Shown one piece after another: positions 1 through 51,339 of a stretch of DNA of 51,339 nucleotides (within the stretch, counting starts at the first letter, position 1; every line of letters starts with the position of its first letter). The translations under genes and the position numbers were made by a program. The notes beneath the pieces are model-generated. The model saw nothing but the letters and a program-made list of their open reading frames with translations, was not told the origin of the DNA and did not search any database. Source of the DNA: Clostridiaceae bacterium (GTDB lineage: Bacteria > Bacillota > Clostridia > Saccharofermentanales > UBA5734); NCBI GenBank assembly GCA_012520975.1, contig JAAYNF010000019.1, positions 1 through 51,339 on the forward strand, written 5' to 3'.

Positions 1-12
1 CAGGCGTATTAT

Positions 13-41
13 AAAAAATCCCCGATTGGTTAACCGGAGAT
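13..41 (-). terminator. Intrinsic terminator downstream of the HPr-like gene
   Basis: Minus strand ATCTCCGGTT-AACC-AATCGGGGAT forms a 10-bp stem (2 G-U pairs) followed by a T run. Confidence 0.7.
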
Positions 42-68
42 CCGCCGTAGCCGTTTTAATCTGATCAA

Positions 69-329
69 TTAACCGTTGATTCCGGCTTCTCCAAACAGGT
101 TGAGACGGAACAGCATCGACTCATCTTCCGGATCTTCGCAGACGATCTTGGCCTCGACCATGCGGCCGCCCTCAATTAAATTGACTATGCCGGCCAGTTG
201 ACTTAGTTTGCTTTTCAGATTGATCCGGTCGTTTTCATCCGTGACCAGAAAGACGGCACCTTTGCACTTGTCCAATGCTTGGATGAACGCCTTGGCATCA
301 ATGTCGTGCATACTGAATGATCTTCCCAT
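69..329 (-). CDS. Small HPr-fold-like protein (86 aa)
   Basis: ATG at 329 with GGAGG RBS; FIQALDKCKGAVFLVT..RINLKSKLS resembles the HPr NxKS region; lacks the GLHARP His motif. Confidence 0.6.
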   Translation of the reverse strand: MGRSFSMHDIDAKAFIQALDKCKGAVFLVTDENDRINLKSKLSQLAGIVNLIEGGRMVEAKIVCEDPEDESMLFRLNLFGEAGING

Positions 330-531
330 AAAAATTCCTCCTTCATGCCTTCCCTTAAGGCATCCGATCTGCACCTGCAGACCAAAAATTTAATCTTTAA
401 TACGATCTTATTGTACCAAAACAGTAGGAATTTGCAAGAAAAATAACCCAAGAAAACTGACAAATTTACCATTCAAACTTAGGAATTTCTATGCATTTTG
501 TCTAAAATTTTGCGTTGAGCTCTGTTGTCAG

Positions 532-655
532 CTAAGCGTCGCTTCCTCTTATCAAGTCCATAAATTTCTCCGTGAACATCTTCTCGTCAATGGCAGCGTA
601 CGGAGCCTTTAACCACTTCCGGCCACAAAGCCACCGCATCAGGAAGATCCACCAT
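532..655 (-). pseudogene. Possible C-terminal remnant of a nucleoside hydrolase
   Basis: Two frames read VDLPDAVALWPEVVKG..CH* and AAIDEKMFTEKFMDLIR*, resembling the DAVA..ALxP and D..F...L C-terminal motifs of IU-nucleoside hydrolases. Confidence 0.35.
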
Positions 656-746
656 ATGAACGCACCTCGTCTTGATTCAGAATTTGGTATAATACTCAAC
701 AGACTTCCTGACGATTAGGCGCAAAAAATCCAAGGAGATTGTTAAT

Positions 747-2090
747 ATGTGGAAGAACAAGAGGATTAAGATCGTATTTTTATCAGCGTTTTTAGCAATG
801 ATCATCAGTACTTTCTATATGCTTAATATAATAACCAATGAGGTGGCGATTTATAAGCTGGAGGCAACATCCGTCTTAGACAATCAGGTCGCCTCTATAA
901 AAAATGAGTTTACGGTCAACATAAATTCCGTCTATGAGCTTAGAGCTTTGATATTTGGAGCCGGCGGAGAGTACATAGATCCCCAAATAATAGGCGAACG
1001 AATATTGAAAAACCCCAACATTCGCAACATCTTGTATGCCCCTGACTCTGTGGTCACAAATGTCTATCCCTTGGAAACCAACGAATGCATCGTGGGATTA
1101 AATTTACTCAGCCCTGAAAATCAAAGCTTTGAGGATGCTATGTTGGCCGTCCAATCCGAAGACGTAATCCTTACGGGACCGTACGATTTGAATCAAGGAG
1201 GCAAGGCCTTTTCCGCGAGACTGGCGGTCAGGATTCCCGACAATCAATCCTCTGAACTGAAATACAGCGGTTTGGTATCTGTAACCATGAATTTTCCGGA
1301 TGTAATATCCAAGAGTACGGATCATCTGTCTCACGGCTTAAAATATAATTTTGTTCTGGAAAAGAAACTTCCGGACAGCGAGGATTTTGTAGAAATTTAT
1401 TCCGGACGACACACCGAATCCGACGATTTTATATTTTCCGACTTTTCCATATCCAACATTAATTTCAGACTTTCCATCGTGCCCCAAGACGGATGGCATA
1501 ACAAGTCGGGAATTATACTTAGAATATTCGCCTTTATTGCCGTATCCCTAGCCGTAGGCATAATCATGGGCTTTATCTTCACCGCCAGACAGAATCTGAT
1601 CGAGAAATCAAGAACCGACGCACTGACAGGAATATATAATCGAGCGGGCGGTACATATGCAATAACCTCGATAATAAAAAGCCATTTATACAAAAACGGA
1701 GCTTTTGTCATGATGGACCTAGACAATTTTAAGAGCGTCAATGATGTGCTCGGACATCAAATGGGAGACGAGGTGCTGGTAACCACGGCTGCTATACTAA
1801 AAAATTCACTCCGCGATACGGATATCGTCGCCAGACTCGGAGGCGATGAGTTCATGCTGTATCTCCCCTTTGAAGGCAGTGCCGATTTTTTAGAAAAAAA
1901 ATTGGAAGATATTCGCATAAAAATGAACAGAGATATTAAAGGTGCGGATGGAATTATAACCATAAGCAGCAGTATAGGTGCAACCTTCTACAGCAAAGGC
2001 AAAAACTTCGATTCACTTTACAAAGAGGCCGATCAAGCCCTGTATAAATCAAAAGAAAACGGAAAAAATCAAATAACGATATTCAGATGA
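747..2090 (+). CDS. Membrane-anchored CHASE-GGDEF diguanylate cyclase
   Basis: Two TM helices flank a CHASE-like region (YAPDSVVTNVYPL, LTGPYDLNQGG); DALTGIYNR, DLDNFKSVND..GHQMGD, RLGGDEF; AGGAG RBS and TGgTATAAT at 685-693. Confidence 0.92.
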   Translation: MWKNKRIKIVFLSAFLAMIISTFYMLNIITNEVAIYKLEATSVLDNQVASIKNEFTVNINSVYELRALIFGAGGEYIDPQIIGERILKNPNIRNILYAPDSVVTNVYPLETNECIVGLNLLSPENQSFEDAMLAVQSEDVILTGPYDLNQGGKAFSARLAVRIPDNQSSELKYSGLVSVTMNFPDVISKSTDHLSHGLKYNFVLEKKLPDSEDFVEIYSGRHTESDDFIFSDFSISNINFRLSIVPQDGWHNKSGIILRIFAFIAVSLAVGIIMGFIFTARQNLIEKSRTDALTGIYNRAGGTYAITSIIKSHLYKNGAFVMMDLDNFKSVNDVLGHQMGDEVLVTTAAILKNSLRDTDIVARLGGDEFMLYLPFEGSADFLEKKLEDIRIKMNRDIKGADGIITISSSIGATFYSKGKNFDSLYKEADQALYKSKENGKNQITIFR

Positions 2091-2403
2091 TCTCAGTGTA
2101 AAAGCAGCTGACCTCTCCGCTACCGTCCTGCTCGAGAATTCTGCAGATATTCTTTTCCAGCGCTGAAGCCTTCTGCAACGCGGCTTTTTGCTCGAGCGCC
2201 ACATACGCAATGGTTAGTCCGATCACATTCCACAGCTCCTGCTGTTTGGTCACCGCGACCGAGATGTTATGGGAAGTTTTTAATTTATCCACGATTTTCT
2301 GCTGAAGCTGGCGCTTATCTTTCAGCGATCCCGAGGCGAAGAGCCTTATCTCGGTCTCGACAATCAAGATCCTGTGCTTCATGTTGGAATTACTGTTAAA
2401 CAT
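2083..2403 (-). CDS. DUF503 (YlxP-like) family protein
   Basis: SLKDKR...KLK..HNISVA....QELW....L.IA pattern; exact start uncertain (2403 or 2382). Confidence 0.75.
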   Translation of the reverse strand: MFNSNSNMKHRILIVETEIRLFASGSLKDKRQLQQKIVDKLKTSHNISVAVTKQQELWNVIGLTIAYVALEQKAALQKASALEKNICRILEQDGSGEVSCFYTEII

Positions 2404-2782
2404 TTTTAATAAAATCTATAACCGAACGAACGGAAGCTGCGGATTTATGGAGAAGCTCCAGCTCATCCGGCTGCAATTGTACTTCAAGTATTTTTTCAAC
2501 ACCTTCACTGCCGACAATGCAAGGAACACTGACGACCACATCGTGTAAGCCGTACTCACCTTCCAAAACACAAGCAACCGTGCGATCAGTACCGGCTTGT
2601 CGGGTTTTTTCAGCCATTTCCAATTTTTCTTTTTTGGTAAACTCAACGCCGGAAGCTATACAATAATCATTAATGCTGAAATCGACAATTCTTGAAAAAC
2701 TCCATGCCGGAAATTGGCTTTCACTATGTTCTCCGAAAATATAAGTATGCATATTTTTCATATCGATGTTAAATTCTCTCAT
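2396..2782 (-). pseudogene. ldh: L-lactate/malate dehydrogenase C-terminal fragment
   Basis: HTYIFGEHSESQFPAWS and LEGEYGLHDVVVSVPCIVGSEGVEKILE; no N-terminal Rossmann domain; segment normally following R.AG (IIxxKGATxYGI) is absent. Confidence 0.8.
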
Positions 2783-2843
2783 GGTAATATCTCCGTATTG
2801 TTAAAAATTCTCCCTGATTATAGTCTCAGAACTCACGCGTTCT

Positions 2844-2897
2844 AAAAACAAACGCAGCCGGTACAGATTGTTGTATCAACGGCTGCGTTTTTCTTTT
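2844..2897. terminator. Inverted repeat / probable terminator right after the tRNA 3' end
   Basis: AAACGCAGCCG (2850-2860) and CGGCTGCGTTT (2880-2890) with A/T runs on both sides. Confidence 0.65.
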
Positions 2898-2972
2898 TGG
2901 AGCCGCTGGTGAGAATCGAACTCACGACCTATTCATTACGAGTGAATTGCTCCACCTCTGAGCCACAGCGGC
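2898..2972 (-). tRNA. tRNA-Thr (anticodon CGT)
   Basis: GCCGCTG/CAGCGGC acceptor stem, ATTCA-CTCGTAA-TGAAT anticodon arm, GTGAG-TTCGATT-CTCAC T arm, encoded CCA; 75 nt. Confidence 0.97.
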
Positions 2973-2987
2973 AATATTGCGAATAAT

Positions 2988-3016
2988 ATGTTACCAATGG
3001 AACTGTTCTTTGTCAA
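2988..3016 (-). promoter_or_regulatory. SigA-type promoter of tRNA-Thr
   Basis: TTGACA-N17-TAACAT with extended TG. Confidence 0.7.
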
Positions 3017-3165
3017 TCCAGCTGCCACCGCTTGATCCGTCACCCCCCGCCGACAATCGCTCAACCATCGCCATCGATGATGTATTGATCACGAATTATG
3101 CTTTCAGTGTAAGCAGCGACAAATGGGTTAGCGGATTTGAGAGAATCATCGGCTGATGACGGAGA

Positions 3166-4488
3166 TTAGGCATTCAGTCTTTTGGCGGCCTGACGCGCTT
3201 CGGCAAGCAATTTTTCTTCGTCAATGGTTCGTAACTCGCCCTTGTACAGCAAAAAACGTCCTTGAACCATAAGCGATTCGACCAACGAGGCATCTGAGCT
3301 ATAAACCAAAGCCGCCACCGGATCACCAAGGGGTGTCATCGAGGGAACATCGCAACGCATGATCTGCAGATCGGCATCGGCGCCGGCGGTTATTCTCCCG
3401 GAATTAGCAAATCCCAGCCCTGCCATGCCGATTCTACTGGCCATATCCAGCAGTTGGCCGGCCGACAGTTTCGCGGCATCGCCGGCAGTTCCTTTGGCCA
3501 GTAAAGCTGCCAAACGCATTTCTCGATAGAGATCAAGATTGTTGTTGCTTCCCGCGCCATCAGTACCTAAACCCACGTTCAAACCGGCATCAATCATGGC
3601 GGCCAGATCAGCAATGCCGCTGCCTAATTTAAGATTGCTGGAAGGGTTATGAGCGACCACCACCGGGGATTTAGCCAAAATCGATCGATCGTCATCATCA
3701 AGAAAAGTGCAGTGGGCGGCCAGCGTTGGCGTACGAAAAAAACCAAACTTTTCCAACTGCTGCGGTGGGCGGCAGCCATATTTTTCTACACATTCAGATA
3801 CTTCCTGGATTGTTTCGGACACATGAATTTGGACCGGACAGTTTAAGGTTTCGGCCAGCGCAGCCAATTCAGGATAAAGAGCATCTTCGTACAGATAGAT
3901 GGAATGGACAAGCAGCGAAACTCTCAACAGGTCGGAGGGATGCCCGGCGTATTGTTTCATGCGATCGGCCAAGAGCTGTGGCAACAGATCATATTGTCCA
4001 TCCGGTCGGAGCTTTTTGGCATCACAGGAAAAATTCAGCCGAAATCCGGCCGCCAAGGCGGCTTGCGCCACCACTTCGTCATAATAATACATATCCGCCG
4101 CCGCGCCGGTTCCGCTACGGATCATTTCGGCAATACCCAACAAGGTTCCGGTATAAACAATGGTCTCATCGAGTCTTTCCTCGCGCGGAAAAATAACATT
4201 GAACAGCCAATCGTGAAGATTTCGATCATCGGCTTGATTGCGGAACAATGTCATGGCCAAATGACCATGGATATTGGCCAGCGCCGGCAGAAGCATCCGG
4301 TTGCGCCCATCATAGCGCTCATAAGCCGCGCCATTAAAGCCATCGATTGCCATCTCAAAAGATTGACCGGCATAATGAATCGTATTTCCTCGCACAGACA
4401 CATAAGCGTGGTCGGTCGTGGTTATCCGGCCATTTTTGTCCGGGGTCACCAGAATGATATCTTCAAACAGATGGTTTTGTGTCTTCAT
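3166..4488 (-). CDS. mtaD: 5'-methylthioadenosine/S-adenosylhomocysteine deaminase (MtaD/DadD-like amidohydrolase)
   Basis: NIHGHLAM, EMIRSGT..ADMY, QIHVSET..E, AAHC, HNPSSNLKLGSG, LGTDGAGSNNNLD; start at MKTQ with GAGG RBS. Confidence 0.85.
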   Translation of the reverse strand: MKTQNHLFEDIILVTPDKNGRITTTDHAYVSVRGNTIHYAGQSFEMAIDGFNGAAYERYDGRNRMLLPALANIHGHLAMTLFRNQADDRNLHDWLFNVIFPREERLDETIVYTGTLLGIAEMIRSGTGAAADMYYYDEVVAQAALAAGFRLNFSCDAKKLRPDGQYDLLPQLLADRMKQYAGHPSDLLRVSLLVHSIYLYEDALYPELAALAETLNCPVQIHVSETIQEVSECVEKYGCRPPQQLEKFGFFRTPTLAAHCTFLDDDDRSILAKSPVVVAHNPSSNLKLGSGIADLAAMIDAGLNVGLGTDGAGSNNNLDLYREMRLAALLAKGTAGDAAKLSAGQLLDMASRIGMAGLGFANSGRITAGADADLQIMRCDVPSMTPLGDPVAALVYSSDASLVESLMVQGRFLLYKGELRTIDEEKLLAEARQAAKRLNA

Positions 4489-4501
4489 GGCGTTTCCTCG
4501 G

Positions 4502-5761
4502 TCAGACCTTTGTATCAGGATCCCAGTTTTCCAGATATCGGACTTGATCAGGAGATAACTCATCGATGGATTTGTTCATTGCCGTCAGCATACCCTGTGC
4601 CACTGCCCGATCAATATCTTCCGGTATTTCATAAACGGCAGGTTTCATAGCACGGCCATAACGGGCCAAATGGCGCGTACTTAACGCCTGCAGGGCGAAA
4701 CTCATATCCATGATTTCTGCCGGATGGCCATCGCCTGCCGCCAGGTTCACCAACCTGCCCCGTGCCAAAACTCGGATGTTCTTATCTTCTGACAATTGAT
4801 AGTTTTCAACGCCGGCCCGCACATCCCGAACAGATTGGGCTAGGAACTTCAGATCAAGAAGATTGATTTCTACGTCAAAATGACCGGCATTGCATAAAAT
4901 CGCCCCGTTTTTCATGATTAAAAAATGTTCTTTCGTTATGACGTCACGACATCCTGTAACAGTGACGAAGAGATCACCGATCGTCGCCGCCTGCTTCATG
5001 TTCATGACATCGTAGCCTTCCATCAGGGCCTCACAAGCTCTGACCGGATCCACTTCGGTGATGACCACACGAGCGCCCAGCGCACGGGCACGCTGGGCCA
5101 CACCTTTCCCACACATGCCAAAACCGGCCACCACCACCACCTTGCCTGCAATCAATAAATTGGTGGTGGCCATAATAGCGGTCAGAACCGATTGGCCGGT
5201 TCCATAACGATTGTCAAAAAGATGCTTACAGCGGGCATCATTCACGGCAATAACCGGATAAGCAAGTCGACCCGCCTTTTCTAAGGTGCGCAATCGATTG
5301 ACACCGGTAGTGGTCTCCTCGCTCCCACCAATCAAGTCGGTCGCCAAATCTTTGCAACTTGTATGCAAAAGCCGGGCAAAATCGCCACCGTCGTCAATGA
5401 TCAGATGAGGACGAAAGGCCAGCGCCTGACGTAAATGCTCATAATATGTTTCCGAGTCAACGCCATGTCGGCAATAAACTTGGATACCGGTTTGGGCCAA
5501 CGATGCGGCGACATCATCCTGAGTGGATAATGGGTTGCATCCTGTCAGTGCTACCTCCGCCCCGCCTCGGGCCAGAACCTTAACCAAACAGGCGGTCTTG
5601 GCTTCGACGTGAATGCTGACAGCAATACGGAGATCTTGGAAGGGTTTTTCAGCATCGAAATTTTCTGCGATTCGATTGAGAACAGGCATATGAGCAAAAG
5701 CCCAGTCGATTTTCTGTTGTCCTGAATGAATAATGTTCGGATCGATTTCGGTAAACATCAT
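4502..5761 (-). CDS. ahcY: Adenosylhomocysteinase family (short 419-aa type)
   Basis: GCNPLSTQDD, IIDDGGD, EETTTGV, KHLFDNRYGTGQS, NAGHFDVEI, GRLVNLAAGDGHPAEIMDMSF. Confidence 0.95.
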   Translation of the reverse strand: MMFTEIDPNIIHSGQQKIDWAFAHMPVLNRIAENFDAEKPFQDLRIAVSIHVEAKTACLVKVLARGGAEVALTGCNPLSTQDDVAASLAQTGIQVYCRHGVDSETYYEHLRQALAFRPHLIIDDGGDFARLLHTSCKDLATDLIGGSEETTTGVNRLRTLEKAGRLAYPVIAVNDARCKHLFDNRYGTGQSVLTAIMATTNLLIAGKVVVVAGFGMCGKGVAQRARALGARVVITEVDPVRACEALMEGYDVMNMKQAATIGDLFVTVTGCRDVITKEHFLIMKNGAILCNAGHFDVEINLLDLKFLAQSVRDVRAGVENYQLSEDKNIRVLARGRLVNLAAGDGHPAEIMDMSFALQALSTRHLARYGRAMKPAVYEIPEDIDRAVAQGMLTAMNKSIDELSPDQVRYLENWDPDTKV

Positions 5762-5773
5762 GTTTGAATCCTC

Positions 5774-6625
5774 TTATCCTCTTAAATCAGGCATACGGGC
5801 AAAGATCCGTGATAACAGCTGAATTATTTTGTTTTCAGCCGATGCGCCGACCTTTAGCACATCTTGATGATTGAGGGGTTGACCCTGAATCCCGGCGGCG
5901 AAGTTGGTGATGCAGGAAATAGCCAATGTGCGCATCCCACCATGAGTAGCAGCAATGGCCTCCTGAACCGTCGACATACCGACTGCCGAGACCCCCAGCA
6001 TACGCAACAAGCGTATTTCCGCCGGGGTTTCATATTGCGGACCACCGCAATAAGCATAAATGCCTTCATGCAGCGTTATGGCCAACTCTTGAGCGCAACG
6101 AAGAGCCAAATCTCCCAGTTCACGGTCATAAACCATCGTCTGATCGGGGAATCGAGGCCCAAACTCATCCAGATTCAAGCCTTTTAGCGGTGAATCCGCC
6201 CATAAACCAATATGATCACGAATCAACATCAGATCGCCCGGCGTAAACGCCGGATCCATACCACCGGCGGCATTGGTGAGCACCAAGCCGGGAACCCCGA
6301 GTTTTTGCATGACGCGAATCGGTAAAACAAGATCGGCTGTTGGATGTCCCTCATAGGCGTGAAATCGCCCCTTCATCACGGCCACTTGACGATCCTGCCA
6401 ATATCCCAGAATCAACTCGCCACTGTGGCCGGGAGCCGTTGCCCGTGGAAAACCGTCAATCTCCGAATAAGCAAGAGCAACTGCGTTTTCAACCTGATCA
6501 GCCAATGAGCCCAGCCCGGATCCCAAGACCAGAAGAATTTCCGGAACAGTGGCTAAAGAACGGTTGATTTGTGTGGTGGCCCGTTCAATTCGTTGCCGAT
6601 ATTGATCAATGTCCGAAAACTCCAT
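5774..6625 (-). CDS. punA: Purine-nucleoside phosphorylase (trimeric PunA/XapA type)
   Basis: VLGSGLG, GRFHAYEG, TNAAGG, GPQYETPAE, VGMSTVQE, ITNFAAG; start at MEFSD. Confidence 0.92.
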   Translation of the reverse strand: MEFSDIDQYRQRIERATTQINRSLATVPEILLVLGSGLGSLADQVENAVALAYSEIDGFPRATAPGHSGELILGYWQDRQVAVMKGRFHAYEGHPTADLVLPIRVMQKLGVPGLVLTNAAGGMDPAFTPGDLMLIRDHIGLWADSPLKGLNLDEFGPRFPDQTMVYDRELGDLALRCAQELAITLHEGIYAYCGGPQYETPAEIRLLRMLGVSAVGMSTVQEAIAATHGGMRTLAISCITNFAAGIQGQPLNHQDVLKVGASAENKIIQLLSRIFARMPDLRG

Positions 6626-6642
6626 CCCCTCGCGCCTTTCAA

Positions 6643-9468
6643 TTAAATATTGCCGGTCCGGCCATGACAATTTTTATACTTCTTCCCGCTACCGCAGGGA
6701 CAGGGGTCATTGCGACCGACTTTATCGCCATCCCGTCGAGCCGGAACAGAGGCCGCAGCGCGACCGGCGGTGGCGCTTGGGCCGGACGCAAACCCCGATT
6801 CTATCGCCCTTCTTTGCTCGGCAAAACCGTCGGCGGTGGCATGAGCCGCAGCCAGATTGCGCGCGACCGAATGTCGGCGGGTCACGGTTTCGGAACTGAA
6901 GCGAGCACGCATGATCATGCGAACAGCATCTTCACGGATGGCGGATGTCATGGCATCAAACATATCAAAACCTTCGCGACGATATTCAACAATAGGATCG
7001 TGCTGGGCATAGCTTCGCATGCCGATGCTGTCGCGCAGGTCATCCATCATGTCGATATGATCCATCCATTTGTTGTCAACCGTTCGCAACAGGATGGCGC
7101 GTTCGGCTTCGCGCATCAAATCAGCCGAGCCGATCTCCAGAACTCTGTTTTCATATCGCTCCAGCGCCTCCTGAACCAGAGTCTCGGTGAGGGTCTCGGC
7201 ATCCAAACCTTGCTTATAGTTTGCCAATTGGCGAAGACCGTCCAAAGGACCGAAAACGTCCTGAACTCGAGCCTGAATCGCGGCTATGTCCCAGTCATTG
7301 GAGTTGGGCAGGTTGGCGCAAAAATCTAACATAATATCCTGCATGACCTGACTGATCATTTTCCGGTAATAGCCCTGCAGGTTCTCGCCCTCCAAAACCT
7401 GACGCCGCTGACCATAGATGATCTCACGCTGTTTGTTCATGACATCATCATATTCAAGAACATGCTTTCTAATGCTGAAGTTGCGGCCTTCAACTTTTTT
7501 CTGCGCCGATTCAATCGCGTTGGACAGCATTTTGTGCTGGATTTCCATATCCTCTTCCACACCTAGGGCGGCAAAAACCGTGGTCATTCGTTCACCACCA
7601 AAAAGGCGCATCAGATCATCATCCAAGGACAGAAAAAACCGACTTCGTCCCGGGTCCCCTTGCCGGCCGGCACGGCCGCGAAGCTGGTTGTCGATACGGC
7701 GAGATTCATGCCGTTCCGTACCTAAAATCAAGAGCCCGCCTGCTTGAATGACTTTTTCACGTTCAAGAGCACATTGCTCCTGATATCGCTGATGCAGCCC
7801 CCGAAACCGATTGCGAGCCTCAAGGATCAGCGAATCCGTTGTTTCATTCAGCGTCGTGGCTGCCTCGACCAAATCATCGTCGTAACCCTGTTTGCGCATA
7901 TCCTGTTTGGCAAGGAACTCAGGGTTGCCGCCAAGCAGAATATCGGTTCCGCGACCGGCCATATTGGTGGCAATGGTAACGCCGCCAAACCGTCCGGCTT
8001 GGGCGACAATTTCGGCTTCCTTGTCATGTTGCTTGGCATTCAGGACATTGTGGGGAATACCGTTTTTACGGAATAAAGATGATAGTTTTTCAGACTTTTC
8101 CACAGAAATGGTACCGATGAGAATGGGCTGGCCTTGGCTGTGCGCAGACTGAACCTCGCGTAGCAACGCCGTGTATTTGCCTTGCTGGGTTTTGTAGACC
8201 GAATCCGGCTCATCCAGCCGGATCATCGGCATATTGGTGGGAATACTGACGACATCCAAGTTATAAATTGTACGAAACTCATTTTCCTCGGTCAGAGCCG
8301 TTCCGGTCATGCCCGATAATTTCTGATACATACGGAAAAAATTCTGGAAAGTAATTGTCGCCAAGGTTTTATTTTCTTTTTCGACTTTGACGCCTTCTTT
8401 GGCCTCGATGGCCTGATGCAGACCATTGCTGTAGCGCCTGCCCATCATTAAGCGGCCGGTGAAATCGTCAACAATGATGACTTCGCCATCTTTAAGGACA
8501 TAGTCCTGGTCTCGATGCATGATGCCCTGAGCCTTTAAGGCGTTATTGATGTGGTGATTGATCTGATAGTTCTCTTGATCAGCAAGATTTGTGATTTTGA
8601 AATACTCCTCAGCCTTACGCACGCCTCGGGTTGTCAGGATCGCGGTCTTGGCTTTTTCATCGATAATATAATCCGCGTCTTCTTTGATTTCGTCGAAGTC
8701 CTGTTTGTCATCGGTTTCCGTGACCTTGACAACGCTCAGACGCCGGACAAATTTATCCGCTTTTTCGTAAAGATCCGACGATTCTTCGCCCATACCCGAA
8801 ATGATCAGAGGCGTTCTGGCTTCATCAATCAGAATGCTGTCCACCTCATCAACGATGGCGAAACTGAGTTTACGCTGGACCATCATCTCTTTGTAGGTAA
8901 CCATATTGTCGCGCAGATAATCAAAGCCCAGCTCATTGTTGGTGCCGTATGTGACATCAGCGGCGTAGGCAGCCCGACGCGCGTCGTTATCGAGGCCGTG
9001 GACAATCAAACCCACCGACAGACCGAGATATTTGTAAATCTTGCCCATCCATTCACTGTCACGGGCTGCCAGATAATCATTGACCGTGACAACATGCACA
9101 CCGTTTCCGGTCAAGGCATTAAGGTAAACCGGCAGCGTGGCGACCAAGGTTTTGCCTTCACCGGTTTTCATTTCAGCAATACGGCCTTGGTGCAAGACCA
9201 CACCGCCGATCAGCTGGACCCGATAATGGTAAAGACCGATCACCCGACGGGAGGCCTCGCGGACAACAGCAAATGCTTCCGGTAAAATATCTTCCAAGTC
9301 TTCCCCGTTGGCCAATCTTTTTTTGAAAATGGCGGTCTGAGATTTTAGCTCCTCTTCCGGCATGGCAGCGTATCGATCGGCCAGAGCTTCGATTTTGTCC
9401 ACAACCGGCGTAATCTGTCTAATTGCCTTTTCAGAATGCGAGCCAAATAATTTTGTTAACAAACCCAT
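6643..9468 (-). CDS. secA: Preprotein translocase ATPase SecA
   Basis: [61 protein letters not shown]-terminal [18 protein letters not shown]. Confidence 0.99.
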
Positions 9469-9496
9469 GCATAAGTCCCTTTCCTGTTAATAGGAG

Positions 9497-9811
9497 TTAT
9501 GATTTTTTCTCCGGCAGCAGACCTTCCGACTCCAATCGGCTCAGAACCCGCTTGTATCCGTCGGCTCCATAAGTCAGAGCACGATTAACCCGACTGATCG
9601 TGGCTGTGCTGATGCCCGTTGCTTCGCAAATCTCAGCGTATGTATTGCCTCGCCTTAACATAATGGCCACTTGCAATCGTTGAGCAAGCGACTTTATTTC
9701 GGCAATTGTGCAGATATCTTCAAAGAACGCATAGCACTCTTCAATATCCTGTAAAGACAAAACAGCTGCAAACAGAAGATCCGTGGCGGGATCTTTTAAT
9801 TTGTTATTCAT
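9497..9811 (-). CDS. YerC/YecD family TrpR-related HTH protein
   Basis: ECYAFFEDICTIAEIKSLAQRLQVA...TGISTATISRVNRALTYG. Confidence 0.9.
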   Translation of the reverse strand: MNNKLKDPATDLLFAAVLSLQDIEECYAFFEDICTIAEIKSLAQRLQVAIMLRRGNTYAEICEATGISTATISRVNRALTYGADGYKRVLSRLESEGLLPEKKS

Positions 9812-9922
9812 TGCTCAACCCTCTTCATCATTTGCGTCATATCGCCTAGATATTTAACGAGATAACTCAAAGTAAATGATAACGCATGAATCTCCAACTT
9901 ACAAGACAGGCATCTTCTGGCA

Positions 9923-10936
9923 TCAGTTTGTTCCGGATGCCGCGGATGTCTGATATCGCGCACTTTTGCCGTAACGGACGACCTGCAGTCTGATCTGATC
10001 GGCTTCGGCACGGTTGATCAGATCGGCAACAATCGTGTCCCAAAACGGCTTTGAACTGTTGGCAGGAATGATCACGATCAGGCGTTTTTGAGAAATCATG
10101 CCGGCATTTATTTGAATGTCCACATCCTTTTTCCGGTATGAGGCACCGGAAAATTCGGCCAGCCGCCCGATCATCCGTTCCAGATGTTGTTCCGTATACC
10201 GCTGATTTTGATAGGTCGGGGCGGTCAGGTCGATGCTCTTAATCATCACCGCTTCACCTTGCTCAAAGCGTGCAATCACCGGAAAATCATCCGGAAGATT
10301 AGCGCCAAAAAGGGTGCGAAAGCGTTTCCCGCGACTGAAATTATCCAACATCCAAATTTCAGAGGCCTCTGCATCATTTGTTTCTTCCTGACGCCCCAAC
10401 CACAATGGAACAACCGACCACGTCGATTTTTCGAATGTCATGATCGGTGTTTTTAACTTATAAGACAAACACAACCAAAGTTGATTTTTTTTAAGCTTCC
10501 AGTCGAGAAAGAGTTTTCGTTCACCGACACGCGCGCATAATTCCCGCCTGTCCCCCATCAATCGGGTCAGCCAATCGTTCAAACGACGGTGAATTGCCGG
10601 TCCGGCCAAAGCGGTTGAAGTGAAATCCAATGTAAGATCTGCCAACAGTCCTTCGCCTTTCAGATCCTGCCAAATAGCGGATAATTCCTGCTCGGTTTGT
10701 GCTTCTATCGGAAGATCCCGCTCGCCGGCCGACACAGAGAAGATATCGTGCAAGCGTCCCGCCGGTGTGAGCAATGCCAATTCGGCAGCCGTACGATCCA
10801 ACGCTCCTTTTATTATGATTTCGGCCTCGATGCACCGGATGCCAACAATCATGCTGGCGGTCAACAGCAGAATAAAAGGCATAACCACGGCGGCTTCCAA
10901 GCTAAGCCCCCCTCGTTTATTGCCGGGGTACTTCAT
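9923..10936 (-). CDS. TadE-like minor pilin with C-terminal CdiA-CT(EC869)-like nuclease-fold domain
   Basis: KRG|GLSLEAAVVMP prepilin motif (E+5) plus TM; C-terminal LPDDFPVIARF..GEAVMIKSIDL..MISQKRLIVIIPAN; ATGA overlap with the upstream gene. Confidence 0.75.
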   Translation of the reverse strand: MKYPGNKRGGLSLEAAVVMPFILLLTASMIVGIRCIEAEIIIKGALDRTAAELALLTPAGRLHDIFSVSAGERDLPIEAQTEQELSAIWQDLKGEGLLADLTLDFTSTALAGPAIHRRLNDWLTRLMGDRRELCARVGERKLFLDWKLKKNQLWLCLSYKLKTPIMTFEKSTWSVVPLWLGRQEETNDAEASEIWMLDNFSRGKRFRTLFGANLPDDFPVIARFEQGEAVMIKSIDLTAPTYQNQRYTEQHLERMIGRLAEFSGASYRKKDVDIQINAGMISQKRLIVIIPANSSKPFWDTIVADLINRAEADQIRLQVVRYGKSARYQTSAASGTN

Positions 10937-12357
10937 TGGTATGACCCGCAAAGCCGGTACTCTTTGTGTCGGAACTTGGTCGAGACCCAAAGTCCGGTAT
11001 AGCTTGTCTCGGGAAACATGCGATTGATCAACCGACCGATTCGTTCCAAAAGCGTGGCCCGAGGAATTAATAAAAGCATCAGCCGTAAATAATCCAGATA
11101 ATAAAGACCGACTTGGGTCGAGGATTTCCCCGGCCAGATGGCCACGGAACGACCGGCCTTCAGCTCGGCATAATCAGACATACCGCCATGGATTGCTTTT
11201 CCCATGATCAAAAGAATGAGGATCAAATTTGGATCGATGGCCGCCGCACCCGAACTCAACACCAATAACGACGCGGAGATGGTGGCAGCGGCGGATTGTA
11301 ATTCTTGATACTGCTTCGAATCGGTCAGTATCCTGAGCAAATGAATGGCGATTCTTAGTCCGGTCAGCAAGGTTTTTGCGGCTGTTCCGGCTGATTTGGG
11401 ATTGTCTTTACCGGTCAGAATTTGTTCAACTTCCAATTGACGATCGGCAGGAAATGAGTAGAAAGTCTTGCCCGTCAACGTTTTAATCGCCCTTTGATCC
11501 ATATAATCAACTCCTGAGCGAAAATAACCCGCTATATACTCAATCAAGCACAATTTTTCATAGACAGGAACCGTATTAAACGTAACGAGCTGATCCAAAG
11601 TATCCCCTAGGCGCGTTAACGTAACGGGGTCAAGCCAACCGGATTTTTGCACCGCCGCGTCGATCGTGTCTGAATTTTTGCATCCGGCATATTCAACAGC
11701 GTACCGTCGATAGGTATGTTCCGCTTGGGCAACGATTTTGTTTTCCAAATCCTTGGCGTCTTGCCCAAATACGTAACCAGCTGCTTCTCGCAGTTCCTGA
11801 ACCGGCAAATCAGCAAAAATTTGTCTGAACAGATCGGAAAAACCTTTTTCACCCAACGTATCAATGACCATCTTCCCTCCTAAATCCGGTTTTTGTTCCG
11901 CCGGCAGTGCGCTGGTGGTCTTCAACGCTTGATTGAGGGGGATCAACATACCCTCACGGCTGTCGGAAATCCGTGTTAACAACGTTTGCACATAAACCGC
12001 TGGCAAACGTCCCTTCATATGCCGAATGATCTGATGGCCAAGAACATCCGGTTGACTTAATGGGGAAACCGGCATGACAACTGGTTCAAGATTTCGCAAA
12101 GAAGGTGGCAAAATGGAACTAAAAACAGTGGAATCCACACCATCGGCGGAGAAAGCAAACAAGCCGAATTCAAGGAGGTTCCGCTCATAGTTAGCCAAAC
12201 TGGAGGCAATGAGCGCGTCCAACGCCCGTACCACGGCATGTTCCGCTGCTCGTATTTGTGCCGCTTGGGCCAATGTGCCGATAAGAAGGATTACAGCGCT
12301 CAGAACCAAACATAAAAAAACAGATAATCCGCCACGTTTAGACAAATGTCCACTCAT
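10933..12357 (-). CDS. TadG-like pilus protein (DUF5702-like)
   Basis: KRG|GLSVFLCLVL N-terminus, SLANYERNLLEFGLFA, EYIAGYF, EVEQILTGK, YLDYLRLMLL. Confidence 0.75.
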   Translation of the reverse strand: MSGHLSKRGGLSVFLCLVLSAVILLIGTLAQAAQIRAAEHAVVRALDALIASSLANYERNLLEFGLFAFSADGVDSTVFSSILPPSLRNLEPVVMPVSPLSQPDVLGHQIIRHMKGRLPAVYVQTLLTRISDSREGMLIPLNQALKTTSALPAEQKPDLGGKMVIDTLGEKGFSDLFRQIFADLPVQELREAAGYVFGQDAKDLENKIVAQAEHTYRRYAVEYAGCKNSDTIDAAVQKSGWLDPVTLTRLGDTLDQLVTFNTVPVYEKLCLIEYIAGYFRSGVDYMDQRAIKTLTGKTFYSFPADRQLEVEQILTGKDNPKSAGTAAKTLLTGLRIAIHLLRILTDSKQYQELQSAAATISASLLVLSSGAAAIDPNLILILLIMGKAIHGGMSDYAELKAGRSVAIWPGKSSTQVGLYYLDYLRLMLLLIPRATLLERIGRLINRMFPETSYTGLWVSTKFRHKEYRLCGSYQ

Positions 12358-12668
12358 GGTTCCGCTACCCTTTCACCGGATTGTCCTGAAAAAGACGAGA
12401 GCAGCAGACGGCCATCGTCAACAATCAAATCGACGATTTCAATAAGGTTTTGCGGCGACGTAATCAAGCACATGGTCCGCCTTGAACCGATCCCTATCGT
12501 TTGCACATGGTAAAGGCGGTCCCGGCGGTTGGCATCTTTTAGTGCCCGGACCTCCAACCGAGTCGATTGACGCACATCGACATAGGCCGGCAAAGCGGTC
12601 TGCGCGAAACCCAACCAAGTGCCTATTACCAATGGAACCACCAGAGCCGCTTCCAGAGAAAAAGCCAT
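12354..12668 (-). CDS. Small TadE-like pilin
   Basis: MAFSLEAALVVP hydrophobic pilin helix; GGAGGT RBS; C-terminal SPQNLIEIVDL; ATGA overlap with the next gene. Confidence 0.65.
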   Translation of the reverse strand: MAFSLEAALVVPLVIGTWLGFAQTALPAYVDVRQSTRLEVRALKDANRRDRLYHVQTIGIGSRRTMCLITSPQNLIEIVDLIVDDGRLLLSSFSGQSGERVAEP

Positions 12669-12746
12669 AAAAACACCTCCCGGCTTATGTTAGCGGTCAG
12701 GTGTTCAGAATGACTTTCCAATCAGGCAACAAAATTCGTCAAGTGC

Positions 12747-13475
12747 TTAATGCGGCAATACTTTGGACAGAAACTCCCGGGTCCTTTTGTGCCTCGGCCG
12801 GTCAAAAAGCTCTTCCGGCGGCGCATCTTCCAGAATGACGCCCTCATCCATAAACCAAACACGACTGGCAACCTTTCTGGCAAATCCCATCTCGTGTGTG
12901 ACAACCAGCATGGTCATCCCGTCATCCGCCAGCTCCTGCATGACATCCAGCACCTCACCGACCATTTCCGGATCAAGAGCCGATGTGGGCTCGTCAAAAA
13001 GCATGATCTGCGGATTCATGGCCAGCGCACGGGCAATGGCGATCCTTTGTTTTTGTCCACCGGACAATTTAATTGGGTATTCATCGGCCTTATCACATAA
13101 TCCCACGCGGTTGAGCAACCTCTCGGCTTTCATGTCGGCCTCGGCCGCATTCAAAAGCTTAAGGGTCAGCGGCGCCAGAGTGATGTTTTCTCGAACCGTC
13201 AGGTGCGGAAACAAATTGAAATGCTGGAAAACCATTCCCATTTTTTGTCGAATCTGATTAATATTGCAGTCCGGCCGATTGATCTGCTGATCAAAAATCC
13301 AGATTTCTCCTTCACTGGGCGTATCCAGCAAATTAAGGCACCGCAGCAGGGTGCTTTTTCCCGAACCGGACGGACCGACCACAACAATCTTCTCTCCCAC
13401 CCTGACTCGTGTGTTGATGTTGTTCAACACACGCTTGTCGCCGAAATCTTTGCTCAGCCCCTTAACGGTTATCAC
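12747..13475 (-). CDS. Polar amino acid ABC transporter ATP-binding protein (GlnQ family)
   Basis: [47 protein letters not shown]. Confidence 0.95.
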
Positions 13476-14313
13476 TTCTGCGCAACCTCCTCTCCAGCAT
13501 ATTCATCAGAACCGTCAAACCCATGACGATCAGGAGGTAAATCAGAGCAACCGCCAACAAGGGCAAAACAGCATCAAAGGTCCGTGAACGAATCAAATCA
13601 CCGGCTCGGGTCAGGTCAATGACCGCTATATAGCCGGCAACCGAGGTCTCCTTCAGCAAAGTGATCAACTCGTTGAACATGGCCGGCAAAACATTTTTGA
13701 CCGCCTGCGGCAAAATGATTTTTCGCATGGTGATCCCGTAGGTCAGGCCGAGAGATCGTCCTGCCTCCATCTGTCCTTGATCGACCGCCAACACACCGGC
13801 TCTGACGATTTCGGCCACATATGCACCGCTGTTAATTCCGAAAGCCAATGCCGCAACGAGGGTCTTTTCAATATTAACCGAAGCGAAAATGACAAAATAG
13901 ATAATTAGCAGCTGAACCAAAACCGGTGTGCCTCGGATGACCGTTACATAAATATCGGCGAAGCGAGTCAGGAAAAATATTCTTCGACCATTGTGGGCCA
14001 GCACCCGTATCATGGCCAGTATCAGGCCTATCACAACACCGAGAAGCGCCGCCAAGATGGTGATGATGAGAGTTTTCCCCAATCCGGAAGCCAACCAGGT
14101 CCAACGGTGATCAACGATAAAATCATTGATAAAATTCGTTCGCAGGGTCTGCAGCAACCCAACGTTTAATCCCAATTGATCCTGAAAAGCCACCAAAAGA
14201 ACGAACATCGCCGTAAGCAAAAGCACGGTCAGGAAAAAGCCGGCATTGCCCTGCTTTTGCGGACGACCGATCACTCGGCCGTCCGCTTGATTTCCGACGG
14301 ATGGATTTTTCAT
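13462..14313 (-). CDS. Polar amino acid ABC transporter permease
   Basis: [42 protein letters not shown]. Confidence 0.95.
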
Positions 14314-15101
14314 TTTTCAGAGGTTTTTCGAATGACGACGATATTATTAGCGTCAACATAAGGCTCGGAAAAATCCACATTGACCAACCGTTCTTCATTA
14401 ATGGTCATACCGGCTGCAATGGCTTTGATTTTGCCGCTCATCAAGGCAGGTATCAAACTGTCAAAAAGCATGCTTTCGACAACCAGTTCCATATCAAGAT
14501 GCTTGGCAACCCGAGCCATGATGTCAATATCAACACCGATAACTTGGTCGCCACTCATGTATTCATAGGGCGGAAAACCCGGTTCGGTTCCGACAACCAA
14601 TTGACCACCGGAAGCGCCGGCATTATAGTCCGGCTGCGATCCTTGTTGGTCAGCGTGAGCCACAAATGAGGCCTGCAAGGAGCCATCCGCATTCATTTCG
14701 GCGATAACCGAATTAATTGCATTTTGCAATTCACGATCGCCTTTTTGCACGGCAACCGCATACTGCTCAGGTTCAAACCCAACGTCCAGTACAACCAGAT
14801 CCTTATTATCCTTTAAAAACGCGTTTGCCGTGTCCACATCCATGATTACACAGTCCACCTTGCGTTGTTTTAAAGCCGAAATAACATCAACATACTGGTT
14901 AAAGCGCTCGACCTTACCGGCGGCGACATCTTCGGAGCCGGCCAGGATGTCACCGGTCGTTCCGCTTTGAACGCCAATGGTTTTACCCTTAAGATCTTCC
15001 ATGTCGCCGATTTTGACGGTATCCGGGCTGGTGCAGGCCACGGCCGACAGCAGAATCAGCAAAGCGGTAAATAAGGTCAACGACTGAATTAACTTTTTCA
15101 T
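14310..15101 (-). CDS. Amino acid ABC transporter substrate-binding lipoprotein, circularly permuted
   Basis: Lipobox AVAC; DLKGKTIGVQSGTTG lobe precedes LVVGTEPGFPPYEY...VDFSEPY lobe. Confidence 0.88.
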   Translation of the reverse strand: MKKLIQSLTLFTALLILLSAVACTSPDTVKIGDMEDLKGKTIGVQSGTTGDILAGSEDVAAGKVERFNQYVDVISALKQRKVDCVIMDVDTANAFLKDNKDLVVLDVGFEPEQYAVAVQKGDRELQNAINSVIAEMNADGSLQASFVAHADQQGSQPDYNAGASGGQLVVGTEPGFPPYEYMSGDQVIGVDIDIMARVAKHLDMELVVESMLFDSLIPALMSGKIKAIAAGMTINEERLVNVDFSEPYVDANNIVVIRKTSEK

Positions 15102-15169
15102 TTTATACACTCCATCTGCTATATTGATATATTGAATGCCTGAACTTGGTAAAGCCAAAGATAAGCAAC

Positions 15170-15207
15170 TGCTAATATTTATACATCATTTTACATCATT
15201 ATTCAAT
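15170..15207 (-). promoter_or_regulatory. Possible tandem ArgR/AhrC boxes
   Basis: ATTGAATAATGATGTAAA and GATGTATAAATATTAGCA, 2 bp apart, partial matches to TGMATWWWWATKCA, upstream of the polar amino acid ABC operon. Confidence 0.35.
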
Positions 15208-15227
15208 TGAATTTCGTAATTGCTCCA

Positions 15228-17648
15228 TTATTCCCGCAAAACAGCTTGGAATTCCTCCTGCAAGGCATTCCTGATCCGCTGCATGATCGGCTGGACATCA
15301 TCTTCTTTCAGCGTTCTGGTGAACGACCGAAAAACCAAATTGTAGGCCAGTGATTTTTTGCCGGACGGAACTTGCGGACCTTGATAGACATCAAACAAAC
15401 GAATGGTTTCCAAGATTTCGCCACCGGCCTCGACAATGGCCGTGCTTAATGCCGCGGCGGTAATTTCAACATCGACGACGATCGCCAAGTCACGTATAAC
15501 CGCGGGAAACTTAGGCAACGGCCGATACTGACGCTCATGGCTGGCAGCCGCCAGCAAAGGGCCGATTTCCAGATCCAGCAATGCCGTGCGAGGCGATACG
15601 GCATAATTGGCCGCCGCCTCGGGATGAATGACGCCAAGCGTTCCGATGGCCTTCCCGTCACTGGTCAAAATGGCGGCTTGCCGACCGGGATGAAGCCACG
15701 GACAGTCGGAAAGCGGAACAAAGGCAAGAGAAGCAAGGCCGAGATGAATGGCCATTTCCTCCACTACGCCCTTCAAACGAAAATATTCACCACCGGATTG
15801 CGGTTCGTTTTCATCGTATAAAAAAGCCCCCAAATGACGTTTCTCAGCCGGCAGTTGGTTCAACGGCAATTGCTCAGGATGATAGACAAAGGCGATTTCA
15901 AAGACGCCCGCCCGGTCGATCGAGCGATTCCAGTTGGTCGATGCCACCTCGAGCAGGCTTGGTGCCAAACTGGTACGCATCATCGAGTAATCTTCGCCCA
16001 GCGGATTTTTGATTTGGATCGACCGTCGCAGCGGATGTGTGGCCGGCACCAACAATTTATCCATTTGTTTCGGGCTTTCGAAAGAATAAGTACAGGCCTC
16101 AAAGAAGCCTTGAGCAATCATTTGATCCTTGATCTTTTCCAAATATTTTTGTTCACGGCTACGGCCGCCCAGCGTTGTCCCTTTGCCGGACAACAAACTA
16201 GGTTCGATGCGGTTGTATCCATAAAGCCGAGCAATCTCCTCTGCCAGATCGGCTTCTATAACCAGATCGGAGCGATAGGAAGGGATCAGTGCCTTGAGTC
16301 CGTGGTCGGAACTGACGGTTTCAATGCCCAATTCCCCAAGCTTGTCCACCATCCAGTCAGAAGCAATGTTTGTTCCCAACAAAGTGTTGATACGTCGGGC
16401 GCTATACACGATGATTCGAGGTTGGGGCCGAACCGGCCAAACATCGATCATGCCCTGACAGACCCGGCCAGCGCCAAGCAGTTCGACCAGCTCACAGGCC
16501 CGCGCCATAGCTCGGGCGGCATTATTGACATCAAGACCTTTTTCAAAACGTATCGATGATTCGGTTCGCAAACCGACATTTTTCGCGGCTTGGCGTACGG
16601 CGGGGGCATGGAAAGTGGCTGATTCGAACAGGATCAGGGAGGTATCCTGGGTAATTTCGCTGTTTTCGGCACCCATGACACCGGCCAGCGCCACCGCACG
16701 ATCACGATCCGCGATAACCAGCATATCCGGTTTTAAATGCCGATCCACGCCGTCCAGCGTCCGCATGACTTCACCTTCATGTGCCCGGCGAGCAATGATC
16801 TGCTGACCGGCCAGTTGGTTTAAATCAAATGCGTGCAGCGGCTGGCCAAGCTCCAGCATGACATAGTTGGTGATATCGACAATGTTGTTAATCGGCCTTA
16901 AGCCGGCGCCACGCAATCGGCGGCGCATCCATTCCGGTGAAGGGCCGACCCGGACATCGCGGATAACATGGCCGCAATATCGATAACAAAGATCCGGCGC
17001 ATCGATTCGAATGTCCGCCAGATCGGCTGATCTTTCCGGACAATCCGCCCGGAAAGCCGGCAGAACAGGTTCGAAAGGCTGCCCGAGTGTAACGGCGGCC
17101 TCTCTTCCCAATCCCTCAACCGAAAAGCAATCCGCCCGGTTGGACGTAATCTCAAAATCAATCACAACATCATCGAGATGAAGAATGGTTTTAATGTCCT
17201 GACCGATCATTGTGTCGGCAGGCAAAACAAAAATCCCATCTGCCGCAGCCGACGGGAAATCAGCCACGTTGCAGCCAAGCTCGGTCACGCTGCACAACAT
17301 GCCTTGGGAAAGCTGGCCGCGAAGCAAGCTGCTGCGAACAACATTGCCGTGGGGTAGCGTCGCTCCGTCCAAGGCAACCGGCACCACCTGTCCGACTCGG
17401 ATGTTTGTGGCCCCGGTGACAATCGTCAAGTGCCCGGAACCGATGTCCACCGTGCAAATTTGCAGTTTGTCGGCGTCCGGATGCTTTTTAATATCCACAA
17501 TTCGGCCGGTGACCACCCCGGTCAGATCCTCACCCACCGACTCGCAGCTCTCTACTTTGGAGCCGCTCATGGTCATCGCTTCGCAAAACTCTTCGGGTTC
17601 AACCTGAATCGTGGTAAAATCATTGAGCCATTCTAGGGGAACTTTCAT
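15228..17648 (-). CDS. pheT: Phenylalanine--tRNA ligase beta subunit
   Basis: KHPDADKLQ, SQGMLCS, EITSNRADC, RPINNIVDITNYVMLELGQPLHAFD, FPAVIRDLA, LFDVYQG. Confidence 0.98.
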   Translation of the reverse strand: MKVPLEWLNDFTTIQVEPEEFCEAMTMSGSKVESCESVGEDLTGVVTGRIVDIKKHPDADKLQICTVDIGSGHLTIVTGATNIRVGQVVPVALDGATLPHGNVVRSSLLRGQLSQGMLCSVTELGCNVADFPSAAADGIFVLPADTMIGQDIKTILHLDDVVIDFEITSNRADCFSVEGLGREAAVTLGQPFEPVLPAFRADCPERSADLADIRIDAPDLCYRYCGHVIRDVRVGPSPEWMRRRLRGAGLRPINNIVDITNYVMLELGQPLHAFDLNQLAGQQIIARRAHEGEVMRTLDGVDRHLKPDMLVIADRDRAVALAGVMGAENSEITQDTSLILFESATFHAPAVRQAAKNVGLRTESSIRFEKGLDVNNAARAMARACELVELLGAGRVCQGMIDVWPVRPQPRIIVYSARRINTLLGTNIASDWMVDKLGELGIETVSSDHGLKALIPSYRSDLVIEADLAEEIARLYGYNRIEPSLLSGKGTTLGGRSREQKYLEKIKDQMIAQGFFEACTYSFESPKQMDKLLVPATHPLRRSIQIKNPLGEDYSMMRTSLAPSLLEVASTNWNRSIDRAGVFEIAFVYHPEQLPLNQLPAEKRHLGAFLYDENEPQSGGEYFRLKGVVEEMAIHLGLASLAFVPLSDCPWLHPGRQAAILTSDGKAIGTLGVIHPEAAANYAVSPRTALLDLEIGPLLAAASHERQYRPLPKFPAVIRDLAIVVDVEITAAALSTAIVEAGGEILETIRLFDVYQGPQVPSGKKSLAYNLVFRSFTRTLKEDDVQPIMQRIRNALQEEFQAVLRE

Positions 17649-17695
17649 GATATATCCTCCTCCTGTCGGATCCTATAGCTAAGAGCCAAGACAAA

Positions 17696-18730
17696 TCAAC
17701 GGAATTGACCGAGAAAGCGAACGTCATTTTCAAAAAAATTACGAATATCATCAATGCCAAATCGTCCCATGGCCGTGCGTTCGACTCCGATTCCAAAGGC
17801 AAATCCACTGTAAACATCGGGATCAATGCCACAATTGGTCAGTACCTCGGGATGAACCATCCCCGCACCCAATACCTCGATCCAACCCTCGTTCTTGCAG
17901 GTTCGACAACCGCTTCCGCCACATGTCCAGCATGAGATGTCGACCTCGCAACTGGGTTCGGTGAACGGAAAATGGTGGGGCCGCAAGCGAATCTCGGTCT
18001 GTTCGCCGAAAAGCTTACGGGCAAAAAGTTGAAGGGATCCGACCAGATCGCCCATGGTTACGCCTTGGTCAACCACCAGCCCTTCGATCTGGTGAAAAAT
18101 CGGCGAATGCGTGGCGTCCGGAGTATCGGAACGATAGACTTTTCCCGGACAGACAATCTTGATCGGCGGTTGATTTTGCTGCATCACGCGAATCTGGACC
18201 GGCGAGGTCTGAGTGCGCAGCAAAATGGCATCCGAGACATAAAAGGTGTCCTGAGTATCACGAGCCGGATGTCCGGGGGGCAGCCGCAGAAGCTCAAAAT
18301 TGTATTTGTCCAGTTCAATTTCCGGGCCCTCGGCAATCGAGTAACCCAAGCCGATAAAGACATCGCAGATCTCGTCGATAATTTGTGTCAGCGGATGGCG
18401 ACAGCCCACAGGGGTCGAGCGGCCGGGCAAGGTAATGTCCAACTTCTCGCTGGCCAGTCGAGCGGCGCTTTCTTTCTTTTCCGCACGCAACCGCGCCGTC
18501 GTCAGTTGTGTCTCCAGATCGGCTCGCACTTGATTGGCCAGTCGCCCGGCCAACGGTCGCTCGTCTGCGGATAAAGCGCCCATGCCTCTGAGAATGGCGG
18601 TCAACTTACCCTTCTTGCCCAGATAGCGAATCCGAAGCTCCTCAACCTGCTGCGTGGAGACAGCCAGATCAATGGCCTGCAAAAACTCCTCCTGTAATTG
18701 CATCAGATCCTGATTTAAATCAACCTTCAT
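17696..18730 (-). CDS. pheS: Phenylalanine--tRNA ligase alpha subunit
   Basis: YLGKKG, HPARDTQDTFY, LRTQTSPVQ, FHQIEGL, FPFTEPS, GFAFGIGVER; true start MKVDL (the longer ORF reads through the T-box). Confidence 0.98.
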   Translation of the reverse strand: MKVDLNQDLMQLQEEFLQAIDLAVSTQQVEELRIRYLGKKGKLTAILRGMGALSADERPLAGRLANQVRADLETQLTTARLRAEKKESAARLASEKLDITLPGRSTPVGCRHPLTQIIDEICDVFIGLGYSIAEGPEIELDKYNFELLRLPPGHPARDTQDTFYVSDAILLRTQTSPVQIRVMQQNQPPIKIVCPGKVYRSDTPDATHSPIFHQIEGLVVDQGVTMGDLVGSLQLFARKLFGEQTEIRLRPHHFPFTEPSCEVDISCWTCGGSGCRTCKNEGWIEVLGAGMVHPEVLTNCGIDPDVYSGFAFGIGVERTAMGRFGIDDIRNFFENDVRFLGQFR

Positions 18731-18764
18731 AACAACACCCTCGATTTTCCGGACCCATGGTCCA

Positions 18765-19013
18765 AAATAAAAAAGCCTCGTCCCAACGGGACGAAACTGT
18801 GTGTTCCGCGGTACCACCCGATTTCCGTAGCAACCGCCACGGCTCTCTGATCGGCTTATAACGCAGCCACCCGTCATCCCCTACTGAGCATTACATATTC
18901 AAGGATGCCGCTCCGGAGTGAACTTCGAACATATCGGTACCGGACGGGCTTGCAGCCAAACGACCCATCCTCTCTGTTGAACCTTAAAATGATCTACTCT
19001 CTCCATCATTGCA
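18765..19013 (-). promoter_or_regulatory. T-box riboswitch (Phe specifier) upstream of pheST
   Basis: GCAATGATGGAGAGAGTAG start, AGAGAG and GCTG elements, GAAG-TTC-ACTCC specifier, T-box AATCGGGTGGTACCGCG, terminator TCGTCCC..GGGACGA followed by a T run. Confidence 0.92.
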
Positions 19014-19023
19014 TTATTCTGAT

Positions 19024-19052
19024 ATAATAGCACCAGTAATCTCGGCTGTAAA
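19024..19052 (-). promoter_or_regulatory. SigA-type promoter of the T-box leader
   Basis: TTTACA-N17-TATTAT with extended TG. Confidence 0.6.
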
Positions 19053-19073
19053 GCCTATTGCAGGCAGGTTGAC

Positions 19074-20048
19074 ATGCATCGGCATCGGATTTTGCACATA
19101 CGAATATGCTTTTTTCTTTTGTCGGCAATGCTCGTGCTTGCCGGTTGTGCCCCAACGCCTTTGACCGACATTGCTGATCCGGAAAACCAAGAAGTTGCGA
19201 TCAACCAAGGAGGAAACCTTCACTACCAAAACCTGGTTCTACCCATCAGCAACTGCATCGTCTTTAACTCCGCCGACGGAAAATTGTCTCTGGCGGCTCA
19301 GGATGGTTCAAATGTGATGGCTTTAAATGATACCATGGGCAATACGCCGATCTTTGCCGACGATTGGCTTTTTTATACGCAGGGAGCAACCGGCGACTAT
19401 CTGATGAAAATGAATCTGGACGGTTCCAATCAGGTTCGCATCGGACGTACGCCACTCAAATACATGGTTGTTCACCGGAATCGCATCTACGCGATCGAAG
19501 CCGGTCAAGGAACGGTCATCAGTCTGGCAACCGATGGAACCGATCGTCGGTTGCTTGTTGATTTTCGAGCGGTGGCTCTGGCTTTATCCGGCGATCGCCT
19601 TTTCATTACCGGCGCCAATGCCAACGACGGAGTGGTCATGGTGGATCTGTCCAGCGGAGAAAAGTCCTGGTTGCTAAGGCAAAGAGTCAGCAGTCTCAAC
19701 GTTTACGGTGACTGGATCTATTTTGCAGATCCCGACAACCACTTTCGGTTGACCGCGTATTCTATTGCCGAACAAGTGACAGCAGCTCTGGGGCCTACCG
19801 GTTTGCAAAAACCCTTTATCGTCAGTTGCGGATATTTATATTTTATCGATCCGTCCAACCTGAATCGTCTTTATCGCTATCGCCTTGTCGGCGCTTCGCC
19901 TCTGGACAATCGGGCCGTGGAGCTGGTCATCGACGATGCCGTCGGCTCTTTTGCCGTTTGTCAGCCCTTTATTTATTATCGCCGGCCGGCAAGTGAGCGG
20001 ATTTATCGTGTCAATCAGGACGGCAGCGACAAGATGCGCATTACCTAA
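19074..20048 (+). CDS. Lipoprotein with DUF5050-like beta-propeller
   Basis: Lipobox LAGC; repeats such as DWLFY..LMKMNLDGS, GDWIYF, IYRVNQDGS. Confidence 0.75.
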   Translation: MHRHRILHIRICFFLLSAMLVLAGCAPTPLTDIADPENQEVAINQGGNLHYQNLVLPISNCIVFNSADGKLSLAAQDGSNVMALNDTMGNTPIFADDWLFYTQGATGDYLMKMNLDGSNQVRIGRTPLKYMVVHRNRIYAIEAGQGTVISLATDGTDRRLLVDFRAVALALSGDRLFITGANANDGVVMVDLSSGEKSWLLRQRVSSLNVYGDWIYFADPDNHFRLTAYSIAEQVTAALGPTGLQKPFIVSCGYLYFIDPSNLNRLYRYRLVGASPLDNRAVELVIDDAVGSFAVCQPFIYYRRPASERIYRVNQDGSDKMRIT

Positions 20049-20719
20049 AATCCTGATTCAGCCAAATCGGTTCGGCTCATCTTGAAATACGGATTATGCA
20101 ATAGTTCGTCTTTCAGCGTGGTCGCCGGTCCGTGGCCTGGAAAAACAGGGATGTCGGCCACGCCGGGGCGTTGGGAAAGCTTGCCAAGACGGATTAAAGA
20201 TTCGGCCATCGCCGCCGGATCGCCATCCAGATCCAAACGGCCGATCGATCCGGCAAACAGGGTGTCGCCGCTAAACAAGGCAATCGGCTTATCACCTTGG
20301 TGCAAAAGGAGGCATATTCCGCCGGGGCTATGACCCGGTGTGTGGATAACCTCCAACCTATAACCATCCGTCAGTTCAAGAATCTGCCCGTCGGTAAGCT
20401 TATGCTCGGCCGGCTGATAAACGATTTTGCCCACGATAACCATGGAAAGATTAAGGCGCGGATCCAGTAAATAGTCATGATCGGCGGTATGAATATAAAG
20501 GGGGGCTCCGGTTTTCCGGCGAAGTGTATCGGCTTGACTGATATGATCAAAATGGCCGTGGGTAGCAATCAACCAACGAATTGCCGGCAGACCGTCAGGT
20601 AAATTCTCCGGCCGGATCGCCGGATCAATCAGGCAGGTCGACGACGGCAAATGAATCAGATAGACGCAGGCTTCCAACGGACCATAGGGCAATGTTATGA
20701 TTTCGTGCATTTTTACCAC
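20045..20719 (-). CDS. MBL-fold metallo-hydrolase (glyoxalase II family)
   Basis: THGHFDHI, HTPGHSPG, FSGDTLFAGSIGR, PGHG; usual position after dtd. Confidence 0.92.
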   Translation of the reverse strand: MVKMHEIITLPYGPLEACVYLIHLPSSTCLIDPAIRPENLPDGLPAIRWLIATHGHFDHISQADTLRRKTGAPLYIHTADHDYLLDPRLNLSMVIVGKIVYQPAEHKLTDGQILELTDGYRLEVIHTPGHSPGGICLLLHQGDKPIALFSGDTLFAGSIGRLDLDGDPAAMAESLIRLGKLSQRPGVADIPVFPGHGPATTLKDELLHNPYFKMSRTDLAESGF

Positions 20720-20722
20720 CTT

Positions 20723-21172
20723 TCATTTTGGAGGCGGCGATTCCAGCATCAGAGTAACGGGGCCGTCATTAAGCAGTGAGACACGCATATGAGCGGCAAA
20801 GCGACCGGTTTTCACCGGAAGGCCCAGCCTCCTTAATTGACTGACAAATCGATTATATAACAACTCCGCCTGCGCCGGCGCGGCAGCCTGATCAAATCCG
20901 GGGCGATTACCTTTGCGCACATCTCCATATAATGTGAATTGTGAGACAACCAGAACTTCACCGGCAAAATCAGCTACTGAGCGATTCATTTTACCGTTTT
21001 CATCGCTAAAAACACGCAATCGGCTGACTTTTCCCGCCAGATAAGCTGCATCAGCTTCGGTGTCATCATGGGTGACACCTAAAAAAACCAGCAACCCGGG
21101 CCCGATCCGGGCCTGAACATCTTGATCGATCTCAACCTGCGCGCCGGAAACGCGCTGAATCAAAGCCCGCAT
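20723..21172 (-). CDS. dtd: D-aminoacyl-tRNA deacylase
   Basis: [24 protein letters not shown]. Confidence 0.97.
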
Positions 21173-21236
21173 GATCAGTAGGACACCACTTTCTTCGTAC
21201 GCTTGGTCGGCATGGGAAAAGGCATTGTTTTAACTC

Positions 21237-22493
21237 TTAGTACCATCCCCTCAGCTTCATAACCTCGGCAACTTTCTTCACCGATACCAGATACGCCGCT
21301 TCGCGCATGGTACAGTTGTACTGTTCCTTGATTTTCCAAATAGCGTCGAAGGCGCTGACCATGGCCTCTTCTTCTCTTTTTTCCACCTCGGCCTCTGTCC
21401 AAGCGTAGCCACCCAGATTTTGCACCCATTCAAAGTACGAAACCGTTACGCCGCCGGCATTGGACAAAATATCCGGGGTCACGGCGATGCCACGACGAGC
21501 CAGCACTTGGTCTGCCGCCGGAGTTATCGGGCCATTGGCCGCCTCGACAACCAACCTGGCCCGGATTCCCTCGGCCTGTCTGACATCAATGGCGTTTTCC
21601 AAAGCAGCGGGAACCATGACGTCCACATCCAGCTCCCAAAACTCGTCCAAGGTGATGGCTTTGGAGCCCGGAAAATCCAGCAGGTTGGTTTTCCGCATCC
21701 AGTAGCTTTCCATCTCCTCAAAACAAAAGCCCTCCGGGTTGTAGATGGCATAGGTACCGTTTTTCGGCTCCCATTCGGCTACGGCTACAACCTTGCCGCC
21801 CAGCTTGATAAAGTTTTTGACGGTGTAGCGCCCCACATTGCCGAAACCCTGCACCGCGACTGAGGTACCCCGAAGATCGATGCCCAGCTTGGCAGCGGCT
21901 TCCCGGGCGGTGACGGCAACGCCAAAGCCGGTGGCCTCGTTGCGCCCCAAAGAGCCGCCCCATTGAACAGGTTTCCCGGTCAGCACGCCCACCGCATAGT
22001 TGCCGGTGAGTTTGCAGTATTCGTCCACCATCCACGCCATGACTTGGACATTGGTTCCCACATCGGGAGCGGGAACGTCTGTTTTCTCGCCTAAGTACTT
22101 GTACAGGCCCTGAATATAGCCTCTGGACAGGCGCTCCAGTTCTGTTTTGGACAGCTTGCTGGGATCGACAATGACGCCGCCCTTGGCGCCCCCATAAGGG
22201 ATGCCGGTGACTCCGCACTTGAAGGTCATCCAAATGGACAGCGCCTTGACCTCGTCGATGTTCACTCCGGGATGAAAGCGAATGCCGCCTTTGCCGGGGC
22301 CCACAGCGTTGTTGTGCAACGAGCGGTAGCCCTTGAATACCCTCATGCTGCCGTCGTCCATCCGTACGGGGATCGAAATCTCGATGACGCGCTTGGGCTC
22401 CTTCAGTAATTCGTATACAGCCGGTTCGAGCCCCAAAACATCACAGGCGCGCTTGATCTGAAACTGAGCACTTTCTAATGGATTTGTATTCAA
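21237..22493 (-). CDS. gdh: Glutamate dehydrogenase (Glu/Leu/Phe/Val dehydrogenase family)
   Basis: GPGKGGIRFHP, GGAKGG, DVPAPDVGT, QGFGNVG, EAANGP, PDILSNAGGVTVSYFEWVQN; TTG start with GAGGAGG. Confidence 0.95.
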   Translation of the reverse strand: MNTNPLESAQFQIKRACDVLGLEPAVYELLKEPKRVIEISIPVRMDDGSMRVFKGYRSLHNNAVGPGKGGIRFHPGVNIDEVKALSIWMTFKCGVTGIPYGGAKGGVIVDPSKLSKTELERLSRGYIQGLYKYLGEKTDVPAPDVGTNVQVMAWMVDEYCKLTGNYAVGVLTGKPVQWGGSLGRNEATGFGVAVTAREAAAKLGIDLRGTSVAVQGFGNVGRYTVKNFIKLGGKVVAVAEWEPKNGTYAIYNPEGFCFEEMESYWMRKTNLLDFPGSKAITLDEFWELDVDVMVPAALENAIDVRQAEGIRARLVVEAANGPITPAADQVLARRGIAVTPDILSNAGGVTVSYFEWVQNLGGYAWTEAEVEKREEEAMVSAFDAIWKIKEQYNCTMREAAYLVSVKKVAEVMKLRGWY

Positions 22494-22600
22494 CGCTGAA
22501 CCCTCCTCAAAAACGATTCTTTTAGCTTTCTGAGTCTACCACTTTGTCTGTTCGGTTTCAAGATAACGAATGACGTCTGGGTTTTTATCCGACGCCCGTA

Positions 22601-23236
22601 TCAAGATATCTTTTCGCAACGCTGCTCTAACGGACAGCCTCTACAAACCATTTTCTTTTTGCAGCGCTCCTTGCAGTGATGCACAATCAAGGCATGAAAA
22701 TGACCAAAGAGCTCCGCATCCCGGGGAAGCTCACTTTCGCAGAAGTTCTTCACTTCCATATAGGTCTTGCCGACATCAAGGGGAAAACGCCGGAAAAACC
22801 TCGTGGTATAGGCATCTACGACAAAAGTCGGGAAATCAAAACCATAGAGAAGAATCGAATCTGCCGTCTCATTGCCAACTCCCCTCACCTGCAAAAGTTC
22901 GGTTCGGATATCCGACAGAGGGCGGCTTTTGATCAAATGCGGGGCACAGTCATAGCTCATAAACCATTCGGTGACGGCTTTCAGATACTGCGACTTTTGC
23001 CTGAAAAAACCTGCCGGACGGATGATTTCCTGAAGTTCCTTCATGGGCAAAGCCAAGATCCGCCTAGGTGATAAGTTGCCATCAAATTGCTTGAGCGCCT
23101 TTTCTACATTGGTCCAAGCCGTGTTTTGTGTCAGGATCGCGCCAACCATTACCTCGAAAGGCGTATCGGCCGGCCACCAATCCAGATCGCCGTAGTGAAT
23201 ATAGAGGGTCTGGTAAATTTTTTGCAATTCGCCCAT
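22601..23236 (-). CDS. Endonuclease III-related HhH-GPD protein
   Basis: WWPADTPFEVMVGAILTQNT, GVGNETADSILLY, FVVDAY, C-terminal Cys cluster. Confidence 0.88.
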   Translation of the reverse strand: MGELQKIYQTLYIHYGDLDWWPADTPFEVMVGAILTQNTAWTNVEKALKQFDGNLSPRRILALPMKELQEIIRPAGFFRQKSQYLKAVTEWFMSYDCAPHLIKSRPLSDIRTELLQVRGVGNETADSILLYGFDFPTFVVDAYTTRFFRRFPLDVGKTYMEVKNFCESELPRDAELFGHFHALIVHHCKERCKKKMVCRGCPLEQRCEKIS

Positions 23237-23245
23237 CGTCTGATT

Positions 23246-23740
23246 TCAGCTGATAAAGTCCACAATATGAACCATGCTTCCGTGTTCTTGGATCATCTTC
23301 AATAAATCGCTACTGCTGAACCACACCGTTGCCGTATTGTCATTGGGGTGGCACCCTATCCTTGCATTTCCTTCAAAGAAGCTTTGATCCAAATAAAATT
23401 CAACCCGCCTTTCATGGTCATTCAGTAAACCCAAAGGCGTCACTGATCCCGGTTCCAGCTTCATAATAGCACGTAGATCATCGCTTGATGCAAAGCTAAG
23501 CGGTCTGGTGCCGTTGGCGTTTTTGAACTCTTTCAAATCCACCCGTTTATCGCCCTTAACGGTTATCAAATAGTATTTTCTCTTTTTCTTGTCGCGAACA
23601 AACAGATTTTTTGAATTGTCCTCCGGATAAGGAAGATCAACATCCGCCAGTTGTTCCATGTTGAAAACCGCTTGATGTTCTGTGATTTCATAAGAAATTC
23701 CCTTTAGATCAAGGAACTTATATATTTCTCTTTTATCCAT
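23246..23740 (-). CDS. Prolyl-tRNA editing protein (ProX/PrdX, YbaK superfamily)
   Basis: KNLFVRDKK, LSFAS, PGSVTPLGLLND, HPNDNTAT. Confidence 0.9.
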   Translation of the reverse strand: MDKREIYKFLDLKGISYEITEHQAVFNMEQLADVDLPYPEDNSKNLFVRDKKKRKYYLITVKGDKRVDLKEFKNANGTRPLSFASSDDLRAIMKLEPGSVTPLGLLNDHERRVEFYLDQSFFEGNARIGCHPNDNTATVWFSSSDLLKMIQEHGSMVHIVDFIS

Positions 23741-23794
23741 GTGTCCACCGATATTTTCGCAAGATCCGGCATGGGATCTTGCAATGCGATCAGG

Positions 23795-24184
23795 TCAACG
23801 AATCAATTTGCGCCAGTCAAGATCGCCTCGATCGATGCCCAAAATCAAAATCTCAGCGGCGGCCAGATTGGTGGCCACCGGAATAATATTGGTATCACAA
23901 GCTTTCAGGAGCGGATTGGGCATATCGTAGGTTTCCAGTACTGGATCACGAAGATAGATTACCGCATCGATCTCATTGTAAGTGGCGCGAGAGGCCAAGA
24001 TATTAAAGCTTCCGGAAATTTCCGTGGACAGGCCATGGACTTTCAGCCCCGTGGCGTTTTGGATCAGCGTGGATGTATTGAGCAGAGAGTAGATGGTTTG
24101 ACGTTCCAGAATATGGCGGTACGCAATACAAAAATTAACCAGCAATTCATTTTTGCGATGATCAGCCAAAAGGACAATGTTCAC
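23795..24184 (-). CDS. mgsA: Methylglyoxal synthase-like protein with degenerate active site
   Basis: NFCIAY, ATGLKV, YNEIDAVIYLRDP, CDTNIIPVATNLAAAE, GDLDWR; GTG start with GGAGGT RBS. Confidence 0.8.
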   Translation of the reverse strand: MNIVLLADHRKNELLVNFCIAYRHILERQTIYSLLNTSTLIQNATGLKVHGLSTEISGSFNILASRATYNEIDAVIYLRDPVLETYDMPNPLLKACDTNIIPVATNLAAAEILILGIDRGDLDWRKLIR

Positions 24185-24292
24185 AACGACACCTCCTGCT
24201 CGTTAAGGATATATCCTTACGCCAGTTCCATTCTATACATCTTGACCTGCGGATACAAGTGCAAGCTCCGGAAAAAATCGAGTCATTTTACT

Positions 24293-26644
24293 TTAAGAAT
24301 TGTTTTCCAGATGGTCATCCTGCAGATCATCGACCAGACCAGGCGGAAGAACCGCATCGCCATTGGGTGCCTGAACCAGCTGAAAATAGGCCGTGAGCAG
24401 GTCACGGGCAATAAGAATGGTATTCGATCCCCGAGCCCCTTTTTCCACGACTTGAGCGATGGCGACCTGAGGATTGTCCGCAGGCGCATAACAGATGAAC
24501 AGGCCGTTTGAGGAAGAACGATCCTCAAAACCGGTCTCGGCGGTTCCGGTTTTGGCCGCTACCTTGATAGGGAAATCATGCAGGGTCTTATAGGCGGTTC
24601 CTTTCGGATCGGTGACCGATCGAACCATGCCGCGGCGCACGGCCAAGAGGTTTGCTTCATCAATGTCGATGGGCTCCGGGTCCACAGCAAAGGATCGGAT
24701 AACCGTGCCGTCATTACGGGTGATTTGACTGATCGTATGGGGAGTCACCCGTTTGCCTGTGGCCAAGGCCGCGGTGTAGACCGCCAGCTGAATGATGGTG
24801 AAGCTGTTGATCGACTGACCGATCGCGGCCTGACAAGTGTCCGCCGGAAACCAGATCTGGTCGCCCGGGTCACTGAAGAGAACTCTTTTGACTTCACGGC
24901 TGGCTCGAATACCTCTGCTTTCACCCGGTAAATCAATTCCGGTGATTTCACCCAAACCCAGTTTACTGCCCCAATAGCTGATCTCATTGATACCGGTTGT
25001 GTAGCCGAGATTTAAAAAATACATGTTGCAGGACGTGGCCAGCGCTTCGGACAAGGTCAGGTTGCCATGGCCGGTGTTGGGGTATTCGAGACAGCGCCAA
25101 GGCCACTCTCCGATCACCTCACGGCCTTTGCAGCGGATGGTGTTGCGAGAGGCAGTAATTGATCCGGATTGAAGACCGGCAATTGCGGTTGCCGGTTTAA
25201 AGGTTGATCCCGGCGCGTAGATTTCCTGAACAGCCCGATTCCACAGTGGTTTGTTGATATTGTCGGTTAAATACGCCGCCACGCGTTCAGCCGCTTCCGG
25301 AACGGTTTTCTGGTCAATGAAATCCTTCGGATCATAATCCGGATAGCTGGCCAAAGCCAGAATTTCGCCGGTTCTGACATCCAGCATGACCACAGCACCG
25401 GCATCGGCGTCACCTTTGTTCTTATTATCCGGACTGTTGCGAATCTCTTCAATGACGCGACGAAGTGAAGCCACCGCTGCAGATTGCAACCTGAGGTCAA
25501 GGGTCAGGCGTACGTTATAACCGGATATCGCGTCTTTGCCGATGGACTCGGAATAAAAAGCCCCCTCCTCTCCCGCCACACTCCAGATATTGTATGGTTT
25601 AATACCATTTTGTCCGGCAAGATAGCGCTCGGCCGAATATTCGACTCCCGCTTGGCCGATTATGGCATCCGCGGCGTAGCCTTGCAGGCGCAAATTCTCA
25701 TACTGGGCCGAGGTGATCCTGCCGACATAACCCAGAACATGAGAAAGGGTCCGAGCATCGGAGGTATATGCCCGCTCATATTCACGGCTGCTGATGACGC
25801 CCATGAATCGATAGTTTTGCTCATTAATCTTGGAGATGATTTCATCGCTGACATCGGTGGCGATCACAATGGGGGTCCCGTTCTGAAATGTCCACCAGTT
25901 GATCATGATCATGTAGCGTAATTTCATGATTCGAAAGGCATCTTCCCGACTATAGCGCAAACCGTCGGATTCCGGATTTTCAATCGCATAATGGGTATAA
26001 AGCAGGTAATCAAAAAACAACCGGGGATCGGTTTTAACCTTTCGGTCGGCAAAGCCGGCGATCTGCCCCGGTGATAATTTCTCCAGACCAAAAGTGTTTC
26101 GATGGGTCTGCCAGTCAATGATTTCAATTTCTTCCCGGGCAAATACCGGCACGCCACAATCAACGCCGGCCTCTTCTTCGTGGGTACAGGCAGAATGATC
26201 CAAAACCAAGTAATCGGTGAGGTTTTCAATAATGTCAATATTATTCTCTTCCAGAAACAGGCTGAGATCCAACAACATTTCGTTGAGTTTTTCATTGTCC
26301 AACCCGGCATAAGTCAACATCAAATTGTTGACCGGTATCGAATAAGCCAGTGGCAGGCCGGTGGCATCGACAATGTCGCCTCTGGCTGCTTTGACCGTCA
26401 ACTGACGGGACACACCGGTGGTTTCGGCCACCGTCGAAACATCGGATGATTGCAACTGCAGGATGGCCGTACTATAAAAAATCAAGGCTCCGGCCAACAG
26501 AAAAATCAAGGCCAAGACCGCGTAACGGCTTTGCAGAAATTGTCGGAACCGTTTACCTAAAGAGGGTTTTTCTTCCCCTTTTATCGAGCCTTCGTGAGGC
26601 TGATCAAAAATATAGAAGCCGTCGGTTTTTATTTCGTTTGCCAT
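24293..26644 (-). CDS. mrdA: Class B penicillin-binding protein (PBP2/MrdA-like)
   Basis: N-terminal TM, ARGDIVD, HVLGYVG, PGSTFK (SxxK), SCN, KTGT; follows mreD. Confidence 0.9.
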   Translation of the reverse strand: MANEIKTDGFYIFDQPHEGSIKGEEKPSLGKRFRQFLQSRYAVLALIFLLAGALIFYSTAILQLQSSDVSTVAETTGVSRQLTVKAARGDIVDATGLPLAYSIPVNNLMLTYAGLDNEKLNEMLLDLSLFLEENNIDIIENLTDYLVLDHSACTHEEEAGVDCGVPVFAREEIEIIDWQTHRNTFGLEKLSPGQIAGFADRKVKTDPRLFFDYLLYTHYAIENPESDGLRYSREDAFRIMKLRYMIMINWWTFQNGTPIVIATDVSDEIISKINEQNYRFMGVISSREYERAYTSDARTLSHVLGYVGRITSAQYENLRLQGYAADAIIGQAGVEYSAERYLAGQNGIKPYNIWSVAGEEGAFYSESIGKDAISGYNVRLTLDLRLQSAAVASLRRVIEEIRNSPDNKNKGDADAGAVVMLDVRTGEILALASYPDYDPKDFIDQKTVPEAAERVAAYLTDNINKPLWNRAVQEIYAPGSTFKPATAIAGLQSGSITASRNTIRCKGREVIGEWPWRCLEYPNTGHGNLTLSEALATSCNMYFLNLGYTTGINEISYWGSKLGLGEITGIDLPGESRGIRASREVKRVLFSDPGDQIWFPADTCQAAIGQSINSFTIIQLAVYTAALATGKRVTPHTISQITRNDGTVIRSFAVDPEPIDIDEANLLAVRRGMVRSVTDPKGTAYKTLHDFPIKVAAKTGTAETGFEDRSSSNGLFICYAPADNPQVAIAQVVEKGARGSNTILIARDLLTAYFQLVQAPNGDAVLPPGLVDDLQDDHLENNS

Positions 26645-27225
26645 AAGCCATCTCCAACGTTTCTTTCCTCGTCCTCGTCATCCTCCTCCGGTCGACCGCC
26701 GCGCCGGTACGGCCCTGCATAGTAAAGCAACAGAATCATCGGAATGCCGACCAAGAAGTTGACGATCAGCGCGCCGGGTAAAATTTGCAGCATATGCTGA
26801 TATAGCCCGGATAACGTGTAAACGACACCGGGTAAAACCGGTACCGCGAAAGTTAAAAATGTAATCACAAGATGATAAATGGCGGTTCCCAAAATCACCA
26901 AGATCAGGCCAAGGGAGATATTGCGGCGAAAAAACCTACGAAAGGCAACCGCTGCAAACAGGCCGGCATACATCAAAAGCAACATGCCAAGACCCAAACC
27001 ACGACCGGCCAAGGCGTCGCGCATAAAACCGGCCAGCAAGCCAACCGCCATGCCGTCTCGCTGACCAAACAGATAACCGGCCAGTATAGCCAGAACAAGG
27101 GTCAAATCCGGTTTGACGCCCAAGATGGCTGCCCGGTCCGGCAGGATGGTCTGCAACAGGCCCAGACCCAAGATGTAGACGGCGTAAACCAAGACCGTCC
27201 GGATTATCCTACGATTAATCTTCAT
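26629..27225 (-). CDS. mreD: Rod shape-determining protein MreD
   Basis: Hydrophobic, GVKPDL, GLLAGFMRD; follows mreC. Confidence 0.88.
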   Translation of the reverse strand: MKINRRIIRTVLVYAVYILGLGLLQTILPDRAAILGVKPDLTLVLAILAGYLFGQRDGMAVGLLAGFMRDALAGRGLGLGMLLLMYAGLFAAVAFRRFFRRNISLGLILVILGTAIYHLVITFLTFAVPVLPGVVYTLSGLYQHMLQILPGALIVNFLVGIPMILLLYYAGPYRRGGRPEEDDEDEERNVGDGLWQTK

Positions 27226-28069
27226 GATCCTCTGCTTTCATAACAAAGACGGTTTGAATATTTTCCAGATCAACATAAGGTTGCAGGTATGCCTGTCGCT
27301 GATTCCGATCATCGTTTTCCAGCACCTGAACGATCCGGCCGATGGGTATTCCAGCAGGAAAAAGGCCCCCCGCACCGCTGGTGATGACCTCGTCGCCGAC
27401 CTGCAAACGAGCGTTTAAGGGAATCTGGTCGATAAGACACAGGGTTTGTTCTTTGAGATCAAAGTCGCCTCTGACTCTGAAGAGCGGGCTGCTGACCGTG
27501 TTAACTTTTGCGCTGACCGCAAAGCCTTCATGGAGGAGCGGTAAAACCTTGCCCGAAGCAAGATCCGTGGCCATCAGGCGACCGACCAATTGGGATTGGG
27601 CGTCAACCACGGCATAAGACATGGTTTCGGTGACTCGAAAACCGTCTCTTGATCCAACATCAATGCGAAAAACATCAAACCAGGAACCGATCTCCCGGGT
27701 CATGACGCGACCGCCGACAATTTCGTAAGCATCAAATCGGCTTTTTAGTTTAAAGGCGGATTTCAATTCTTCATACTGGCGGCCGGCCTCCGCCAATTGA
27801 TCCACCTGATTTCTAAGCTCAGCATTTTCGGCTTTTAGTCGCTGATTTTCCGCTTGGATGTCAATGCTTTCCGATAAAGCCGAGAAAAAACCGTTGACCT
27901 GATCAACGGTCTTGCTCAGCCCTTTTTGAACCGGTTCCAACAGGATGGAAATCGGACTGGTTATAAAGTTCAAAGGACTACCGGGCAGGGTCGACAGCAA
28001 TGTGACAGCCAACAGCAGCAGGGTGATCAAGACGATGGCAAATATGCGGTTCTTCCGTGGTTTCGACAT
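27215..28069 (-). CDS. mreC: Rod shape-determining protein MreC
   Basis: TM plus coiled coil (ENQRLKAENAEL), IDVGSRDG, GDEVITSGAGGLFPAGIPIG. Confidence 0.92.
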   Translation of the reverse strand: MSKPRKNRIFAIVLITLLLLAVTLLSTLPGSPLNFITSPISILLEPVQKGLSKTVDQVNGFFSALSESIDIQAENQRLKAENAELRNQVDQLAEAGRQYEELKSAFKLKSRFDAYEIVGGRVMTREIGSWFDVFRIDVGSRDGFRVTETMSYAVVDAQSQLVGRLMATDLASGKVLPLLHEGFAVSAKVNTVSSPLFRVRGDFDLKEQTLCLIDQIPLNARLQVGDEVITSGAGGLFPAGIPIGRIVQVLENDDRNQRQAYLQPYVDLENIQTVFVMKAEDHED

Positions 28070-28130
28070 TGATCATCACGCTCCTGCTGATCAATTATGG
28101 CAATTATCATACCTGATATTATACCGTAGT

Positions 28131-28832
28131 TCAAATGAGTCCGTCCCGTTTCAAGCTCAGGGATCCGCCGCTGGCTAAAATAATATGATCGATGACCTGA
28201 ATGCCCATCATCTGTCCGGCTTCAATCAGTCGTCTGGTGGTTTCCAGATCCTCGACGCTTGGCGATGCATCGCCGCTCGGGTGATTATGAGCCAAGATCA
28301 TGGAGGCCGCATTGGCTCGGATGGCTTCCCGGAAAAGCTCCCGCGGATGAATAACAGCAGATGACAGACCGCCCTCGGATACCCGACTGACCCGGATGAC
28401 ACGATTTCGAACATCCAACAGAATTACGCGCAACTCTTCGCGAGGCAATGCCAGCATATCGGTCTCCAGCAAGTCAATCGCGTCATTCGGCGAACGAATT
28501 TGCGTCTGCCGTACCCGTCTTCGACTGCTGCTTGCCCGAGAGCCTATTTCCAGCGCAGCAAGAATTTGAGCGGCTTTGACCGGTCCGATGCCGGGATATT
28601 CCATGAGTTCTTCCAAGCTGAAATCCCTTATTTTATTGATGCCATCATCTTGGCTCCCTAGCAGCCTCTGGCTAAGGGCCAGCGCAGTTTCCTTGCAGGT
28701 TCCGCAGCGGATAATGACCGCAAGCAATTCGGCATCGGTGAGCTTTTGCGCGCCGACAGCCAACAGTTTTTCATAAGGCCGATCGGCCAGCGGCATGCTG
28801 CGCATGGTTATTCTTTCCTGTTTTTCCAACAT
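28131..28832 (-). CDS. radC: RadC family JAB-domain protein
   Basis: RPYEKL, LTDAELLA, GIGPVKA, HPRELF, HNHPSGD..PS.ED, DHII; start MLEK with GGAGG. Confidence 0.95.
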   Translation of the reverse strand: MLEKQERITMRSMPLADRPYEKLLAVGAQKLTDAELLAVIIRCGTCKETALALSQRLLGSQDDGINKIRDFSLEELMEYPGIGPVKAAQILAALEIGSRASSSRRRVRQTQIRSPNDAIDLLETDMLALPREELRVILLDVRNRVIRVSRVSEGGLSSAVIHPRELFREAIRANAASMILAHNHPSGDASPSVEDLETTRRLIEAGQMMGIQVIDHIILASGGSLSLKRDGLI

Positions 28833-28854
28833 AAATCCTCCCGAAAAGGATCGA

Positions 28855-29532
28855 TCAGTTCCAGGGTAATAAATGTTGAAATAAAGGATTTGAACCAAAA
28901 TGCCCTGCTACCTGCTGCAACAAGGCCATCAGCCTGTTGACCGGCAATCCCATCACATTGTAGTAACAACCGTTGATTTTTCTGATCAGGGCGGCGCCCA
29001 GTCCTTGAATAGCGTAAGCACCGGCTTTGTCCATCGGTTCGCCGGAATCGACATACCATTGTATTTGCTGATCAAGAAGCGGGGCAAAAAGCACATGGGT
29101 CACCTCGGATGCCGTGAAACAAACCTTGTCTTCATGACTTGACGCGGCCACACACAATCCGGTGATAACCTGATGCGTCCTGCCGGAAAGCAATCGGAGC
29201 ATATTCAGGGCATCCCGGCGGTCCTTTGGTTTGCCTAAAACCCGGTTGTCCAGGACAACACTTGTATCGGCCGTCAGAGCGACATACTCCGACGGCAGGC
29301 TGAACTGGCTGAGCAGCGCATCCATTTTGCCCTGCGCCAAGCTCTGTGCCAGCAGGCGACCGTTCTCCCGGTCATATCCGGTCACGTCGTCAAGCTCAGT
29401 TTCAAACCGACTTTCATCAAAAGCCGGAACCATGACATAGATGGCTTGTTGTCGCCAAAAACGACCAAGCAGGTCAAGTCGGCGCGGCGATGCGGACGCC
29501 AGAATCAGAGGAATCTGATCAAAATTCCGCAT
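28855..29532 (-). CDS. maf: Maf family nucleoside triphosphate pyrophosphatase
   Basis: [42 protein letters not shown]. Confidence 0.93.
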
Positions 29533-30919
29533 GACCGGTTGTCCGTGGAAATGGAATAACATCGCGGATATTGGAGACACCGGTCAGGTACATGATCAGA
29601 CGCTCGAAGCCCAAGCCAAAACCGGCGTGGCGCGTGCCGCCATATTTTCGCAAATCGAGATACCACCAGTAATCTTCATCATTAAGCCCCATGGCCAGCA
29701 TACGTTGGCGCAAACGCTCGTAATCGTCCTCGCGCTGACTGCCGCCAATGATCTCGCCGATTCCGGGCACGAGGCAGTCCATGGCGGCCACGGTTTTCCC
29801 ATCCGGATCCAGCTTCATGTAAAATGCTTTGATTTCCTTGGGATAATGAGTCACAAAAACCGGTTTCCTTAAAAGACGCTCGGTCAGAAAACGCTCGTGC
29901 TCGGTCTGCAGATCGCAACCCCAATAGACCGGATAATCAAATTCCACGTCGGCCTTTAAAAGCGCCTCAATCGCCTCGGTATAGGTCATGACGCCAAAAT
30001 CATGATCCAGAACATTTTGCAGGCGATCCAGCAGTCCCCGATCAACAAAATCATTGAAGAAAGCCATTTCCTCAGGGCAATTTGTCAAGACATACGAAAT
30101 AATATACTTCATCATGGCTTCCGCCAAACGCATATTATCATCCAGATCGGCAAACGCCATTTCCGGCTCGATCATCCAGAATTCTGCCGCATGCTTGACG
30201 GTGTTTGAATTTTCCGCGCGGAAAGTCGGGCCGAAGGTATAGATGTTTTTAAAAGCCATGGCGAAGGCCTCGCCGCTTAATTGGCCGCTGACCGTCAGGT
30301 TGGTATGTTTTCCGAAAAAATCCTGGCTGAAATCAACCTTGCCCTCTTGATCCCGGGCCGGATTTTCGAGGTCCAGCGTGGTCACCGAAAACATCTGGCC
30401 GGCACCCTCGGCATCACTGCCGGTGATGATCGGGGTATGGACGTAGACGAAGTCCCGCTCATTAAAAAAGCGATGGATGGCATAGGAAGCAACCGAGCGA
30501 ACCCGGAAAACCGCCGACAATAGATTGGTGCGCGGCCGCAGGTGGGCAATGCTGCGTAAAAACTCGGGGGTGTGACGTTTGGGCTGGAGAGGATAATCGG
30601 ATGGGCACTCCCCTTCCACTTCCACCCGGATTGCTTTCATTTCCAAGGGTTGACGGGCAGCGGGCGTCAACAAAATCGTCCCGGTGACAATGATCGCCGA
30701 GCCGTTGCCCAGTCGGACAATGGCATCATAGTCTTCCAGGTCTTCCCGAGGCAGAATGATCTGAAGATTATGAAAAAAGGTGCCGTCATTGAGATTAATG
30801 AAGGCAAATTGTTTCTGGTCGCGGATGGTGCGAATCCATCCGGAGACCTGAACGGTCCGGCCGGAAAACTGCTCCTGGTTTTTAAAAATCTCACGGATTG
30901 AAATCTGTTGTGCTGTCAT
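29519..30919 (-). CDS. asnS: Asparagine--tRNA ligase
   Basis: [49 protein letters not shown]. Confidence 0.97.
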
Positions 30920-30973
30920 TTAAACTCTCCCCTGCCATTGGCTTTCATACTTCATGTTTGTACTCCTCGATCG

Positions 30974-32188
30974 TTATGATTGCGCATCTCGGGTCAGGCA
31001 GGCGGCCACGGCCTCCAGAAAATCAACCGTATCAACAACCCGGACATCCCGCAGTCGAACCAGATTTTTCAGATCACCGGTCACGACACCGGCTTCGATC
31101 ACGGCCAAGGATGCGGCCTGCAGCCGATCCGCAAAAAGCGCCAGATCGGCCAAATCGTCCATCTCGGCCCGCTTGCGCAACGCTCCTGTCCAGGCAAACA
31201 GGGTCGCCATCGGGTTGGTCGATGTGCTCTCCCCCTTAAGGTAGCGATAGTAGTGACGGGTCACTGTTCCGTGCGCAGCCTCATATTCATATTTGCCGTC
31301 TGGCGAGACCAGCACAGATGTCATCATGGCCAGACTGCCGCAGGCAGCGGCAACCATGTCAGACATGACATCACCATCATAATTTTTACACGCCCAAAGG
31401 ATGCCGCCGGAAGAACGCATGACGCGCGCTACGGCATCGTCAATTAAAGTATAAAAATACGTGATGCCGGCTTTTTTAAAATCCTCTTGGAATTCTTGGG
31501 CGAATATCTCGGCAAAAATATCCTTAAACCGGTGGTCATATGTTTTCGAGATGGTGTCCTTGGTGGAAAACCACAGATCTTGGCCAAGGTCGAGGGCATA
31601 TTTAAAACAGGAACGAGCAAAACCGATGATCGACTGATCGGTATTGTGCATGCCCAGAAGAACACCCGGTCCGTTGAATTGATGAATTTGCTGCCGTCGA
31701 ACCGAGCCATCCGGACGCGTGAGCACCAGCTCCGCCGTACACGGTTCTTCGATCAGCATTTCAGATCCGCTGTAAATATCTCCATATGCATGACGCGCGA
31801 TTGTGATCGGTTGTCGCCAGGTTGAAACGAAAGGTTGGATGCAATCAACCAGAATCGGGGTGCGAAAGACCGTACCGTCCAGAATCGCGCGGATGGTACC
31901 ATTGGGGCTTTTCCACATTTTTTTCAGCCGGTATTCTTCCATCCGTTGAGCATTGGGTGTGATGGTCGCGCACTTGACCGCGACGCCCAGTTCCCGCGTG
32001 CGAATAGCCGCATCCAATGTGATCTGATCATTCGTTAGATCACGATTTTTCAAACCCAGATCAAAATATTCGGTTTTCAGGTCAACAAAAGGGGTGATGA
32101 GAATATCTTTCACCTGTTTCCAGATGATTCGAGTCATCTCATCGCCATCCATTTCAACCAGTGGATTTTTCATTTTGATTTTGCTCAT
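30974..32188 (-). CDS. icd: NADP-dependent isocitrate dehydrogenase (subfamily II)
   Basis: VEMDGDEMTR, KCATITP, WKSPNGTIR, ARHAYGD, KNYDGDV, EAAHGTVTRHY. Confidence 0.96.
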   Translation of the reverse strand: MSKIKMKNPLVEMDGDEMTRIIWKQVKDILITPFVDLKTEYFDLGLKNRDLTNDQITLDAAIRTRELGVAVKCATITPNAQRMEEYRLKKMWKSPNGTIRAILDGTVFRTPILVDCIQPFVSTWRQPITIARHAYGDIYSGSEMLIEEPCTAELVLTRPDGSVRRQQIHQFNGPGVLLGMHNTDQSIIGFARSCFKYALDLGQDLWFSTKDTISKTYDHRFKDIFAEIFAQEFQEDFKKAGITYFYTLIDDAVARVMRSSGGILWACKNYDGDVMSDMVAAACGSLAMMTSVLVSPDGKYEYEAAHGTVTRHYYRYLKGESTSTNPMATLFAWTGALRKRAEMDDLADLALFADRLQAASLAVIEAGVVTGDLKNLVRLRDVRVVDTVDFLEAVAACLTRDAQS

Positions 32189-32341
32189 GTCATTCCTCCC
32201 TTGCGGTCGACGTCAGGCATTTCGGCTACGATCCCCGTAAACCAATTTATTATAGAAATAATATCCCCGATCAGTCAATGCGAATTCATTTCGCCCGATC
32301 TGTTTGCCCGAACTGTTTTTGGCCAATACGCCCCTTCATCG

Positions 32342-33481
32342 TCATCTGTCAACCGTCGCTTTGACCATTTCCGCCGCCGAGATCAATAATGTCTCCAAGG
32401 CCAGCCGGTCGTTGATTTGGCTGGTTTTTACCAGCAGATCGTTGGCAAAACATTCGGCATACAAGGCTTCCAGCAAATCCATCGGCAGGCGTTTGGCTTG
32501 GCCAGCCAAGCGGGCGGCCACAAAAGGCATCACCTTCAGCTGAGCCGTGATTTTGGCCGGTTCGACCAGTTCTGCCGCGCAAATCAACTGACGAAAATGC
32601 CGGGTCAGCATAAATTGGATCAATTGGATGGGTTGCCGCTGACTGAGCAGCGTATCCACCAGCGCCAAGGCCTTTTCGGTTTGGCCGTCGGAGATGGCAT
32701 CGGTCAGGGTAAAGATGTTGCCGCGCAAATCCGGCAATGATATTTCGCCGATCAGCTGGCTGTCCACCTTCCGGCAGCCGGCCCCCTCACAATAAAGAAA
32801 AAGTTTCTGCAATTCTTGCCATATGACCTGCATACTCAGATCGCAACGGTCAATCAGGCTCTCCGCGGCATCCGGCAGGATTTTGATCTGCCGTCGTCGA
32901 CATTCAGCGACGACCCACTGTTGCAACGTCTTGGGTTTCTCCCGGTCGATCTTGGCCAAAACACCTTTTTCTTGAATCAGATTAATCAGATTTTTTTGTC
33001 GTTGATCAACTTTATTTTCAATCATAACCAAACACGCCGAATCCGGCAGTCCACGAATCATTTGGGCCAATTGCTCCTGCCTTGCTTTGCTGGTCGGACC
33101 GGAAAAATCAGGCACTTCATCCTCTTGGTCGGATGACTCGGAGGCGTCCGACAAATTTTGTCCGGCGGATCCCGGTGACAGCCAGCCACTGTGGCGCACA
33201 ATCACCAACTTGCGCCGAGAAAGAAACGGCGGCGTCATTAGCTCGGCCTGCAGACGCTCGGCATCCAACTTGGCGGATTGTCCACCGATATTGAAGACCA
33301 CACGATCCAGCGCAGCGCTCCCCTTATCCAACAAGAGCTCCGTCAAGGCTTCCACCAATTTATCAATCAAAAAGTCTTCTTCACCGAACAGGACATAGAG
33401 GGAATGAAAGCGGCCGGCGCGCAGCTCCGCTCTTAACTCATGGTAATCGGAAAATTGATTGGTACTTTTCTTTTTTGCCAC
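32342..33481 (-). CDS. holA: DNA polymerase III subunit delta
   Basis: YVLFGEEDFL, TPPFLSRRKLVIV, ELQKL, IFTLTDAI; directly after comEC. Confidence 0.9.
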   Translation of the reverse strand: MAKKKSTNQFSDYHELRAELRAGRFHSLYVLFGEEDFLIDKLVEALTELLLDKGSAALDRVVFNIGGQSAKLDAERLQAELMTPPFLSRRKLVIVRHSGWLSPGSAGQNLSDASESSDQEDEVPDFSGPTSKARQEQLAQMIRGLPDSACLVMIENKVDQRQKNLINLIQEKGVLAKIDREKPKTLQQWVVAECRRRQIKILPDAAESLIDRCDLSMQVIWQELQKLFLYCEGAGCRKVDSQLIGEISLPDLRGNIFTLTDAISDGQTEKALALVDTLLSQRQPIQLIQFMLTRHFRQLICAAELVEPAKITAQLKVMPFVAARLAGQAKRLPMDLLEALYAECFANDLLVKTSQINDRLALETLLISAAEMVKATVDR

Positions 33482-33514
33482 AGCGACGTCTCTCCTTTGA
33501 GGCCTTTGATAGAT

Positions 33515-35947
33515 TCAGGGACAGGCCGGGCGAATCACCCAGCCGGTCTTGCTTACACTTAAATGGATTGCCCCCTGCCGGTCGGTCCGCCAGATCCGAC
33601 AACCGTGCTCTGACAACCTTTGCAAAGTTTCTTTTGAAGGATGCCCATAAAAATTGGGCCCAACACTGATCACAGCATCTCGAGGCTGAATCTGCTCCAA
33701 CATGGCGGTGGTTGTTGCGTGCTTCGAGCCGTGGTGGGCAACCTTGAGGACATCGACCGGATCAAGCAGACCGTGCTGGACCAGATTGTTTTCCATGTCG
33801 CCTGTGCAATCACCGGTCAACAAGAGCGAAAGTCCGGCCAGATCAGCACGCAAAACCAATGAATGGTCATTGGCATCGTAGTCCGGCTTGATTATCCTTT
33901 GCGGGCTGTATTGTTGATCAAGAACCTGCAGTCCGATCAGAGGGCCCAGCGCTATTGTATCATTTCCGATCAATTCTGACACTTGAATCTGATGCGAGGA
34001 CGCCGTTTCCAATAAAACCCCCAACCGGTCACCCCTTTGACTTTGACCGCGGTCAAGCAGCATTGCGAGCTCCCGGCCGGACAACAACAGATTACGGCCT
34101 CGGCCGGCTGTGATAACATCGATCAACCCGCCAACATGATCATCATGGCCATGGGTGGCAATCAGCACATCAATCTGATCAATGCCCAAACAATCCAGTG
34201 CCGGTAGAATAACCTGCCAGCCCTGTCCGGGCTTGCCGCCGTCAACCAGCATGGTTTCGCCAAAACGTGTTGTGAGTAAGACGGCATCACCTTGACCTAC
34301 ATCCAAAAACCAAACTTGGACAAGCGGCGCCCGGTGCCAATTCAACACGGCGATCAGCAACCAGAAAACAATAAGCGGCATCCGGATCCGTTTGAGCAAT
34401 CGGAGTCGGCGTCCCCTAAGAATATCAATTGATCGCAACCGACAAACCAAAACACCGGCAAACAGCAGCCAAATCATCCAAAATACCGGATTAATCAATT
34501 CTTTCGGGATCCTCAGGATGGCTTTGTTTCCCATGAAACCGGCCAGATCGATCAACAGATCGGTAAAAAATCCCAGCGGCGAAACCAGCACACGTCCCAA
34601 ATCCGGAAATATCGGCAAAAGAAGGCCGGCCACCGGCAAAACAACAATTGCCAGATAGCAGATTGCGGTGGTTATCAGTGCAGCCGGCGGATTGCCAACA
34701 AGGCCGGCCAATGACAACTGCTGATTAATGATCGCCAATAGCGGTAATAAGCAGGTTTGAATTACCAAACCGGAAGCAAGGGGAGCAAGCAGAAAGGTGG
34801 GTAAAAATGGAAATCTATCCTTAAGGTGGTTCTGCATAGGTTCGGCCAGAGCCACCAATGCAGCGGTTGCCAAAAAGGATAACCAGAAGCCTTCGGCCCA
34901 AATCGCAAAAGGCTGAACACCGAGAATGAGGATGACCGCCAGAGCCAGCGAACTCGCGGCATCACGCGGCCGATGCAACAGACCTCCGGAAAGCGCGCAA
35001 CCGGACATGACGATGGCTCGCGATACGGCTGTGTGCCAACCGGTTAAAAATCCATATCCGACCAAAAGAAGCAAGAGAAAAACCAACCGTTTTCGTCTCC
35101 CCATTCCACCATGGTGCAGCACACGGCCGACCGGCAGCAAAAGCAGGGACACATGCATACCCGAAACACTCATTAAATGAGCCAGCCCGGAGCGGCGAAA
35201 ATCAGATTGAACCTGTTGCGATAAGCCTTGTTTTTCGCCCAGCAGGACGGCGCTGAGGACATTGGCCTGTTGCTCCGGCAAAAGCCGATCAATCAAGCTT
35301 GTGAGGGTTTCCCTCCCCGATCGGCCGAGAACAACCGGTTTGGTCCACGCCGGTGCAGGACCTACAATGGATACCGACGCTTTCCCGACCGGCTTTGCTT
35401 TGATCAAGATTCCCCGGGATTTGAGCCACGCCGCCTCATCAAAACCCCCGGGATTACGTTGCCCCCGCGGCAGTTCGTAATATACCGCTACTTGAATCTG
35501 CTCACCATAGCTCAAACCGGCGCCTTTTCTTGGATAGGACAGAAGTACCCGTGTGCCGTCTGATCGGCGCACAACAGCCTGATCAAGATATTCTCCTGTT
35601 TTGGGAACTTCGGCCACGGTTCCGGTCAGGATCCGGCTCTGGCCGTCGGCTGCGGCACCGAGCCGCATCGCACGTTCCAACATCAAACCGGTCCGCCAAG
35701 TTCCCAATAAAAATAACAACGGCAGAAACCACATAAGCCAGTCCGGCTGGAGACGCACCGTAAGAAAAAACAACAGGCACATCAACAAACAAACCAACAG
35801 CGCCAAAGGCAATCGTCCAATAGCAAAGGCAACACAGATGCCGGAAACAGTTGCCAAGGCCAGTGGCGGCAAGGGCCTGGCAAAAACTCGTGAATATCTG
35901 AGGGCCATGAACCGCATCCTTTTCCAGTTTGCTGTCGTGTCAACCAA
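33515..35947 (-). CDS. comEC: DNA internalization competence protein ComEC/Rec2
   Basis: RNPGGFD, GLAHLMSVSGMH, FWLSFLAT, FLDVGQGDA, THGHDDHVGG, KVAHHGS, YGHP, RTDRQG; start uncertain. Confidence 0.95.
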   Translation of the reverse strand: MVDTTANWKRMRFMALRYSRVFARPLPPLALATVSGICVAFAIGRLPLALLVCLLMCLLFFLTVRLQPDWLMWFLPLLFLLGTWRTGLMLERAMRLGAAADGQSRILTGTVAEVPKTGEYLDQAVVRRSDGTRVLLSYPRKGAGLSYGEQIQVAVYYELPRGQRNPGGFDEAAWLKSRGILIKAKPVGKASVSIVGPAPAWTKPVVLGRSGRETLTSLIDRLLPEQQANVLSAVLLGEKQGLSQQVQSDFRRSGLAHLMSVSGMHVSLLLLPVGRVLHHGGMGRRKRLVFLLLLLVGYGFLTGWHTAVSRAIVMSGCALSGGLLHRPRDAASSLALAVILILGVQPFAIWAEGFWLSFLATAALVALAEPMQNHLKDRFPFLPTFLLAPLASGLVIQTCLLPLLAIINQQLSLAGLVGNPPAALITTAICYLAIVVLPVAGLLLPIFPDLGRVLVSPLGFFTDLLIDLAGFMGNKAILRIPKELINPVFWMIWLLFAGVLVCRLRSIDILRGRRLRLLKRIRMPLIVFWLLIAVLNWHRAPLVQVWFLDVGQGDAVLLTTRFGETMLVDGGKPGQGWQVILPALDCLGIDQIDVLIATHGHDDHVGGLIDVITAGRGRNLLLSGRELAMLLDRGQSQRGDRLGVLLETASSHQIQVSELIGNDTIALGPLIGLQVLDQQYSPQRIIKPDYDANDHSLVLRADLAGLSLLLTGDCTGDMENNLVQHGLLDPVDVLKVAHHGSKHATTTAMLEQIQPRDAVISVGPNFYGHPSKETLQRLSEHGCRIWRTDRQGAIHLSVSKTGWVIRPACP

Positions 35948-36018
35948 ACAGCGGAATCAGTTTGCCTGAAACCGATGGCGTTGTCCGGCCCGGTCCAGCG
36001 ACAAATTGGAACAATTGG

Positions 36019-36624
36019 TCAGGACGAGGTTTCGGGGGAAAAAAATGATGTGATACGAGCGCGCAATTCATCAATACCGGTTTTATTTTGTGCAGAAAGA
36101 ATGATCAATGAACCGGGTTGATCAACGCCGATGGCGGCGGCAATTTCTTTTCTGCGCCGAAGGGCCTGTGATCGGCTTAACTTGTCGCTTTTGCTTAAGA
36201 TAACAAAACTTTCAAGATTACGACTTTTGAGCCATTCGATCATCTGCAAATCCTGAATCGACGGGTCGTGCCGAATATCCAGCAAATGCAGAACCAAAGC
36301 AATGGGGCGGCCGGATTCGAGGTAACGATCCGCCAAAGCCGAAAATGCCACCCTAGTTTGCTGCGAAACTTGGGCGAAACCATATCCGGGCAGATCGGTC
36401 AACAACAATTTCTCGTCGACATTAAAGTAAATGATTAATCTGGTTTTTCCCGGAGTGGAACTGATTTTGGCCAACTGTCGGTTATCAGCTAAAGCGTTGA
36501 TCAAAGAAGACTTCCCCACATTCGACCGCCCCGACAGAACAATTTCCGGCAGATCCGAGACCGGGCATTGGGCCAGATCCGCCGCTACGCCAATAAAACG
36601 GGTTTTTCTAAAATTAATTGCCAT
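36019..36624 (-). CDS. engB: Ribosome biogenesis GTPase YihA/YsxC
   Basis: GRSNVGKSSLIN, STPGKT, DLPGYG, KSDK. Confidence 0.95.
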   Translation of the reverse strand: MAINFRKTRFIGVAADLAQCPVSDLPEIVLSGRSNVGKSSLINALADNRQLAKISSTPGKTRLIIYFNVDEKLLLTDLPGYGFAQVSQQTRVAFSALADRYLESGRPIALVLHLLDIRHDPSIQDLQMIEWLKSRNLESFVILSKSDKLSRSQALRRRKEIAAAIGVDQPGSLIILSAQNKTGIDELRARITSFFSPETSS

Positions 36625-36795
36625 ATGCACCTGTTTTTTTATATATTCTACAAAATTATGGTTAAAAAGACCAATTTTACGGCTGAAAAAGGGTGTAATT
36701 TGTATTTTTTTTTGACATGACTTCGGTTCCCTATTTTTCTTAAATTGAGTATAATGAATATAGAGTTCAGTTGATCATCTGCCGAGGAAACAAAA

Positions 36796-38013
36796 ATGTC
36801 TGTACCGACAGTCACGGATGACAAAAACTATTATATCTATAATCAATACGGTGACAACACCATGGAGCCGGTCGGACCGATCGGTATTATCGCCCACAAT
36901 CTAGCCAGCAGTTTCGCGGATTCCATCAATTATTTTTTAAGGAACCGACGTTCCATCTATCTCGCTCGCCATCCGGAATTGGCTAACAACCCCGGTTTTA
37001 TGCGCGCCGATTATCGGATTCCGGTTACCACGCCGCGTTACTCATCCGGTGAGGGCAAAGCCATCATTACCCAGACGGTTCGTGGTCATGATCTGTTTAT
37101 TATTGTCGATGTCCTCAACTACAACCGCTATTATGAGCGTTATTCTCAGCGCGTCAGCCTGAGTCCGGACGAGCAATACCAAGACCTTTTGCGTATCATT
37201 CTGGCTGCCAGCGGCAAAGCGCGCCGCATCAATCTGATTATGCCCTATCTCTACGAGGGCCGCCAATATCGGCGCGGAACCCGCGAATCCCTTGACTGCG
37301 CGGCAATGCTCAAAGAACTGTTCGCTCTCGGCATCAAGAGCATCCTAACTTTTGACGCTCACGATCCTCGTATTATCAATGCCGTTCCGACCGAAAACGT
37401 GGAAAACCTGACGGCAGCCTATCAGATTATTGAATCCATGATCCAGACCGTTCCGGACTTAAAGTTTGATTACGATCACTTTATGGTTGTCAGTCCGGAT
37501 GAAGAAGGCATTATAAGAGCCATGTATTATGCCTCCATGCTGGAGGTTCCGCTGGGCATTTTTTATCGAAAACGCAATTACCTGCAGTTGGTGGAGGGCA
37601 GGAATCCCATTGTAGGACTGGAATTCTTGGGCAGCCAGGTCAAAGGCAAAGATATCTTGCTGGTTGATGACATGATTGTCAGCGGCAGCAGTATTCTTCG
37701 GGCGGCCAACGAATTGAAAAAACGAGGCGCCGGACGTATTTTTTGCGCGGCAACCTTCACCCAACTGACCAGCGGATTGGATCGAATCAATCAGGCGCAT
37801 ATGGATGGTGTCATTGAAAAAATCTTCTCGACCAATCTGATCTATTGCCGTCCGGAAATCCTCAACGCCCCTTGGTTCGTCGAGGTCAGTCTTTCCCGTT
37901 TCATTGCCCTGCTGATTGATGCCATCAATCACGACGCTTCACTGTCCAAATTAATCAGCCCGACCGAAAAAATTCAGAAATTACTAAATTATCACCGGCG
38001 GCGCCAGACTTAA
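36796..38013 (+). CDS. prs: Ribose-phosphate pyrophosphokinase paralog 1 (long clostridial type, divergent motifs)
   Basis: SSGEGK, RESLDCA, TFDAHD, VDDMIVSG. Confidence 0.85.
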   Translation: MSVPTVTDDKNYYIYNQYGDNTMEPVGPIGIIAHNLASSFADSINYFLRNRRSIYLARHPELANNPGFMRADYRIPVTTPRYSSGEGKAIITQTVRGHDLFIIVDVLNYNRYYERYSQRVSLSPDEQYQDLLRIILAASGKARRINLIMPYLYEGRQYRRGTRESLDCAAMLKELFALGIKSILTFDAHDPRIINAVPTENVENLTAAYQIIESMIQTVPDLKFDYDHFMVVSPDEEGIIRAMYYASMLEVPLGIFYRKRNYLQLVEGRNPIVGLEFLGSQVKGKDILLVDDMIVSGSSILRAANELKKRGAGRIFCAATFTQLTSGLDRINQAHMDGVIEKIFSTNLIYCRPEILNAPWFVEVSLSRFIALLIDAINHDASLSKLISPTEKIQKLLNYHRRRQT

Positions 38014-38051
38014 TATTATTATTTTGCCTTGCTCTAAGGAGGAATACCACG

Positions 38052-39284
38052 ATGCACCCACCCGTTGCTGATGACAAAAACTATTATATTTACAACCAAT
38101 ACGGCGACAACCTCATGGCGCCGGTCGGGCCGGTCGGCATCATACCCTTGCTCGGCAGCGCCGATTTCACCGAAAGCGTCAACAGCTATCTGCTTCAACG
38201 GCGGACGGAATACCAGGAAATCAAACCCGATATCGGTTCGATCTATCCGGGATTCATCCGTCAGGATTATCGTATCCGCATCAAAAACTATCGATTTTCC
38301 TCCGGTGAAGGCAAAGCCGTCATTCTCGACACGGTCCGCGGTCACGATGTGTTTATCATTACCGATGTTGTCAATTTTTCCGTAACCTACAAAATGTTCG
38401 GTCTGGTCAATCACATGAGCCCGGATGATCATTATCAGGATCTGAAGCGGGTTATTCTGGCCGATGCCGGCCGTTCGCGACGAATCAATGTGATTATGCC
38501 CTTTCTGTATGAAAGCCGTCAACACAGGCGCAATACCCGTGAATCTCTTGACTGCGCCTACATGCTGGAAGAGCTTTTTGACCTAGGTGTCGACAATATC
38601 CTCACCTTTGATGCCCATGACGATCGCGTGGCCAACGCGATCCCGACCGGCGGTTTTGAAAATATCCAATCGGCCTACCAAATCATCAAGGCTCTGGTCA
38701 ATACCATTCCGGATCTGAACTTTTCCGAAGGGCGACTGATGGTGGTCAGCCCGGATGAAGGCGGTATCACCAGAGCAATGTATTATGCTTCAATGCTGGG
38801 AGTGCCATTGGGTACGTTCTACAAACGGCGGGATTACACCCAGGTTATCGGCGGACGCAACCCGATCCTAGCGCACGAATTTCTTGGTGATTCGGTCGAA
38901 GGCATGGATATTCTGGTTGTCGACGACATGATTGCCTCCGGCGAATCCATATTGGATCTAGCGCGCGAACTCAAGAGCCGAAAGGCCAACCGGATATTCG
39001 CCGCGGTCACCTTCGGTCTGTTTACCGATGGTCTGGCAAGCTTCCATCAGGCTTATGCCGACGGACTGATCGACAGGGTCTTCGCCACCAACCTCATCTA
39101 CCGTACTCCGGAATTGTTGGCCTCTCCGTGGTTTACCGATGTCAACATGGCTAAGTTTGTCGCCCTCTTGATTGACGCCATCAACCACGACGCCTCATTA
39201 TCCCGCCTGCTGAATCCCACAGAAAAGATCCGCACGCTGCTGGATAAATATCGCCATGATCAATCAATGTCCGCCGGAATTTAA
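38052..39284 (+). CDS. prs: Ribose-phosphate pyrophosphokinase paralog 2
   Basis: FSSGEGK, ESRQHRR, TFDAHD, SPDEGG, FYKRRDY, VDDMIASGES. Confidence 0.92.
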   Translation: MHPPVADDKNYYIYNQYGDNLMAPVGPVGIIPLLGSADFTESVNSYLLQRRTEYQEIKPDIGSIYPGFIRQDYRIRIKNYRFSSGEGKAVILDTVRGHDVFIITDVVNFSVTYKMFGLVNHMSPDDHYQDLKRVILADAGRSRRINVIMPFLYESRQHRRNTRESLDCAYMLEELFDLGVDNILTFDAHDDRVANAIPTGGFENIQSAYQIIKALVNTIPDLNFSEGRLMVVSPDEGGITRAMYYASMLGVPLGTFYKRRDYTQVIGGRNPILAHEFLGDSVEGMDILVVDDMIASGESILDLARELKSRKANRIFAAVTFGLFTDGLASFHQAYADGLIDRVFATNLIYRTPELLASPWFTDVNMAKFVALLIDAINHDASLSRLLNPTEKIRTLLDKYRHDQSMSAGI

Positions 39285-39314
39285 GAAAGACCAAAACGAA
39301 ATGTCGGTCGTCAT

Positions 39315-39599
39315 TTAGTTTTTACGCAAGAGAAACCGCAGCCAGAAAAAGACCGCAACCAACACCAGTTCAATGCCGGTCAGCCGGAAAAATAAATCAT
39401 ATTGATTCTTGCTGATCGCGATATTGATCAGCGCAACAAAGGCGATGATCAACAGCACCAAGAAAATACGCCCCCAGAAAGTCAAAGCAACCAGTTCTAA
39501 AAAGGAAAAAAATGTACTCTTTCGCCGACGGGACCTTCTGGCTCCGGTCGGCGTCGTTCGAGTCGATTGATTTTTACTTGTTGTCTTGGCCGCCATCAT
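39315..39599 (-). CDS. Small hypothetical membrane protein
   Basis: Basic N-terminus plus two hydrophobic helices; AGGTGA RBS. Confidence 0.65.
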   Translation of the reverse strand: MMAAKTTSKNQSTRTTPTGARRSRRRKSTFFSFLELVALTFWGRIFLVLLIIAFVALINIAISKNQYDLFFRLTGIELVLVAVFFWLRFLLRKN

Positions 39600-39699
39600 G
39601 CAATCACCTGCCTAACACGATCAGTATAGCCATTATTGCCTTTGGACTCAAGTTTTCGAAAAGGTATGCTATACTGAAATCCGTCAAAGGAGACCTCCC

Positions 39700-41517
39700 A
39701 TGCCATTAGACGGAATCACAATCAATTGCCTGGCTCTCGAATTAAATCAAGTCCTTGCCGGCGCACGTCTGGATCGGATTTACCAACCGGATCGTTATGA
39801 TATTTTCCTGACCTTTCGTCAAGCAAACGAGAATCTACGCTTAATTCTTTCGGCAAATCCCGCCTCTCCTCGCGTCCATCTGACCAAGGAGAACCGTGAT
39901 AATCCGGCTAACCCTCCCATGTTTTGCATGCTTTTGCGTAAACACCTGATCGGATCCAGATTGCTTGAGGTTTGCACCTCTGGATTTGAACGAATTCTGC
40001 AATTCAGATTCGCAACGGTTAACGAATTGGGTGATCCCTTGGTAAAAACGCTGGTTGCCGAAATCATGGGTCGGCACAGCAATATTATTTTGCTCAATCA
40101 GGATCAGCGCATCCATGACGCCATCTTACATGTGGATCAGACCATGAGCCGCGTGCGCGAGGTCATGCCTGCCCGTATTTACCAGCTGCCTCCTGATCAG
40201 AACAAACTGTCCCCAGATGAAGCCGCTACGCGCTTGGCCTTCAAGCAAAGCTGGCTGCCGCCGACCATGAATATGCAACCGCTGGAAAAAGTTCTTCTGG
40301 CAACGTTACAGGGGTTTTCTCCTCAGCTTTGCCAAGATATCCTTGACGCCGCCGGGTTGGATCCCCGTCTAAAACCCGCCCTGATGACACCGGCCGATGT
40401 ACAGGCTCTGACCGACGCCCTGCAGGCTCGTTTGACCGAGATTCTGGCTGGACAATACCGGCCGTCGACTTTTTACGATGCACCGGATTCCAATATTCCG
40501 ATTGATTTTCATGCCCTGCCCCTTAGGCAGTACCCTTGGCAAAAAACCACTGCCGGCATCTCCCAAGCCATGGATCTTTTTTATCTTGAACGCAGTCGGC
40601 AAAACACACTGCGCCAAAAAAAGCAATTCTTGGAAAAAATCCTGACCGACCGGCTGAAGCATACCCTAAAAAAGTTGTCGATCCACCAATCGGACATCGA
40701 AGAAAGTCAAAATCGAGAGCAATATCGCCTTTTTGGCGAACTTATTCTGGCCAACATCCATCTGGAAGAACCCAAGCTCAGCCTTTTACCTGCGATCAAT
40801 TATTATGACGAGGCCCAAACAATTGTGGAAATTCCGTTGGATCCCGGTCTCTCTTTGGCGAGTAATGCTCAACGCTATTTCAAACGTTATACCAAGGCTC
40901 GCGCCCGATATGAAAACAGCAGCCGTTTGGCCCAAGAAGATCAGAAAGATATTCAATGGATGGAAACCCTGCTCAACGCTCTCGCCTCGGCAACACATCC
41001 GGACGACCTGACAGCTGTACGGGAAGAAATGCAGGCCTGCGGCCTGTCAAACAAGAGTCACCGTCAACCCCGGACCCGGGAAAAACGAAAAAGCGGCAAA
41101 TCAGCCGTATTGCCGCCACGTCAGTATACCAGCAGTGATGGATTGACCATTTTGGTGGGTCGCAACAATCTGCAAAATGATCGCTTAACCATGAAAATGG
41201 CGCAAAAAGATGACATCTGGCTGCATGTGCAGAAATTACCCGGTACACATGTCATCATCCGGGCAAACCACCAACCGGTTCCGGAACAAACTTTGTTGGA
41301 AGCTGCGGCGATCGCCGCTTGGTTTTCCAAGGCGGCGGCTGCTTTCCCGCAATATCGCCAAGAAACAGCACCCGCCGGTAATCCTCAAAAGGTAGCCGTT
41401 GACTATTGCCCGGTCGGACACGTCCGCAAGCCGGCAGGCTCTCGCCCGGGAATGGTGGTTTATGACCGATACAAAACCATCATGGTCACTCCGCAAGAGC
41501 CGCCTGATCCGATTTGA
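39700..41517 (+). CDS. rqcH: Ribosome quality control protein RqcH (Rqc2/NFACT, FbpA family)
   Basis: MPLDG, PPMFCMLLRKHL, EIMGRHSNIIL, NAQRYFKRY.K, VGRNNLQND.LT, WLHVQKLPGTHV. Confidence 0.94.
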   Translation: MPLDGITINCLALELNQVLAGARLDRIYQPDRYDIFLTFRQANENLRLILSANPASPRVHLTKENRDNPANPPMFCMLLRKHLIGSRLLEVCTSGFERILQFRFATVNELGDPLVKTLVAEIMGRHSNIILLNQDQRIHDAILHVDQTMSRVREVMPARIYQLPPDQNKLSPDEAATRLAFKQSWLPPTMNMQPLEKVLLATLQGFSPQLCQDILDAAGLDPRLKPALMTPADVQALTDALQARLTEILAGQYRPSTFYDAPDSNIPIDFHALPLRQYPWQKTTAGISQAMDLFYLERSRQNTLRQKKQFLEKILTDRLKHTLKKLSIHQSDIEESQNREQYRLFGELILANIHLEEPKLSLLPAINYYDEAQTIVEIPLDPGLSLASNAQRYFKRYTKARARYENSSRLAQEDQKDIQWMETLLNALASATHPDDLTAVREEMQACGLSNKSHRQPRTREKRKSGKSAVLPPRQYTSSDGLTILVGRNNLQNDRLTMKMAQKDDIWLHVQKLPGTHVIIRANHQPVPEQTLLEAAAIAAWFSKAAAAFPQYRQETAPAGNPQKVAVDYCPVGHVRKPAGSRPGMVVYDRYKTIMVTPQEPPDPI

Positions 41518-42076
41518 TTTGCTCTTTAAAATCCGATAATTCCAGCGAAGGCAGACAACCGCAATATCTTTGCCGATAAAGGCCATCCTCTTTGGCCAAA
41601 CGCTGACCTTCACGATATCCGGAACGAAAATCCCGATCAACAAACAACAAACCGGCCGGTCGAGCAATCCGGTTTCCGATCTCGACGATGGCATCCCGAT
41701 CTTGCCACGGGCTGACCAATAAAGTCGTGGAAAAGGCCGGTATTCCAAGTTCAACCGCTTTGTCGGCCGTCGCCTGCAAGCGGCGACGATAACACATCCG
41801 GCAACGGGCCTCAACCGAATCGTCCCAGTTTTTCCAGATTTCCGGTTGGCAGATCGGATCGGCGATCAATTCCAGACCCAGCTTATGGGTCAAGATCTTG
41901 AGGTTTTCCAAGCGCCGTTTGTTTTCCACCGCTGGTTGGATGTTGGGATTTATATAGTAAATCAGAAGATTTTGTTTTTCCTGAAGCAAAAGCCGCGCCG
42001 GCCATTCGAGGCAGGGGCCGCAACAGGTGTGCAGCAGGAGATCACACTCATAATCCTTTGTTGCGTGCTCAGTCAT
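41486..42076 (-). CDS. queH: Epoxyqueuosine reductase QueH
   Basis: [41 protein letters not shown]. Confidence 0.92.
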
Positions 42077-43202
42077 CCGGCTCTTCTTCTCCGGCGGCCG
42101 CCCCGGTCAAATCCAACTCCAGCTGCGCCGGATTTCCATTTGCCATATTTCCCGTGCCTTTTAACTTTTTATCGTAATCGGCGGGGCAGGAAAGCCCTAA
42201 ATGCTCCCATCCCAAGCGGGTCAAAACACGGCCGCGAGGTGTTTTGGCCAGATAACCGATCTGCATTAGGTAGGGTTCGTAGACATCTTCGATGGTAACG
42301 GCATCTTCATTGCAACAAGCCGCTAAAGTATCCAAACCAACCGGCCCGCCGGAAAACATTTCGGCCATGTTGCGCATCAACCGCCGATCCGTGGCATCCA
42401 GGCCGACCTCATCGATTTCCAAAGCATTCAATCCATATTCGGCGATCGTCCGATTGATGACCCCGGAACCACGGACCTGGGCAAAGTCACGCATACGCTT
42501 GAGCAGGCGGATGGCGATTCGGGGCGTGCCCCGCGAACGGCTGGCGATGACATCAATACCATAGGCATCAATACCGATCTTCAGAATGGCGGCATCACGG
42601 CGCAGGATCTGACCGATTTCATTCGGTGTATATAATTCAAGCCGATTGATCATCCCGAATCGGTCGCGAAGCGGCGCGGTCAGAAGGCCGGCCCGGGTGG
42701 TTGCGCCGATCAGGGTAAACTGGGGAAGATCCAAGCGAATGGAACGCGCGCTCGGCCCTTTGCCGATCATGATATCCAGCGCATAGTCCTCCATCGCCGG
42801 ATAAAGGATTTCCTCGACACTGCGATTCAAGCGATGAATTTCATCAATGAATAAAACATCCCGATCGGTCAGATTGGTTAAAATCGCCGCCAAGTCGCCC
42901 GGTTTCTCGATTGCCGGACCGGTTGTGATCCGAAAATTGACACCCAGTTCGTTGGCGATAATACCGGCCAATGTTGTTTTGCCCAACCCCGGCGGGCCGT
43001 AAAGCAAAACATGGTCCAACGCTTCATCACGACCGCGGGCGGCCTCGATGAAAACCTGAAGGTTCTTCTTGACCTTTACCTGACCAAAATATTCCGCCCA
43101 GCGCGTTGGCCGCAAACCGGCTTCATCGCTGTCTTCCATTCGCCGTTCGCGGCTGATCAGCCGTTCTTGATCATCATAATCATAATCATAATCATCAAAC
43201 AA
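42069..43202 (-). CDS. ruvB: Holliday junction branch migration helicase RuvB
   Basis: [39 protein letters not shown]; TTG start 8 nt after GGAGG. Confidence 0.98.
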
Positions 43203-43215
43203 GCCATTATCCTCC

Positions 43216-43815
43216 TTAACGGACTAATTGTCGCAACGCCAGCTTGATCAATTCCTCCAGACCACAATCCGGAGTAAAAACAGCCGCCACGGCTTGCGTC
43301 GACTGAGCAGCGGAATAGCCCAAGACCATCAGGGCATTAACCGCCTCGGAACGCGGTGTCGAATCATCGGATAGCCGCTGACTGTCCGGACCGAGCTCTT
43401 CCGGAAGCTCCGCACCTTTTAATTTATCTTTCAACTCGAGAATCATCCGTTCCGCGCCTTTTCTACCGATGCCCCGAACCGAGGTCAAAGCCTTGATATC
43501 TCCGGTTATGATGGCCAAGGCAAACTGGCTGGGTGACAAAGTACCCACAATGGCGCTGGCGATCTTAGGACCGATGCCGCTGACCGTCAACAACAGTTCA
43601 AACATATGAAGCTCTTCCGAGGTCGGAAAGCCAAATAAAGCCTGCGTATCCTCGCGAACATGCAAATAAGTGTAAATGGTTCCTTCTTCTCCACGAGCCG
43701 GAAAACGTTCGATCAGCGCAGGCGCAGCCTGAATCCGGTAGCCGATTCCCTGATTGTCAACGACGATGTAATCGGCTTGGCGGGCAATCACCCGGCCGCG
43801 AATATAAGCATACAT
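43216..43815 (-). CDS. ruvA: Holliday junction branch migration protein RuvA
   Basis: [40 protein letters not shown]. Confidence 0.97.
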
Positions 43816-44318
43816 TACTGATATCCTCCTCTAGCCAGCGCTTCGGCTCGATTGCCGGAATGCGCGTGGCAAATGGCGACCGCCAACGCATCGGCAGCGT
43901 CATCCGGTTTGGGTACGCGCGGCAGACCCAACAAAACACGCACCATTTGCTGGACTTGGTGTTTATCGGCTCGTCCATAGCCGGATACAGCCAATTTGAC
44001 CTGCACAGGCGTATATTCATAGACCGGCAAACCGGCTCTGGCCCCCGACAACACAGCAACACCACGCCCTTGGGCCGCGCCGATCGCTGTCGTGGTATTT
44101 CGGCTGAAAAAAAGCTCCTCGACAGCCATGGCCGACGGGTGCCATTTTTCAATCAATTCGGTCAGGTCATCGGCAATTTTGAGCAGCCTTTTCTCAAAAG
44201 GCAAAGCGGGTTTGGTTGAAATCACGCCATACTCCAGACAGGTAAAGCGATTGGCATGGTAATCCAGCACACCATAACCCGTAATCGCATATCCGGGATC
44301 AATTCCTAAAATCACCAT
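43815..44318 (-). CDS. ruvC: Crossover junction endodeoxyribonuclease RuvC
   Basis: ILGIDPG, VEELFF, EYTP.QVK.AV.GYG.A.K, DDAADALAVAICH. Confidence 0.97.
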   Translation of the reverse strand: MVILGIDPGYAITGYGVLDYHANRFTCLEYGVISTKPALPFEKRLLKIADDLTELIEKWHPSAMAVEELFFSRNTTTAIGAAQGRGVAVLSGARAGLPVYEYTPVQVKLAVSGYGRADKHQVQQMVRVLLGLPRVPKPDDAADALAVAICHAHSGNRAEALARGGYQ

Positions 44319-44360
44319 AGGCAGGACGGTTCGTTCCTTTTCCAACACTAAACAACAAAC

Positions 44361-44372
44361 AAACAATCGTTC
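44361..44372 (-). promoter_or_regulatory. Probable LexA (SOS) box upstream of ruvCAB
   Basis: GAACGATTGTTT (GAAC-N4-GTTY) just downstream of an extended -10 TGaTATGAT. Confidence 0.55.
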
Positions 44373-44593
44373 CCCTATCATATCACAATCCGTCCGAACC
44401 AAGCAATGCGATCGATGGCCGGAGAAACGGACGCATTGCGTCATCAGAGTCACAACAAGCATGCCGAACACCGGTAAATCATCGAGTCGTTTTCATTATA
44501 GCAAATGACAACAGAATCTAACCACCCGATATGAACCTCGGGAGAAAAGCAACCTTCATCATAAAATCATCCTTATCACAGAGGGGTCACCGA

Positions 44594-44920
44594 TCAGGCG
44601 CAGCCGTGCCGCCTGATTTCTTGGTCGAGTCGGGTGGACGGCGGACAAACGGCCGACGTCCAAAGGAAATTCAATTCACTGTGGTCGACAGCCGTATCGG
44701 TCTGTCCGACCGGAAGAAAATCCGTAAGATAAGATGATGAGGGCAGGTCGCTTTCTATGAGGCGATTTTGCCGATCCGGTCGAATGTCAGCCGGCTGCCG
44801 GATTTGCCTCAATTCGATAACGGCTTGTCGCTCGGCCTGCCGGTACTGTGTAAAAAGGCCATAAATCAACAGGGCGGCGAACACCAAGAAAGCCCAAAAC
44901 AAAACATTAATTATCGACAT
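44594..44920 (-). CDS. Small single-TM hypothetical protein (108 aa), probably SOS-regulated
   Basis: GAGGTGA RBS; N-terminal TM IINVLFWAFLVFAALLIYGLF; two LexA boxes in its promoter. Confidence 0.65.
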   Translation of the reverse strand: MSIINVLFWAFLVFAALLIYGLFTQYRQAERQAVIELRQIRQPADIRPDRQNRLIESDLPSSSYLTDFLPVGQTDTAVDHSELNFLWTSAVCPPSTRLDQEIRRHGCA

Positions 44921-44940
44921 GATGGTCACCTCACTGTAAT

Positions 44941-45010
44941 CAAACATTTGTTCTATTTCAAGAATATCAGAACCCATTCCCCGTGTCAAGGCATTTCGAA
45001 CTTATGTTTG
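44941..45010 (-). promoter_or_regulatory. SigA promoter flanked by two LexA boxes
   Basis: TTGACA (44989-44984)-N17-TATTCT (44966-44961); AGAACAAATGTTTG at 44941-44954 (minus strand) and CGAACTTATGTTTG at 44997-45010 (plus strand). Confidence 0.8.
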
Positions 45011-45030
45011 TTATTTTTTGATTACATAAG

Positions 45031-45067
45031 AATAACACCGGTCAACAAACTGCTGTTGACCGGTGTC
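45031..45067 (-). terminator. Hairpin terminator after dCMP deaminase
   Basis: 13-bp perfect inverted repeat ACACCGGTCAACA / TGTTGACCGGTGT. Confidence 0.7.
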
Positions 45068-45100
45068 ATCCTCAAAACAAGCAAGCAAAAGAGAAAGTCG

Positions 45101-45601
45101 CTAGATATCTTCCTCCCGATAGGAGAGGGTCAATGATTGTAAGTTGCTTTTCAGGCGTCGATAACGAACACCCGCATGGTCCATCATCCGTTTTGAAGCC
45201 TTAACGCTGTCTGTCTCGGCGTATTTATCGGAAATGAAAACCACTTCACGAATCCCGGACTGGATAATTGCCTTGCCGCATTCATTGCAAGGAAATAGTG
45301 GCGTATAGATCGTACAGTCCTTAAGATTAAAGCCGACATTGTTCAGAATGGCGTTCAGCTCGGCGTGGCAGACATAAGGGTATTTCGTGTCCAAGGGTTC
45401 ACCTTCCCGGCCCCAAGGAAATTCATCATCGCTACATCCAATCGGCATGCCGTTATATCCAACCGAAACGATTTTATGTTCCGGACTGACTATGCAGGCG
45501 CCAACCTGGGTATTCGGATCCTTGCTTCTTTTGGCCGACAACAAGGCGATCCCCATGAAATATTCATCCCAGTTGATGTAGCCCGAACGTTTTATTGTCA
45601 T
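45101..45601 (-). CDS. dCMP deaminase (ComEB family)
   Basis: WDEYFM, RSKDPNTQVGACIV, GYNG, HAELNAI, PCNEC. Confidence 0.94.
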   Translation of the reverse strand: MTIKRSGYINWDEYFMGIALLSAKRSKDPNTQVGACIVSPEHKIVSVGYNGMPIGCSDDEFPWGREGEPLDTKYPYVCHAELNAILNNVGFNLKDCTIYTPLFPCNECGKAIIQSGIREVVFISDKYAETDSVKASKRMMDHAGVRYRRLKSNLQSLTLSYREEDI

Positions 45602-45665
45602 TGATTCCCTCCTGATTTTTTATGAGCATAGCACAGAAACTCCCAACGGCGCAATCACCCGGCGA

Positions 45666-46913
45666 TCAAAAATAACGCAGCAAATCCTCATACGTTTCCC
45701 GACGGCGAATCAGGACAGGTTCACCGTCCAGTCGGATCAGCACCTCCGCCGGTCGCAAACGATTGTTGTAATTTGAGCTCATAGCATAACCGTAGGCGCC
45801 GGTATCCAAGACAACAACCACGTCATTTGCCTCCAGGTCAGGCAGCGGTCGGTCGGCGGCGATAATGTCACCGCTTTCACAGATATTGCCGACCACGGTT
45901 ACGGGCTTGGTCTCGGAATCATCCAAATACCTGCCATCGCGGTAAATCCGAATATCATGCCAGGAATCGTAAAGTATGGGCCGCGCCAAGACATTAAATC
46001 CAAGATCAGTACCGGCATAAATGGTTTGACCGGTTTCCTTGACCGCGTGAACCGTGCCAAGCAAAACGCCGCATTCGGCAACGACATACCGACCGGGCTC
46101 GCTTTTGAAGAGCAGGTCGCGCCCATGGCGATCGGTAAAGGCTCTGATCAACCGGGTCAACTTTTTATTCAGGTCTCTCAGATCCAGCCGCTGCTCGCCG
46201 GACAGTTTGCGATGGGGAATGCCAAAACCGCCGCCTAGGTCAACCAGCTCCAAATCCGGGAACCGTTCAACCTGATCAAGAAGATACGCAGCCGCCCGGA
46301 GATAAGGTTCAGGCTCCATGAACAGCGAGCCAATGTGTTGGTTGATACCTACAATCCTAAGCCCATATCGCTCGGCCACACGACCGGCCTGGAACAGCTG
46401 AGCACCGGAAATTCCAAACTTGGTCCGCTCACCGGCGGTGACCACCTTCTCATGATGTCCCGCCCCAATACCCGGATTGATCCGAATGGCCACACGACTT
46501 CCCGGCAAAATTTTGCCCATGAGCTCCAGCTGGTCAAGAGAATCCAAGCTGGTCAAAATCTGTCGTTCGGCGGCAAATCTCAACTCATCCGCCGAGACAT
46601 TATTGGGCACAAAGAAAATCTGTTCCGGACGAAAACCTGCCTGCTCCAAGACAACGATCTCACCCGGGGACATGGCATCCGCCGAAAGTCCTTCCTCGCG
46701 AATGATTTTCAGCAGATGGAGATTGGAATTGGCCTTGATCGAATAGCTGGCGACAAATCGCGGATAGTCTATGATTCTCAGCATATCCTGACAGCGGCGA
46801 CGCAAAATACTCTCGTTATACACATAAAGAGGGCTGCCGAATCTGGCCAACAGCTCAGCCGGATCTGATCGACCGAAAAAAGTCTGACCGGCTATGTATT
46901 CTGATTCATGCAT
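45666..46913 (-). CDS. lysA: Diaminopimelate decarboxylase
   Basis: YSIKAN, KFG, HIGS, DLGGGFG, EPGR, GNICESGD, GAYGYAMSSNYN. Confidence 0.95.
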   Translation of the reverse strand: MHESEYIAGQTFFGRSDPAELLARFGSPLYVYNESILRRRCQDMLRIIDYPRFVASYSIKANSNLHLLKIIREEGLSADAMSPGEIVVLEQAGFRPEQIFFVPNNVSADELRFAAERQILTSLDSLDQLELMGKILPGSRVAIRINPGIGAGHHEKVVTAGERTKFGISGAQLFQAGRVAERYGLRIVGINQHIGSLFMEPEPYLRAAAYLLDQVERFPDLELVDLGGGFGIPHRKLSGEQRLDLRDLNKKLTRLIRAFTDRHGRDLLFKSEPGRYVVAECGVLLGTVHAVKETGQTIYAGTDLGFNVLARPILYDSWHDIRIYRDGRYLDDSETKPVTVVGNICESGDIIAADRPLPDLEANDVVVVLDTGAYGYAMSSNYNNRLRPAEVLIRLDGEPVLIRRRETYEDLLRYF

Positions 46914-47074
46914 TTGTTGGTCCTGTCCTCCCCGGATGATAAGATTTTCCTTGGCGGGTTAATAAAATTAAGAAAGCCGCCGCAGGGCGACAAAGCTTGG
47001 GTCAAAGCCGTTATTGTCAACAAGTAAGGATTCGGGCGACAAGATGACGCATCGCCTCGCCGCCCACCTTGTTG

Positions 47075-47464
47075 TTAGTCCGAATCGGATACCCAGAGGC
47101 CGTGCAGATTGCAGTACTCGTAGATGGATAATGGGCCGTCGTCCACGATAAAATCAGCTTCCGGAGCTTGCTCCGGTTCAAGATCCACACGCTGGGTCTT
47201 GGCGCCCTGCGCAACAAGAATCCACTGGATATAGTGAGCCTCGAGCATCGGATGCGCAACGCTGCTGACCTTGACATGCAGCTTGTTTCCCTGACGCTCG
47301 CCAACCGGAAGATGTTTTTCCGTGGCGGCATCCGTCGTGTTGGCGGTTAACAGCTCCATCGGTTGACCACAGCAGATCAACTCGCCGCCACCGTCTTCAA
47401 CGAGCTCGACCAGATTTTTGCAGATGCTGCAGTAATAAAAAGAACGCTCAAATGTCATAGACAA
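47075..47464 (-). CDS. dfx: Desulfoferrodoxin (2Fe superoxide reductase)
   Basis: CSICKN..CCGQPM, EKHLP, HPM...HYIQWI, YCNLHGLW. Confidence 0.94.
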   Translation of the reverse strand: MSMTFERSFYYCSICKNLVELVEDGGGELICCGQPMELLTANTTDAATEKHLPVGERQGNKLHVKVSSVAHPMLEAHYIQWILVAQGAKTQRVDLEPEQAPEADFIVDDGPLSIYEYCNLHGLWVSDSD

Positions 47465-47499
47465 ATCCTCCTTTGAATGGGCCCTTTGAACGGGCCGAC

Positions 47500-50304
47500 T
47501 TAACTTAGGGATATTGTACCATATCCGGACTGATTATCCGAATCGTCCGGCGCTTCTTCCGTATTGTTTTCTTGGATTAATTCCTCCGGCGATATTTCTG
47601 TCCGAGGCAGATCCGGTTGACTCGGCGCTTCGTCCGGCTGTAAAGAAACAGGGCGCAGCTGTTTCTTTCCGGAAGCGGCTCTCTTGTTTGTACCGGACGG
47701 TAAAAGAAAGACGATCAACAAGATCAGCAGACTGGCCAGTGAAACCAACAAACCAATGTTAAACCAAGGAGGAAGGTATTTCATCTTGATGGTGTGATGA
47801 CCCTCCTCGAGATCAATGCCGATAAAACCTTCGTCCAGTGCGATGACTACGGCCGGTTGGTCGTCGACGGTGATGGACCAGCCTTCATCGTAAGGGACGC
47901 TGAGCATGAGAACTCCGGCTTGCCGCGCAGTGATTGCGCCTTCAATCCGTGTGTCGGTGAAACGATCAAGGCGCAAACCATTGTCCCGGATGATCCCATG
48001 GGCCTTTTCGAAAGCTTCCTGATCCAAAGCATAGGAATGAAGATTGAACGAACCACTTTTAGAACTGTCGGAAGCATAAAACAGATTGAACTCCACCGAG
48101 GTTCCACCCTCGACAAAACCGACATCCACCAGCGTCGATCGCTTGGCATTGAAGTCGACGCGTGTCTCCCCTACCATGACATAACCTCGACTGGGTTTGT
48201 TGGCTGCTGTCTGAAAATAAAGATAGATCTGCCCGTCGGTCTCGACTTGGATATTAACTTTCACCGAGGATTCCTGATCGGTATTGGTTCGGGTATAGCT
48301 GTAATGGGACGACGTTCCCGTATTGGAAAGGGTCATATTGCCCACATCACCGCTTTGGCGCTCGACAGGCTTAAAGACATCGTCCACTCCGGACAAAGCC
48401 ATAACCAGACGGTTTTGCGCCTTTAACGGATCACCGGACGAGCTTTGCCAGTCCTTGAGCTCCGGTCGGCCGAGGTAGCCGATCGGAAGCGCATAGGGAT
48501 TCTTATAGACATCAATCAAGGACTCATCCATCACCAACCGACGCAACCGATCAACGGCATTCCCCGACCGGCGAATCAAATATTTGATGCCGAAAAGGGA
48601 ATCCAGAACAATCGTTGAGCTTTCGTATTTGTATGAATTGATGCCGTTGCTGTGAAAACCGAGATTTTCAAAGGTTTTGACCGGCTTGGTTGCCATTGTG
48701 GATGCAAAAATCGATAAACCGCGGTAATTATACATGAAACCGTCATTAATGGTTTTGGGAGGAACCGCCTCCATACGATAGAAAGTTCCCTTCCCTTCCT
48801 CTTCGGCAATCGTGGCGACGGCGGTGCGAATCTGAGCCACCTGCTCCCCCGACATATATCCCTCGCGGCTTGAATAGTATTCGGTGGTATCGATCCGGTG
48901 CACCGTCAGCAAGGTGTTCAACGTCAGCTCGGCGATAACCACCAGCAAAATCGCCAAAGCCACGTCGGACGAACGAATTTTCCCGACCCGATCCAGAGTC
49001 AGGACCGCCGCGTAAATGATGATAAAAATAATCGTGACGTAAATTGTTTGCAGTTCGACAGCCTTTTCATTGAGTTTCTGCGCCAACAAAACCAAGGCAA
49101 TGGCGCTGGCGCAGACAGCGCCGATTTGCTTGCCGGTAAACTCCTTAAGTGAACGCAAAGCCGGATAAGCAATGGATAAAATCAGGAAAATGTAAACGAA
49201 GGAATTGCGATAAGGCAACTGATTGGGGAAATGTTTTCCGTGCCAGATGAAATTGAGCACATTGATATTAAAGCTTAAAATCAGAAGAAGGATCAGGCCG
49301 ACATGCAGGAATTTTTGGCGCAAGGGAACCGATTTGGCGAAAAAATAAATGGGAATCATCAGCAAAGCCAGAATTCCGCAATACATATTGGGCATACCGT
49401 CGCGGATGGTGGGTGAAACCAGCATGAAATGCTGACCTATATAATCAAACAGTTGAAAATAGTGCGTAACTGTTTTGGGGAAGGCATCATTGGCCGCCGA
49501 AGTCAGTTGGAGAGAAAAATAAGTCGGCAACAGCATGATGGCGGACAAGCCGGCCCCAAGCAGCGACAAGCCGGCAAAACGCAAAATGCTGAGCAACAAC
49601 TTGCCCATTTGGCGAAAAGACTGATAACGAAAAAGACAAATGGGGAAATACAAAACAGTAAAAAGCACGATGAAAAAAGCAATGTAGTAGTTGGTATACA
49701 AGATATAGGCCAAGCTTAGGCAGTAAAGCAGACCCCGGCGATCCCGCACCAAACGGACCATTCCCAGCATCATCAACGGAAGAATGAACAATCCGTCCAG
49801 CCACATGATGTTCCAGGAATAGGCCAGCGAATAGGCCGATAACGCGTACAGACCGGACACAGCCACCATCTTGTAATTCTCTTCTTGCCAAACGCCGCGC
49901 AAAAACACAAAGAAAAACGCGCCGCAAAGGCCGATTTTAATCAGGGTCAGGAGCATGATGGCTTCGGTCACAAAGGCCGGCGGAAATAGAATCAAAATAA
50001 TGTTGAGCGGGCTGGCCAAGTAATATGACATCAGCGCCCAAAAATTAGTACCCAGCCCCCCGGCCCACGTAAAAAACAAGCTGCCGCCACTGGTCAGCTT
50101 GTTGCGCAGTTCCTCGATAAAAGGCGCGTATTGATGATAAAGATCGATGGTCAGGACATTCCGGTTGCCGACCGGAAAAATACCTCTGGTCATATAGCCG
50201 ATCAACAAAATAAGAGCCGGCAGGCCGAAAGCCACAAAGGCCAGGCGATTGCCGGCAAAGAACCGTCGTGGCTTTTCCATCAGGTTTTGCCTATTGATCC
50301 TCAT
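47500..50304 (-). CDS. YfhO family polytopic membrane protein (GT-C-like)
   Basis: DLYHQYAPF, YYLASPLN, WLDG, YTNYYIAF, WHG..FPN..PYR, SVPYDEGW. Confidence 0.9.
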   Translation of the reverse strand: MRINRQNLMEKPRRFFAGNRLAFVAFGLPALILLIGYMTRGIFPVGNRNVLTIDLYHQYAPFIEELRNKLTSGGSLFFTWAGGLGTNFWALMSYYLASPLNIILILFPPAFVTEAIMLLTLIKIGLCGAFFFVFLRGVWQEENYKMVAVSGLYALSAYSLAYSWNIMWLDGLFILPLMMLGMVRLVRDRRGLLYCLSLAYILYTNYYIAFFIVLFTVLYFPICLFRYQSFRQMGKLLLSILRFAGLSLLGAGLSAIMLLPTYFSLQLTSAANDAFPKTVTHYFQLFDYIGQHFMLVSPTIRDGMPNMYCGILALLMIPIYFFAKSVPLRQKFLHVGLILLLILSFNINVLNFIWHGKHFPNQLPYRNSFVYIFLILSIAYPALRSLKEFTGKQIGAVCASAIALVLLAQKLNEKAVELQTIYVTIIFIIIYAAVLTLDRVGKIRSSDVALAILLVVIAELTLNTLLTVHRIDTTEYYSSREGYMSGEQVAQIRTAVATIAEEEGKGTFYRMEAVPPKTINDGFMYNYRGLSIFASTMATKPVKTFENLGFHSNGINSYKYESSTIVLDSLFGIKYLIRRSGNAVDRLRRLVMDESLIDVYKNPYALPIGYLGRPELKDWQSSSGDPLKAQNRLVMALSGVDDVFKPVERQSGDVGNMTLSNTGTSSHYSYTRTNTDQESSVKVNIQVETDGQIYLYFQTAANKPSRGYVMVGETRVDFNAKRSTLVDVGFVEGGTSVEFNLFYASDSSKSGSFNLHSYALDQEAFEKAHGIIRDNGLRLDRFTDTRIEGAITARQAGVLMLSVPYDEGWSITVDDQPAVVIALDEGFIGIDLEEGHHTIKMKYLPPWFNIGLLVSLASLLILLIVFLLPSGTNKRAASGKKQLRPVSLQPDEAPSQPDLPRTEISPEELIQENNTEEAPDDSDNQSGYGTISLS

Positions 50305-50459
50305 ATGTCTTCTCCTTCGGTAACACAAAATCAAACCTGAGAACAAAAATCTAACAACGGCATTATATCACGGGTTTGGCGGTCATCCAAACCTCTGTTG
50401 GACAAACCACACCCTCAGGTCGGTATGGCGATCAAGAAAGTCTGCAGCACTCTATAAGA

Positions 50460-50768
50460 TTAGTGGTTAATCAGGTTGATGGTTCCGATGATCGGCAGCG
50501 GTGTGCTGGTTCCGTTGACAGCGGATATAATGCCCAAGATAATAAAGATCAGTGCTGCGATACCGAAGATCAACGGTACAATAAAGGTAAATGCCAAAAT
50601 CGAAGAAACAACCTGCATCAACAGGATCAACAAAGCCTGATTGGCATGGAACTTCCCGTAGGGATTTTTGTAATCGTCAGCCACCAGCGGCAGAAAAAAG
50701 AGAATGGGGATAATGTACATGATAACCGCGATGGGTTTTCCCCTCTTGACATCTTCTTGGTCAAACAT
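50460..50768 (-). CDS. DUF4870-like small membrane protein
   Basis: YIIPILFFLPL...KFHANQAL...GIISAVNG..PLPIIG. Confidence 0.8.
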   Translation of the reverse strand: MFDQEDVKRGKPIAVIMYIIPILFFLPLVADDYKNPYGKFHANQALLILLMQVVSSILAFTFIVPLIFGIAALIFIILGIISAVNGTSTPLPIIGTINLINH

Positions 50769-51003
50769 ATCTTATGACTCCTTTGTTTTGGTTAAACAAC
50801 AATTTCAATTATAGGGATGACTTCCCATTAAAACAAGGTTTAAGAAGCATCGAATTCCTTATCCATCCGACAAAAAACACGTTAAGTCTCGCTTTTCTGA
50901 TCAGCTTGCGTTATAATCGAAATCGGATTACATCGGGGCGACCGATCGTAATCGGTTCTATTCGATTTGTCAGCAATAAATTCTATTTAGGAGGGACTAT
51001 TCT

Positions 51004-51339
51004 ATGTCTGCTACCATCGTCGAACCGCACAAATCTTCAATCGGTAACCTAGATGCAAACGTTATGGCTCTGTTGGCCTATCTGGCCACGGGAATCCTGA
51101 TGTACATACCCTACATCAAATATGTCGCTTGGCTAGCCCCCCTTGTGTTGTTTTTTCTGGAAAAACAAAGTGGGTTTGTTCGCTTTCACGCCATGCAGGC
51201 CTTTATCCTGAATGCTGTTAATTTCCTGCTCACCGCGCTGATTGGCGGCATTATCATTGCCAGCATCACTGCCGCTGCTCAAAGAGCCCAAACATGGGAA
51301 GACGTCGGCGCTACTCTGGCCGGTGTCGGTATCATAACC
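51004..51339 (+). CDS. DUF4870-like membrane protein (truncated at window end)
   Basis: GGAGGG RBS; translation MSATIVEPHKSSIGNLDANVMALLAYL...FFLEKQSGFVRFHAMQA; open to the window edge. Confidence 0.8.
   Translation, partial: MSATIVEPHKSSIGNLDANVMALLAYLATGILMYIPYIKYVAWLAPLVLFFLEKQSGFVRFHAMQAFILNAVNFLLTALIGGIIIASITAAAQRAQTWEDVGATLAGVGIIT

Follow-up and report, generated by a model that had tools for sequence, protein, structure and literature searches.

Why does a pilin end in the fold of a toxin nuclease? The question is raised by a 337-aa protein (P0001; 9923..10936, minus strand) encoded in the window, which is the whole 51,339-nt stretch of Clostridiaceae DNA analysed here. A sequence-only reading of this stretch had described a Tad minor pilin tipped with a domain like the EC869-type CDI toxins, apparently dead as a nuclease and perhaps serving as a DNA receptor for transformation. 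EC869-type CdiA-CTs are Zn-dependent DNase toxins carried on CdiA with a CdiI immunity protein (sections of PMC9086364).

A Tad pilin with a toxin-family domain

P0001 begins with a prepilin leader of class III, MKYPGNKRG (10910..10936, minus strand), with cleavage predicted after G9 (KRG/GLSLE). All features of the class III signal are present, namely Gly before the cleavage site, Glu at +5 past G9 and a following hydrophobic helix, and E14 and P20 are near-invariant across 65 homologs. The Pfam TadE profile does not match P0001 and does match its relatives P0033 and P0050. Residues 10-182 (10391..10909, minus strand) are modeled as a pilin domain with a long α1 helix and a β-sheet. When the AlphaFold model was compared in VIA, this domain matched PilX, PilB and PilV at Z 4.9-5.7, which is below trust and amid unrelated rows.

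The C-terminal part (residues 187-323; 9968..10378, minus strand) has the fold of the EC869/YPIII CdiA-CT nucleases. PF21111 matches residues 211-319 (9980-10306) with an E-value of 7.7e-8 and 33.1 bits, over the cut-off of 27. When a profile of 65 sequences (P0001 and 64 of the 65 matches from its homolog search) was compared with solved structures, the CdiA-CT toxins 4G6U (EC869 o11/TA271; E 1.6e-6) and 4ZQU (YPIII; E 2e-6) were the sole sequence matches with E < 0.01. The AlphaFold model of P0001 (pLDDT 86) matches 4G6U with a Foldseek E of 2.5e-7, and its residues 187-323 superpose on 4G6U with a VIA Z of 15.6 and an rmsd of 1.9 Å over 132 residues; Z to 4ZQU is 13.5. Window domain and toxins share the fold and the Lys211 position at ~21% identity, and the β-hairpin 265-276 is retained in the model. 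The toxin-family nuclease fold that had been claimed is thus borne out by both profile and structure comparison.

The gene is the last of three. Gene 1 (12354..12668, minus strand) encodes a TadE-like small pilin of 104 aa, assigned by a weak PF07811 match (E 0.11) and its conserved position. Gene 2 (10933..12357, minus strand) encodes a large pilin-like DUF5702 protein of 474 aa (PF18960, E 1.3e-10), which would be the TadG-like backbone of a tip complex. The ATG of P0001 overlaps the stop codon of the DUF5702 gene, which lies directly 5′ of the domain gene in relatives' loci as well, and the order TadE, DUF5702, nuclease-fold pilin is kept across the family. Three relatives have a full operon of TadZ-like, TadA, TadB, TadC, TadE, DUF5702, domain pilin, A24 peptidase and DUF6382-FHA genes, with Flp1 detected in two of them. 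In the host order the trio is detached from the Tad machine. The host genome's own machine, on contig C136, comprises a TadZ-like protein (a positional label), TadA, a fused TadB/C, Flp1 and DUF6382-FHA, and contig C139 carries a second tad locus (L009:6552-12534, plus strand) that starts with a Ser/Thr-kinase fusion and includes a TadA-like ATPase and CpaB. A TadA orthologue is found in 59 of 60 domain-bearing genomes. From the prepilin signal, the trio synteny and the Tad machine in the genome, the assignment as a Tad minor pilin stands, and P0001 is very probably a Tad tip pilin.

Tad tips are described as trimers of pilins with variable domains (PMC12075869, sections on tip trimers). As in those of Myxococcus (KilL/M/N; TadE/F/G), a small, a large and a medium-sized minor pilin with C-terminal add-ons lie side by side here, and in both cases they can be encoded apart from the machine (same sections of PMC12075869). 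The window trio differs from the Myxococcus tips in its monoderm host, its DUF5702 large pilin, the nuclease fold on its third pilin and a link to com genes rather than to predation. Those sections of PMC12075869 make no mention of Clostridia. tad operons are widespread in Clostridia according to a part of PMC3244431, and the part of PMC11680825 that treats the TANB77 Tad cluster gives it as CpaB-type and mentions no nuclease.

PF21111 occurs in 55 of 400 Clostridia genomes with one copy each, one further genome being unscorable. Of the other 54 matches, one is an RHS toxin; the remaining 53 start like TadE pilins, as judged from a profile match or a prepilin motif. Outside, in a phylum-wide sample, it occurs in 2 of 400 genomes, one with two RHS toxins and one with a weak match. 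P0001 itself has no CdiA, RHS or other toxin carrier, its N-terminus being a prepilin. In a quick unrooted tree (104 rows and 144 columns, including 25 database proteins drawn at random and another 8), nine toxin domains fall on one side of a branch with SH-aLRT 87, and the pilin domains group mostly by host family. This pattern fits one old capture, without proving it. To judge from these sequences, a single capture from an RHS/CDI toxin is probable, at a time when the domain was still active. The proposed domestication is upheld as old and conserved by the single-copy family, the pilin fusions and the grouping by host family.

DUF5702 is more widespread (112/400 genomes). Twenty DUF5702 loci from genomes without a PF21111 match were inspected: seven have the domain, four a degenerate copy, eight none, and one is cut off. 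Hence this Tad type does not always need the domain. Five of the eight domain-less loci have a tandem His-Cys3 repeat and three have no tip domain. Because the domain is replaced or absent at such loci, the tip appears exchangeable and sometimes dispensable. In L073:7417-7722, L077:7838-8140, L079:5171-5467, L088:5060-5368 and L089:4762-5058, the third pilin ends in this zinc-finger-like tandem repeat, for which there is no Pfam family over cut-off and no named family in the Atlas. Two of the repeat tips give sub-threshold Ada_Zn_binding matches. In the PDB, the zinc-finger-like tip matches PHD fingers by sequence (E 9e-4), which probably reflects the spacing of its cysteines.

The gene following P0001 is yerC of the Trp-repressor family (9497..9811, minus strand; PF01371, E 7.8e-31) rather than an immunity gene; it starts 111 bp past the P0001 stop, with no separate ORF of at least 50 aa between. 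Relatives' domain genes are followed by yerC, secA or an A24 peptidase gene, and in some by what we take, from sequence likeness, to be a nucleoside phosphorylase gene or gyrB. The RHS toxins at L035 and L104 precede homologous genes of 184 and 172 aa that are 49% identical (L035:917-1471, minus strand; L104:1073-1591, plus strand), have no Pfam match and form a probable unnamed immunity family. Homologs of three toxin-downstream proteins were found neither at pilin loci nor in the host genome, and PF07262 was not found in an immunity search whose control was also silent. With yerC next, no intervening ORF of that size and no toxin-downstream homologs, the reported absence of an immunity gene agrees with the wider survey.

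Active site and cleft across the family

The catalytic set of EC869 CdiA-CT is E177/D198/S209/K211 (sections of PMC9086364). A222, M231 and K233 of P0001 were placed at the last three positions by sequence alignment to 4G6U (SEQRES offset 5). E177 lies just outside the aligned stretch, and R207 was placed there by helix register and by six RHS toxins with Glu at this position. The set reads R207/A222/M231/K233 in P0001, only the Lys being retained. R207 (10316..10318, minus strand), at the catalytic Glu177 position, is Arg in 62 of 65 homologs and Glu in 6 of 6 RHS toxins. A222 (10271..10273, minus strand), at the metal-binding Asp198 position, is Ala in 57, Ser in 6, Gly in 1 and Asn in 1 of 65. 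M231 and K233 (10238..10246, minus strand) occupy the Ser209 and Lys211 positions. Glu at 207 or Asp at 222 occurs in none of the 65 aligned sequences. The Ala and Met codons had correctly been located at 10271-10273 and 10244-10246, and the claimed loss of both catalytic carboxylates, Glu to R207 and Asp to A222, is confirmed by alignment and register. Near the site, no other acidic column is conserved above 80% except D236 of SxDLT, which is common to toxins. The nuclease domain of P0001 is very likely catalytically dead.

P0001 thus has the toxin fold on a pilin, with E/D/S changed to R/A/M and no immunity gene. It works like a CDI toxin but is not one.

In a wider set, 223 of 263 pilin domains have lost both carboxylates, and 11 of 263 have both carboxylates but no Lys. 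One pilin, that of locus L062, retains the full E/D/S/K set. When it was used as a query, 45 proteins with 44 distinct domains were obtained and 44/44 were catalytically complete; the intact domains form one clade with support of 100 in the quick unrooted tree. The expectation that homologs would show consistent catalytic loss therefore holds for most of the family, with neither carboxylate in 223/263, and fails for this clade. The intact clade is a candidate active pilus-borne DNase, and its domains may nick DNA. Its members (L062:3368-4606, minus strand, and P0203-P0247) are TadE pilins of ~407 aa, and at L062 the domain gene is directly followed by an A24 peptidase gene, not an immunity gene.

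The charge of the cleft was counted over positions 202, 207, 222 and 233. P0001 has +3, 219/263 disarmed pilin domains have +2 or +3, six toxins and the 44 intact pilins have 0, and 25/263 domains have 0 or −1. By residue content the old metal site has turned into a pocket of basic character, such as one would expect for anion binding. The toxins, too, have R202 without exception, which makes it ancestral rather than an adaptation. Over the whole domain, 143 of 253 carry a negative net charge; values run from −20 to +15 around a median of −1, and P0001 has +3. Columns at least 90% conserved number 18/51 in the N-terminal half of the domain vs 1/82 in the pilin body, and the former is therefore under selection.

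An upstream element common to tad and com genes

Upstream regions of tad genes and comEA contain TTGTCG-N4 units, repeated in tandem and helically phased with a −10-like box. In the window, the trio is preceded by two TTGNNG units with a 10-bp period (12727..12742, minus strand); a putative −10 box follows after 34 bp (12687-12692). A weaker copy of the element lies 5′ of comEC (35999..36014, minus strand). A matrix was trained on 33 tad upstream regions from other genomes only, and 1787 gene windows of the host genome were scanned for two units and a generic −10 at any spacing of 20-47 bp. Among the 1787, the ranks were 3 for comEA, 4 for the second tad operon, 7 for the trio, 15 for the tad machine, 67 for comM-dprA, 97 for comEC and 212 for recA, where the two-unit form had been fixed after the host's own promoters were viewed. 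A gene that we take to be recJ-like ranks 22. The three com genes gave a rank-product p of 1.6e-4, and five loci, two misses included, gave 3e-3; none of 40 column-permuted matrices did as well.

The element is poorly ranked upstream of radC (1298), recD2-comFC (1626) and comFC (1721), and the host's prepilin peptidase is in the same missed group (1298-1721). The element is missing at the host's PilC (rank 1207) and PilA (rank 1025) loci. With a three-unit model without −10, the host's tad and com genes were not ranked. When gaps were limited to those of other genomes, comM-dprA fell to 675 and comEA to 23. A model with 33-35 bp gaps gave better ranks and was partly chosen from the host's own promoters; the any-gap ranks are used here.

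A strict pattern was also scanned in 24 genomes. Among the 13 genomes of the host order, it is found 5′ of comM in 7, recA in 6, comEA in 4 and comEC in 3, and 6 genomes have it 5′ of a tad operon as well as a com operon, counts in which five tad sites were assigned by coordinates and three sites were not fetched. G034, a relative assembled as a single contig, has 11 sites vs 1 in the reversed control. Those of the trio, tad machine and comEA had been viewed beforehand; the new ones precede flp1-DUF6382, a weak A24 peptidase, comM-dprA, recA, rnhB-UPF0102, ireB-ruvX, parA and one large unnamed protein, and comEC is missed. In families f28, f23 and f11, and in one of two f29 genomes, the pattern does not exceed the control; two of three f18 genomes lack it. 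The host genome has two strict sites only, neither at tad nor com genes, its own copies being more degenerate. Taken together, these upstream sequences make it rather probable that tad and com genes are co-regulated in the host order.

Other genes also carry the element. The top-scoring copy in the host genome precedes a 379-aa ORF (C93:15022-16161, plus strand), presumably TnpB-like from its sequence, and the second-best, one of the two strict matches, a 301-aa lipoprotein-like ORF (C18:762-1667, minus strand). A multicopy family of ~255 aa without a Pfam match lies behind the element at L171:2170-2940 (minus strand), with paralogs in G386, G158, G185, G212, G340 and G363. In the comEA upstream regions L108-L119 (families f18, f68 and f71), repeated GGGAAAT words replace the TTGTCG units, which suggests a variant or a second regulator.

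The Spo0A box is TGNCGAA (in a part of PMC7643835), and the element unit TTGTCGAA contains such a 0A box (TGTCGAA). A 204-aa protein of the host genome matches 1LQ1, the DNA-binding domain of Spo0A (E 2.4e-7), and retains the VERxIR helix. It is divergent, Pfam recognizing part of Spo0A_C and no receiver domain. A divergent Spo0A_C protein is present in 5/5 genomes, over the cut-off in three. SpoIVA was found in G125 but not in the host genome, G034, G238 or G172. The Spo0A-like gene (L136:1231-1845, plus strand, on C101) has one TTGTCGAA ~130 bp upstream. We infer, as a lead, that this protein may act on the tandem element. The likeness to the Spo0A system lies in the box within the unit and in a protein with a Spo0A DNA-binding domain; the differences lie in the divergence of that protein, in SpoIVA not being found and in the com and tad genes as targets.

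Two other candidates were rejected. The canonical LexA box has one match in the window, which is chance level. A WYL regulator has the element in G212, G340 and probably G238, but no homolog among the host's ORFs. A WYL-domain regulator is encoded in a two-gene unit behind the element in family f3 (L213:1051-2127, plus strand; L220:323-1369, minus strand).

Function of the tip domain

An intact comEC (33515..35947, minus strand; TIGR00361 over cut-off) lies beside holA in the window, and its presence there had been taken to favor a DNA receptor. It is 22.5 kb from the P0001 gene, is tied to the trio solely by the common upstream element, and occurs in 79/80 Clostridia genomes, including 33/34 without any pilus ATPase. 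Being distant and near-universal, comEC alone is uninformative on a role in uptake, and that argument fails. comEA discriminates better: it is found in 24/25 domain-bearing genomes without PilB, 19/21 with a PilB-size ATPase and 14/34 without a pilus ATPase, where frames >600 aa were left out and the genomes, as in the other counts, are related, so that the counts are not independent. In the single-contig 1.8-Mb relatives G034 and G316, this TadA is the only PF00437 ATPase, and comEA and comEC are retained. On the other hand, a PilB type IVa pilus, which could take up DNA, is also present in 35/60 domain genomes.

The host genome has the complete uptake set of comEA, comEC, comFC (comFC-like, below cut-off) and dprA. 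It also has three PilT-size ATPases, PilC and a PilA-like gene; PilB or PilM was not found in this 96% complete assembly of 176 contigs. At L010, L013 and L014 (contigs C88, C35 and C163), there are three PilC genes, four small pilin-like genes and cassettes with PilT-size ATPases, with no PilB found. Two of these cassettes adjoin a putative gene that we take to be transglutaminase-like, together with a membrane-anchored repeat protein.

We give slightly better than an even chance to P0001 being a non-cutting DNA-binding tip of a Tad competence pilus, a reading drawn from sequence comparisons. The DNA-receptor idea gains support from the element common to comEA, comEC, comM-dprA and recA, and from Tad providing the only pilus ATPase in G034 and G316, which retain comEA and comEC. 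On this reading, prepilin peptidase would cleave P0001 after G9, and the trio pilins would form, on an Flp1 filament, a tip of the TadE/F/G type. The tad and com genes would be induced jointly by one activator, for which the divergent Spo0A-like protein is the likeliest candidate. The old cleft, freed of acids and lined by R202, R207 and K233, would grip the phosphate backbone without cutting, and pilus retraction would pass the DNA to ComEA and ComEC.

The domain could instead be a structural or protein-binding tip module, such as a cap or a partner of DUF5702, that makes no DNA contact even in a pilus used for competence. Columns of conserved W, R, G, P, S and Y also occur in the toxins and could be fold residues, and many of the domains are strongly acidic. 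Lineages have lost different catalytic residues, and Asp and the basic residue are mostly alternatives: 199 domains have just the basic residue, 29 just Asp, 8 both and 25 neither. Its contact might be the retained hairpin 265-276, which in the toxin binds CdiI (sections of PMC9086364). A purely structural role, however, has no need of the basic pocket made by Glu-to-Arg change and Asp loss in 196/261 domains, and the 44/44 complete catalytic sets imply a nucleic-acid substrate at the tip in the intact clade; we consider this module unlikely. To the same degree unlikely is an adhesin that binds polyanions such as extracellular DNA or teichoic acid, with Tad serving attachment or biofilm under a stationary-phase or stress regulator held in common with com genes. 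Adhesion is the usual role of Tad (a part of PMC6668835), and the element resembles the box of a global regulator (a part of PMC7643835). It also lies 5′ of parA/parB, ireB-ruvX, the WYL pair, the ~255-aa family and the TnpB-like ORF, and the PilB pili of 35/60 domain genomes fit an adhesin too. Against it, the recurrent core of the element is tad with comEA, comEC, comM-dprA and recA, the host's PilC and PilA loci lack it, and G034 and G316 have no other pilus ATPase.

Retained activity is less probable still. That P0001 still cuts DNA at the cell surface with a rearranged site, be it for uptake or as a nutrient, would be in line with the variability of PD-(D/E)xK sites (sections of PMC9086364) and with the intact clade, where a predicted-active nuclease sits on this pilin without an immunity gene (an A24 peptidase gene follows at L062). 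This is quite improbable for P0001, which like 223/263 relatives has neither carboxylate and whose only conserved acid nearby is the toxin-common D236. A contact-dependent antibacterial toxin on the Tad pilus is hardly credible. The toxin-family fold and the killing mediated by Myxococcus Kil tips on Tad pili (sections of PMC12075869) speak for it, but the catalytic residues are gone, and the gene is single-copy, follows host family in the tree and shows no tip polymorphism within genomes. The true RHS toxins have the conserved downstream gene of 172-184 aa, which has no homolog at pilin loci or in the host genome.

Returning to the proposed DNA-binding tip, a counterpart of such a pilus is known from Micrococcus luteus, where tad genes are required for transformation (a part of PMC4322843). 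That organism is also Gram-positive, with separate tad clusters in two tad islands, as the host genome has two tad loci with the element; Tad-dependent transformation is experimental there and deduced from sequence here, and the cited part of PMC4322843 names no DNA receptor. In the ComP, FimT, ComZ and ComG systems too, a minor or tip pilin has been proposed to catch DNA (see PMC4906244, PMC8897410, PMC6561018, PMC12153270 and PMC12040237). These pilins belong to type IVa or Com pili, unlike the Tad-type P0001. No DNA receptor for a Tad pilus is named in the literature examined, largely open-access papers without supplements, in which this pilin-nuclease fusion and a tad/com regulon are likewise undescribed. 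The known DNA-catching pilins hold DNA by basic patches on pilin-related domains and are not known to use a co-opted nuclease site.

A broader picture can be offered tentatively, at less than an even chance. Many Clostridia would take up DNA by a Tad pilus whose receptor is a toxin DNase captured once, active in one clade, a phosphate-binding clamp in most and swapped for a tandem zinc finger elsewhere, with a repurposed Spo0A-like activator governing all competence genes through tandem 0A-like boxes in non-sporulating lineages. For the transformability of Clostridia without Com or type IVa pili, a candidate receptor, a candidate regulon with its promoter element and a candidate activator are thereby offered. 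As an example of a toxin nuclease that was domesticated on a surface filament the family is clear-cut, and nature supplies predicted-active as well as disarmed versions for comparison. If the proposal is true, anaerobes from digesters and the rumen that are now hard to transform could become amenable to genetic work once the regulon is induced.
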